This document shows, one piece after another, positions 1 to 64,000 of a stretch of 64,000 nt of DNA. The position numbers were made by a program, and so were the translations under genes. The stretch's first letter is position 1. Each line of letters starts with the position of its first letter. The stretch lies in assembly GCA_964016885.1 (NCBI GenBank), contig OZ024741.1:367164001-367228000 (forward strand). Reading direction: 5' to 3'. Source of the DNA: Eledone cirrhosa (taxonomy: Eukaryota). Below the pieces are notes generated by a model that made no database searches, was not told the DNA's origin, and worked only from the letters and a program-made list of their open reading frames with translations.

Positions 1-530
1 CTATTATACTCTCAGAGCACTCTCCTTTGCTGCTAATTAAGTCGCCTAGATAGCAGAAACTATTAACCACTTTTCTGAATCTTTCATGTGATTAGAAAAC
101 ATTTATATCACTGACACTCTTCCCATTGATTACCTCTGTGGATCTTTTGCATACAAAGTCTTCCCTTTCTATTAGTCTGCCTGTTATCCCATGACACCTC
201 TTGTGTATCTAAGATTTACATTGTGCACATAGTATAGAGTTTATGCTTACTCCTTTTCTACATATTGAGCTGGACCACTTCCCTGAAGGAACCAGAGTCC
301 TATCTTCGTTCCTACTTACTAGCACTTTAGTTTTGGCTAAGTTTACTCTTAGACCTTTTGATTCCAAATTCTGTTTCCATAGTCAGGACTTATTCTCTAG
401 TTCTTTTATGGATTCAGCTTTATGGACTAGTTCATTTGCACAGAGATGTTCCCAAGGACAGCCAGTTTTAAACTCTACTTTCATGACCTAGAGAACTATA
501 ATGAACAGCAATGGGCTCAGAACCGAACTC
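1..530 (-). mobile_element. Old, degenerate RTE-clade LINE fragment (RT region)
   Basis: Reverse strand reads WKQNLESKGLRVNLAKTKVLVSR preceded by a decayed PWELLYADD-like segment, homologous to 6625-6775. Confidence 0.7.
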
Positions 531-1468
531 TGCTCCTTCAGTTCCTAATGCCAAACACATTACAGCATGTACTGGTTATCTTTCTCATGACACCACCACT
601 ACCACCTTACAGAGTGAACTGGGTGCTTTTTTTTGTCATGGTACCAGATTATATATATATATAATACAACTAGCATAACTTAGTTAAAGTTAGAAAAAAA
701 AACTAAACAATTCTTATTCGTTCCATAAAGCAATGGATTGTGTACTAGTAAAACCCATAATAAGCTACAATGCAGACAATGGTGTATGCTAACATACATA
801 TGGCCTATGGTTGACACGAGCTACAAACATAAGGGGGATAATTCAATATTTGTTAAACTGTCAAGCTAATTTAATCAATTTTACAATAACTGTACAGCCG
901 AAGTCTGTTTCTATATTCATACGCGTGTGCGACTTAATCTGAGTTTAAATTGTGTTTGTTCTTATGTCCCATGAATTAGCGCTTCAACAAAAAGAAACCA
1001 TTGAAACCAGTACTAGACTTGAAAAATTAAATTCTGATTTATGTATGTACCCATAACTCCTGATGGAGTCATATGAAGCATTGTTGTAACATACAGCGAG
1101 TCTTGGGCAATTTTTAAACCTAATGGAGCCCATCACTTCTCTAGATCTAAACACAGCCAATTTCTTCTAGAGAAGGAGAATGCAATAAAGAGGAAGTAAG
1201 AAAGGAATAGGGAGGAAGAATGCAACTTAATATTGGACAGGTACATTTTTTGTCAACCTAAAAACAATGAAAGGCAAAATTGGCCTGAGTGAAATATGAA
1301 CTCAGAACATAGAATGCTGGAATGAATATTGCAAAACATTCCATCAGACGTTCTAATGACTGCCATTTTACCACATTACTGGAGTCAATATGATAGTGCC
1401 CTTTATCGCAGTGCCCCAGCATGGCTACAATCAAATTACTAAAACCAATAAAAGAATTATAAGCTTAC

Positions 1469-1679
1469 TTTTCTCTTCACGTGTTTCGTCAATGAGAACC
1501 AAATCTACATCAGTTGGTGCTTTGTCAAGAGCAGGGTAGGTGTTGAAAAGGTTAGCTACAAATGCTAAATTGAGTTTGTAATTATGATTGACAACATCAT
1601 TTGGTGTTATGAAACTACGGCAACCAATTTTATTAGCTTCTTGTAGCATACACTCTGCTTTTTTATGAAGATCATTGAC
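1469..1679 (-). CDS. PLS3: Plastin exon (CH2 end): [70 protein letters not shown]
   Basis: 211 nt, phase 0/1; acceptor aatctccag, donor gtaagc; overlaps ORF 1431..1760. Confidence 0.95.
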
Positions 1680-4600
1680 CTGGAGATTAAACAAACAGAA
1701 CAACTTTGGTGACAAAACAAAATAAAAAATGTGGATAAATATTGATGTGGGATAGCACATTTGAGCTTTTTGATACCAACCCTCCCAAAACAGTGTCAGG
1801 GTCTATGAAAAAAAAAACCCACTTGTTTAAAAAGGCTCTTTTAAAATTAAAATCATCACCATTGATTTTACCTTGATATTTCCATGTTGGATGTATTGGA
1901 TGGGACTTTTGAGACAGCTGGATACTCTTCTAGATACTAACACTTGTAGTGATTTCTCATGACACACAGAGATATGGTGTACCTATTCTAAACCAGATTC
2001 ACATGACTGAAATGTTCCAACATAATTTTATATAAGAACCTTTTAAATTATGTTACACTAACCATCTTAATGAAATAATTAATAATTTTGTAAATCCCTT
2101 CAAATGTTTCATTAATTAAATAATTTATAATGAAATACAATGTATCTGGTGTCCTGTGTCCCCAAACCACCTCCATAATATGATCAAGATGGAGATGGCC
2201 CCCTGCAAGAATAAGCTGGATTGGCTATCCTCTGGAGTTACACATTTGCTATTCTATTTACCAGGGCCATGAAGCAAAAATCTACCTGATGTTCTGGAAG
2301 TCAACTAGATTATATATCTATATTATACACACACCATAATACTTATAATATACCAAGTTTATTATAAGAACCAACAGCTTTAGAATATGAAGAAACAAAC
2401 AATATTAATGGAGGCACGTGGCTTAGTGGTTAGAGCATTGCCCTTGCAATCGAAAGGTTGTGAGTTCAATTCTCAGACCGGGTGATGTGTTGTTTCTTTG
2501 AGCAAGGCACTTTATTTCACATTGCTCCAGTTTACTCAGCTGTAAAAATGAGATGATAGGGACTGGGGTCCTTATCATTCCACTGCAAAAAAGCACCCAG
2601 CACTCACTGTAAATGAGGTTGGTGTTAGGAAGGGCATCCAGCTGTAGAAATCAAGCCAGAATCAGTTCCCGTCCCACCCTTGCAAGCAGGGAAAAGTGGA
2701 CGTAAAATGAAATGATGATGATGATGATGATTAGAGAACAACAATTAGTAAAACATAAAAAGTCTTGACATTTTGAATACCAGTCCTTCATTAGAAGGAT
2801 ATAGAGAAATTTGGAGATATTTTGGAAAAGAAGAAAATAGCAAATGAAGAAAAAATGGAAAGAGAAAAAAAATACATGTAGTAATTTCTCAGCTTTCTTA
2901 AAAAAAAATTATGTAAGTCAAGATCTCTGGCATCCTTGGTCCCTGCACTGCTGATTTTCTCTGTAAAGTTGGAAAGACGTCGGCCTGCATAAAGAGGTAA
3001 AGAGGAAGCCCCGGTGTCTCTGGCCATCCATGGTAATGCTTTTGCCATTCTGTCCGCAGGGTGTAGCTGAAGTACTGCTCAGACAGGGGTGTAGTGTCTA
3101 TACCTACCTATCTCCCTTTCTTTCATTGCTTGATCCTTCTTTTTTCTTTCCTTTTAAATTTTCTATTTTTTCTCCCTTTAATAGTGTTTTGTTTTTATTA
3201 CACACTGCTCAATTGTTTTTATACAATGTCAATGACTTTTCATGACATTGTGAGATTTTGTATATTGGATAAATAGATGTCTACTCTTTAACAAAAATGT
3301 AAACATATATATCAACTTACATGTAGAGGTTCAAGGGTGACGTGAGCATCAGTTGGAGCAATTTGGTGCAATAAATATGTGTAAGCTTCTGAATCCTGGG
3401 AAATAAAAATAAAAAAAGAAAAATCATTCACTGGTTGAATGGAATGTCACATGACCAATGTACCCAACTACTGACTTTATTGTTTGAAGCTTTGAGCAAA
3501 AATATTTTTAATTCAAGGTCACTGGACAGCAACATTCCAAGAATACTGAGAAGCAAAGTTTTGAAGCTACTGCATGGCAACATTTCAAAGAAACTGAGAG
3601 GCAACATTTTAAAGCTACTGTATGGCAACATTTCAAGGCTACTGAACAGAAACGTTTCAAAGCTATTATGTAGCAACATTTCAAAGCTACTATGTAGCAA
3701 CATTTCAAAGAAACCATGTAGCAACATTTCAAAGAAACCATGTAGCAGCATTTCAAATAAACTATGTAGCAGCATTTCAAATAAACTATGTAGCAGCATT
3801 TCAAAGCTACTATGTAGCAACATTTCAAAGCTACTATGTAGCAACATTTCAAAGCTACTTCAGCAGGGAAAATGGCCTTAAAATATTTGTAGGTTAATTT
3901 CATGTCACTAACAGAATGCCACAGAAAATTAGATTTTTAAAAAGTGGTGAAAGGAAAACTCTGGTCTGCAGTCTCATGAAAGGGAGACAATTAAAATTAA
4001 ATGAAATTTACACAGGTTTGGCTGGCCTCCTATGAGATTTCATCTTACAATAGGTTTCCCAGTCCTATCAACACTCTACATATTGTTTTTCCTACAGATG
4101 TTTTTCCTTTGAGATGCTAACCTAACCTATACAGGTTAGCATCTCAAAGCAGGTTTCTTAGGTGTTTTAATAACATAGGCTCCAGTCCTATCATGAAAAG
4201 AAGCAACATAAAATGAAGTGTCTTGCTCAAGAACACATACTGTCACACTCTTATGGTAACCATTTTGGGTTGACACAATGGAACCCCACGGAGATCAACA
4301 CAACACTGTGAAGAACTGTAAAGCACTAGCCCCCTACAGACAACTGACGCTGCACACCAGGTCTGAACATGGAAAAGCCAAACTCCCACTGTCCTCGTCG
4401 CCATCTCTCACCCTCCCCATCTCACTGTATTATGAGCAAATGGGATCCCACGTGCTGGCCGCCCCACGGCCCTGGTGGACAGAATGGAGAAGGCATTTCC
4501 CCAAAGGATGGTAAGGGAGATACGCTGGAAGAGCCACTCCATCTTGCGAGGCGCACACCTGCGGCTAGTCAGCTCAGCGCCGAATCTAACACTAACCACT

Positions 4601-7600
4601 ATACCACATGACATCATAGGTAACCTAATGAATGAATGGTTAATTTTACAAACCTTTATGTCTTCAGCAAGATTGTTAATCTGAAGGTTGGTGCCGGCAT
4701 TACGAAGATGATAGTTCACCCAACGCACCAATATTTGTTCTGGAGTCAACTTCTGAAAGTCTTCAGGTTCCTCTCCATCTTCCAATAGTAGAAGCAGGCC
4801 AGGGTGATGTTTTAAGTCAATGTCACTCAGAAGACCAATCTAGAAAATGAAAAAAAATTTAGATTTAAAAATTACACCTGCTTTAATATTGCAAATCAAA
4901 ATTGCATTTACTATATATTTTATATATATATATATATATATAGGTAATACGTATTTATATATATATGTATACATATATATGCATATATATATATATGTAA
5001 CACATATTTACATAAAATTTGTAAATAAAATAAAAAATGATTTTGCATAATGTGCTCCTTTTACAGGCTGTCAGGAAAAGGATGATAGTTTTGTTTACTA
5101 CAATCCGTCTCGATGGCCTCACTAGCCTGATTAACGCATTCTCAATACTGAACCACTTCATTCCATTCCTAAGAACTTTTTATTCTCTTCTTAGTAAATA
5201 GTGTATCATACTTTTTTCCTTTGTGAATTTTTTTACCCATGCTAGCATGGAAGATGGACGTGATGATACATGGTTAGTGAAATAAATGATAAGCAAGCAT
5301 TTTAATAAAACAACTATAAAAATTAAAGTTGAATTAACTTCATCGTTGCATTTTTGTATCACTATATATATTTATATGTATATATTTAAAGATATTTTAC
5401 TTAACGCCTATGACAATAAAGAACAGATAAAGACATTCAATGTAGAAGAGCACTGGGAGTTCCTAAAAAATAACTTACTAAAGGCGACGGATGAGATTTG
5501 TGGCTGGAGTAAGGCCACAGGCAGGAGGAGAGTGACTTTGTGGTGGAACAATAAAGTAGATGAGGCAGTTAAGGCCAAGAGACAGGCATGAAAAGAATGG
5601 AAGAACGGGAGAAGCAGGGTACATTACAGAGAGACCAGGAGGGAAGCTAAGCGACAAGTATACTTAGCTAGGAGGGAAGCAGAGGATAGAAAATTCAAGC
5701 ATGTTTTGCAACGTGAGGACCAGAAACAGGAGGTGTTCAAGATTGTGAGGCAGCGTGTCAGAGAGAATTGTGATGTCATTGGAGAGAAGTGTATCCAGAA
5801 TGATAAAGGTGAGCTTGCCCTCACAAGTGCTGAGAAGAAAGATGCGTGGAAGAGCGATTATGATAGATTACTAAATGAGGAGAACGCATGGGAAGAAAAG
5901 ACCCTACCCCAAGTAGACCCTATAGAGGGACCAGCAGTACAAGTAAGCAGCAGCAGCGTAGTAAGGCAATCAAAGATATGAAGACGGGGAAGGCAACCGG
6001 TCCATCAGGTATAGCTGCCGAGATGCTGAAGGCATCTGGGTCGGTAGGTCACACCATAACCACACATATTGTTAACCAGGTAATACTAGAAGGTGTCATA
6101 CCAAAGGATTGGTGCAGTAGCATCATTGTCAACTGCTACAAAGGTAAAGGTGATGCACTAGATAGAGGAAAATATAGAGGTATAAAGCTGATGGACCAGG
6201 TCATGAAAGTGACAGAAAGAGTTATAGCACAGTTGATTAGGGACCGGGTGAAACTAGATGAGATGCAATTTGGGTTTGTACCAGGAAGAGGCACCACTGA
6301 TGCCCTCTTCCTTGTGAGGCAGTTACAGGAAAAGTACCTAGCTAAAAGTAAGCCACTCTACCTGGCATTCATCGATCTCGAGAAAGCCTTTGACAGAGTT
6401 CCCCGTGCTATAATCTGGTGGACTCTTAGAAAACTAGGAGTAGATGAATAGCTTATGAAAGCTGTACAAGCCATGTATAGGGGAGCAGTCAGCAAAGTTA
6501 GGATTAGCAATGAGTATAGCGAGGAATTTAGCGTACAGGTTGGGGTCCACCAGGGCTCTGTTCTTAGCCCTCTCCTGTTCATCATAGTCCTGCAGGCAAT
6601 AACGGAGGAGTTTAAGACCGGATGCCCATGGGAACTCCTGTATGCAGATGACCTTGCACTTATAGCTGAATCTATGGTAAACTAGAGAAGAAATTCCAAA
6701 CTTGAAAGCAGGGACTAGAAAAAAAGGGTCTCAAAGTCAACCTGACAAAGACTAATATCCTTGTAAGTAGACAGCTAGAAACAGTAGACCGAATTAGCAG
6801 CGGAGGTGGGTGTTCGAAAAGTACAATAACTAGGGTAAGAACAGGATGGAAGAAGTTCAGGGAGCTACTGCCACTGATAGCTGCAAAAGGCTTTTCCCTC
6901 AAAATGAAAGGCAGACTGTATGATGCGTGTATACGAACAGCAATGTTACATGGTAGTGAGACCTGGGCGCTGTCTGTGTAAGACTTGCTTAGATTAGAAA
7001 GAAACGAAGCCTGCATGCTCCGATGGATGTGTAATAGTAATATACGCGAATGGCAAAGCATAAATGAATTGAGAGAGAGACTGAGCATAAGAGGAATCAA
7101 ATGCTGTGTGCAGGAGAGGCGGTTGCGTTGGTATGGACATGTGATGCGTGTGAAGGATGACAGCTGCATAAAAAGGTGCAGAGCACTAGAAGTTGATGGA
7201 AACTGCGGAGTGGGGCGACTCAAGAAGACCTGGGATGAGGTGATAAAAGCCGACCTTACACAATTACACCTCTCAAAGGAGATGACACACGACCGTGACC
7301 TCTGGCGTCACACAGTAATACAGAAGACCCGACCCCCCACGGGTACAAGCCGAAGCTGAAGCATATAGACAATATCCCCCACACCCTCCCACTGCAAAGT
7401 GGTCGTGGAGGTGCCACGGCAAAAAAGCACCCAGCCCACACTGTAAAGTGGACATGTAGGCGCCATGGAAAAAAGCATCCAGCACTCACTGTAAATGAGG
7501 TTGGTGTTAGGAAGGGCATCTAGCTGTAGAAATCAAGCCAGAATCAGTTCCCGTATGAGCAAGGCATGGTCAGCCGACTGGCTGCGGCCCACAACAGGAC

Positions 7601-10600
7601 AACTTGTCTAACCCATGCTAGCATGAAAGAGCGGACGTAAAACAGTGATAATGATGATATATAGATATATATATATAGGTATATAGACATCTCTATCTCT
7701 ATATATCTAGAGAGAAAGAGAGAGGGGGTGGAGGGAGAGTGAGAAAATATATAGATAGATAGATAGATAGATACAAACATACATATAATCACACAGACAC
7801 ACACTGCTTTTAGTTCATGATAGACCACTGAAATACTAAAAACAGGCACTGTTTATGTATGAACAAGTATTTTGTCCAACTTATCTATTACAGACATATA
7901 TTGACCCTCACTCAAGTACCATCCAATTTAAACAGGTTTTGCCACAATTACATCATTTCCTTATTAGTCACATAACCACATTTTTGGGGTGCAGACATGG
8001 CTGTGTGGTTAAGATATTCCATTAGCAGCCATATGGTATCAGCTTCAATCCTAGGGCCCAAGTTTGTTGACCTCCCTATAGTGGCCCCTGGGAACTGATC
8101 TCTGATCACAATTAGGCAAACGACAACAATCTGAGACAATCATAGGAGGTTCAATCCTACAGTGCAGCACTTTGGTTTTAAGCAAAGCCTTGTGAATTAA
8201 ATTTGGTAAATGCAAACTGTGTGGAGGACTGTCAGAGAGAGAATTCCTATTGTTGGGTGCTACACTTAACCTGTCACCCAGCATAATCCTTCTAATTCCA
8301 AACTACATGAAACTGACCCTTGATTATTCAATACAAAGTCACAGGAAAACTTTACCCTTTGGATACCAAACCACTTTAAACTGTTCATGGTCCTCTGATA
8401 CAAACTTTACATTATTGTTCTATGCAAGAACCTTTGTTATGTTTCAAACACCAGCTTAATAATTAGAAAGTTAGTTACATTATTAACATCCCAACTGCCA
8501 CCAAATTCTTGATTATTTTCAAAATGTGTCTTTCAGTAGAAATATGTTAACAAAAGAATTAAGAAATTGATTCTTTTAATCCTTCTGATACCAAACTTTC
8601 TGAAACCAGCCCTGTTCAACTATATAAAACTGCCAGTTTAAAAATGTTTGTACTTTTATTAAAATTATGATAAACAGTTTTAATATAAGAACTTTTGTTA
8701 AGTAATGTTCCAAACATCAACTTACTAATAAAAATGTTAGTTATTTTATTAATTCCTCAAAATGTTTAATTACTTTTGAAATTAATTGGGACACATTGTC
8801 AAGTTGAGTGAAAATAACCCTGTCAAGTAAGCATGGAAAATGGAGATAGATCGCAGAAAACTTGTTGGAAGGACCAGAACACAGAACGATAACAGAAAAT
8901 ATCTGTTAAGAAAGGGATTAACACAGGAGGATGTTTTGGAAAGGGTTAGCCGGACAGAATGTGTCAATTTACAAAATCCACTTTACCCAGCAACATTGCT
9001 GAGTAAAGAGGATGATAATGATGACATAGGCTGTGTACTTCGATAGAAATACAGTAATGAAAGGATTAAAATAAATTGAGCAAGGAAACAGAAGACTTAC
9101 TCTAATGACTTGCCACAATAAGCCAAGAACCAGGTGATGAGTTCCAGCCTGAATGTCTTCCGCACCGATGTTGACGATGTTGCAACCAATGGACCGGGCA
9201 GAGTTTAATGCCAACACCAAGTTCTCGTGTTTGCGGTAGACATTTGGATTGTTTTTGTTGATTCCTCTTTCATCGATGGTGTCTGGACAGGTTATATTGA
9301 TGAGTTTACTGAAATAGAAAACACCTCACAGTGATGACCTATTCAATGAAACGGGGATGTAGGAGAATGACCAATTCAATGAGACAGGTGGATGTGAGAA
9401 GATGTTAAGTCAATGAGAGAGAGAGGGATGTGAGAAGATGTTAAGTCAATGAGACAGACATGTTGGAAATCAGTGAAGGCTACTGAAAGTAAACAAATAT
9501 CATTGAAGGAAACTAACGATGGATCTCCATCAGTTTTGACAATGAGTTTTCTAGTTGTTCTATCAAGAGAATAACCTACTTGTGAAATTAACATGTAAGT
9601 GGCTGAGCATTTCACTAACATGCGTACCCTTAATGCAGTTTTCAGGGAGATTCAGCATAACAGTGAATTACAGGTAAAGTCTATCCAACAGACTTCCTAA
9701 TAGCTTCTCTCTACTCAATTTCACTCAAAAGACACAGGTTGACCCAAGGCTAAGATAAATGATACGTATCCAATATGACACTAAGATCAAACCCAGGACC
9801 CAATGATTGTAAAGTAAACTTCTTAACCATTCAGCCAAATATCATCAAGGCAGAATTGTAAGAGCTCTAATAAAGTTGTTTAGCTCTCTGCACTCAGACT
9901 TTGAAATCCACCAAGATCAAATTTGCTTTGCTTTTCATCCTTTCAAGATTGATAAATAAAGAGCAGGACAGAAAGACAGAGTACAGGAATTGTTAGATTG
10001 TTGGACATTATGCTTTGCAGTATTATGTTATGACCTTTGACATCACTGGTACCAAGCTATATTGGCCTTTCACAACATTAATGGCATGGAAAGAGGTGAC
10101 TGCTGGCCTTCCACAAAACATTTTACCCAGGCTTTGTGCTTTAAAGAAGTAAACCCACGGTCAATCAGTTATGATAAGCTCTGGCCAAAGGGGGCCCTTT
10201 CAAATTCAATCACACAGCTGTATTGACCTTTGCTTTTCCCTTAGACAACATTGGTGGTATGGAGAAGGGAGACTTATGTGCATGGTTAACTGCTGGTCTT
10301 CCTCAAAACTCCTCGCCCAGGAACTTTCCTGGTGCGCATCCATTGACTTACAAAACATATGGAGGTCCTAGATCAGCAATACTTGCTGACTACTCATTAA
10401 CAAGTATGGAAAAATAGATGTAAACATGACAATGATTGTCCTAACCTGTAAAAGTAACATTCCATCACTCCTTGCAATGGTATTTCAGCTCATAATGATT
10501 TGCTTAACTATTTAATTAACTGGTGTAAAAGCACAAGGTAATTAAGCAGTTATGCAAATTATTATGAGTTTAAAGCACTAGATATCTGAGAAAGTCAGGT

Positions 10601-13600
10601 GATGAACCCTTACAACTACAGTCTTCTACTCATAATCAAAACAGATATCTCTGCTGGCTTTAATTTTCCTAACCAACACACAACAGATTATATTTCCTAC
10701 TTTGTGGCTAAACTATTTAGCAGCAGGACTGGATTAAAGTATCTAAGAACCCTGGGCTAGAGAACAAGAATAAGTGGGATCCTCACTATCTGCTCACAAA
10801 AGACTAAATGAAGTACACATATGTAGACCTATACATAAGATGACAGAAATTCCAAGCATCGATCCATGCCAACCTCAAAACAGACATGACACCCAAAGAA
10901 AAAGAAATGTATTTTATAACAATAATAATATAAATTTTGACAAAAATGTTGTGTTTCTAAGCTATATTTTAGTTGTGTGGATCTGGACTACAGTTCACTT
11001 AATACTGGTTAACAATAAGAAGAGTATTCAACTGTATAAATAACTGTTCTTATATTAACTATCCAACTTACAGCAAATATGGATCAATTATGGCAATTAA
11101 ACTTAACCCACATAACTTTTTCATCTGCTTAGAACATAATTAAACTGATGTTTTTCATTAAAGATATAATTTATCTCCAAATTTATATATACCATCACAT
11201 CAACACACACATATATACACCACACATATACCCACATCCATCTGCCCATCAAGGCATCTCTAAATTCATCTACACTAAGTTCATATCCCACTGTGAACTA
11301 CTAGGGTGGTAGACTTAATCCATTGCTGATCCTACCACCACCTGGTCCCTGGGTGCCTTTTAGCAGAGCATTCAAGCTAGGAATTTGTTTTGGGGTCACT
11401 TTCCTCTCACTCACTTCCACCCATCAGTCTCAGAGGCCCTAAAAAGGTCATGAGCACAACCACACTGCTTGATTAAATAGTAAATATATATATAATTTTA
11501 AAAAACCATCAACATACATTCACATACACTTAACTACCCAGATATTTTAAAACTTATATACCCCATCATCACTCATATACCTACATACATATATCAACAT
11601 CTGTCTATCTATCCACCCAGTTAGTTCTAAACTCATATATACTGAGTTTAAATCCTACTGTAGCTTACTTGAGTGGTAAACTTAATCTGTCACCAGTTTA
11701 AATCCTGTTGTAGTCCACTTGGGTGGTAAACTTAATCTGTCACCCAGTTTAAATCCTGTTGTAGTCCACTTGGGTGGTAAACTTAATCTGTCACCCAGTT
11801 TAAATCCTGTTGTAGTCCACTTGGGTGGTAAACTTAATCTGTCACCCAGTTTAAATCCTGTTGTAGTCCACTTGGGTGGTAAACTTAATCTGTCACCCAG
11901 TTTAAATCCTGTTGTAGTCCACTTGGGTGGTAAACTTAATCCATCACCCAGTTTAAATCCCGCTGTAGCTTACTTCGGTGGTAAACTTAATCCATCACCC
12001 AGTTTAACACCCAGGGTGCCTTCAGTGCAGTTTACTCTGCTGCAAGCAATCAGATTAGGTCTGCTCCCTCCCTTTTATATTGGGGGATCTGAAATTGGTC
12101 ATCGACACAGTCCTTCCCTCTTTGATTAAATGGTAAAAAACAAAAGCCCCCCCAAAATAAAAATAATAATAAACACCATCAACACACATAGAACCACATC
12201 AATCTATCCAGTCAAACATCTTTAACCCTTTAGCATTTAAACCGGCCAGAATTCTCTCACCTCTTTCTGTTCAAACTGGCTGAAACCAGCCACTCACTCT
12301 GATGTTAAGGTATTGTTCTCAAAATAAATAACATCAAAATCTGATAGATTCGATATTATTTCATATTATGTGAGGTAAAGCCTTTACAATGAAAATACAA
12401 TAGTAAATATAGAGTAACGTAAATGCTAAAGAGTTAAACTCATATACACTGAGTACAATTCTACTATAGCCATCTTCAATGGTAGACTTAATTCACTAAC
12501 CAGTTTAACAACACCACTTGACTATCATCAACACACATGATATTGTTGGACCTGTCAGTTCTGAGGATGAATGTTCCAGTTGTTTGACTATTGGAATGAC
12601 AATGTGTAAGTGGCTGAGCATTCTACAAACATATGTACTTTTAACATAGTTCCCGGGAAGATTGAGTGCGATACAGTGTGCGACAAAGCTGGCCTCTTTA
12701 AATAACAGGCACAACTCATTTTTTCCAGCTGAGTGGACTGGAATAATGTGAAATAAAGTGTCTTGCTCAAGGATACAATGCATTACTAGAAATCGAACTC
12801 ATAATCTTCCGATCATGAACCAAATACCCTAAACATTAAGCCTTTGTTCAACACACTTACATCCATCTGCCTACCCAGATATCTCTAAACTGGTATGTAC
12901 ATCCAACATACGCCCACACATATACACACCCAGATATCTGTCCATTGAACTAGTCATATCTGTAAACATGCACACCTATAAATAGAAAGTACAAAGACAA
13001 CTCATTTTAAGTGGGCTACAACTCACCACAATAGAATACCATCGGCCATTTTCTTATAAAGATCATCTGATTCTGAATTTAGTGGCAGGTATGGTTTACA
13101 TTCTGGATCCCTGTTGAGGTTTCTGGAAAAGGAGAGATGAAAATTAATACATATATAAATAAACTTATTGCATTAACCCTTTTGATACCAAACAACATAA
13201 AATGCCCTTGGTTCTATAATAGAAGACTTTGTTTTAAAGTGTTGTTTATATCTAACAACCTTTTCTCCATAATTTTATGTGAAAACATTTATGTGTCAAA
13301 CACTAGCTTAATAGTCTATTTGTATGTATCATCATCATTGTTTAACGTCCATTTTTACACGCTAGCATGGGTTAGACATTATATGTATGTATGTATGTAC
13401 AGGTTAATAGAAAAACAAGGCACATTTACTGTTTTACATCAACTTTTCTATACTGGTTGGATGGGATTTTTTGAGGCAATGTTTTACAGCCGGATTCCTT
13501 TCCTGACACTAACCCTTTTAGTCACTTCTTACAACATGCAGGGATATAGTGTACCTATTCCAAACTATATACACACAATGTATGTGTGTGTGCGTATATA

Positions 13601-16600
13601 TATATATATATATATATATATGTCATTACCCTAGCCTCAGGTCAACTCAAGCCTTGTGAATGAAATTGAATCAACAAAAACAAAGATGAAGTCTATCAGT
13701 TAGATTGTATCTGTAATTCACAGGCCCAACCTTGTCACATTTTGTTATGCTGATTCTGCCTGAAAATTACGTTAATGGTGCACATGTCTAAGGAATACTC
13801 AACTACTTATATGTTTATTCATGAGTTGGATATTCAGTTGGTTGAATAACTGAATGTTGATTATGGAAACCAATGAAGACCCACCGTTAGAAGATAATTA
13901 CAGCTAGGTAAACACCAATGAAATTCAATCTGTAGCTCTGAAGGAAAACTGACTGAAGCCCTAACCACCAGCTGAGGATGGAATATACTATCTGATCAGT
14001 CAGCCTTTTAAGCCAATTACTTCTCACAAAAGGAAGATAACCTACTGAGAAAGGAGGATACAATCTGCCAGTCACAGTTCCTGGCAGAAGAGTCATTGCT
14101 TTTCCAGTGGAAAAAAAAGCAGGATTTCAACTGTGTACAGAACCAGAGCAGGTACCACAAATCATCACATTCAACTCTTTAACAATTCCACCAATCCACT
14201 GCTCCTGTATTGGTATTTGACTCATCAAACTATTCCCAAAATGGATGAAAAGCAATATTGAACTTGGTAGGATTTGAACTCAGAGCACAGGGGGTTGGAA
14301 CAAATGCCAACACAATTAAATTGATGGTTTAAATACTCTGCTAATTCACCACCTCTCATTGTTCAACTCATACCAGTATGGAAACCAGGATAGATGATAA
14401 CAAACTTTTGTAAACCCTTTCATTACAATATTTCTAATGAACAACGCTGCCTATGATTTCTAAATAGTTTTTTAAATAATCATGAATTTTCTGGGATTTT
14501 GTCATATAACTAACTTTCTCATTATTAAGCTGGTGTCATCATCATCACCGTTTTACGTCCATTCTTCCACGCTAGCATGGGTTAGACAGGTTGTCCTGTT
14601 GTGGGCAATGCCAGGTCAGGTAACCATGTCTTGCTCATACGAAACTGATTTTGGCTCAGTTTCTACAGCTGGATGCCCTTCCTAACACCAACCTCATTTA
14701 AAGTGAGTACTGGGTGCTTTTTTACCGTGGTGCCTACACGTATGGAACATAACATAGATTATCTCATATAATTATGATGAACATTTTTTAGATAAGAAGC
14801 ATAGAAAATGGACATAAAAAAAGATGATAATAAAGACTTTCAAATAAGAAGCCTTGTATCATAGAAGCAGATGTGGAGAGGCAGCAGGGGTAGGTGGTTT
14901 GATATCAAACGTGTTAGATGACATTATGTGGTGAATTGGCAGTATCGGTAGAGGGTTGGACGCCATGCTTTCTAGCATAGTTACGTCCCTTTACAGTCTG
15001 AGTTCAAATCCTGCCGAGGTTAACTTTGCCTTTCATCCTTATGGGGTCGATAAAATAAAGCACCAGTAATGTACTGGGTATTTTGCTGGCCTTGTGCCTA
15101 AAGTAGAAACAATTATGTATAGCAAGGGCAAATATCTCATCTTTGTAAAATATTATCAGATAACATGGATAAATAGCATCTTGTCTTGTTGACATTAACG
15201 GATCATTTTACAAAATACACTTTAAAAAACAAAAACAAAAGAAAAACACATCCAAACGGAATTAATTTAATTACAGAAAAAGACAAGCAAACCTTAATTA
15301 AGCAATGTCAATTATTCTCCCACCTTCATTGCCATCCTCCTGCACCACCCAACATGACAAAACCACTAATTGAACTTAATTGTTCTTTCAATGTTGTTTC
15401 AGTTTTATTTGTTTGTTATTTTTTTTTATAGATAATCATCATCATCATTTTCACATCCATTTAGTTAATCCCTATGTTAGCATGGGCTGGATGAGACTTT
15501 TTTCAGGGAAGAGTTTTTCAGCCACAAGCCTTTCCTGACTCCAACCATCACTTTCCCATGCATTCTGGATTTGGCATGGTTTCTACAGTTAGATGCCCTT
15601 CCGAACACCAATCACTTCACAGAATGTACTGGGTGTATTTTATCCAGGCACCAGCACTACCACTTTACAAAATAGGTGATGTGCATTTTATTGTTGCACT
15701 AGCACTTCACAAAGAGAAGAGGGCTGGGTGCATTTTATCATGGCACCTATAGTACTACCTTACACAGTGGACTGGGTGTATTTAATCATGGCACCAACAC
15801 CACAGTAAAAATAAATTAAAAAACAACAACAAACAAATAAATAAATAACCAGAAAACAGCAGAACTTACGAGTTGATCCACTCAGAAAAGGCAACTTGTT
15901 CAGCAGTGCGTACAGAATGAGTGGTTCCTTCGCTGGAAGCTGTTGTCCGACCCCCATGTGTACAGATACCTTCTCGACGCTGTACTTGTTTTTTAAACTG
16001 AATTCCAAGATCTTTATTTTTTTTCAAATCGAGATATAACTAGGAAAAGGAAAAATAAAACTGAATAGAATAAAATAGAATTTAAAAGTGATAAAATACG
16101 TACAAGATTTGACTTGAAAAAAATGTACTGGGTTCATATATGAATGTATGGTTCCTGATAGAGCCATAGGGGTGCCGCATTGACATACAGAGTTTCTTGG
16201 GCATTTTAAGCCTGGCGGAGCCCATCCCTCTCCAGGCCTGAGTACAGCCCATCCCTCTCCAGGCCTGAGTACAGCAGATTTCTTCCAAAGAAAGATAGAA
16301 AGTGAGAACAAGATATAGAGGAAGAATTGACCACAATACTAGACTGGTAATTTTTTTATTGACCTCAAAAGGATGAAAGGCAAAATTGACCTCAACGGGA
16401 CTTGAACTTAGAAAGCATAGCCGGAACAAATACCATAAAGCATTATATCCAATGTTCTAACGACTGCCAATTTGCCGCCTATACTGGACTCATAGGATCA
16501 ACTAAATCCCCTCAAAGCAATGCTGCAGTATGGTTGCAGTCAAATGACTGAAACCAATAAGAGAATTTAAAGCTCCTAGGGTGTACTATTTTACAGCCCG

Positions 16601-17125
16601 CACTAGGAGGGGAGTGGGAAGATGAAATAATAGAACTGCTGAAGTGGAAAATCTATATTATAATAACTAGCTATTTTTGTCCATCTAAAGTATTATTTGC
16701 CAGCAGAGTTCTCTTGTTCTTATATGTATATCATCATTATAGTTAAACGTCCATTTTCCATGCTAACATGGGTTAAACCAGTTGTCCCATTGTGAGACAA
16801 GTCAGATCAAGTGACTGTCTTGTGATCAGGGTGACTTACTCATATATAGTTGGAAAAAAGGGATAAAGTTCCATACAAATCTAAGGTTATAAGTGAAAAG
16901 TGAAAGTGAAAAAGCACAGGTATATTTCAAGATTATTTTTCTCCTTAATCCGACAAAATTATTATTTTTATAATTGTTATATTAAATGGGTTTAAATTTT
17001 ATCAAATAATACCGATTTCAATTGGTATGTCAATCTTATCAAATATTAAAGAAGTTTGTTCTCATATTCTGTGGGAAGTAAGAACATATATATATACTGT
17101 AAAATGACTACTACTATATATATAC

Positions 17126-17176
<51 letters not shown>

Positions 17177-17594
17177 GTGTGTGTGTGTGTAAAAGGTAAA
17201 CAGAAATAACAACATAATCGGTACAGTATATGGAAGGAATATATTAGGTTAATGCTTGAAATAGCAGGAAGAGGGTCTTAAAGTTTCGGACACTAGTCCT
17301 TCATCAGAAGAAAGAATGAAAAATTAGAAAGATACACACACATACATAAATGTATACATCGGCTGATTAGCCTAATTTGCAAACCAAGCAATTTTACGGC
17401 TGATAATGTGACTGTATCTGACAATGTTGACAATATTATGGACATTGGAACTTTGTTGTTCCAAATAAACTGTAGTGGCCATATTAGAAAATATGAGAAG
17501 ATTCTAATATAGAAATTGAAACTGGAAAGTTGTCATGTCTTCAGCAACACATATATATAAAAGAGCTATTTTTCATATATACAACTATACATAT

Positions 17595-17687
<93 letters not shown>

Positions 17688-18212
17688 TATATATATATAT
17701 ATACACACACACACATATATATATATATATACACACACACACATATATATATATATACACACACACACATATATATATATATACACACATATATATATAC
17801 ATATACACACACACACACATATATATACATATACACACACACACATATATATATATACACACACACACACATATATATATACATATACACACACACACAT
17901 ATATATATACATATACACACACACACATATATATATATACATATACACACACACACATATATATATATACATATACACACACACACATATATATATACAT
18001 ATATACACACACACACATATATATATACATATATACACACACACACATATATATATATACATATATACACACACACACATATATATATATACATATATAC
18101 ACACACACACACATATATATATATACATATATACACACACACACATATATATATATACATATATACACACACACACATATATATATATACATATATACAC
18201 ACACACATATAT

Positions 18213-18277
<65 letters not shown>

Positions 18278-18282
18278 CATAT

Positions 18283-18317
<35 letters not shown>

Positions 18318-18322
18318 CATAT

Positions 18323-18367
<45 letters not shown>

Positions 18368-18739
18368 ACCCTTGCAAGCAGGGAAGAGCGGACGTAAAAT
18401 GATGATGATGATATGTATATCATCATCATTTTTACGTCCGCTTTTCCCTGCTTGCAAGGGTGGGACGGGAACTGATTCTGGCTTGATTTCTACAGCTGGA
18501 TGCCCTTCCTAACACCAACCTCATTTACAGTGAGTGCTGGGTGCTTTTTTGCCGTGGCACCTCCACGACCACTTTGCAGTGGAATGATAGGGACCCCAGT
18601 CCCTATCATCTCATTTCTACAGCTGAGTAAACTGGAGCAATGTGAAATAAAGTGTCTTGCTCAAGGAAACAACACATCACCCGGTCTGAGAATTGAACTC
18701 ACAACCTTTCGATTGCAAGCTCAATGCTCTAACCACTAA

Positions 18740-18776
<37 letters not shown>

Positions 18777-19164
18777 TCATCATTGTCATCATTATTTCTA
18801 TGTTCACTTTTCCATGCTAGCATAGGTTGGATGGAATGTTTAAAGATAATGCTTTACAACCGAATGCCCTTCTCGATGCCAACCCTATTGGTCACTGCTT
18901 ACGACTTGCAAAGATATGATGTACCTATTCTAAAAACTTTGGTGAAGAAACCAAATATTTATTCTGTCCATAAAACAATGTGTTATTATGAAAGAATGAG
19001 ATACTCACCATCTGAAATTCATCAAGGGATAGCTGTTGATCCTCGCCATTATCAAAGTTAGCAATCAAATCCCGGATTTCATAGCCTGCAAGTTTAATAT
19101 TAAGTTGTTCAAGAGCAACATAAAGTTCTGCTGCTGAGATGTTTCCACTAGAGTCTTGATCAAT
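1469..19164 (-). CDS. PLS3: Plastin/fimbrin (EF-hand + calponin-homology actin-bundling protein), partial multi-exon gene; 7 coding exons found, 1102 nt spliced; start exon and C-terminal exons not located
   Basis: Exons 19164-19009, 16039-15870, 13122-13027, 9308-9101, 4839-4654, 3395-3321 and 1679-1469 join in frame with AG/GT boundaries. Peptides match plastin hallmarks recalled from human plastins and Drosophila fimbrin: [90 protein letters not shown]. The symbol gives the closest vertebrate family member; paralog identity is not resolvable. Confidence 0.95.
2410..2731 (+). mobile_element. tRNA-derived SINE with CORE-like central domain and RTE-LINE-derived 3' tail ending in (GAT)n
   Basis: A box TGGCTTAGTGG, B box GTTCAATTC, core TTGAGCAAGGCACTT...CAGCTGTAAAAATG; the tail from ~2590 matches the LINE 3' UTR at 7470-7553; near-identical copies elsewhere in the window. 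Confidence 0.9.
2920..3110 (+). mobile_element. 3' fragment of a CRE-like (restriction-like endonuclease) non-LTR retrotransposon
   Basis: GC-rich island. Hand translation [18 protein letters not shown] ... [17 protein letters not shown] resembles the CRE C-terminus pattern ETxGxxGP..FL..xG...QRLSLAIxRGNAxxIL; frameshifted. Confidence 0.55.
3321..3395 (-). CDS. PLS3: Plastin exon (CH2): [25 protein letters not shown]
   Basis: 75 nt, phase 0/0; acceptor tatttcccag, donor gtaagt; DS.AY..LL.QIAP motif. Confidence 0.92.
3525..3859. repeat. 24-bp minisatellite (GCAACATTTCAAAGCTACTATGTA), ~14 copies, more degenerate at the left end
   Basis: Direct reading; explains the 8-aa periodic ORFs at 3428-3903. 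Confidence 0.92.
4273..4587 (-). mobile_element. 3' fragment of a CRE-like non-LTR retrotransposon, inserted in a degenerate SINE
   Basis: Minus-strand peptide [37 protein letters not shown] resembles the CRE C-terminal WLFQRLSLAI.RGNA.SIL motif; flanked by SINE head (4586-4610) and SINE core (4200-4240). Confidence 0.6.
4654..4839 (-). CDS. PLS3: Plastin exon (CH1/CH2): [62 protein letters not shown]
   Basis: 186 nt, phase 0/0; acceptor cattttctag, donor gtttgt; overlaps ORF 4408..4785. Confidence 0.93.
5385..7658 (+). mobile_element. RTE-clade LINE, 5'-truncated and inactivated (reverse transcriptase pseudogene plus 3' UTR and (GAT)n tail)
   Basis: ORF pieces 5286..5591, 5706..5981, 5888..6451 ([39 protein letters not shown]), 6455..6685 ([22 protein letters not shown]) and 6985..7359 ([11 protein letters not shown]); stops and frameshifts between them. 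Confidence 0.93.
9101..9308 (-). CDS. PLS3: Plastin exon (CH1): [69 protein letters not shown]
   Basis: 208 nt, phase 2/0; acceptor tctatttcag, donor gtaagt; overlaps ORF 8969..9220. Confidence 0.95.
11646..12006. repeat. 51-bp minisatellite, ~7 copies
   Basis: Unit AGTTTAAATCCTGTTGTAGTCCACTTGGGTGGTAAACTTAATCTGTCACCC; explains the 17-aa periodic ORF 11719..12129. Confidence 0.92.
12222..12437. mobile_element. ~215-bp MITE with TTAA-CCCTTTAGCATT termini (piggyBac-like, non-autonomous)
   Basis: TIRs ttaaccctttagcattta ... taaatgctaaagagttaa; family copies at 22186-22415, 33329-33540 and 23585-28606. Confidence 0.8.
12540..12845 (-). mobile_element. Older tRNA-derived SINE (third family, CORE-like domain)
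   Basis: Contains aataaagtgtcttgctcaagg and gtaagtggctgagcatt, shared with 9530-9660, 33000-33300 and 44119-44365. Confidence 0.65.
13027..13122 (-). CDS. PLS3: Plastin exon (CH1): [31 protein letters not shown](C)
   Basis: 96 nt, phase 2/2; acceptor cttttccag, donor gtgagt; DGILLC motif. Confidence 0.93.
14536..14740 (-). mobile_element. RTE LINE 3'-UTR fragment
   Basis: Reverse complement of 7455-7657 including the (CAT)n tail. Confidence 0.75.
14928..15116 (+). mobile_element. tRNA-derived SINE with Nin/Deu-like domain
   Basis: TGGCAGTATCGGTAGAG A-box-like head, GAGTTCAAATCC B box, GCCTTTCATCCTTATGGGGTCGATAAAAT (Nin/Deu-like), 3' end AGTAGAAACAATTAT. Confidence 0.85.
15870..16039 (-). 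CDS. PLS3: Plastin exon (linker/CH1 start): [56 protein letters not shown]
   Basis: 170 nt, phase 0/2; acceptor cttttcctag, donor gtaagt; frame not shown in the ORF track, translated by hand. Confidence 0.93.
17276..17311 (-). ncRNA. Minimal type I hammerhead ribozyme-like motif (probably decayed)
   Basis: Minus strand TCTT-CTGATGA-A-GGAC-TAGT-GTCC-GAAA-CTT-T-AAGA: stem I TCTT/AAGA, stem II GGAC/GTCC; the stem-III region reads ACTT where a palindromic ACGT would be expected. Confidence 0.65.
17545..18363. repeat. Compound (TA)n(CA)n microsatellite, ~0.8 kb
   Basis: Direct reading; ORFs here are low-complexity artefacts. Confidence 0.97.
18419..18742 (-). mobile_element. CORE-type SINE with RTE tail (same family as 2410-2731)
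   Basis: Reverse complement matches 2410-2731 and 56481-56816. Confidence 0.9.
19009..19164 (-). CDS. PLS3: Plastin exon (EF-hands): [52 protein letters not shown]
   Basis: 156 nt, phase 0/0; acceptor tctttttcag, donor gtgagt; canonical EF loop [12 protein letters not shown]. Confidence 0.93.
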
Positions 19165-19356
19165 CTGAAAAAGAGACAAGATAAGAAATATCACTATCTA
19201 TCCAGAAACACACACTAATTATGATTTATGAAGCTACATATGGTAGCTTACTTGTATTAGTACTTGTATTGGCATTCACTTGGGTAGCTTGAACTACAGC
19301 ATCACAAACAAAGGTTGCCCTGCATGGCATTCATAGGCATCATCCTCCTCCTCCTC

Positions 19357-19573
19357 ATCATCATCATTTTAAGTCCGCTTTTCCCCGCTTGCAAGGGTGG
19401 GATGGGAACTGATTCTGGTTTGATTTCTACAGCTGGATGCCCTTCCTAACACCAACCTCATTTACAGTGAGTGCTGGGTGCTTTTTTTTCCATGGCGCCT
19501 ATACGTCCACTTTACTCACAACCTTTAGATTGCAAGAATGCAAGAATGCTCTAACCACTAAGCCATGTGCCTC
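19357..19573 (-). mobile_element. Internally deleted copy of the CORE-type SINE
   Basis: Tail 19357-19515 joined directly to head 19515-19573 (ctctaaccactaagccatgtgcctcc). Confidence 0.7.
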
Positions 19574-21113
19574 CTGCATCAAACACGAATATTGTCAGCC
19601 AGTATAATGTCAACAGAAGACACCATGTATGTAATATGACCAGATATTAGTTCAAGATCCAAATTAATTGTACCAATCAATTTATGAAGCTATGTATGGT
19701 AGCTTACTTGAGCTTGTAACTCAAGATGAGTTGAGCTGGCTCTAACTAGTGAATCCAATCATGAACAGAAGCCATCCATGCATGACAATCATAGATATCT
19801 AATGCAAATATTGGTTTCTGATTTAGGCATAAGGCCAACAATTTGGGGGAAGGGGAAAATCAATTAAATCGACCCAGTACATGATTGTAAGGATGTAAGG
19901 CAAAGCTAACCTCAACAGGATTTGATGAAAGGCAAAGCTAACCTCAACAGGATTTGATGAAAGGCAAAGCTAACCTCAACAGGATTTGAACATTGTGCCA
20001 AACCAAGTTTTCAGCAGTCTGCTTTAGCATACCATCTCAGGAATGGTTCTGGCTTGATTGCATTGCAAATGAGCACACCCCATGGAAATGGAGGTGTGTG
20101 TGGGGGGGGGGGGGGGGGGGTAGAGTGATCAAGCCAATGGAGACAGCTTCTGAGTTGTAGGAGCAAATCAAACTGGCACTAATGACAAATTTCAGAATTT
20201 GGTACAAAATCTAATGCTTGAATATGAGAAATTCAACAGAGAAAAATGGTCAAAAGCTTCCATCATATATAAATCTGGCACTCTCATTGACCACACCTTG
20301 CAGTCATATAGAAAATTGGTCTGAATAAGCACTCAATAGATGCAGTTTTTGTGACCCAATGGACTTCTGACCTGATGCAGTTTTTGTGACCCAATGGACT
20401 TCTGACCTAAACTAGATGACAATGTAAGCAGAGTTGATGCAGACGTCAGTCCTATCTTTACATTAGCCTGTGAAAGTGAAGGTAGTGCTGAGATTCTTGA
20501 TTTGATCATGTACATATAGTATCATAAACATCATTAATAATAAGCACCTGGGTTGATCTGATAGACTGAATCCCTTCAAAGCAGTTCCCCAGCATGGTCA
20601 CAGTCTAATGACTGAAACCAGTAAAGGAATAAAAGAAGACACATCCATAAGAATATAAGCTAAAAGAGATTAGGTTTAATCCTTCTTTGGCTACTTATTC
20701 CTGAGGTTTAACCCTTTCATTGAAATATTTCTAATGAAAGTCACTGCCTATGATTTTCAAATAATTTTGAAAATAAGCAAGAATTTAGAGGGATTTAGGA
20801 ATGTAACTTTCTCGTTATTAAGCTGACGTTTGGGATATAATTTAAAAAAGGTTCTTAAATAAAATTAATATGGAATATTTTTAGATAAAGATGCATATGT
20901 ATGATGAAGTTGAGTGAAGAAGCGCCAAGAAATTTCAGTGGAAGAAAGCCATGGTAGAGGAAGACTGATGAAAACATAGGTAGAAATGGTGAGAGCTGAA
21001 CTCAAAATGCTGAACCTCAGAGAGGAGACAAAGAAACACTGTAAATAGGGAACTTGTGTAGGAGAAGATCCCTCCAACCGAGGCAAACAAAGTAAAAAAA
21101 AACGTTTGTAAAA

Positions 21114-21206
21114 TAATTGTTTCTACTTTTGGCACAATACTCAGTGCATTACTGGTACTTTATTTCATCGACCCCCCCCCCCCCCCCCGTAAGGATGAAA
21201 GGCAAA
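21114..21206 (-). mobile_element. 5'-truncated Nin/Deu-type SINE with ~20-bp target-site duplication
   Basis: aaaaacgtttgtaaaataat at 21098-21117 and 21204-21223; internal poly-C expansion. Confidence 0.8.
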
Positions 21207-22047
21207 AACGTTTGTAAAATAATGCTGATAAACACTTTAAAACAAACAGTTTATATCATAGATTGGTGGGTGGTTGGGGGGTATAAAAAGGGCTAACAGT
21301 CAACACACAGAGTCACTGCTGTTTTTATTGAGAGGTCAGAGATATTTATATATACACTCCCTTCTCCCTCTTATAGAAGTTGATATACAATTGAAGCAAT
21401 TCATCATTTAGTCTCAGATCACAGGAAACTGTTCCTCAGGATGTGACCTAAATAGATACATTATCATTTTGATAGTTATCTATGTAGGGGATGAGGAAAT
21501 TAACTATGGGTACATAGGAACATCCAGGGTTATTCCTAAACTAATCCATGAGAAACGTGCAACTTTCCACATTTTCTTTTTCTGACAGTCATTCTATGTA
21601 TGATAATCCTTTCAATACCTAACTCTACAAACTGCCTAGGTTCAATGACACAAACCTGTTAGTTTTAAAGTGTTTATATTCACACACACAGACACACACA
21701 CACGCACACAAGGACCCTTCAGTTGTGCCATGGTATGGCAACCTCTTTAGTGTTGGTGATCTACATGATAAATGCACCCAGAACACGCTGGAAAGTGATT
21801 AGTGATAGAAAGGGTATTCAGCCATAGAAAGTCTGCCAAACAAGGGTTGGAGGACTTTCCAGATGTGTCAAAGACATGAAAACTTCTCTTGTGCACTTGG
21901 TAGAATGTGAGACTGTATGTAAGGGAAATGCAGACCCCACCTCCCTTCAGCCTATCTGGGAGATCAGTAGTCCCACTTCAGTACTGACTTGGTCTATGTA
22001 GACTCATCCAACCCTTGCTAGCAGAGAAAGCAGATAATAAAATGTTG

Positions 22048-22086
<39 letters not shown>

Positions 22087-22185
22087 AAGACCCCTTTCAT
22101 CACGAATGACCATGGGCTTTGCACCATTTAGAAGTTTGCTTTGCAATCTTGTTGGACATTTGCTGACAGCATCAGCAAATGTCCT

Positions 22186-22415
22186 TTAACCCTTTAGCAT
22201 TTAAACCGGCCATATCCGGACAGAATTATCTCACCTATTTCTGTCCAAACTGGCCATAACCGGCTGCTCAGACTTCCATTAACGTATTGTTCTCAAAATA
22301 AATAATATCAAAATCTCATAGATTCAATATTATATGAGATAAAATTATATGAGATAAAGTGTTTACCATGAAAATACAATAGTAAATATAGTAATGTGAA
22401 TGCTAAAGGATTAAC
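22186..22415. mobile_element. TTAA-flanked MITE (same family as 12222-12437)
   Basis: ttaaccctttagcatttaaaccggcc ... gaatgctaaaggattaa. Confidence 0.8.
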
Positions 22416-23719
22416 TCAGTTGTAAAGCTGACAAAAGCCTTGAGAGTGGAATTTAGTAAATGGAAACAGTGTGCAAGTATAACATTATATAGGTCTGGCC
22501 ATGTAGTTAAGGAGTCTACTTTGCAACCACATGGTTTCAGGTTAATTCCCATTGTGTGGTACCTTGGGCAAGTGTCTTTTATAACCTCACAATGCTATGT
22601 GAGTGAAATTTAATAAACAGAAATAACAGAAGCACATTGTGTGTGTGTGGGTGAGAGAGAGAGAGTACATGTCTATATTTACTGTTTACTTATGCACCAT
22701 AACTAATTTGACAAAAAGTGATAAATAAATATGTATTATCAACTAAATCCCTTTAATGTGGTGCCCCAGTATGGTCACAGACTAATGATGAAAACCAGTA
22801 AAAGTATAAAAGAATATAAGTAAATAAGCCCTGCTCACAAACACAATGTTTAAATTTGCAGAATCTGGACCTCATATTATCTAAATATAATCATACAGAC
22901 ATACATGTGCATGTGTTTGTAGTTTTCACATCCATGCCTACACATACTACAAATAAATAGATACAAACTATTAAATGAAATTAGTATGACTGCATATCTT
23001 GTGTCTATTAGAAATTACATATATACATATACACACACATGTGTGTGTGTGTATATTATATATATATTTATTTATTTATACGTATATGTATGTGTTTGCA
23101 TGTGTGTGTGTGCATGTGTGTTTGCATGTGTGTGTGGGTGTCCATGTGTCAAAACTAAAGGCATTATTTTACACATAAACACTTACCTCCTATAGCCTTG
23201 AAGGAATTTTGAAGCACACCGAGAGAGTTTGATTAATACATGACATATGCACTAAAGACCACTGACATTCGAAGGAAAAAAACTAAGTTTAACTTTAGTC
23301 TTAACCCACTTTAAACAAAACATAATTGAATAGTTGTCTTCAACGTCTCTACTGTGCAATCATATGACATCATATACTGGTTTTGCCACATGCATTTACA
23401 GTCTGCCTTTATTTTAAGAGTGGTTAAGGTATTGGCCTTACGATAGCATGGATTAGATGGTAGGATGTGTTCTTCAAAACACTTCCTTTCACATTGCACC
23501 AATCAGCTTAGCTGAAAACTAGTACCAACATCACCAGCTGGGAGTTTATCCTGCAATGAACTGATGTCCTGTACTCTTATTTGTTTAACCCTTTATCATT
23601 TAAACCAACCATATCTGGCCATAATTTTCTCACCTCTTTCTGTTCAAACAGGTCATAATTGGCCACTCATACTGATGTAAAGGTATTGTTCTCAAAATAA
23701 ATATTATCAAAATCTCATT

Positions 23720-26700
23720 GAGAGTAGTGTGAAATAAAGCCTTTACAATAGTATATAGAGAGTAGTGTGAAATAAAGCCTTTACAATAGTATATAGAGCG
23801 TAATGTGAAATAAAGCCTTTACAATAGTATATAGAGAGTAGTGTGAAATAAAGCCTTTACAATAGTATATAGAGAGTAGTGTGAAATAAAGCCTTTACGA
23901 TAGTATATAGAGAGTAGTGTGAAATAAAGCCTTTACAATAGCATATAGAGAGTAATGTGAAATAAAGCCTTTACAATAGTATATAGAGCGTAATGTGAAA
24001 TAAAGCCTTTACAATAGTATATAGAGAGGAGTGTGAAATAAAGCCTTTACAATAGTATATAGAGAGTAGTGTGAAATAAAGCCTGTACAATAGTATATAG
24101 AGAATAGTGTGAAATAAAGCCTTTACAATAGTATATAGAGAGTAATGTGAAATAAAGCCTTTACAATAGTATATAGAGAGTAGTGTGAAATAAAGCCTTT
24201 ACAATAGTATATAGAGCGTAATGTGAAATAAAGCCTTTACAATAGTATATAGAGAGTAGTGTGAAATAAAGCCTGTACAATAGTATATAGAGAGTAATGT
24301 GAAATAAAGCCTGTACAATAGTATATAGAGAGTAGTGTGAAATAAAGCCTTTACAATAGTATATAGAGAGTAGTGTGAAATAAAGCCTTTACAATAGTAT
24401 ATAGAGAGTAGTGTGAAATAAAGCCTTTACAATAGCATATAGAGAGTAGTGTGAAATAAAGCCTGTACAATAGTATATAGAGAGTAGTGTGAAATAAAGC
24501 CTTTACAATAGTATATAGAGAGTAGTGTGAAATAAAGCCTTTACAATAGTATATAGAGAGTAGTGTGAAATAAAGCCTTTACAATAGTATATAGAGAGTA
24601 GTGTGAAATAAAGCCTGTACAATAGTATATAGAGAGTAGTGTGAAATAAAGCCTGTACAATAGTATATAGAGAGTAGTGTGAAATAAAGCCTGTACAATA
24701 GTATATAGAGAGGAGTGTGAAATAAAGCCTGTACAATAGTATATAGAGAGTAGTGTGAAATAAAGCTTGTACAATAGTATATAGAGTAGTGTGAAATAAA
24801 GCCTTTACAATAGTATATAGAGAGTAATGTGAAATAAAGCCTTTACAATAGTATATAAAGAGTAGTGTGAAATAAAGCCTTTACAATAGTATATAGAGAG
24901 TAGTGTGAAATAAAGCCTTTACAATAGTATATAGAGAGTAGTGTGAAATAAAGCCTGTACAATAGTATATAGAGAGTAATGTGAAATAAAGCCTGTACAA
25001 TAGTATATAGAGAGTAGTGTGAAATAAAGCCTGTACAATAGTATATAGAGTAGTGTGAAATAAAGCCTTTACAATAGTATATAGAGAGTAATGTGAAATA
25101 AAGCCTGTACAATAGTATATAGAGAGTAGTGTGAAATAAAGCCTGTACAATAGTATATAGAGTAGTGTGAAATAAAGCCTTTACAATAGTATATAGAGAG
25201 TAATGTGAAATAAAGCCTTTACAATAGTATATAGAGAGTAGTGTGAAATAAAGCCTTTACAATAGTATATAGAGAGTAGTGTGAAATAAAGCCTTTACAA
25301 TAGTATATAGAGAGTAGTGTGAAATAAAGCCTTTACAATAGTATATAGAGAGTAGTGTGAAATAAAGCCTGTACAATAGTATATAGAGAGTAATGTGAAA
25401 TAAAGCCTTTACAATAGTATATAGAGAGTAGTGTGAAATAAAGCCTGTACAATAGTATATAGAGAGTAGTGTGAAATAAAGCCTGTACAATAGTATATAG
25501 AGAGTAGTGTGAAATAAAGCCTGTACAATAATATATAGAGAGTAATGTGAAATAAAGCCTTTACAACAGTATATAGAGAGTAATGTGAAATAAAGCCTTT
25601 ACAATAGTATATAGAGAGTAGTGTGAAATAAAGCCTGTACAATAGTCTATAGAGAGTAGTGTGAAATAAAGCCTTTACAATAGTATATAGAGAGTAGTGT
25701 GAAATAAAGCCTGTACAATAGTATATAGAGAGTAGTGTGAAATAAAGCCTTTACAATAGTATATAGAGAGTAGTGTGAAATAAAGCCTTTACAATAGTAT
25801 ATAGAGAGTAGTGTGAAATAAAGCCTGTACAATAGTATATAGAGAGTAGTGTGAAATAAAGCCTTTACAATAGTATATAGAGAGTAATGTGAAATAAAGC
25901 CTTTACAATAGTATATAGAGAGTAGTGTGAAATAAAGCCTGTACAATAGTCTATAGAGAGTAGTGTGAAATAAAGCCTTTACAATAGTATATAGAGAGTA
26001 GTGTGAAATAAAGCCTGTACAATAGTATATAGAGAGTAGTGTGAAATAAAGCCTTTACAATAGTATATAGAGAGTAATGTGAAATAAAGCCTTTACAATA
26101 GTATATAGAGAGTAGTGTGAAATAAAGCCTGTACAATAGTATATAGAGAGTAGTGTGAAATAAAGCCTGTACAATAGTATATAGAGAGTAGTGTGAAATA
26201 AAGCCTTTACAATAGTATATAGAGAGTAGTGTGAAATAAAGCCTGTACAATAGTCTATAGAGAGTAGTGTGAAATAAAGCCTTTACAATAGTATATAGAG
26301 AGTAGTGTGAAATAAAGCCTTTACAATAGTATATAGAGAGTAATGTGAAATAAAGCCTGTACAATAGTATATAGACAGTAATGTGAAATAAAGCCTGTAC
26401 AATAGTATATAGACAGTAATGTGAAATAAAGCCTTTACAATAGTATATAGAGAGTAGTGTGAAATAAAGCCTTTACAATAGTATATAGAGAGTAGTGTGA
26501 AATAAAGCCTGTACAATAGTCTATAGAGAGTAGTGTGAAATAAAGCCTTTACAATAGTATATAGAGAGTAATGTGAAATAAAGCCTTTACAATAGTATAT
26601 AGAGAGTAATGTGAAATAAAGCCTGTACAATAGTATATAGACAGTAATGTGAAATAAAGCCTTTACAATAGTATATAGTGAGTAATGTGAAATAAAGCCT

Positions 26701-28591
26701 TTACAATAGTATATAGAGAGTAATGTGAAATAAAGCCTTTACAATAGTATATAGAGAGTAATGTGAAATAAAGCCTGTACAATAGTATATAGAGAGTAGT
26801 GTGAAATAAAGCCTGTACAATAGTATATAGAGAGTAGTGTGAAATAAAGCCTTTACAATAGTATATAGAGAGTAATGTGAAATAAAGCCTTTACAATAGT
26901 ATATAGAGAGTAATGTGAAATAAAGCCTTTACAATAGTCTATAGAGAGTAGTGTGAAATAAAGCCTTTACAATAGTATATAGAGCGTAATGTGAAATAAA
27001 GCCTTTACAATAGTATATAGAGAGTAGTGTGAAATAAAGCCTGTACAATAGTCTATAGAGAGTAGTGTGAAATAAAGCCTTTACAATAGTATATAGAGAG
27101 TAGTGTGAAATAAAGCTTGTACAATAGTATATAGAGAGTAGTGTGAAATAAAGCCTTTACAATAGTATATAGAGAGTAGTGTGAAATAAAGCCTTTACAA
27201 TAGTATATAGAGAGTAGTGTAAAATAAAGCCTTTACAATAGTATATAGAGAGTAGTGTGAAATAAAGCCTGTACAATAGTATATAGAGAGTAGTGTGAAA
27301 TAAAGCCTTTACAATAGTATATAGAGAGTAGTGTGAAATAAAGCCTGTACAATAGTATATAGAGAGTAGTGTGAAATAAAGCCTGTACAATAGTATATAG
27401 AGAGTAATGTGAAATAAAGCCTGTACAATAGTATATAGAGAGTAATGTGAAATAAAGCCTTTACAATAGTCTATAGAGAGTAGTGTGAAATAAAGCCTTT
27501 ACAATAGTATATAGAGCGTAATGTGAAATAAAGCCTTTACAATAGTATATAGAGAGTAGTGTGAAATAAAGCCTGTACAATAGTCTATAGAGAGTAGTGT
27601 GAAATAAAGCCTGTACAATAGTATATAGAGAGTAGTGTGAAATAAAGCCTTTACAATAGTATATAGAGAGTAGTGTGAAATAAAGCCTGTACAATAGTAT
27701 ATAGAGAGTAGTGTGAAATAAAGCCTTTACAATAGTATATAGAGAGTAGTGTGAAATAAAGCCTTTACAATAGTATATAGAGAGGAGTGTGAAATAAAGC
27801 CTTTACAATAGTATATAGAGAGTAGTGTGAAATAAAGCCGTTACAATAGTATATAGAGAGTAATGTGAAATAAAGCCTTTACAATAGTATATAGAGAGTA
27901 GTGTGAAATAAAGCCTTTACAATAGTATATAGAGAGGAGTGTGAAATAAAGCCTTTACAATAGTATATAGAGAGTAGTGTGAAATAAAGCCTTTACAATA
28001 GTATATAGAGAGTAGTGTGAAATAAAGCCTTTACAATAGTATATAGAGAGTAATGTGAAATAAAGCCTTTACAATAGTATATAGAGAGGAGTGTGAAATA
28101 AAGCCTTTACAATAGCATATAGAGAGTAGTGTGAAATAAAGCCTTTACAATAGTATATAGAGAGTAATGTGAAATAAAGCCGTTACAATAGTATATAGAG
28201 AGTAATGTGAAATAAAGCCTTTACAATAGTATATAGAGAGTAGTGTGAAATAAAGCCTTTACAATAGTATATAGAGAGTAGTGTGAAATAAAGCCTTTAC
28301 AATAGTATATAGAGAGTAGTGTGAAATAAAGCCTTTACAATAGTATATAGAGAGTAATGTGAAATAAAGCCGTTACAATAGTATATAGAGAGTAATGTGA
28401 AATAAAGCCTTTACAATAGTATATAGAGAGTAGTGTGAAATAAAGCCTTTACAATAGTATATAGAGAGGAGTGTGAAATAAAGCCTTTACAATAGTATAT
28501 AGAGAGTAATGTGAAATAAAGCCTTTACAATAGTATATAGAGAGGAGTGTGAAATAAAGCCTTTACAATAGTATATAGAGCGTAATGTGAA
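23720..28591. repeat. 38-bp satellite, ~128 copies (GAGAGTAGTGTGAAATAAAGCCTTTACAATAGTATATA), nested inside a MITE
   Basis: Direct reading; MITE left arm 23585-23719 and right terminus 28581-28606 flank the array. Confidence 0.97.
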
Positions 28592-30729
28592 TGCTAAATG
28601 ATTTAATGCAAATGAAACTGGGATAATCTCTGGCCTAATGAGCCTCTGGGCATGGGACATACTTTAATCTTTCTTTATTGTTTGAAGTTGACAGTTATTT
28701 CTTTTTTTCTTTTGCAGCCACTTATTCCTGGGAGAATCAGAGGGGGCAGAGTCTTCAAGCATGCCTTCCAGCAGATCCTGTCAGAAGCAAGTGTCTCCAC
28801 TTATTTCTAAATATCAATATTTTAAGAAGATATTATGTTTTCTAGATTTTAATATTATAAGATAAGTTTTTAAATAATTAATTAATTTTTGTGTGTTACA
28901 GCTCACACTTATGTAGATTTAGTTGACCTTCTATGAGTTTGTATCTCATAAGAGGCTCCACAGTATTTTAATGATAGAGGCACTAGTCCTATCATGAAAA
29001 GACTCACCTGTATGACAAATGCCAGTTCATTACGAGGTTATCCCCAACAACTGCTGCTGATACATATTCTTTTTTTCAGTTAACTAGACTAGAGTGTCTT
29101 GCTCAAGGACAAAACACATGGCCCAGTCCACAAGCACATGATTGAGAGTGCAACACCCAAACCATTATGCTTTCACTATATTTAGTAAAACTAAAAGCAA
29201 CTCTTACAAACTATTTGATCACCTTAATCACTCAGCTTGTGGACTTTGTATGATACTTAGAAAGAGAAACTGAGAATACCCCAATTGTCTCAATGTTGAT
29301 CAAAGGCAGAACTCAATACAATGAAAACAAACTGGGATACATGGAGGAAATATGTTCATAACATTTCATACTCTGTTATAAGCGGAAATAATAATTAAGA
29401 AGAAATCTCATCTTCAGAGATGAAAATATATTTTTGATATTTACAACTACACTACTAAGTTTTAATTGGTTTGATATCTGATGGTCATTCCTGAAAATGA
29501 ACACAGTCCCAGGCTAGAACTGAACTAGGAACCCTTATTGCTAAAGTGAAGTTACTGTGTTTATGTGTGTTCCCTTTATGTCTTGCTGTTATGTGAAATA
29601 AATTCCTCTGTGTGTGTCTGTATGTGTCAAGTAGTTGGTGATAGGAAAGGACATCCAAACAACAAGACAGGAGGACTCTTCAGCTGTGCTGTAGACATGA
29701 CAACTTCCCTATTGTTGGTGCCATTATAAAATGCATTCGGTAGAGTCTGGAATTGTATGTTGGTTCTCAGTCCCTCTGGAGGTTAGAGGCTCTGCTTGAG
29801 TATTGACCAGTGTGTAATGACATGTCTAACTCTTGCTAGCAGGGAAAACAGATGTAAGATGATGATGATTATATATATATATAGCGACTAACAGTAATAG
29901 TATCAATTAATAAAATGTTGTAATGTTCTTTCATTCATCCATTCTGTTTTTTTGAAATGCCAACCCTCAAATGGATGTTGCCCTATGATCCTAGTGGACA
30001 ATAGTGAGGGAGATGTGCTGAAAGAGCCAGAGATCATATTTATGGATGGCTATCTTCGTCCCTATAGCAGTAAGTAGGAGGGCGGTGGTTTGAAAAACCA
30101 GGAAGCCTAATGTTTCCACTGCTATACGTATTCTGGTTTTTAGAAGTAATACACTGTATCTATAAGTATTCTAAGAGGCATCTAAAAGGGTTGGTGTCAA
30201 AGAGGGCATCTGGCATATAAAATACTGCCTAATTATGTCCCATCAAACCCATGCCAGCTTGAAAATGTGGCTGTATAAATGATAATGATAAGGGTAGTAG
30301 CATTCTTATACATTATGCCAGTGACTCAGATGTTAGGTGTTTCTTAGAGCTAGGGTGGGATGCAAGCTGTTCCCAAAATAGCTAATTGCTAAGGCAAGGG
30401 GCAGGATGTTCTGAAAATAGTTTAGTAGTTTAGGGTACAGATAGGGGATGAGATGTTTTGAAATAGGGGATTACATATTCTTTAAACTAGAGGTTCATGT
30501 TGTTTATCCCCAGGTCAACCCTAATCAGGTGAACCTATGTTTAAATGTATGACAGTCAGAGCCATTTCATATTTATTCAGTCATTGTGTATCTCAGACCA
30601 CATTAGCCAATGTGTTCTTTGTTGTTGTGTTTTGGGGGTGGAAGGATTTTTAAAGATGGTAAGGTGTTATTCAAATGAGATTAGAGTCCTCTTTCTAACA
30701 TTATGAATGACTATTTAGAGACTCATAAG

Positions 30730-32115
30730 TGTGGGTCTGTGTATCCATCTGTGTGTGTGTGTGTTTGTCTGTGTCTGTGCATCTGTGTGTATCTATGAAT
30801 CTGTGTGTGTGTCTATCTCTGTGTCTGTTTGTCTGTCGTGTCTGTCTGTCTGTGTCTGTCTGTCTGTGTCTGTCTGTCTGTGTCTGTCTGTCTGTGTCTG
30901 TCTGTCTGTGTCTGTCTGTCTGTGTCTGTCTGTCTGTGTCTGTCTGTCTGTGTCTGTCTGTCTGTCTGTGTCTGTCTGTCTGTGTCTGTCTGTCTGTGTC
31001 TGTCTGTCTGTCTGTGTCTGTCTGTCTGTGTGTCTGTCTGTCTGTGTGTCTGTCTGTCTGTGTGTCTGTCTGTCTGTGTGTCTGTCTGTCTGTGTGTCTG
31101 TCTGTCTGTGTCTGTCTGTCTGTGTCTGTCTGTCTGTGTCTGTCTGTCTGTGTCTGTCTGTCTGTGTCTGTCTGTCTGTGTCTGTCTGTCTGTGTCTGTC
31201 TGTCTGTGTCTGTCTGTCTGTGTCTGTCTGTCTGTGTCTGTCTGTCTGTGTCTGTCTGTGTCTGTCTGTCTGTGTCTGTCTGTCTGTGTCTGTCTGTCTG
31301 TGTCTGTCTGTCTGTGTCTGTCTGTCTGTGTCTGTCTGTCTGTGTCTGTCTGTCTGTGTCTGTCTGTCTGTGTCTGTCTGTCTGTGTCTGTCTGTCTGTC
31401 TGTCTGTGTCTGTCTGTGTCTGTCTGTCTGTCTGTGTCTGTCTGTCTGTCTGTGTCTGTCTGTCTGTCTGTGTCTGTCTGTCTGTGTCTGTCTGTCTGTC
31501 TGTGTCTGTCTGTCTGTCTGTGTCTGTCTGTCTGTCTGTGTCTGTCTGTCTGTCTGTGTCTGTCTGTCTGTGTCTGTCTGTCTGTGTCTGTCTGTCTGTG
31601 TCTGTCTGTCTGTGTCTGTCTGTCTGTGTCTGTCTGTCTGTGTCTGTCTGTCTGTGTCTGTCTGTCTGTGTCTGTCTGTCTGTGTCTGTCTGTGTCTGTC
31701 TGTGTCTGTCTGTGTCTGTCTGTGTCTGTGTCTGTGTCTGTCTGTGTCTGTCTGTCTGTGTCTGTCTGTCTGTCTGACTGTCTGTCTCTCTCTGCCTGTC
31801 TGTCTGTGTGTCTGTCTCTCTCTGCCTGTATGTCTGTCTGTGTGTCTGTCTGTCTGCCTTTCTGCCTGTATGTTTGTCTGTGTCTGTCCGTCCGTCTATG
31901 TCCGCCTGTGTCCGTCTGTGTCCGTCTGTGTCTGCCTGTGTCTGCCTGTGTCTGCCTGTGTCTGCCTGTGTCTGCCTGTGTCTGCCTGTGTCTGCCTGTG
32001 TCTGCCTGTGTCTGCCTGTGTCTGCCTGTGTCTGCCTGTGTCTGCCTGTGTCTGCCTGTGTCTGTCTGTGTCTGTCCGTGTGTGTCTGTGTGTGTCTGTG
32101 TCTGCCTGTCTCTCT
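30730..32115. repeat. (TCTG)n/(TG)n compound microsatellite grading into (TCTGCCTGTG)n
   Basis: Direct reading; the long RQTDT/CLSV ORFs are artefacts. Confidence 0.97.
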
Positions 32116-33328
32116 GTATTTTCAAATGTTGCCTCAGGTGTCAGATTGACACTTGGCATGATTTGGGAAAGAAGCAGAATTCAAAGGAACTTTCAAATAA
32201 TAATAAAACTACCGCTGTCACTTGCAATCAACAATGACTTGGTAGCATATAACATACTTTAGCTAATGTTTTAGTGTTTGTGTGTATGGTGATGAGTGAA
32301 GCCTGTAATAACGAGCAGACAGGGACATTCTCTCAGCCCTCTCTCTCTTGACTGAGCAGACCATCCAGGATATGAAGAGGAGAGGGCTGCACCAGCAGTA
32401 TTAGGATGGTGCTTTTGACTTTATTAACCCCTATAAAATATAAAGCAAAGTAGGGATTAGTGGGATTTGAATAGAGTGCACAGGGCTACCAGAACACCAC
32501 AACACATTCTATCCGATGCTCTACAAACTCTACTAAATTGGCCACCTACTGGAATCAATATAATTGGTTAAAAAGTACTTGAAAATGGTGCCCCAGCATG
32601 GCCCCAGCCCAATAACAGAAATAGCTTTGTTTAATTTGTGTCACTGATGTGGCACAGATAAAGAAATGGTTTCTAATTTAGGCACAAATAAAGTCGATTA
32701 AAATCAATCCCAGTACTTAACTGGTGTTATATCTTAATGCCCCCTCCCCCAAAAATGATAAAAGATAAAGTTGACTGGAATAAATACAACAAAATATTTT
32801 GTCTGGCACCATAAATATTCAGCCAACTCACCACCCTTTTACTGATAAAAAAAATATGAATGTCACATATCACTAATTAGTCTAATTAAAAAAACATTGT
32901 CATACAACTGTATTTTCTCCTGTCACTTCTATAAACCACAGATCTTTGTATCTACCTCACAAATCAATGTTAGAACTTCTTAGATGTTTTTTTTTCTTGA
33001 ACATTCGTCAGTTCTAACAATGAATGTTCCAGGTGTTCGAACAACAGAACAATTTACCCATGAAATCAACAAGTTAGTGACTAATCATTCCCAAGACATA
33101 TGTACCCTTAATGTAATTCTGAGAGAAATTCAACATGACACAGTGTATAACATAGTTGGACCTTTGAATTACAAATACAACTCACTTTTGCTAGCTAAGT
33201 GGATTGGAGCAACATGAAATTGGTGAAAAACATCTTGCTACCAGAAATCAAATTCATGACCATACGATCGAGAACTAACCACCCTAACCACTAAGCCATG
33301 TGCTTAGACAAGAAACCAATATTTAAGC

Positions 33329-33540
33329 TTAACTCTTTAGTATTTAAACAAGCTGTATCTGGCCAGAATACTCTCATCTCTTTCTCTTCAAACCAACCAT
33401 AACTGACTGCTCATACTGACGTTAAGGTATTGTTTTCAAAATAAACAACATCAAAATCTCGTAGATTCGATATTATGTGAGATAAAGCCTTTGCCACAAA
33501 AATACAATAGTATATATAGAGTAATGTAAATGCTTAAAAG
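33329..33540. mobile_element. TTAA-flanked MITE (same family as 12222-12437)
   Basis: ttaactctttagtatttaaac ... gagataaagcctttgccacaaaaatacaatagtatatatagagtaatgtaaatgctt. Confidence 0.75.
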
Positions 33541-34002
33541 AAAAAAACTCCTAATATGGAGTAAGTGGTAAAAATAGCTGAACCATAACAACAATGCTGG
33601 CTATGTGGGAGAGAACATTCAACCTAAATATTTATCACATTAGTAACGTGGGTGGACAAGGTGGTGAACTGGCAGAATGTTAGAGAGTGTGATAAAAAAA
33701 AAAATGCTGTGTACTATTTGTTCTAGTTCTCTACACTTAACACTTTCAGAGTTGATAAATAAAGTAACCAATCGAAGGGAGTGGATAAGGTGAAATTGTT
33801 ATAGTATTGACCAGAGATACCTTATGTTTTCTCAATGTAAAAAAAATCATATATCTTTATAAAGCTAAAAGACAAAGTAAATCTTATTTTTTCATTGTTT
33901 CTTAGAATAAAAAACAATAAAAAACAATAAAAAACAAAAAAAGAAAATTGTTTCTACTTTAGGCACAAGGCCAGCAATTACCCAGTACATTACCCAGTAC
34001 CC

Positions 34003-34577
34003 AGGACAGCTGTATAAAAAAGTGCAGGGCAATAAAAATAGACGGTAGCCACGGAGTAGGCAGACCCAGAAAAACCTGGGACGACTTGATAAATTCCGAC
34101 GTCACACACTTACACCTCTCCAAGACAATGTCACTGGATCGAGAGCTTTGGCGCTACACAGTAATACAGAAGACCCGCCTTGCCGAAGTACAAAGTGAAA
34201 CCTACTACAGTCAGTAGGCACCTCTAACAAAAATACACCCCCGTCCCACTACCCCCACCCCATCCACACCACCCCTTTCAATGTAAAGTTATGTTGGTAC
34301 CACAACATCCAGTCCGAAACAAATGAGGTCGTGTAGGTGTCACAACAAAAAAACACACAGTCCACGCTGTAATGTGGCCGTGTAGGTAACACGGTAAAAA
34401 CCTCCCAGTCCCACACTGTAAATGTGGTTGGTGTTAGGAAGGGCATCCAACTGTAGAAAACTCGCCAGACAGTCCTATGCGAGCAAGACAACCACTCTTG
34501 CCTCAAGTGGGAAAACTCCCGTCCAAACCCATGCAAGCGTAGAAGATGGACGTTAAACGATGATGATGATGATGATT
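34003..34577 (+). mobile_element. RTE LINE 3' end (second subfamily), inserted into a minus-strand Nin/Deu SINE
   Basis: Encodes DSCIKKCRAIKIDGSHGVGRPRKTWDDLINSD; 3' UTR and (GAT)n tail near-identical to the reverse complement of 55751-56300; SINE halves at 33946-33990 and 34575-34720. Confidence 0.85.
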
Positions 34578-35029
34578 ACTGGTACTTTATTTTATCGACC
34601 CCGTAAGGATGAAAGGCAAAGTTAACCTTGGCGGGATTTGAACTCAGACTGTAAAGGGACGTAACTATGCTAGAAAGCATGGCGTCCAACCCTCTACCGA
34701 TACTGCCAATTCACCGCCCCAACCCCAAAAAATGATTTCTTTTAATGATCTGTGTTATAATAATAAATGAAAACAGAAACAATACCTATAATAATTGTGC
34801 ATTTTTTAAAAATCATTTCCAGAGCACCAGACAAATGCATAGCCAAAACCCCAAGACTTACAAATATATACAGCATACAAAAAGTAGCACTACTAGGCAC
34901 TGCACACATATTACGAAGAGTATTATCAATACAATAGAAACAACACCAGCAAAATACAATGCTCATACCCAAGGTGCACAGAGCTGTGCTCGGTAAAGCA
35001 GTAATAATGCGCAATAAAAATAATAATAA

Positions 35030-35720
35030 TAATTGTTTCTACTTTAAGCACAAGGGCAACAATTTTAGAGAGGGGGGGGGATTAAATCGACTCCAGTGTA
35101 TTACTGGCACTTTATTTATTGACCACCGAAAAGATGAAAGTCAAAACTAACCTCAGTGGGATTTGAACTCAGAACATAAAGGGCCATAACTATGCTACAA
35201 AGCATGGTGTCTGCCGCTTTACCAATACTGTCAATGCACTACCCTAATAATAATTATTTCTACTTTAAGCACAAGGCCAACAATTTGAAGGGAAGGAGAA
35301 AGTCAATTAAATTGACCCCAGTACATTACTGGTGCTTTATTTTATCAACCACATAAAGATGAAAGGCAAAGATAACTGTAACTATAATAATAATTGTTTC
35401 TACTTTTAGCACAAGGCCAGCAATTACCCAGTGCATTACTGGTACTTTATTTTATCGACCCCGTAAGGATGAAAGGCAAAATTAACCTCGGCGGGATTTG
35501 AACTCAAACCATAAAAGGGCATAACTCTTTGCTGCAAAGCATAGCGTCAGACCCTCTACCGATACTGCCAATAGTTTTTATTTAGGCAGAAGGCCAACAA
35601 TTTTGGAGAGGACAGTCAATTATATTAACCCCTGTATTTCACTAGTACTCAGAGGGACAAAAGGCAAAGTTAACCTTACTGGGATTTGAACTCAAGAAAG
35701 CTGGAACAAATACCACAAGA
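35030..35720 (-). mobile_element. Cluster of tandem Nin/Deu-type SINE copies
   Basis: Repeated aattgtttctacttt...cacaaggcc...tcgacc...gatgaaaggcaaa...gggatttgaactca blocks at ~35030, 35250, 35390 and 35575. Confidence 0.8.
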
Positions 35721-38700
35721 TACTCTTAATGAGTGCTAAATAATAGAAATTACTAAATAGAAAGGAAACTTAATTCTATGGTGTTTCTTCAAGTTTGCTC
35801 TCCTACAGCTTCATCAATTAAAAATAGCAATTTTGTCTGTGATAAATTTACAGATAGAACAATTCATAAGTGAAAAATTTCCTCAAAATATATACAAATA
35901 AGAATATAAAAATAAATAAACTAAAATAAAAATCGAAATTTGGTTCTTTTAGCATCTCCACTAACGAGTGAAAGAACTGGCAAACTATGATTATATAATG
36001 ATTTAATAGTTAAAAGAAATTTCCTTGAAGCAGACAATCTGGAATTATTAGAATTTCTCAATTTTTAAGAAATGATAGTCTTTATATGAAAGAAAAATGT
36101 TAAATGTTGGTGAGGTGACATCAAAGCAAAGAATCTAGTAATATTTAAGAAATTGCAAAAAGGAAACTACCAATTTTTAACTATTTCGTTACCATATTTC
36201 TAATGAAATACACTGTGTTTGAAATTAATAATGAAGAATTTGTAAGGATTTAAGTTATTAATTATATCATTAAGATGGTATTTGTAACATAACTTAATAA
36301 AAAGTTCTTATCAAATTATATTGGAGGATTAAAAGCAATTTAAGGAGGAACTCTTTAAAATGGGTGGCTTCGTTTCATAGAACCAGAGGCAGTTTTGGAT
36401 AGATTGAGATGGATGACAGAAAAGAGGATATTTGGTGTAGTAATGAAAGGAAGTGGTTAATACGCGCACACACACACACACACACACAATATATATATAT
36501 ATATATATACAGTGATGATGATGATGATGATTTCATTTATGTTAGGCTGTTTACCAATGGGTAGAACTGGTGGTTCAGGTTGGTAAATAATGATGCAACA
36601 AATTAAAGCACTCAATGTTATGCAAATTATCCATCATAGATGTGGTATCCAGTGGCTGGTGCAGGAATGGAGTAAAGATCATTATAAGTACCAACCTTTT
36701 AAAAATACATATTGTTGTCAATAACTAAATCCCTTCTAGATGGTACCCTAGTATGGTCTGTTTAAAGACTGAAACCACCAAAACGGTAAAAAAAATTTTT
36801 TTTTTTAAATCAAAGAATACACAAATATACTGTGGGAGCTGCTTATTGTATATATACTGTAGTTCTAGATATACAACACAGGATGGTCATGGTTGGAATG
36901 ATTGAACAGAAGTCTGCTGAATCAGAGTTGACCAAGGCTAAACAACCATAACAACCATCAACATCTCAAATCATTGAAGGAACCCTATTTGGTCACTCAA
37001 CCTGCTAGAGAGAGCAACTAAACCTTCCCTCATATCACAGCTTACTATCTTAAAAAAGGAAAGATACTTAGGGTAATGTATTTCTAGATACACTATGACA
37101 GAGAAAAAAGATGGGACAGTCACTGCTGGAATATCTTTGACCACAGGTTTGCTGGATCAGGTTTGATGTGGGGTCTAAACAATAACAAACACCAATACAT
37201 TACACTGCCTTCCTTTATTAAGTTCAATTTTTTTTTAATTGAACAAAGCAATGGTGGAGAGTGCCTCTACATGGTCACTTGATCTGCTGGAGATAGCAGC
37301 CAAATCTCCCATAAATCATTCCATACCATCTTATAAAAGAAAAGGACACATTAGATAATGTAGTCCTTACTATAAAGGATGGCTACAGTTGGAATTGAGC
37401 TAAACATTAACAATCCATATCACAACTTCAGAAATGTTACTGAAAAGAGGTGTACTACTCCTACTACTATTGCCACCACTGCCACGATATCCTAAAAAAA
37501 GTACCTTGGCAACTGTAGATAGCTATGATAACATAAATCACAACAAACTACACTCTTATATAACTGCATATCTCCTTCTTATTGTCAACAACCTAAACAT
37601 TGCTTATAACAAAACATTTGACCTCATTTGCAGAAATATTTCAACAAAGTAAAAGACTGCAGGATTTGAAGAGCATTTACAGAACCAGGTGGCGAATTAG
37701 CAAAGTTATTAGAGTCCCAATATTTTGTTGCAACTCTTTGAGGTCAAATCCTGTCACAGTCAACTTTATTTATCAACACCAAAAGGTTGAAAAGTAAAAT
37801 ATCAGCCTAGAGGTGGTGGATTGGCAAAATTGTTAATGACTCAGACAGGATGCTTTGCAATATCTGTCCTGGCTCTATGCATTCTGAGATAACATCCCAT
37901 CTCCTTTTGCCAGGAGTACAAAGTTATAAGAGCATTTGTGTTTAGGGTAATGTGGACACATACTTACAATAAGTGGAGTGAATTATTTAACATGGAGTTA
38001 CAAAGTCAAATGGTATAAGAGCGGCAATGGAAACAGTTTTCTTCCTTTGAATAGAGAGTTCCTGATTTTCTTGACCCCTTAACATCCTCTACTACCTGAA
38101 ACATTATTAGCAATGTATTCTTGAAATGTATAAAACAGCACTACTATTGCATCATATTTAAAATCAAAGTCTTTATTCTAATATTGCAAATTTTCACATT
38201 GATCTGTCCACTAGCAAAGAGAGTATAAGTATTTAAATTAAAAACCCATTTTTTTAGATATGTTTTCATCAAAAGTGTACAGAGAGCAAGACCACTTAGC
38301 TACAGAGTATAGAAAGTGTAGAGAATATCATTTAGTCAAGGTATTGACAGTGTACAGAGAATGACATCATTTAGCCATAATTGTACAGAAAATGTGCACA
38401 GAATAACATTTAGTCAAAAATGTATAGAAAACTATTAAGACTAAAGCATATATACAGAAATGTGTACAGAAAATGACATCATATAGCCAATAGTGTACAG
38501 AAAATGACAGCATTTAGACCAAATTGTACAGAAAATGACAGCATTTAGACGAAAGTGTATGAATGACATAAGACTAAAATATAGAGAAATATAGAGAAAG
38601 CATACAAAGAACATCATTTAGCCTGGAGTATATAGAAAATGACATCCAACAGAGCATATGAGGATAAGATAAGAAGTCATAGATTAAAATACAAGCATAA

Positions 38701-39025
38701 AAGATTCTTTGAGACCAAAAATATATAGAAGTGTGAAGTCTTTTAAAAATATATCTAAAAATAAATATTTTTAAAAAATGGCTCTAAAATATATTGCCAT
38801 GTGCTTTAAAGATGAGAAATCTTTAGTGAGAAATACTGATGACAGCAGAGAGAAGAAGTAATTGTAAAGAACTGGTGCTAAAATGAAGTGGATTCTGACC
38901 CAATTCCCAGATTTGATAAGTATTTTCGCTTTTTTATTTTATTTCTTATGTTTTACTTAAGAGATTGATGATGAAAGATGACTAGTCAAAAAGGTTTTCC
39001 TTCCACTTCTTTGCAACACACCAAA

Positions 39026-39098
<73 letters not shown>

Positions 39099-39436
39099 CT
39101 TGTTAGATAATTAGTTTTAGTACTTCCTCTAACAAAGCAAACATTTAGAATCACTTAATTGAATATGGGCAGGTTTAAATTGAGCAGGAAAAGAAATTAA
39201 GTAAAATATGATCTATATATGTACATACGAATATATGTGTGTGTGTATATGTGTATATGTATATATATATATATGTGTGTGTGTATATATATATATATAT
39301 ATGTGTGTGCATGTGTATATATATATATGTGTGTGTGTGAGTGTGTGTGTATATATATATATATATATATGTGTGTGTGCATGTGAGTGTGTGTTTATAT
39401 ATATATTTATTCACACACACACATATATGTATATAT
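39026..39436. repeat. (CA)n and (TA)n(TG)n microsatellites
   Basis: Direct reading (39026-39096; 39214-39436). Confidence 0.9.
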
Positions 39437-41572
39437 TATTAGTACAGATTAAAAGTTTAAGAATTAATTACTGCTTTCACCCAAAGCAAGATGTTCTGAA
39501 ATTGAGAAAAATTAATCTGTAGACGCAGAAGTAAATATTTAAAAAAAGTTACAACCAAATATTGCCTTTAGAAAACAGGAAGACATAATAGTAGTATGTA
39601 AAGATTCTCTCTCTATCTCCCTCTCTCTCATTCTTGTCTCTCTCTCTCTGTCTGTTCCTATGCATTCTCAAATGGCTCGACCAAATCAAATCAAATATTA
39701 CACCACGTCACATTTTGTATCCAAGTGTGTGGGTATTTGCGAGTTCATTACATATGTTAGGCCTCAGAGAATTAAACACATCTACACATACATATAGCCT
39801 TAGTAAGTTGCATACACATTATCTTCACACAGACAATTAAGCACATACACACACATCTATACATATGGGCAACGCCAGGTAATTTAGTTAGTGAATATAT
39901 ATATATATAAACTGGTTAAATTTTTGTTCCTGGTTGATATTATTTAATGTAATTTCCTTAACTATGAACATTAAAAAGGCACAAACCTTACAACATTAAA
40001 AACACACGGAGGAAGAAAAGATCAATGCTATTGATGTTCTGTTTAAATTGTTGCATGTCCAATCCTTTGGGAAAGACATGAGCAAGGAGGGTGTTCCAGA
40101 GAGCTGGTGGTTACTCAAAAGAAACCAGTCTTTTCAACATTAGAAACAGCAGCTAAACCTCCCTCAAATCATACCATGCCATCTTAAAATGGAAGAAGGG
40201 TGATGTGTGTCCAGGTCAATATAGTCTTGAGTTCAAATCTCACTGAGGTTAACTTTGCCTTTCATCCTTATGGGGTCGATAAAATAAATTATGCACTGCA
40301 GTAATTGCTGGCCTTGTGTCAAAAGTAGAAACAATTATTTCATAAACAAAAATATAATGGTCATTACTGGAACACCTGAGATCATAGGTCTGCTCAATCA
40401 TGGCTGACATGGGCTAAAGCAAAAACAACTCAGAAATAGTAAAACAAAACTTTTTTTCTCATTAACATTTAGTCAGGAGAATGAGCAGTGCCTCTGACTT
40501 TTCTGGATCTCTAATACTAAAAGGAGGGAGGAAGGGATCCTGAAACTGGAGACTGGGCATAAATGCTTGCAATAGAGTGAACTCTTCTAAAGACACCCTA
40601 GGACCAGGTGGGTGTCTTAAATCCCCCATGGGATTATCCTTATCTAGTACTTTAACAATTCTGCCAATCTACAATCCTGAAATGGTTCTATATTTCATCT
40701 AACCCCAATGGATGAAAGTCACACAAGAGTCAGGTGGTGGTGTTGAACTGGGTGATGGATAATGTATACCACCCAAGTAGGCCAATGTAAGGTAAGACAC
40801 CTTAAATGTCAAGTGATGCTTATCCTTTGTACCATGTTAACTCTTAACTCTTTGATACCAAATCACCTGAAACTGCCCATGGTCCTATGTTACAAAACTG
40901 CATTAAAGTGTTTCATCTAAAAGAAAAAATTCCAGCATAATTTTATGCAAGAACCTTTGTTAAGTTATGTTCCAAAGACCAACGAATTATTGAGAAAGTT
41001 AGTTACTAACTAAAATCGTCTAAATTCTTGATTATATACAAAATGATATCATAGGGTGTGTCATTTATTATTAACAGGTAAATGAAAGGGTTAACATCAC
41101 CATGTTGAGTTCATAGCTCAGTATATACAGCTGCAATTATATGCCACAGGATAGGTAAATTTCTCCCCACCAAGAGGGGACAACAAACAACTGGAGTATA
41201 TGTTATTACGAAATTGTCAAACCAAATGTCCTTTTCTGTTATAGAGTATAGAGTACTGTTCAGTCTAACCAAGGACATGACTACTTCTCTCCAGCTGGTG
41301 TTATGATAAAATAATTTGTAAATTGTAACTGATATTGGAATTTAAACAAACATGAACATTTGTGCAAACATGAAACGCAGGCTAATGTGAATAGATCTTT
41401 AAATTGTATGAAACCTAAAACACAATATGTTTGGTAACAGATATAATAAGCCTTAGATGACACCTTCTTGGGTCAACATGTCAAAACTTGAATTTCTCTG
41501 ACCCACAACATATCCAATGTTAATAGAGATTTATTTATCTATATATTGTAATTGATACCTAGCTCAACAATA

Positions 41573-41679
41573 TACAAGGTGTCACAAAAGTCACCTGGGT
41601 GTTTAAGATAATTAATTACTAATAAACATGCCTGATATTTCATTTTCAAATACCTAGGTGACTTTTGAAACATTCTGTA
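41573..41679. mobile_element. Tiny Tc1/mariner-like MITE
   Basis: TA-flanked inverted repeats tacaaggtgtcacaaaagtcacctgggt ... acctaggtgacttttgaaacattctgta. Confidence 0.6.
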
Positions 41680-42374
41680 TGTTGTTGAAACTCCATTTTT
41701 TTTATTATGAATACTCTAGTTCACAGGTTCTCAGTCCCTCGAAATCACGAAACGCCCCCCTACCCTATTTTCCCATTTTTCAATATACTACTGATTTTGA
41801 TATCAGTAGATTACTAAAAAATTGATTAACAATATTCCAAAGATACCATTGCAGGCAGCTGAGAGTATAAATACATTCCTTGAAAGGAAATATATAAATT
41901 TAAAAATGTTCTTTTTATAAATGTTCTTTTTATAAATGTTCTTTTTTATGAATAAGGACCAGTTGAATGTTATATTCCCACCAGGCGATACCAGCCATTT
42001 TGAACATTTATACAAGAGCAACTCTGTCTATCCCAAGTGTGCTCTTATCTGGAAGAAAGTGGCAATTATATCATTTCAAAGCTTTCCAATTTTCCCTTTC
42101 ATGAAACAGACAGAATAAATGTTGATATCTAACTTGATGTCCCCTCTGCTTTGTGAGCTTAGAGACCATGGAAGAGGGTTTTCATGACCATATAAGAGGG
42201 TATATTTATTAGTAAATGGTAAAATATATACAACAAATGAGTAAGTGAATTGTAGTAGATGGTTTCCAGTCCAGTCAGACTGCAACTACAAATAAAAAAA
42301 TTGTTAGTTTGCTTTGTAACAATAGCATATCCAAGTTTTCGGATAAATCAACTTACTTTAACTTTGACCTCATT

Positions 42375-43434
42375 TCAATATAACCCTTGAGCTTCATGGA
42401 GTCTAGCTAACTCTTTGACGTGAGGCTGAATTATCGTAAGATGTAGCCAGAGATCTCCACATGTAATTACATTGTAGCGGTTGTGAGCCTTACTGTGCAG
42501 TCTGGAAACAGCACCAAACCTCCTCTCAACTAAATATGAGCTTGGAATAGGCAGAGCTAATCTCTTAGCCTCTGCATGTAGGAGTGTAAATCGACGCTGA
42601 ATTTCCTCTTGTATCCAAAAAAGGGGTTCACCTATTTTGGGAAATCTAATTTTGATCATGTCATCTACTTGAAGTTCAATGAATTCTTCCTGAAATTTAA
42701 CGTCCAAATCGGCGATGTTAGCTATGAAGGGATCTGCTATCCACATTGGGATGTCCATCAGCAAAAGGTCGACAAACCGTTCTCTCATGTTGTCTTGTAG
42801 CACACGGAGGTGAGTGGTATAAATTTGGAGTTGGTCATCGCTCACAATGTTTTGAACATTGGCGACACTAGGAAAATTATAGAATTCCCATCTACAAAGA
42901 TTCCTTTCGATGACATTCAATTTGGCCAGGAATGTTTTCAGAGCATTCCTTGCTTTAAGCAAGGTGATCTTCTTCCCATGCAAAGCCATAATAACACTAT
43001 TGCATTTGTCAAAGATGTCGGTGAGGTAGGCGCAGTCTTGCTTCACATTGAGGATTTTCTTGTACAGTTCTGTGTTGCGTCCTCGCAGAAACTCAATGGT
43101 AGAGTCGAACAGTTCAAAGAAGTGTAAGGCACTTGCCCTTTGAAAGCCACCTCACTTCAGTATGAAGGAGCAACTTGACGAATTCTTCGTCATTATCTTG
43201 GCACAGTTGCTGGAAAATTTGTTCATTGAGGGAATGGTGTTTGATAAAATTGATGATAACAATGGCCACCTGCAAGGACTTGCTCAGCAGCTTGCTGAGT
43301 TTCTTCACAGCCAAGTGTTGTCGATGAATGACACAATGAACAGCAAATACAGATAGATTTTCTCTCTTCAGAAGAGTGACGAAACCCTTATGTTGGCCGA
43401 TCATTGCTCTTGCGTCGTCCGTAGCACGATACAA
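42375..43434 (-). pseudogene. hAT (Buster) transposase pseudogene, N-terminally deleted and frameshifted
   Basis: ORFs 43114..43434 (TDDARAMIG, HCVIHRQHL, LLHTEVRWLSKG) and 42375..43046 (AYLTDIF, SSYLVERRF). Confidence 0.9.
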
Positions 43435-43722
43435 TGTGTGTTGTATGTGGTCTTAGATGTATGTATTACCTGCCTGTGTGTTGTATGTAGTCCTAGATGT
43501 ATGTATTACCTGCTTATGTATTGCATGTGGTCCTAGCTCTATGTATTACCTGCTTGTGTGTTGTATGTGGCCCTAGATGTGTGTATTACCTCCTTATGTG
43601 TTGTATGTGGTCCTAGATGTTTGTATTACCTGATTATGTGTTGCATGTGGTCCTAGATGTGTGTGTATTACCTGCTTATGTGTTGTATGTGGTCCTAGAT
43701 GTGTGTGCTACCCGCTTCTGTG
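43435..43722. repeat. ~39-41-bp minisatellite, ~7 copies, inside the hAT element
   Basis: Unit approx. TGTGTTGTATGTGGTCCTAGATGTATGTATTACCTGCTTA. Confidence 0.88.
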
Positions 43723-44814
43723 TTTTTTCTTTTCTTTTTTATTTGTAATATCATTTATACAATAGGGAATAAAGTAGATCTATATAGTGTTAACTCGTTA
43801 CGGTTGAGTCAATAATTTATATGATTCTAACTGGCTGCGTTCAAAGTGTCCTTTTCTATTTTTAGGATCTCAATTGTCGGTTAATGTCTAGACACACCTG
43901 CACACCTGCGGTCAGACCATAGTTATGCTGTCTGCATACTCATTCAAATGCATTCACACTGGCTGTCTCAGCGACATACAAATATGGCTTATAAAACTTA
44001 CCAAAGTAAAGAGCCTTCCAGTGCCCCCCAAAGCTCCAAACGCCCCCCCCCCCCCCTGGAGTTCCGAAACGCCCCCCGGGGGTGCATATGTCCCCCGTTG
44101 AGAACCTTTGCTCTAGTTGATTCTATCAACAGAACTGCCCGCTCATGAAATTAACATGTAAGTGACTGAGCATTCCACAGACGTGCACCCTTAATCTAAT
44201 TCTCACATGTGACAAAATGTTTGATATGGCTGGCATCTTGAATTACAGGTACAACTCCTTTTTGCCAGTTGAGTGAATTGAAGCAACATGAAATAAAGTG
44301 TCTTGCTGGAATTAAACTCATGACCTTACAATCATGAACCCAGCACCCTAACCCCACTGCCATATGCTTTTATAAATGTATATATAAGAACTGTTCACTA
44401 AGACAAGCACTGCAACACAAAGTATTTCTCACTAAAAGATGAGAAACCAAAGGCTATACAGTTTGGCAATCAAATGGAAATAATGTAGGTTTTCACCCAA
44501 CATATGACAACCTCTGTAGAGTCAGTGCCATGATTAAATGCACCTGGTCCAATCTGTAAAGTGATAGTGCTTGTGTAATGAAAAATACATCCAAGACACC
44601 TTGTTAGGAAGGGCAACCAGCTGTAGAAACCATGCCAAATATGTAACATAACAAGCAAGATTGGTTGTTCTGACAATCTGGTCTAAGATCATTCACAACC
44701 CATCCAATGAATGCCATCATGAAAAGCAGACATAAAATGATTATACTTATACATTGCATGAGTAGAAGTAGAAGGACGTGTTTTTCCTGCCAGTGGCATA
44801 TCACAAAATCAAAT

Positions 44815-44904
44815 TTCATCTGAGGATACCGTTCTCATAACAACAACAAATGCATGAATTACATCTTGATTGCATGAGAGAACCGTTGAAATAATTATAA
44901 TGAA
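44815..44904 (+). ncRNA. Type I hammerhead ribozyme-like motif with long loop II
   Basis: TTCAT-CTGAGGA-T-ACCGTTCTC...GAGAACCGT-T-GAA-ATAATTAT-A-ATGAA: stem I TTCAT/ATGAA, 8/9-bp stem II, palindromic stem III, AUA triplet. Confidence 0.55.
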
Positions 44905-44968
44905 TAAACAATTTATGTAACATCAGCATCTTTATTAATGTTATTATTATTGTTATAATATATACATA

Positions 44969-45161
44969 GGGCGGTCAATTGGCAGTATCGGTAGAGGGTC
45001 GGACACCATGCTTTGACGCATAGAGTTACGGCCCTTGCCATTCTGAATTCAAATCCCGTCGAGGTTAACTTTGCCTTTCATCCTTACGGGGTCGATAAAA
45101 TAAAGTACCAGTAATATACTGTGTAATTGCTGGCCTTGTGCCAAAAGTAGAAACAATTATT
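44969..45161 (+). mobile_element. Nin/Deu-type SINE
   Basis: Full head-to-tail match to 58285-58478. Confidence 0.88.
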
Positions 45162-45167
45162 ATAATC

Positions 45168-45511
45168 ATCATTCATCATCATTTCATTTTACGTCCACTT
45201 TTTCCCTGCTTGCAAGTGTGGGACGGGAACTGATTTTGGCTTGATTTCTACAACTGGATGCCCTTCCTAACACCAACCTCATTTACAGTGAGTGGTGGTG
45301 GCTTTTTTGCTGTGGCACCTCCACGACCACTTTGCAGTGGAATGATAGGGACCCCACACCCTATCATCTCATTTCTACAGCTGAGTAAACTGGAGCAATG
45401 TGAAATAAAGTGTCTTGCTCAAGGAAACAACACATCACCCGGTCTGAGAATTGAACTAACAACCTTTCGATTGCAAGGCCAATACTCTAACCACTAAGCC
45501 ATGTGCCTCCA
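45168..45511 (-). mobile_element. CORE-type SINE with RTE tail
   Basis: Matches 18419-18742; tail-to-tail with the preceding SINE. Confidence 0.9.
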
Positions 45512-45514
45512 TGT

Positions 45515-45629
45515 ACATGTATATATATATCTATATACATATATATATATATATATACATACATATATATATATATATAAAACACATACACACACATATA
45601 TACATATACACACACATACACACAAACAC

Positions 45630-45667
<38 letters not shown>

Positions 45668-45833
45668 AAATATATACATATACATACACATACACACAAA
45701 CACATATGTATATATATATATATATATATACATAAACAAATATATACATATACATACATACACACACATATATATATATATACACACACACATATATATA
45801 TACACATATATAAGGAAAAAGCACCATACATAC

Positions 45834-45884
<51 letters not shown>

Positions 45885-45992
45885 GAGAGAGAGAGAGAGA
45901 AACAGAGAGAGAGAGAGAGAGAGATACACCATTCATACATATATACATATATATATACATACACACATATACATATATATATACATACACAC

Positions 45993-46043
<51 letters not shown>

Positions 46044-46088
46044 TACATACACACATACACATACATACACAAAAACATACACACATAT

Positions 46089-46145
<57 letters not shown>

Positions 46146-46199
46146 CATAAATATATATATATATATACATATATATATACATATATATATATATACATA

Positions 46200-46239
<40 letters not shown>

Positions 46240-46342
46240 CATAAATATATATATATATAAAAATATACACACATATACACATACATATACACACATATAT
46301 ATATATATACATACAAACATACATACAAACATACATATATAC

Positions 46343-46373
<31 letters not shown>

Positions 46374-46406
46374 CATATATACACACATATATACATATAC
46401 ACACAT

Positions 46407-46440
<34 letters not shown>

Positions 46441-46627
46441 ACATACACACACACACATATATACACACACACATATACACATATATATACACACACACAC
46501 AGACATGCATATGTATAAATATATATATATATATATATATCCATATATATACAAATATACACATACATACACAGACCTATACATAAATATACACATATAT
46601 ACAGACATATAACGCATATATACACAC

Positions 46628-46662
<35 letters not shown>

Positions 46663-46720
46663 CACGCATACACACATACACACAAATATATATACACACT
46701 CTCTCTCACGCACATAAATG

Positions 46721-46758
<38 letters not shown>

Positions 46759-46777
46759 TATACATATATATATATAC

Positions 46778-46830
<53 letters not shown>

Positions 46831-46844
46831 TATACACACCTGCC

Positions 46845-46890
<46 letters not shown>

Positions 46891-46893
46891 AAT

Positions 46894-46958
<65 letters not shown>

Positions 46959-47240
46959 CATACATACATATACACATATACACATACATACATACATACA
47001 TACATACATACATACATACATACACATACATACACATATATATATACATATATATATATACACATATATATACACACATATATACATACACATACATACA
47101 TAAATATACACACATAAAACACATATACACACAAACATATATATATATATACACATACACATACATATACACACATACAAACAAATATATACACATACAA
47201 ATAAATAAGTACTCAATAAATATACGCATATACGCAGGCA
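45515..47240. repeat. TA/CA/GA-rich compound microsatellite, ~1.7 kb
   Basis: Direct reading. Confidence 0.95.
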
Positions 47241-48106
47241 CATAAAAACACCTCTACAGGCATAAAATGTAGATACGAAAGAGGTACTCACATAACCATA
47301 GTGGCCGTATTTCAGGTTGAGGAGGGGTGGGGGTAGAGTGGGGAGGAGGTATAGGGGCCAATAGGGGGAGGTGGTTTTTAGCCATCGGGCTTTAACACTG
47401 GCTTAAAGTGTTTGAAAGTTGCAAAGTTCTTGTGTGCATGCAGTTCGGGCAGTGTTCAGAGAGTTTGTTCAGTAGCGGGCCCGTGGCGAATAAAATTTCG
47501 TAGCTCTCTGAAATACAAAGGTCGCAGCCCTTGTGTCCTCCGTTGTAAGAGCGCGCTTTCTGGAGTATTTTCCATTTAAGCGTGAAGGGGGTGGAGTTCC
47601 TTTTGAGGTCCCAAACGTAGGAGGCGAGTGTTGTCTGATTTGATTTATCCGGTCTTCTGAAGGAGTGGGTATGGGCATACCAACGGGTCTTAAAGTTGTT
47701 GGAGGTCATGCCGATGTAAGTTTTTTTGCAATCCTCGGTGCCTGAGATGACATCGCATTTGTATACGATATCATTTGTGAGGCATTTGTTTTCAAGTGGG
47801 CATGCTTCCTTATTTAGGCAATTACATAGAGCCCCAGTCCGGGGATTGGTTTCGGAGGTGGTTGGCTTATTTAATTTTTTAGAATTGTGGTTGGCTATAT
47901 TCCTAGCTAGGTTAGGTGTGGTGGAGTAAGACAGTCTTATTGTGTTCTTATTAAAGATGGTGTAGTACCTATGTTGTATGGGGAAGTGTAATTTCAGTAA
48001 AGTGAAGAAAATCCTAGCTATTGGAGTAGATACCTCTCTATTGAAGGGAGGGTTGTACCAGCTAATCTGCCTATGTCTATTCCTCCTCTGCAATCTTGCG
48101 GTGGTT
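47240..48106 (-). mobile_element. Penelope-like retroelement 3' fragment (Naiad-like; RT thumb, Cys-rich linker, GIY-YIG endonuclease), 5'-truncated
   Basis: ORF 47392..48093 is uninterrupted: WYNPPF, IFNKNTIRLSYS, CNC....CPL..KC, IVYKC...YIGMT..FKTRW..H..SF, CDLCISE, LNK; bounded by TA microsatellite on both sides. Confidence 0.88.
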
Positions 48107-48163
<57 letters not shown>

Positions 48164-48348
48164 CTGTATATGTATGTATATATATCTATGTGTATTTGTG
48201 TGTATATGTATACACATGTATATTTGTGTTTGTATGTATGTGTGTGAGTGTATTTATATGTGTATATATGTGTGTGTGTGTGTCTGTGTGTATATATGTA
48301 TGTGTGTGTGTATGTATGTATATATGTGTGTGTGTATGTATGTATATA

Positions 48349-48397
<49 letters not shown>

Positions 48398-48540
48398 ATG
48401 TGTGTATGTATATGTATGTATATAAATATATTATATATATGTGTGTGTGTTTTTGTGTGTATATGTGTATGTGTATGTGTGTTTATGGTTGCGCGTGAGT
48501 GTGTGAGTGAGTATGTTTTTTTGTGAATGTGTGTGTTGAT
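48107..48540. repeat. (TA)n/(TG)n microsatellite
   Basis: Direct reading. Confidence 0.93.
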
Positions 48541-48977
48541 TTTTGGCATATAGTTGATTAGTTTAAGAGAAGTTCGAAGATAATTGTAAGATATGCACTC
48601 AGTATTTTGAATCTGTCTAAAGAATTCTCTAAACCTTTGTCACTTAGTAGAACCTTAATGATTTTAGCTTTTAAAGAATCTCCATTTTCTTTAATTCTAT
48701 CGACCATGACTGACCCCCCACTGATCTTATAGACATCTGTTAGCTTAAGAGAAACTTAATGACAAGGAATGGTATGCCATCCGGAACCTGTTTATAGAAT
48801 TCTGTCTGCCCTTGTTACTCTAAAAACATAAATAAATAAAAATAAACTATAGCTTTGTAGAATTAGCTTTTAATGAATTCCCTTTTCTATCAACCAATGA
48901 CCTACACCCATCCCACTCCCCACCCTCTCCTACCACTTGTAGAGACCTATAAATACCATTTTTATTTTTTGATACCC

Positions 48978-49028
48978 AGATTCCTGATGTTTTCTAAAGA
49001 ATGAAACAGTTCTAGTCCTGTAGAATCT
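48978..49028 (+). ncRNA. Type I hammerhead ribozyme-like motif with one core substitution
   Basis: AGATTC-CTGATGT-TTTCTAAAGAAT-GAA-ACAG-TTCTAGTC-CTGT-A-GAATCT: 6-bp stem I, 4-bp stem III, GUA triplet; core reads CUGAUGU instead of CUGAUGA. Confidence 0.65.
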
Positions 49029-49108
49029 CATCTATATTAAAACTTTTATACTCTGCTATGTATTGAGTACCTTACTGTGGTTACCTCCGATTCAACCCGG
49101 AATAACGT

Positions 49109-50384
49109 ACATACATATATATACATACATATATATACATATATACATACATATATATATATATATATATACATATATATACATATATATATACACATAT
49201 ATATACATATATATACACATATATATACATATATATATACATATATATATACATATATATATACATATATATATACATATATATATACATATATATATAC
49301 ATATATATATACATATATACATATATATATACATATATATATATACATATATATATATATACATATATATATACATACATATATATATACATACATATAT
49401 ATATACATATATATATATACATACATATATATATACATATATATATATACATATATATACATATATATATATACATATATATATATACATATATATACAT
49501 ATATATACATATATATACATATATATATATATATACATATATATACATATATACATATATATACATATATACATATATACATATATATACATATATATAC
49601 ATATATATACATATATATACATATATATACATATATATACATATATATACATATATATACATATATACATATATATACATATATATACATATATATACAT
49701 ATATACATATATATACATATATATACATATATATACATATATATACATATATATACATATATATATACATATATACATATATATACATATATATACATAT
49801 ATATACATATACATATATATACATATATATACATATATATACATATATATACATATACATATATATACATATATATACATATATATACACATATATACAC
49901 ATATATATACATATATATACATATATATACATATATATACATATATATACATATATATACATATATATATATATACATATATACATATATATATACATAT
50001 ATATACATATATACATATATATATACATATATACATATATATACATATATATATACATATATACATATATATATACATATATACATATATATACATATAT
50101 ATATACATATATACATATATATATACATATATATACATATATATACATATATATACATATATACATATATATACATATATACATATATATACATATATAT
50201 ACATATATACATATATATACATATATACATACATATATATACATATATACATATATATACATATATACATATATATACATATATACATATATATACATAT
50301 ATACATATATATACATATATATACATATATATATACATACATATATATATACATACATATATATATATACATATATATATATAC

Positions 50385-50479
<95 letters not shown>

Positions 50480-50958
50480 CATATATATATACATATATAT
50501 ATACATATATATATATATACATATATATATACATATATATACATATATATATACATATATATACATATATATATACATATATATATACATATATATATAC
50601 ATATATATATACATATATATATACATATATATATACATATATATATACATATATATATATATACATATATATATACATATATATATATACATATATATAT
50701 ATACATATATATATACATATATATATATATACATATATATATACATATATATATACATATATATATATACATATATATATACATATATATACATATATAT
50801 ATATACATATATATATACATATACATATATATATATACATATATATATACATATATATATATATACATATATATATACATATATATACATATATATATAT
50901 ATATACATATATATATACATATATATATACATATATATATATATACATATATATATAC

Positions 50959-51009
<51 letters not shown>
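49109..51009. repeat. (TA)nCA microsatellite, ~1.9 kb
   Basis: Direct reading; 600-aa ORFs are artefacts. Confidence 0.97.
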
Positions 51010-51536
51010 CATTTAAGTAAGTGCCATACTAAGAGTGAGAAATGAAATTTCGTTTTCATTTTGTTTCAATTTATCGTTTTCGGTATGCCTGACCGATTTA
51101 ACTCACTCAATATGCAAATTAGGCTGCTCAGCCGTTAATTTTCATAAGGAAAGTATATACTTTCGAACGTTCAACTATCTGGCAGATGGGTAAACGGTGC
51201 TGATGATAGCTAACAAGCTTGAAACTAGTACATCATTCCTGTGTCAGTGTTGAACAAAAAGGTGACGTGGTTGCCTTAACACCGTATGGCATAAATTCAG
51301 GCTGTTCAGTTTGTTTACAAACGAACAAAGCGACGTTAGCACCGCTAAACTGATACGTGCATATATGTATGTGTACCTGTATGCATATGTATGTATATAT
51401 ATATATATATATATGTGCATGCTACTGTACGTCTGTATACATATATGTATGTACGTATACATGCATACTTACATTTAAGTAAGTGCCATACTAAGAGTGA
51501 GAAATGAAATTTCGTTTTCATTTTGTTTCAATTTAT
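51008..51536 (+). mobile_element. Small non-coding hammerhead-containing element: 462-nt unit plus 67-nt terminal direct repeat (PLE pLTR- or retrozyme-like)
   Basis: Exact direct repeat 51008-51074 = 51470-51536; hammerhead at 51196-51234; TA microsatellite on both sides; no credible ORF. Confidence 0.65.
51196..51234 (+). ncRNA. Minimal type I hammerhead ribozyme-like motif
   Basis: GGTG-CTGATGA-T-AGCT-AACA-AGCT-T-GAA-ACTAGT-A-CATC: intact core, palindromic stem III ACTAGT, GUA triplet, stem I GGTG/CATC. Confidence 0.72.
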
Positions 51537-51794
51537 ATATATATACATATATACACATATACACATATATATACATATATACATATACACATATATATAT
51601 ACACATATATATATACACATATATATATATACATATATATATACACATATATATATATACATATATATATACATATATATATACATATATATATATACAT
51701 ATATATATATACATATATATATATACATATATATATATACATATATATATATACATATATATATATACATATATATATATACATATATATATAC

Positions 51795-51841
<47 letters not shown>

Positions 51842-52186
51842 CATATATACATATATATACATATATATATATACATATATATATATACATATATATATAC
51901 ATATATATATATACATATATATATATACATATATATATATACATATATATATATACATATATATATATACATATATATATACATATATATATATACATAT
52001 ATATATATACATATATATATATACATATATATATACATATATATATATACATATATATATATACATATATATATATACATATATATATATACATATATAT
52101 ATATACATATATATATATACATATATATATATACATATATATATATACATATATATATATACATATATATACATATATATATATAC

Positions 52187-52233
<47 letters not shown>

Positions 52234-52548
52234 CATATATATATACATATATATATATACATATATATATATACATATATATATATACATATATATATAT
52301 ACATATATATATATACATATATACATATATATATACATATATATATACATATATATATACATATATATATACATATATACATACATATATATATACATAT
52401 ATATATACATATATACATATATATATACATATATATATACATATATATATACATATATATATACATATATATATACATATATATATACATATATATATAC
52501 ATATATATATACATATATATATACATATATATATACATATATATATAC

Positions 52549-52607
<59 letters not shown>

Positions 52608-52706
52608 CATATATATATACATATATATATATATATACATATATATATACATATATATATATATACATATATATATATACATATATATATATACATATAT
52701 ATATAC

Positions 52707-52737
<31 letters not shown>

Positions 52738-52824
52738 CATATATATATACATATATATATACATATATATATACATATATATATATATACATATATATAT
52801 ATACATATATATATACATATATAC

Positions 52825-52871
<47 letters not shown>

Positions 52872-52932
52872 CATATATATATACATATATATATACATAT
52901 ATATATACATATATATATACATATATATATAC

Positions 52933-52967
<35 letters not shown>

Positions 52968-53544
52968 CATATATATATACATATATATATACATATATAT
53001 ATATACATATATATATACATATACATATATATATACATATATATATATACATATATATATATACATATATATATATACATATATATATATATACATATAT
53101 ATATATACATATATATATATACATATATATATATACATATATATATATACATATATATATATACATATACATATATACATATATATATATACATATATAC
53201 ATATATATATATATACATATACATATATATATATACATATATATATATACATATACATATATACATATATATATATATACATATACATATATATATATAC
53301 ATATATATATATACATATATACATATATATATATACATATACATATATACATATATATATATACATATATACATATATATATATACATATATATATATAC
53401 ATATATACATATATATATATACATATACATATATATATATACATATACACATATACATATATATATATACATATACATATATACATATATATATATACAT
53501 ATATACATATACACATATACATATATATATATACATATATATAT

Positions 53545-53577
<33 letters not shown>

Positions 53578-53622
53578 TATATACATATATATATATACAT
53601 ATATATATATACATATATATAC

Positions 53623-53707
<85 letters not shown>

Positions 53708-53795
53708 CATATATATACATATATATATATACATATATATACATATATATATATACATAGAACATATACATATATATATATACATATATATATAC
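51537..53795. repeat. (TA)nCA microsatellite, ~2.26 kb
   Basis: Direct reading; 700-aa ORFs are artefacts. Confidence 0.97.
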
Positions 53796-55050
53796 CCTCA
53801 TAGAACTGGACATGAAAGGAATTTGCCCACTATACAGGAGCAAATCATGGAATAGCTTAGATAGGGCTAGACATAAGATAGGGAAGGCCACATCATGGTA
53901 CGACAACCAGAGATATCAGAGTGTCATGTTTGTGGACGCCACCCCTGGAGGGAAATTAGCTAACCAGTGTAGAAAGGCCCTGAGAAAGACCCACTTAAAA
54001 ATAAAGGTGGTAGAAAAGCCAGGAACCACCATAAAATCCCTGATCAGCAAAACCTACCCTTTTAAGAAAACCCACTGTACCAATAGGAAATGTATCATTT
54101 GTAAGGTGAACCCCCGGATAAACTGTAAAACTAGGAACGTAGTCTATAGCATAAGATGTACAGAGGGTACTTGCAGAAACATGACAACAACATACATAGG
54201 TGAGACAGCTCGTAGCATAGGTGAAAGGATAGACCAACACTGGGGGGAACTAAAAGGACGAAAAAACGGGTCAGTACTATACGAACATGCTAGACAACAA
54301 CATGACGGTAACATAGACAACATAGAAATTAGAATAATATCTAAACATAGGAATGACCCAGCAGATAGGCAAATCAGAAAGGCCAGTGAAATAGAAATTA
54401 GAAGACCAAAGCTAAACAGAAAGAATGAGTGGAACAACAACACCCAAACAAACAACACTGACCTAAGAGAAGTATAAATAAGTAAATAAAATTAAATAAA
54501 ATAAGATAAATAAATACATACACAAGCACATAAACACACACTAGTCACCCAGCAGACACAACACTATACACACTAGTCACACATCACACATAACACTATA
54601 CACACACGCAAACGCATGCACAAAGAAGACAAAATAAAATAAGATAAACAAACAAGCAAATAAATAAATAAATATATAGACAGACTGAACAAAAAAAATG
54701 GCGTAGACATACAACACAACAATGACTATAACACCACTGACGATGTTGCAGATGTGCAACGAAAGATTTATGTAAATTATGTAAACTATATATATGTCTT
54801 TGTGTCTATATTGTATCTGTATTATTTTTGACCGCCGGTCAGTCAATGGCAACATTGAGGACCGAGTAAGTTAGATCGCAGATATATATATATAAAAGAC
54901 AGCGAGAAGCGAAAACCAACCAAACAGTGAGTGTGTTCTGTTATTAATTCTGGCAATATTACGCAAATATGACCCTCCCCAAATATAACAATATCTGTTT
55001 CGACACACGATTTCATATAAAAAACCTCGCAAAACTAATTCATCGCCGCT
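53796..55050 (+). mobile_element. Penelope-like retroelement 3' fragment (GIY-YIG endonuclease plus 3' non-coding region with hammerhead), different lineage from 47240-48106
   Basis: ORF 53812..54477: [21 protein letters not shown]....CIIC, NCKTRNVVYSIRC...YIGETARSIGER..QH, LNRKNEW; flanked by TA/TACA microsatellites. Confidence 0.88.
54727..54810 (+). ncRNA. Type I hammerhead ribozyme-like motif in the PLE 3' region
   Basis: TATAACACCA-CTGACGA-T-GTTGCA-GATG-TGCAAC-GAA-AGAT...GTCT-T-TGTGTCTATA: perfect 6-bp stem II, bulged stem I, CUU triplet; same strand as the GIY-YIG ORF. Confidence 0.72.
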
Positions 55051-56380
<1,330 letters not shown>

Positions 56381-56389
56381 TTTTTTTTT

Positions 56390-56480
<91 letters not shown>

Positions 56481-56481
<1 letters not shown>

Positions 56482-56816
56482 GAGGCACATGGCTTACTGG
56501 TTAGAGCATTGGCCTTGCAATCGAAAGGTTGTGAGTTCAATTCTCAGACTGGGTGATGTGTTGTTTCCTTGAGCAAGACACTTTATTTCACATTGCTCCA
56601 GTTTACTCAGCTGTAGAAATAAGATGACAGGGACCCCAGTCCCTATCATTCCACTGCAAAGTGGTCATGGAGGTGCCACGGCAAAAAAGCACCCAGCACT
56701 CACTGTAAATGAGGTTGGTGTTAGGAAGGGCATCCAGCTGTAGAAATCAAGCCAGAACCAGTTCCCGTCCCACCCTTGCAAGCAGGGAAAAAATGGACGT
56801 AAAATGATGATGATGA
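56481..56816 (+). mobile_element. CORE-type SINE with RTE tail
   Basis: Matches 2410-2731; flanked by TA microsatellite. Confidence 0.9.
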
Positions 56817-56817
56817 C

Positions 56818-56850
<33 letters not shown>

Positions 56851-56892
56851 TATACATACATATATACATATATACACATACATATATACACA

Positions 56893-56961
<69 letters not shown>

Positions 56962-57137
56962 ACATATATATATATATACATACATATATATACATATATA
57001 CATACACATATATATACATATATATATATACACATATATATACATATATATATATACACATATATATACACACACATATATATATATATACATACACATA
57101 TATATACATATATATATACACATATATATACACACAC

Positions 57138-57168
<31 letters not shown>

Positions 57169-57257
57169 CATATATATATACATATACATATTATATATAT
57201 ATATATATATATACATATACATATTATATATATATATATATATATACATATACATAT

Positions 57258-57289
<32 letters not shown>

Positions 57290-57294
57290 GACAT

Positions 57295-57328
<34 letters not shown>

Positions 57329-57376
57329 ATACATATACATATATATACATACATATATACATACATACATATATAT
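56817..57376. repeat. (TA)nCA microsatellite
   Basis: Direct reading. Confidence 0.95.
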
Positions 57377-58284
57377 GTAACTGGCACAAGTATCTCTGTG
57401 TGTTTAAGAAGTTTGTTTCCCACTCACACTATTTCAAGTTCAATCCTACTGTGAGGCAAAGCTGGTCAGATGTTTTCTACTGTAGCCTACAATTGACTAA
57501 TGTGTTGTGAGTGAATTTGCTAAACTGTGCAGAAGTCAAGTAAAGAATGAGATAGAGAAGGTGAGAGAGATAGAGAGCCAGATAGAGTGAGTTAGTGAGA
57601 GAGAGAGAGATAGTGAGTGAATGTGTGTGATTTTACGTCCATTTGTCATGTCTAGCATGGAAGATAGACGTTAAACGATGATGATGATTACTGTCTATGA
57701 TACCATGAGTTGGACAGATCATTACAGATGAAATCAGTACTGAATTAGTATTACTGTCCTTCTAAACTGGCTGCCCCTTCCCCCGTCTTATTTGTATGTA
57801 TCTGTGTGCACGTGTGTGTGCGCATGTTGCTTTCCAATGACACTTCTTGAGAAGCCAGTGTTATTTGTTTTTGTTCTGCAAAACAGCAGCTCAAAGTGCA
57901 AAGATCAGTGCCGAGTGGCAGGAAGGGCAACTAGTTATAGAATACAACTTCAAAAAAAGTTACATTTAACCTATGTCAACACAGAAAAGCAGGCATAAAA
58001 ATGATTTTATTCTTTTATTCTTTTACTCATTTCAGTCACTTGACTGCGGCCATGCTGGAGCACCACCAGTCAATCATATCAACCCCAAGACAGAATATTT
58101 TCAAGTCTGGTACTTATATTATCGATCACTATTTGCTGAACTACTAAGTTATGAGATGTAAACAGTAAACATAAATACAGGCACACAGATTCTATGACTG
58201 TATTTCTAATGACATACATTATATTAATTAACCAATTAAGAATGTTGAGGGATTTACCAAAATTATTAATTAACTAATTAACCA

Positions 58285-58478
58285 GGGCGGTGGATTGGCA
58301 GTATCGGTAGAGGGTCGGACGCCATGCATTGCAGCAAAGGGTTACGGCCCTTTATGGTCTGAGTTCAAATCCCGCCGAGGTTAACTTTACCTTTCATCCT
58401 TACGGGGTCGATAAAATAAAGTACCAGTAATACACTGGGATAATTGCTGGCCTTGTGCCAAAAGTAGAAACAATTATT
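58285..58478 (+). mobile_element. Full-length Nin/Deu-type SINE flanked by a 46-bp direct repeat
   Basis: GGGCGGTGGATTGGCAGTATCGGTAG ... AGTAGAAACAATTATT; repeat 58224-58269 = 58479-58524. Confidence 0.9.
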
Positions 58479-59707
58479 TTAATTAACCAATTAAGAATGT
58501 TGAGGGATTTACCAAAATTATTAACTATTTCATCACTAAGATACTAACTTACCATATTGGTTCATAGATAAAATTATGTAAGATTTTTAAATAGTAACTT
58601 TTTAAAATGGATGATTTTGTTTCATAGAACCAGAGTAGGTTTGTACTAGGTTAGTATCACAAGGGTTAAACAGGGTTGTCTAAAAGTAAATGGAATGGAT
58701 TTTTATCAAAATGCAAAAACACATTATTGAATGGATGTTGTTATCATTTAAATAGAAAATAGTTGGAAATATGTCATTGTATGAAAGACAAATACAAAAG
58801 GTTACATATAATGTCAATGGAAGATTATGAGAAATGTCACTACAATATTTGGCTTTAACTTCGTAAAGGGTTGCAGTAATATCATTAGCCAAAATGTGTG
58901 TAACTTAGAAAGAAAACAATATCATTCTAGAGTTGTTGTTGTTGATATAGTTTATATCTATGTAGGTTGAGCTGGCCAGTTATGAGGTTGAAACCTCCTA
59001 CTGTTCAAGGACACAACATGTAAAATTTACCAAACAAAGAGTCTGGAGGACTGTTCAGTTTTGTCAAAAAAATGACAGCCACCCTAGTGCTGGTACCACA
59101 ATAAAATTCATAGTGCACTCTGTAGAATGTGGAATCATATGTAAGCATGATGTGCCCTCTCTTCCCACACTGCCTATCAAAGAAGAGGTCAGTTGTATCA
59201 ATTAAGTACAGACTTGGCTTGTGGTGACCCATCCAACACTTGCTAGCAAGGAAAACGGTGTTAAATGATGATGATGTGTTTGTATGTATATATATCTGTA
59301 TATATGGCATATTTATTTTAGAGCTCCAACTGAAAATAGTTCAATCAATAAGAAATTGGTTTCTATTATTATACAGTAGTAGGCAGGTCATTACAGTTGA
59401 TTCCTGGTAGATATAAACTTACAATGATTAAAACATTTCCAGATATATTATGTTAGATTTGGAGGGAGGAGGGGGTCGTAACTTATTCCAGGAGAGTAGG
59501 GTAGCATTCATGACCTGTTTCAGAGCCTCGGGGATTGTTGAGAGAAAAGGGGGGAAACTGAATGAAGACCTGGACAAAATACATGCAACATGCATTTATT
59601 GGCAGAATGGTTAAACTGCTGGACAAAATGCCTTGCAATATTTAGTTAGACCCCTTTACATTCTCAGTTCAAATAATGCCGAGATCAACTTTACCTTCAA
59701 AGGTTGA

Positions 59708-60090
59708 TAAAATAAAGCACCAGTCAAACACGGTATAAAATAAAGCACCAGTCAAACACAGTATAAAATAAAGCACCAGTCAAACACAGTATAAAATAAA
59801 GCACCAGTCAAACACAGTATAAAATAAAGCACCAGTCAAACACAGTATAAAATAAAGCACCAGTCAAACACAGTATAAAATAAAGCACCAGTCAAACACA
59901 GTATAAAATAAAGCACCAGTCAAACACAGTATAAAATAAAGCACCAGTCAAACACAGTATAAAATAAAGCACCAATCAAACACAGTATAAAATAAAGCAC
60001 CAGTCAAACACAGTATAAAATAAAGCACCAGTCAAACACAGTATAAAATAAAGCACCAGTCAAACACAGTATAAAATAAAGCACCAGTCA
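59708..60090. repeat. 28-bp minisatellite (TAAAATAAAGCACCAGTCAAACACAGTA), ~13.5 copies, derived from a SINE 3' segment
   Basis: Direct reading; continues from a degenerate Nin/Deu SINE at ~59598-59727. Confidence 0.92.
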
Positions 60091-60994
60091 CCTTCTGTGA
60101 TCATGTTTCTAATGAAAAACTTTGAACGATTTACTAAAATTATTAATTATTTCATAACTAAGATAGTAACTTAACATATGGTTCTTGAATGAAATTATGT
60201 TGACAGATTTTAAATTATGTGCTATTAAGTTAGACATGGCATAGACCAATACTGGCTGAAAGTTATCAAAGTAACCTTTAAAATAAATAGTTTTGTTTCA
60301 TAGAACCAAAAGTGGTTTTGGCCAGGTTAGTAACAAAAGGGTTAATATTCCTATAATGCATCTGAGATGTGAATGCAATTATAACCCTTGGAAGGATGAG
60401 AGAGCTTCTATATGTACATGCATGCACATGTACTCATGTATGTGTTTTGGAAGTATATTCATATAATTACAGGTATTTCATTTAACTAAGTTTAAAGACA
60501 ATCTTGAAGAAGCTGTTGCTTAACCCTGGGTCAACTTTGATTCAGCACAACTATGATCAAAAGCCTCCCAGCCATAATCTTCCCATATTACTCCCAACAG
60601 TGCACCCTAGACAACATCATTGAATGTTTACCTCTTTAAGATGGTAGACTATGATTTGAAGGAGATTTTACTGCTATTACTGGGAGGTCAATAAATCATG
60701 AAGAAGTTCTCCACATTGGTTCAGGTTCAGGTGGGGGTGGGGGTGATCTATGTGGGAGGAGGCTCTCCACTCTGGCCCAGGTGGAGCTAGTGTATGTGGG
60801 TAGAAGCTCTCCACACTGCTTCAGGTGGAAGTGGAATTGATATATGTGGACAACTGGATCGTTCTTTAAAATATCACCGAATATCACTTTATTTAATCTC
60901 ATCTTTTTGTTTTTCCATTCTTGCATGAATTGGACAAGTCTCTTCCAACACAGCTTCCTTCCACTCATTCAGTTCCTATGTCATTTCTGTGAGG

Positions 60995-61320
60995 TTCAGT
61001 CAGTGATTTAAGATCAGCTCTCACTATCTTTTCCCTGGTCTTCCCCAACAGCAGCTTCCTTCCACTAGGATTTCTTTGCACTTCTTCACCCAGCAACCAA
61101 CATCCATGCACATCACATGTCCATACCTACCAGTACAGTCTTCTCTCTTAAATACATCTGATTCCTCTTATTCTTTTTTTTTTCTTAGCCCATCCATACT
61201 TTATTGTTCATGTACATTAACATCACACATCCATCAAAGCTTGCTTCATGTCTCTCCAACGTTTGCATATCCTCTACATTTACTACCCAGTCTCACTATC
61301 ATACAGCATTGCACTTCACA
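60995..61320 (-). mobile_element. Degenerate RTE LINE 3' fragment
   Basis: Reverse strand reads RRLYW..YGHVMCMDVGCWVKKCKEILVEGSCCWGRPGKR. Confidence 0.65.
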
Positions 61321-61605
61321 CTGATATAAAAAAAAAAGCAATGTCAGCACAGGCAGGATTTCATCTTGGGAGCAGTGATTGAGTCATTGAACTAAATAAA
61401 ACAATTAAGTACCATGTATTAAGTCACCGCCCTTTTCTCTTTCATTTTCACTATTACCCATTAATAAAGGACAGGTGCAAGTCATGTTTGGAATCAATGG
61501 GAAACTGGAGTTTATGGTAGGGTCACGTGTTTATCAGTCATCAGACACACAAACGCACACTGATACTAACTCACACACACATTGACACTAACATACACAG
61601 ACACC

Positions 61606-64000
61606 AACACACACTGGCGCTAACACACACTGGCGCTAACACACACTGGCGCTAACACACACTGGCGCTAACACACACTGGCACTAACACACACTGGCAC
61701 TAACACACACTGGCGCTAACACACACTGGCGCTAACACACACTGGCGCTAACACACACTGGCGCTAACACACACTGGCGCTAACACACACTGGCACTAAC
61801 ACACACTGGCGCTAACACACACTGGCGCTAACACACACTGGCGCTAACACACAATGGCACTAACACACACTGGCGCTAACACACACTGGCACTAACACAC
61901 ACTGGCACTAACACACACTGGCACTAACACACACTGGCACTAACACACACTGGCACTAACACACACTGGCACTAACACACACTGGCACTAACACACACTG
62001 GCACTAACACACACTGGCACTAACACACACTGGCACTAACACACACTGGCACTAACACACACTGGCACTAACTCACACTGGCACTAACTCACACTGGCGT
62101 TAACACACACTGGCACTAACACACACTGGCACTAACACACACTGGCACTAACACACACTGGCACTAACTCACACTGGCACTAACTCACACTGGCGTTAAC
62201 ACACACTGGCACTAACACACACTGGCACTAACTCACACTGGCGTTAACACACACTGGCACTAACACACACTGGCGCTAACACACACTGGCGCTAACACAC
62301 ACTGGCGCTAACACACACTGGCACTAACTCACACTGGCACTAACACACACTGGCGCTAACACACACTGGCACTAACACACACTGGCACTAACACACACTG
62401 GCGCTAACACACACTGGCGCTAACACACACTGGCACTAACACACACTGGCGCTAACACACACTGGCGCTAACACACACTGGCGCTAACACACACTGGCAC
62501 TAACACACACTGGCACTAACACACACTGGCACTAACACACACTGGCACTAACACACACTGGCGTTAACACACACTGGCGCTAACACACACTGGCACTAAC
62601 ACACACTGGCACTAACACACACTGGCACTAACACACACTGGCACTAACACACACTGGCACTAACACACACTGGCACTAACACACACTGGCACTAACACAC
62701 ACTGGCGTTAACACACACTGGCACTAACACACACTGGCACTAACACACACTGGCACTAACACACACTGGCGCTAACACACACTGGCACTAACACACACTG
62801 GCACTAACACACACTGGCACTAACACACACTGGCACTAACACACACTGGCACTAACACACACTGGCACTAACACACACTGGCACTAACACACACTGGCAC
62901 TAACACACACTGGCACTAACACACACTGGCACTAACACACACTGGCACTAACACACACTGGCACTAACACACACTGGCACTAACACACACTGGCACTAAC
63001 ACACACTGGCACTAACACACACTGGCACTAACACACACTGGCACTAACACACACTGGCACTAACACACACTGGCACTAACACACACTGGCACTAACACAC
63101 ACTGGCACTAACACACACTGGCACTAACACACACTAGCACTAACTCACACTGGCGTTAACACACACTGGCACTAACACACACTGGCACTAACTCACACTG
63201 GCGTTAACACACACTGGCACTAACACACACTGGCACTAACTCACACTGGCGCTAACACACACTGGCACTAACACACACTGGCACTAACACACACTGGCGC
63301 TAACACACACTGGCGCTAACACACACTGGCGCTAACACACACTGGCACTAACACACACTGGCACTAACACACACTGGCACTAACACACACTGGCACTAAC
63401 ACACACTGGCACTAACACACACTGGCGTTAACACACACTGGCACTAACACACACTGGCGTTAACACACACTGGCACTAACACACACTGGCGCTAACACAC
63501 ACTGGCGCTAACACACACTGGCGCTAACACACACTGGCACTAACACACACTGGCACTAACACACACTGGCACTAACACACACTGGCACTAACACACACTG
63601 GCACTAACACACACTGGCACTAACACACACTGGCACTAACACACACTGGCACTAACACACACTGGCGTTAACACACACTGGCGCTAACACACACTGGCGC
63701 TAACACACACTGGCGTTAACACACACTGGCGCTAACACACACTGGCACTAACACACACTGGCACTAACACACACTGGCACTAACACACACTGGCACTAAC
63801 ACACACTGGCACTAACACACACTGGCACTAACACACACTGGCACTAACACACACTGGCACTAACACACACTGGCGTTAACACACACTGGCGCTAACACAC
63901 ACTGGCACTAACACACACTGGCGTTAACACACACTGGCGCTAACACACACTGGCACTAACACACACTGGCACTAACACACACTGGCACTAACACACACTG
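61606..64000. repeat. 16-bp satellite (TAACACACACTGGCRC), about 150 copies, continuing past the window end
   Basis: Direct reading; variants GGCAC/GGCGC/GGCGT and occasional ACTCAC. Confidence 0.97.

What the first reader, a model, noticed from the sequence alone, without database searches (positions are those of the whole stretch)
17191..17545. Shared 22-nt motif placed 50-60 nt upstream of a hammerhead in two otherwise dissimilar microsatellite-embedded islands
Seen: minus strand 17381-17360 reads TGCAAATTAGGCTAATCAGCCG and plus strand 51113-51134 reads TGCAAATTAGGCTGCTCAGCCG (20/22 identical; GGCT..AGCC hairpin). Each is followed on the same strand by a hammerhead core, 48 and 61 nt downstream. 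I see no other similarity between the islands, and their hammerhead stems differ. The 51111 copy contains the octamer ATGCAAAT (established POU/Oct site). Inference: a conserved cis-module (promoter element, RT-recognition hairpin or ribozyme partner) that defines a wider family of small ribozyme elements.
Basis: partly seen in the sequence, partly recalled or inferred. Interest (0 to 1): 0.75.

Follow-up and report, generated by a model that had tools for sequence, protein, structure and literature searches.

The report
Retrozymes carrying a U6-like promoter
The shared motif is the best-conserved part of two related families of small jumping repeats that each hold a predicted self-cutting RNA, and its first half matches the signal in front of this animal's own U6-type genes, so it likely lets the repeats drive their own transcription; the ribozyme next to it in the first island belongs to an unrelated element.

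Summary
Both motif copies are real, but the pairing was misread. Island 2 is one copy of a young retrozyme-like family (A): 17,369 exact motif copies genome-wide, 93% with a hammerhead core 55-75 nt downstream. Island 1 is a three-piece mosaic. Its motif lies in a 54-nt fragment of an older family (D); its hammerhead belongs to an unrelated Penelope-type end whose other copies lack the motif (0 of 29). D is a collinear relative of A (59% identical, 22/24 in the motif) and has its own hammerhead, a U3:A8 core variant, at the same place. The motif's first 13 nt match the element at -77 to -79 of this genome's U6, U6atac and RNase MRP promoters (11-12/13), and a TATA follows at a fixed 43-44 nt. 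Best reading: a carried U6-type promoter (0.55). Against: spacing is 4-5 nt shorter than in host genes, T-runs must be read through, the motif also folds as a hairpin, and no RNA data exist. Precedents: newt satellite 2, schistosome repeats. The scan reached the promoter reading earlier on other DNA of this genome; family D and the mosaic were not among notes I saw.

The parts
51009..51536 (+). Family A copy, a little over one 462-bp unit; family similarity continues through AT-rich DNA to about 50900; 3' end runs into (AT)n
51009..51074 (+). Terminal direct repeat, repeated at 51471-51536 (partial second unit)
51053..51066 (+). T-rich tract (repeated at 51515-51528); T4 in this copy, T5 or longer in 57 of 103 units; candidate leaky Pol III terminator
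   Evidence: role inferred
51111..51123 (+). TATGCAAATTAGG: matches the element at -77 to -79 of host U6, U6atac and RNase MRP genes; contains the octamer (51112-51119)
51113..51134 (+).
51154..51159 (+). TATATA, 43 nt after the element start; 30 nt on predicts a start at 51184 (C|A)
   Evidence: start site predicted, not shown
51184..51247 (+). Type I hammerhead of family A: core from 51200, short palindromic stem III (ACTAGT), predicted cut after GUA at 51230; this copy has a stem I mismatch at 51235
17349..17402 (-). 54-nt fragment of old family D holding the second motif copy (17381-17360); D's TATA and hammerhead are missing here
17334..17348 (-). Short TG/AT-rich spacer between the D fragment and the family B copy
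17191..17333 (-). 5'-truncated end of family B (Penelope-type), with the minimal hammerhead core at 17307; not linked to the motif in other copies
17400..17570 (+). Decayed fragment of family C, on the opposite strand: remnant of a hammerhead core followed by a stop-interrupted reading frame; read as a Penelope-type end
   Evidence: Penelope label from recall of the layout

Best explanation
The 22-mer is the most conserved stretch of two related hammerhead repeat families (A and D), its first 13 bases match the upstream element of this genome's U6, U6atac and RNase MRP genes, and with the TATA 43-44 nt downstream it likely acts as a promoter carried inside each unit. In a tandem or circularly permuted copy it would start transcription at the 5' arm of the hammerhead. 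RNA that reads through the T-tract would be cut by the next hammerhead into whole units that contain the promoter; these, or circles made from them, would be reverse-transcribed by a Penelope-type enzyme primed at AT repeats. I favour Pol III with leaky termination over Pol II in snRNA mode about 3:2. Shown: family structure, common descent, promoter-element match, fixed spacing, insertion-end pattern. Inferred: transcription, start site, polymerase, cleavage, circles, the mobilising enzyme. In island 1 the motif is a leftover D fragment beside an unrelated hammerhead.
For: Motif plus core: 16,110 of 17,369 exact copies. Reverse test: of 23 new loci picked by the D hammerhead alone, 13 carry the motif 57-77 nt upstream and the other 10 appear by eye to be truncated or rearranged before that place. 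A and D align beyond the motif (score 60; 0 of 500 shuffles reach it, maximum 35); 59% overall, 22/24 in the motif. The 13-mer scores 11-12/13 at -77 to -79 in 5 unrelated host promoters (3 U6, MRP, best U6atac locus), P at most 2e-4 each, and it is the best match in the 400 nt upstream of each. Element-to-TATA is 43 in all 105 of 118 A units that keep TATATA, while TATA-to-core varies (46 in 68, 38 in 15); 44 in 8 of 13 D copies. One tandem subfamily lost the hairpin around the TATA but kept TATA and spacing. In the motif hairpin the 5' arm is constant and only the 3' arm differs between A and D. 3' ends cluster at two sites (30 and 20 of 60), mostly running into (AT)n; 5' ends scatter; 28 of 60 loci have an inverted piece upstream against 1 downstream.
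Against: Host element-to-TATA spacing is 47-49, so A and D are 4-5 nt short; in insects this spacing varies by only 1-2 bp (PMC1761439, passages). The distal box found in 3 of 3 U6, 2 of 3 U2 and the RNase P promoter was not found in the one A array checked. 57 of 103 A units have T5 or longer just upstream of the motif, as host Pol III ends do, yet whole units and arrays were copied. None of 59 mapped 5' ends lies at the predicted start or cut site. The second half of the motif is conserved without matching Pol III promoters, and the motif folds as a hairpin in A and D (z -1.6 to -2.0). RNase P lacks the element. An octamer is a common word. The 16,110 copies are one family, not independent events.
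Confidence: 0.55

Rival explanations
1. The motif is kept as an RNA hairpin (protein-binding, circle-folding or reverse-transcriptase recognition site), and the elements are transcribed by read-through from host promoters.
For: A, its subfamily and D all fold the motif into a capped hairpin (z -1.74, -1.97, -1.61); the two host promoters folded do not. The GGCT..AGCC half has no counterpart in Pol III promoters. Wrong spacing and T-runs.
Against: No change on both sides of a pair in the cap stem among the variants seen. A structure-only role does not explain an 11-12/13 match at one fixed place in 5 host promoters, or a TATA at fixed distance. The two roles can coexist.
Confidence: 0.25
2. The motif is a generic POU/Oct site, or a relic of an old promoter capture; it may act as an enhancer but is not a core promoter.
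For: The octamer is a common site (recalled). Spacing mismatch and missing distal box. An extra exact-length match lies at -276 of a dispersed U6 copy.
Against: The match extends past the octamer on both sides, and fixed spacing to a TATA survived about 40% divergence.
Confidence: 0.15
3. One reading: a free module placed ahead of unrelated hammerheads, including the island-1 hammerhead.
For: Same strand and similar distance (52 and 65 nt) in the two islands.
Against: 0 of 29 family B loci and 0 of 29 family C loci carry the motif beside the element; the one loose 4-mismatch hit in a B locus is far away on the other strand. The island-1 motif lies in 54 nt that match family D at 85-91%.
Confidence: 0.05

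Closest known systems
Animal non-LTR retrozymes (Cervera and de la Pena 2020, PMC7229834; Li, Clavereau and Pollet 2026, 10.64898/2026.07.22.740005)
   Same: Short tandem units, one type I hammerhead each, Penelope-like elements proposed as mobilisers. The U-U mismatch at the base of stem II in family A is also described for an axolotl hammerhead.
   Different: Units of 422-499 bp include an internal AT-rich tract. Neither paper's main text describes an internal promoter: 'promoter' occurs only for T7 in the first and not at all in the second. Circles and cleavage are untested here.
Newt satellite 2 (Coats, Zhang and Epstein 1994; not held; known through PMC2220036 and PMC6765202 passages)
   Same: Hammerhead satellite with an internal snRNA-type promoter.
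   Different: Reported as Pol II. Here the element matches U6/MRP/U6atac promoters and not the three U2 promoters examined. Sequence homology was not tested.
Schistosome hammerhead repeats (Sm-alpha; PMC6765202 and PMC2220036 passages)
   Same: Pol III promoter ends up at the 3' end of cut RNA, so tandem copies are needed; the same logic applies here.
   Different: That promoter is recalled as tRNA-like A/B boxes (not seen in any call); here it is an upstream-type element plus TATA.
Penelope-like elements (PMC11167929, part 1 of 4; PMC6765202 passages)
   Same: Partial tandem copies, internal start of reverse transcription, preference for AT-rich targets, short palindromic stem III.
   Different: No coding partner was tied to A or D; no shared sequence with a coding element beyond a short 3' word was shown.
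U3:A8 hammerhead variants (Perreault et al. 2011, PMC3088659 passage)
   Same: C3-G8 replaced by U3-A8; reported as natural and active in vitro.
   Different: Here it is the majority state of a whole old repeat family (14 of 20 descriptor matches; 128 exact pattern hits).

Membership tests
Non-LTR retrozyme | Type I hammerhead in each unit | tested here: met
   A: 95 of 118 units match the family pattern, 93 with CTGANGA; stem I pairs covary (CGGTG/CATCG, CGTTG/CAGCG, CGATG/CATCG). D: 20 of 28 loci match a descriptor, two of them doubtful. Rfam gave no hit.
Non-LTR retrozyme | Short head-to-tail repeats (150-450 bp) | tested here: met
   A units of 422-499 bp, at or slightly above the range; 14 of 60 loci hold two or more motifs on one strand. 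D arrays were not shown.
Non-LTR retrozyme | No coding capacity, no LTR, PBS or PPT | not tested
   No formal ORF or PBS search on the unit; none was evident in the unit sequences.
Non-LTR retrozyme | Self-cleavage and circular monomer RNA | not testable with these tools
   No RNA run listed.
Type 3 Pol III (U6-type) promoter | Upstream element as in the host's U6-type genes | tested here: met
   11-12/13 in 5 of 6 primary Pol III-type genes examined; RNase P is the miss.
Type 3 Pol III (U6-type) promoter | TATA box downstream of the element | tested here: met
   105 of 118 A units; 10 of 13 D copies.
Type 3 Pol III (U6-type) promoter | Host element-to-TATA spacing | tested here: not met
   43-44 against 47-49.
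Type 3 Pol III (U6-type) promoter | Distal element | tested here: not met
   Box at -262 to -288 of U6, U2 and RNase P not found in the A array L013; also not found in MRP or U6atac.
Type 3 Pol III (U6-type) promoter | Oligo-T terminator | tested here: inconclusive
   T5 or longer in 57 of 103 units, T4 or shorter in 46.
Type 3 Pol III (U6-type) promoter | Transcription by Pol III from a defined start | not testable with these tools
   No RNA reads.
Penelope-mobilised non-autonomous element | Fixed internal 3' ends, scattered 5' truncation with inversions, partial tandem copies | tested here: met
Penelope-mobilised non-autonomous element | Identified autonomous partner | tested here: inconclusive
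   Family B ends in the same short word before AT-rich repeats and one B locus has a GIY-YIG-like frame upstream (Atlas 0.96; Pfam no hit). No link to A or D beyond that.
Newt satellite 2 | Sequence homology and Pol II snRNA promoter | not tested
   Source paper not held; no sequence compared.

The most novel reading that the evidence does not exclude
An old lineage of protein-free, self-cutting RNA elements captured the host's U6-type upstream promoter, shortened it by half a helical turn, and uses tandem or circular layout to copy a promoter that normally lies outside the transcript. The shortened spacing may retune it for read-through, or switch it to Pol II, so that whole circles are made. 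The layout outlived about 40% sequence divergence and a C3:G8 to U3:A8 change in the ribozyme core.
Probability: 0.35. Interest if true: 0.75.

Novelty: new variant of a known kind. Interest (0 to 1): 0.55.

Why it matters
Animal retrozymes are abundantly transcribed, but the papers read here name no promoter for them. A U6-type element at fixed distance from a TATA, kept across two diverged families, gives a precise and cheap test of how they are transcribed. It would also show how an RNA-mobile element can inherit a promoter that lies upstream of its own start. As a by-product it defines this animal's U6-type promoter word, useful for guide-RNA expression, and adds a family-wide U3:A8 hammerhead. 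The idea has precedents (newt, schistosome), so it is a variant and not a new class.

Tried and rejected
Rfam at gathering threshold: no hits. My first hammerhead regex required pairing from the first stem II base and printed nothing. Link of the motif to family B or C: rejected. U2 promoters (3 types), RNase P, 2 dispersed U6 copies and 5 further U6atac copies lack the element at -76 to -81; the dispersed copies look like promoterless retrocopies, by eye. Insertion 5' ends as a proxy for the start site: no cluster (by eye). Expression: no RNA holder listed; contigs of four coded runs of unknown type showed presence only. Pfam did not recognise the frame upstream of family B. A-D similarity upstream of the motif is weak on its own (11 of 500 shuffles reach it). 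TCAG lies at -57/-58 in U2 promoters and at -56/-57 of the predicted start in A and D; four letters only, kept as a lead. The 8 versus 12 bp Pol II/Pol III spacing in Drosophila is recalled and was not confirmed in the passages read. Rows dropped: L113 (a family A variant) and L118 (duplicate) from the D set; 10-11 overlapping loci from the A sets; 7 loci already picked by motif from the reverse test. The organism was not determined; I guessed a cephalopod from contig sizes and repeats and used that only for search terms.

Full report
Observation. The two 22-mers are at 17381-17360 (minus) and 51113-51134 (plus); no match arose in 100 shuffles. A hammerhead core follows each on the same strand, 52 and 65 nt after the motif end. 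Apart from microsatellite, BLAST finds the motif and a few very short words between the islands. Rfam reports nothing in the window at gathering threshold. The genome is 3.0 Gb and unnamed.

Island 2 is a copy of a young family, here called A. The exact pattern occurs 17,369 times, and 16,110 of these have YTGANRA 55-75 nt downstream on the same strand. All of the first 30 loci are family A. A downstream 17-mer of the unit occurs 32,427 times; the excess is motif variants and truncations (56 sites inspected, enriched by choice for non-exact ones: 8 exact, 29 variant, 19 none). Units are 422-499 bp and often head-to-tail. The hammerhead is type I with covarying stem I and a short palindromic stem III. 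The window copy spans a little over one unit, with a 66-nt terminal repeat at 51009-51074 and 51471-51536.

Island 1 is a mosaic. None of 29 other B loci has the motif beside it. One B locus has a GIY-YIG-like frame upstream (Atlas 0.96; no Pfam hit), so B is probably a Penelope-type end. 17400-17570 (plus) is family C, with a hammerhead-like core in 14 of 29 loci and no motif in any of the 29. The motif itself lies in 17402-17349, which matches family D at 85-91%. The motif-hammerhead pairing in island 1 is therefore an accident of elements nesting in AT-rich repeats, or a one-off chimera.

Family D rescues the larger idea. The island-1 variant of the motif has 116 exact hits; 29 of the first 30 are not family A, and most are D. 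D carries its own type I hammerhead about 70 nt after the motif: 20 of 28 loci match a descriptor (two doubtful), 14 with U3:A8 in place of C3:G8, with covarying stem I; one copy folds at z -4.3. U3:A8 is a known active natural variant (PMC3088659, passage). Picking loci by the D hammerhead alone (128 hits), 13 of 23 new loci carry the motif 57-77 nt upstream and the other 10 appear cut before that place. A and D are collinear: the part downstream of the motif aligns far above shuffles, overall identity is 59%, and the motif is the peak at 22/24.

What the motif resembles. Three unrelated U6 promoters, the RNase MRP promoter and the best U6atac locus each have the motif's first 13 nt, 11-12 of 13 letters, at -77 to -79, and a TATA at -30 (P at most 2e-4 each in 5,000 shuffles). 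RNase P, three U2 promoter types, two dispersed U6 copies and five other U6atac copies do not. In A a TATATA follows at exactly 43 nt in all 105 of 118 units that keep it, while the distance from TATA to ribozyme core varies; in D it is mostly 44. Thirty bases after the TATA falls on C|A in the 5' arm of stem I in A and in the four D copies printed, Y|A in all. A tandem subfamily has an 8-nt deletion that removes the hairpin around the TATA but keeps TATA and spacing. Whether the host word is an octamer site or this lineage's PSE I cannot tell.

Against. Host spacing is 47-49, so the repeat is 4-5 nt short, and insect promoters hold this spacing to 1-2 bp (PMC1761439, passages). The distal box of U6, U2 and RNase P was not found in the array checked. 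A T-tract lies just upstream of the motif, T5 or longer in 57 of 103 units; Pol III would have to leak through it to make whole units. None of 59 mapped 5' ends is at the predicted start or cut. The motif folds as a hairpin in A and D, and its second half has no Pol III counterpart. No RNA run was available.

Movement. Of 60 non-overlapping A loci, 3' ends fall at two sites (30 at -38 to -57 and 20 at -96 to -110 relative to the motif), 7 in the internal AT-rich tract and 3 elsewhere, most running into (AT)n. 5' ends scatter over the whole unit, and 28 of 60 loci have an inverted piece upstream against 1 downstream. Family B also ends in AT-rich repeats. This fits target-primed reverse transcription from internal sites, as shown for an anole Penelope-like element (PMC11167929, part 1 of 4), on multimeric or circular templates. 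The enzyme was not identified.

Mechanism, committed. Each unit likely carries a U6-derived promoter that fires into the hammerhead just downstream; read-through RNA is cut into whole units that include the promoter, and a Penelope-type enzyme reinserts them (0.55). Rivals: RNA hairpin only (0.25), generic octamer or relic (0.15), free module (0.05).

Known work. Animal retrozymes: PMC7229834 (part 2 of 6, Discussion, passages) and the 2026 preprint (part 1 of 5 and a term search) describe no internal promoter in what I saw; their supplements were not seen. Newt satellite 2 (snRNA promoter, Pol II) and schistosome repeats (Pol III) are precedents, seen as passages in PMC2220036 and PMC6765202; the newt paper was not held. 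Searches listed no paper whose title or opening reports a U6-type promoter in a retrozyme; most subscription journals are not covered. Eight earlier notes of this scan reached a similar promoter reading on other DNA of this genome; I consulted them after my own tests and they are not independent support. Look-ups by family D sequence, by words and by place returned nothing.

Verdict. A real feature and a new variant of a known kind. Interest 0.55.

Noticed in passing
L091-L120, L254-L283; window 17349-17402: Old family D has a U3:A8 hammerhead core as its majority state; unit roughly 330 bp by its consensus.
   Followed up: partly
L121-L123, L141, L143, L163, at -262 to -288: A shared distal box (TTACCTCCCTT-like) upstream of U6, U2 and RNase P genes; candidate distal element of this lineage.
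   Followed up: partly
L163: The RNase P RNA gene has a U2-like TCAGTGG at -66 and lacks the U6-type element, hinting at a Pol II-type promoter.
   Followed up: no
L141-L155: U2 promoters also have a TATA-like run near -33 to -35 and a different proximal word ending in TCAGT at -57/-58.
   Followed up: partly
L123-L140 and L143-L155: U6 genes form a tandem array of about 1.8 kb period and U2 genes one of about 2.2 kb; two U6 array copies (L127, L128) have an insertion between TATA and start.
   Followed up: no
L207, L216, L234, L250: Family A subfamily with an 8-nt deletion after the TATA and two linked base changes around the motif; forms arrays of about 424 bp.
   Followed up: partly
window 17400-17402: Families C and D meet in opposite orientation over a 3-nt overlap; possibly a template switch.
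   Followed up: no
L183: A family A copy abuts an inverted family B piece, another case of hammerhead elements nesting together.
   Followed up: no
window 23720-28591, 61575-64000, 11645-12007: Long minisatellites: 38 bp x 128, 16 bp x 152, 51 bp x 7.
   Followed up: no
runs X1-X6: Family A sequence is held by runs under four different coded organism labels, at very different depth.
   Followed up: no

Follow-up and report, generated by a model that had tools for sequence, protein, structure and literature searches.

Hammerhead retrozyme units in TA microsatellites of Eledone cirrhosa: a family likely copied by a Penelope-type enzyme and likely carrying an snRNA-gene-like promoter

The island and its surroundings

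The window, the whole stretch of 64,000 nucleotides of Eledone cirrhosa contig OZ024741.1 that was analyzed, contains a TA/CA tract of 4.7 kb (49108-53794) that is interrupted by a non-coding island (Table 1). A sequence-only reading of this DNA had described an exact 67-nt direct repeat with a period of 462 nt, a hammerhead and an island without a credible ORF between (TA)nCA tracts, and these features were verified. Positions 51008-51074 equal 51470-51536 and the identity is not extendable on either side, the hammerhead letters are present as read, and the only ATG ORFs of at least 20 aa lying wholly within the island encode 37-72 aa and run through its TA-rich part. Six long ORFs traverse the flanking TA/CA tracts and are not confined to the island. 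The island is unique within the window, as had been claimed, but not genome-wide, where it belongs to a very high-copy family; over 322 aligned positions, the window unit is identical to one unit of another locus (L086).

Table 1. Coordinates of the retrozyme copy and adjoining features in the window
Feature	Position	Strand	Remarks
Left (TA)nCA target microsatellite	49108..51007	.	
Non-coding retrozyme unit of 462 nt, young subfamily	51008..51469	+	36% GC
Upstream tail copy	51008..51074	+	5' junction to microsatellite via TACAT microhomology
Octamer-containing element TATGCAAATTAG	51111..51122	+	Matches host U6/U6atac proximal promoter element
TATA box	51154..51160	+	42 nt after octamer start
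Type I hammerhead (predicted), extended bulged stem I	51169..51255	+	Core 51196-51234; predicted cut 51230/51231
Internal TA/TG/CA-rich segment	51353..51462	+	Variable length; predicted long-hairpin fold
PLE-type tail between fixed ends A (~51470-51477) and B (~51531-51536)	51470..51536	+	Window copy stops at B
Hairpin AAATGAAA/TTTCATTT inside tail	51502-51523	+	
Right (TA)nCA target microsatellite	51537..53794	.	
5'-truncated copy of young Neptune-like PLE family	53795..55052	+	Ends at its own site B; separate insertion; candidate helper family

Elsewhere in the window, calponin-homology exons on the minus strand (1431-9325) presumably belong to a plastin/fimbrin-like gene, and two minisatellites consist of 128 copies of a 38-nt repeat (23720-28591) and of about 150 copies of a 16-nt repeat (61575-64000). 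A 5'-truncated Penelope-like element (PLE) with a C-terminal GIY-YIG domain lies between TA tracts at 47392-48105 on the minus strand; we take it to be Hydra-like, and this label, like 'Poseidon-like' for other PLE families present, is our assumption from motifs. The end of another microsatellite-inserted repeat is found at 48540-49108 (plus strand), with a degenerate hammerhead near 48982 that is intact in three further loci (L064, L074, L088). On the minus strand at about 17250-17390, a hammerhead at 17307 is preceded by a stretch resembling the octamer region of the unit.

The PLE copy beyond the right microsatellite represents a family with 150 scored matches at 98-100% identity, several of them with open frames of 1,215-1,218 codons. 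The family has RT motifs and CX4CxxC before GIY-YIG, and it was assigned as Neptune-like because the latter arrangement is the one described in PMC8557442. This source, PMC4209133, PMC7229834, PMC2220036 and the preprint 10.64898/2026.07.22.740005 are cited here from excerpts, to which all statements about them apply. In Pfam, the whole ORF gave no match at E≤0.001 and its C-terminal part a sub-cutoff match to RVT_1, while a search of the PDB returned matches only at E≥0.057. The neighboring PLE family and the retrozyme have target, age and tail length in common, but no sequence.

The hammerhead and the retrozyme family

The core of the hammerhead consists of GGTG (51196-51199), CTGATGA (51200-51206), an AGCT/AGCT stem II, GAAA (51221-51224), the palindrome ACTAGT, a GTA triplet with the cut predicted after 51230, and CATC (51231-51234). 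A loose core pattern occurred in 48 of 20,000 dinucleotide shuffles of the unit. Stem II comprises 4 bp, the palindromic stem III 2 bp, and stem I is long and bulged. Positions 10.1-11.1 form a U.U instead of the conserved G-C, as is also seen in other hammerhead families of this genome, and the G present at 51235 in 111 of 118 units is replaced by an A in the window copy, with the loss of one stem I pair. The term 'minimal' used in the earlier reading does not apply: the min-HHR of PLEs lacks a helix III and has a helix II of 7-8 bp, a short helix I and G10.1-C11.1 (PMC4209133), unlike the canonical-like hammerhead of the retrozyme. The comparison with Rfam that had been proposed as a check detected no hammerhead, neither at the gathering threshold nor among 46 matches at E≤10; at both levels, the matches to the unit were AT-rich miRNA-type chance hits only.

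A structure alignment was made from 30 sequences, hand-chosen from 75 distinct variants to span the subfamilies. Pairing was possible in 96% of the cells, and three pairs showed two-sided change, including a stem I G.U to U.G exchange, with stem II being invariant. Covariation support for the structure is moderate, as related sequences can beat a shuffle control without structure. The minimum-energy fold mispairs the core, both in the window copy (-27.3 versus -18.0 kcal/mol) and in the commonest copy (-27.4 versus -23.8 kcal/mol). Based on core and modeled stems, we predict a self-cutting type I hammerhead of canonical-like form.

Exact 32-nt hammerhead cores were counted in the 3.0-Gb assembly with two disjoint patterns, which gave 10,698 + 12,458 = 23,156 matches and 0 with the reversed-pattern controls. 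This number refers to cores and not to insertions: the first 100 core matches on contig C1 correspond to 53 loci, which constitute our position-ordered sample. Together with 40 scored BLAST matches at 95-100% identity and copies on many contigs, the counts bear out the earlier expectation of many copies and show that the sequence is anything but single-copy. Units of the family measure 420-500 nt, with T-runs of 3-12 nt, and an older subfamily is 78% identical. In the (TA)n tracts of the 53 loci, single units, head-to-tail arrays and head-to-head inversions were observed; 24 loci contained 2-6 same-strand cores, and a single array at L085 comprises at least 14 units. As expected of a retrozyme, the family is dispersed, multi-copy and non-coding, has a GC content of 36% in the window unit (below ~45-50%) and apparently no LTR structure, and contains a type I hammerhead in each short tandem unit, the window copy having one. 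The ORF with RT and GIY-YIG domains that defines an autonomous PLE is absent from the unit. The unit was also found in contigs of six public runs from four studies, which show neither insertion ends nor strand, and no RNA run was listed among them, which speaks neither for nor against transcription; three of four examined run contigs had paired changes at 51197 and 51233, and the fourth gave one short partial match.

Searching with a profile of 118 units uncovered a divergent sister retrozyme family of ~440 nt and ~52% identity, in which the full hammerhead is kept (20 loci read). Its loci are L195-L214, L047:5060-5400 and L090:1200-1500 (minus), with 2,476 first-look candidates. In the sister family, octamer-like repeats occur in tandem, as many as six in a row, the hammerhead differs and the tail is shorter, while TTACATTTA is likewise found at the 3' end site termed A below. 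At L034, a copy of the present family lies next to an unrelated tandem repeat of 310 nt (5900-8000), which has a hammerhead and an inverted arm and lacks an octamer.

Fixed 3' ends and the template of each insertion

The 3' ends of the copies were located at two sites, both joined to microsatellite: site A at about unit positions 2-8 and site B at about 62-67. In the 53 loci, 129 site A anchors were scored, of which 30 end on microsatellite, 94 continue and 5 show another outcome, while the 112 site B anchors comprise 42 that end on (TA)n, 64 that continue and 6 others. Altogether, 72 of the 83 non-continuing anchors end on microsatellite; (TA)5+ accounts for 12% of the sequence of those loci. 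Insertion into AT-rich or (TA)n DNA is likewise characteristic of PLE mobilization. In two-armed inversions with both ends callable, one A end was paired with one B end in 24 of 24 cases (0.5^24 = 6e-8). The script called 23 of these pairs, and L031 was called by inspection (A+A by script, with continuation to B upon reading); 29 of the 53 loci had no callable end pair. The intact neighboring PLE family showed A+B in all five callable cases among 16 loci, its two sites being 58-72 nt apart. Very common short PLE-type end fragments, mostly self-inverted and with fixed ends ~80 nt apart, were seen at L038, L061, L008, L031, L049, L104 and L106; at L038 and L061, such a fragment forms the second arm of a chimeric insertion with the retrozyme as first arm, and A+B pairing holds.

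In vitro, a PLE protein introduces nicks into AT-rich DNA on either strand and initiates reverse transcription at two sites inside the RNA; the genomic PLE tail is the sequence between these sites (Frangieh 2024, PMC11167929). Since the fixed ends A and B match such a pair of start sites, we regard the 67 nt as a PLE tail. A tail on one end only, with two fixed RT start sites (A+B in 24/24), is thus found on the retrozyme, as are 5' truncation, partial tandems and an inverted 5' arm; tails, inversions and a (TA)n bias have been described for PLEs (Craig 2021, PMC8557442). The two fixed ends suggest that the units were likely copied into TA microsatellites by a Penelope-type enzyme.

The 5' ends, in turn, are scattered among copies. 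Junctions at site A like that of the window number 66 genome-wide compared with 34 at a control position; 5' starts at unit position 1 are hence uncommon, and the 67 nt were rejected as an LTR or a target-site duplication. Among the 19 other loci with a window-type 5' junction that were read, 8 are tail-only and 3 are complete 1.15-mers (L183, L184, L190). Tail-only insertions (A to B, ~67 nt) stand alone in (TA)n at L175, L176, L182, L189 and L191-L194. The 5' end of the window copy at A is one microhomology truncation among many. Two elements of the sequence-only reading consequently need revision, namely the 67 nt as a 'terminal' repeat, which instead form the tail between A and B, and the 1.15-mer with its direct repeat as the standard form, which results from a fixed 3' end at B and a truncated 5' end at A. 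Its broader reading as a non-autonomous, microsatellite-targeting, hammerhead-bearing and PLE-mobilized element is supported by the copy number, the fixed ends, the A+B inversions and the (TA)n junctions.

Divergence between units amounts to 0.9%, whether they lie in the same arm or in opposite arms, compared with 3.5% between loci, and locus-private variants were common to all units of both arms (11/11 at L084 and 8/8 at L053). The low divergence within insertions and the presence of private variants in all units point to one template per insertion; a homogeneous source array with linear read-through would likewise yield shared private variants. The arms run across the ribozyme sites, which excludes a cleaved linear monomer as the template of the cut-crossing arms. 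No arm 5' end out of 52 was located within 3 nt of the cut, but this is weak evidence, as only 1.1 are expected by chance. Either a circle or an uncleaved multimer can template cut-crossing arms, and the data do not separate the two.

Putative promoter module, proposed mechanism and significance

Upstream of the hammerhead, both the unit and the sister family have ATGCAAAT and a TATA-like box. In the host, the element TATG[CG][AT]AAT[TG]AG was found at -77 to -79, with a TATA at -30, at three U6 loci and one U6atac locus, four promoters chosen post hoc from 16 U6 and 6 U6atac matches. The element was absent from the remaining 13 U6 and 5 U6atac matches, from the RNase P match and from U1/U2 promoters (0/7). 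The unit element TATGCAAATTAG at 51111 is identical to that of U6 locus L120 in 12 of 12 nt, and the spacing from octamer to TATA is 42 nt in the unit versus 46-48 nt in the host genes. The 12-nt element arose by chance in 26 of 20,000 shuffles and gave 2 unrelated hits in the 1.2 Mb scanned. An octamer-TATA module with a spacing of 40-45 nt is present in four hammerhead families (unit, sister, L214 and L207). The octamer was detected upstream of 148 of 174 family cores and 18 of 20 sister cores, and upstream of none of the unrelated hammerhead types. Taken together, the sequence comparisons suggest that the unit likely has a built-in snRNA-gene-like promoter. Because T7-T12 runs occur at 20 of 64 read-through junctions, Pol II would be the transcribing enzyme rather than Pol III. 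At TATA+30, four of six copies shown have GC|A, as in U1; by analogy with the geometry of host snRNA genes, transcription is predicted to start at A51184 (GC|A, TATA+30).

Among the host snRNA promoters (L119-L174), U1, U2 and U6 have a TATA near -30 and U1/U2 a TCAGT at about -57. In U6/U6atac, the octamer-containing element is found at about -78, a position unusually near to the gene. U6/U6atac matches without promoter elements (L143-L155, L159-L163) are embedded in repeats or TA tracts, as retro-copies would be. The U1/U2 motif TCAG(T/C) can be aligned to the unit but was left uncounted, as it appeared in 1,438 of 20,000 shuffles. The two further families have the module at 42-nt spacing (L214:230-620; L207, one copy; L075:1-120), and the L214 element equals that of U6 locus L119. 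The hammerhead tandem repeats of newt satellite 2 and of schistosomes resemble the unit in having internal promoters, of the snRNA-type Pol II kind in newt and of the Pol III kind in schistosomes (cited in PMC2220036); unlike in these satellites, the element described here matches the proximal U6/U6atac motif and TATA of the host itself and is common to four families.

On balance, we favor as the probable explanation a non-autonomous retrozyme family that likely has its own snRNA-gene-like promoter, is predicted to cut itself into unit RNAs that are likely circularized, and is likely copied into (TA)n by a PLE reverse transcriptase-endonuclease priming at two fixed sites ~60-67 nt apart. In a tandem array, octamer and TATA would start transcription near 51184, reading into the next units, and the hammerheads would cut after 51230, probably in the form of dimers that pair via the ACUAGU palindrome. 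The released monomer would contain the promoter sequence of the next unit, and a host ligase may close the circle. The PLE protein would nick both (TA)n strands and prime one cDNA at B and one at A, where the ends are observed. Each cDNA would cover part of a unit up to many units, which is the range of products found. Extension and joining of both cDNAs would lead to a head-to-head inversion that terminates at A on one side and at B on the other, and extension of one cDNA to a direct 5'-truncated copy like that of the window. Having a single ribozyme and no sequence past B, the window copy is probably a dead-end daughter.

A more far-reaching proposal, which we advance only tentatively, is that the upstream snRNA-gene promoter has become portable in a superfamily comprising four or more families of ribozyme RNAs, with each unit RNA carrying the promoter of the next unit and the promoter being rebuilt at each multi-unit insertion, and that one circle would be primed twice, at A and B, by a PLE enzyme dimer on nicked (TA)n.

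The choice of RNA template is where an alternative deserves most consideration. PLE-driven insertion could use as template a linear multimer that is transcribed from a tandem array and stays uncleaved, with a slow or passenger hammerhead and no need for a circle. In vitro, PLE insertion is independent of ribozyme cleavage, ribozyme mutants having no effect and unprocessed RNA being the main substrate (PMC11167929), and 8 of 9 Xenopus retrozyme dimers did not cleave (preprint 10.64898/2026.07.22.740005). The U.U at 10.1-11.1 and the competing fold point in the same direction, and the shared private variants fit a homogeneous source array. Conservation of core and stems, with compensatory change, across subfamilies ~22% apart and the full hammerhead kept in sister families ~52% identical count against this alternative, as do single arrays of at least 14 units (L085) and the accumulation of coral, mussel and axolotl retrozymes as circles (PMC7229834); we consider it rather unlikely.

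That the unit is a mere pseudo-LTR of an autonomous PLE, and its copies truncated or tandemized ends, seems very improbable. The end geometry is indeed that of PLEs, 24 of 57 Xenopus retrozyme families have termini that match known TEs, which are PLEs in almost every case (10.64898/2026.07.22.740005), and the unit is joined directly to a Hydra-like ORF at L044 and L047. Both joints, however, are located mid-ORF, units are arranged head to tail without an ORF between them, and among 80 loci, 25 of which have PLE ORF hits, none has the unit as terminal repeat of an ORF, so that the family is not, as the earlier reading had allowed, always attached to a coding PLE. The PLE ends observed are unrelated in sequence and lack the octamer module, and no PLE end similar to the unit or the tail was obtained by BLAST or with the unit and tail profiles over the fetched loci, where sister retrozymes were found. 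A DNA-level repeat, be it a satellite or a rolling-circle DNA element, that was dispersed through recombination among microsatellites and keeps the hammerhead as a relic is even less probable: tandem arrays and an internal TA segment able to recombine with (TA)n would suit it, but it is at odds with the polarized fixed 3' ends and scattered 5' truncation, with the A+B rule, seen in 24 of 24 inversions and also in an intact PLE family, and with the covariation of RNA structure.

The joints at L044 and L047 do not point to a helper, as the same Hydra-like end is paired with A in one locus and with B in the other. The direct joints at L038, L061, L044, L047, L060 and L081 could be template switches or later rearrangements.

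With the established metazoan non-LTR retrozymes (Cervera and de la Pena 2020, PMC7229834), the family shares non-coding, low-GC tandem units with a type I hammerhead each, monomeric to multimeric arrangement, thousands of copies and co-occurrence with PLEs; its units of 420-500 nt compare with 150-450 nt (PMC7229834) and 51-972 nt (10.64898/2026.07.22.740005). Retrozymes have been argued to derive from PLEs on the grounds of their co-occurrence and of the phylogeny of terminal repeats, in a sample composed mainly of vertebrates (Li, Clavereau and Pollet 2026, 10.64898/2026.07.22.740005). The excerpts of these two accounts treat PLE mobilization as a hypothesis and mention neither a pair of fixed ends nor A+B inversions, insertion into (TA)n or a promoter module. 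With PLEs, the family shares 5' truncation, partial tandems, an inverted 5' arm, a one-ended tail, insertion into AT-rich or (TA)n DNA and a repeat that contains a type I hammerhead, but it differs in the absence of an ORF and in a tail of ~60-67 nt instead of the usual 30-40 nt (PMC11167929; PMC8557442). Like MRC1 of Chlamys, the units would be non-coding PLE passengers with multicopy head-to-tail insertions; non-autonomous Chlamys elements as a rule have 3' ends similar to those of their autonomous partners and are without canonical hammerheads (PMC8557442), whereas no partner similarity was found here and a hammerhead is present. Our partial coverage of the literature yielded no account of this family, of the A+B rule on a retrozyme or of a shared promoter module; supplements of PMC7229834, PMC8557442 and 10.64898/2026.07.22.740005 may list related elements, and the word 'ribozyme' is absent from the main text of the Octopus vulgaris repeat paper. 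The retrozyme class is known, and the PLE two-site signature on a retrozyme and the conserved promoter module, which we did not find in print, are apparently new.

The enzyme that moves animal retrozymes and the route by which PLEs produce tails, tandems and inversions have been described as open (10.64898/2026.07.22.740005; PMC8557442; PMC7229834). In the present family, a large repeat class missed by Rfam, the PLE signature of two start sites is carried by a protein-free ribozyme RNA, and one of its copies has as neighbor a member of a young PLE family in which frames of 1,215-1,218 codons are open. A concrete explanation for why retrozymes are reported to be highly and constitutively expressed is offered by the conserved promoter module, which also has a parallel in newt satellite 2, said to have an octamer/PSE promoter. 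If the more far-reaching proposal is true, a type of promoter normally left behind by SINE-like RNAs would be restored with each multi-unit insertion, and the mechanism of PLE insertion could be read directly from the genome.
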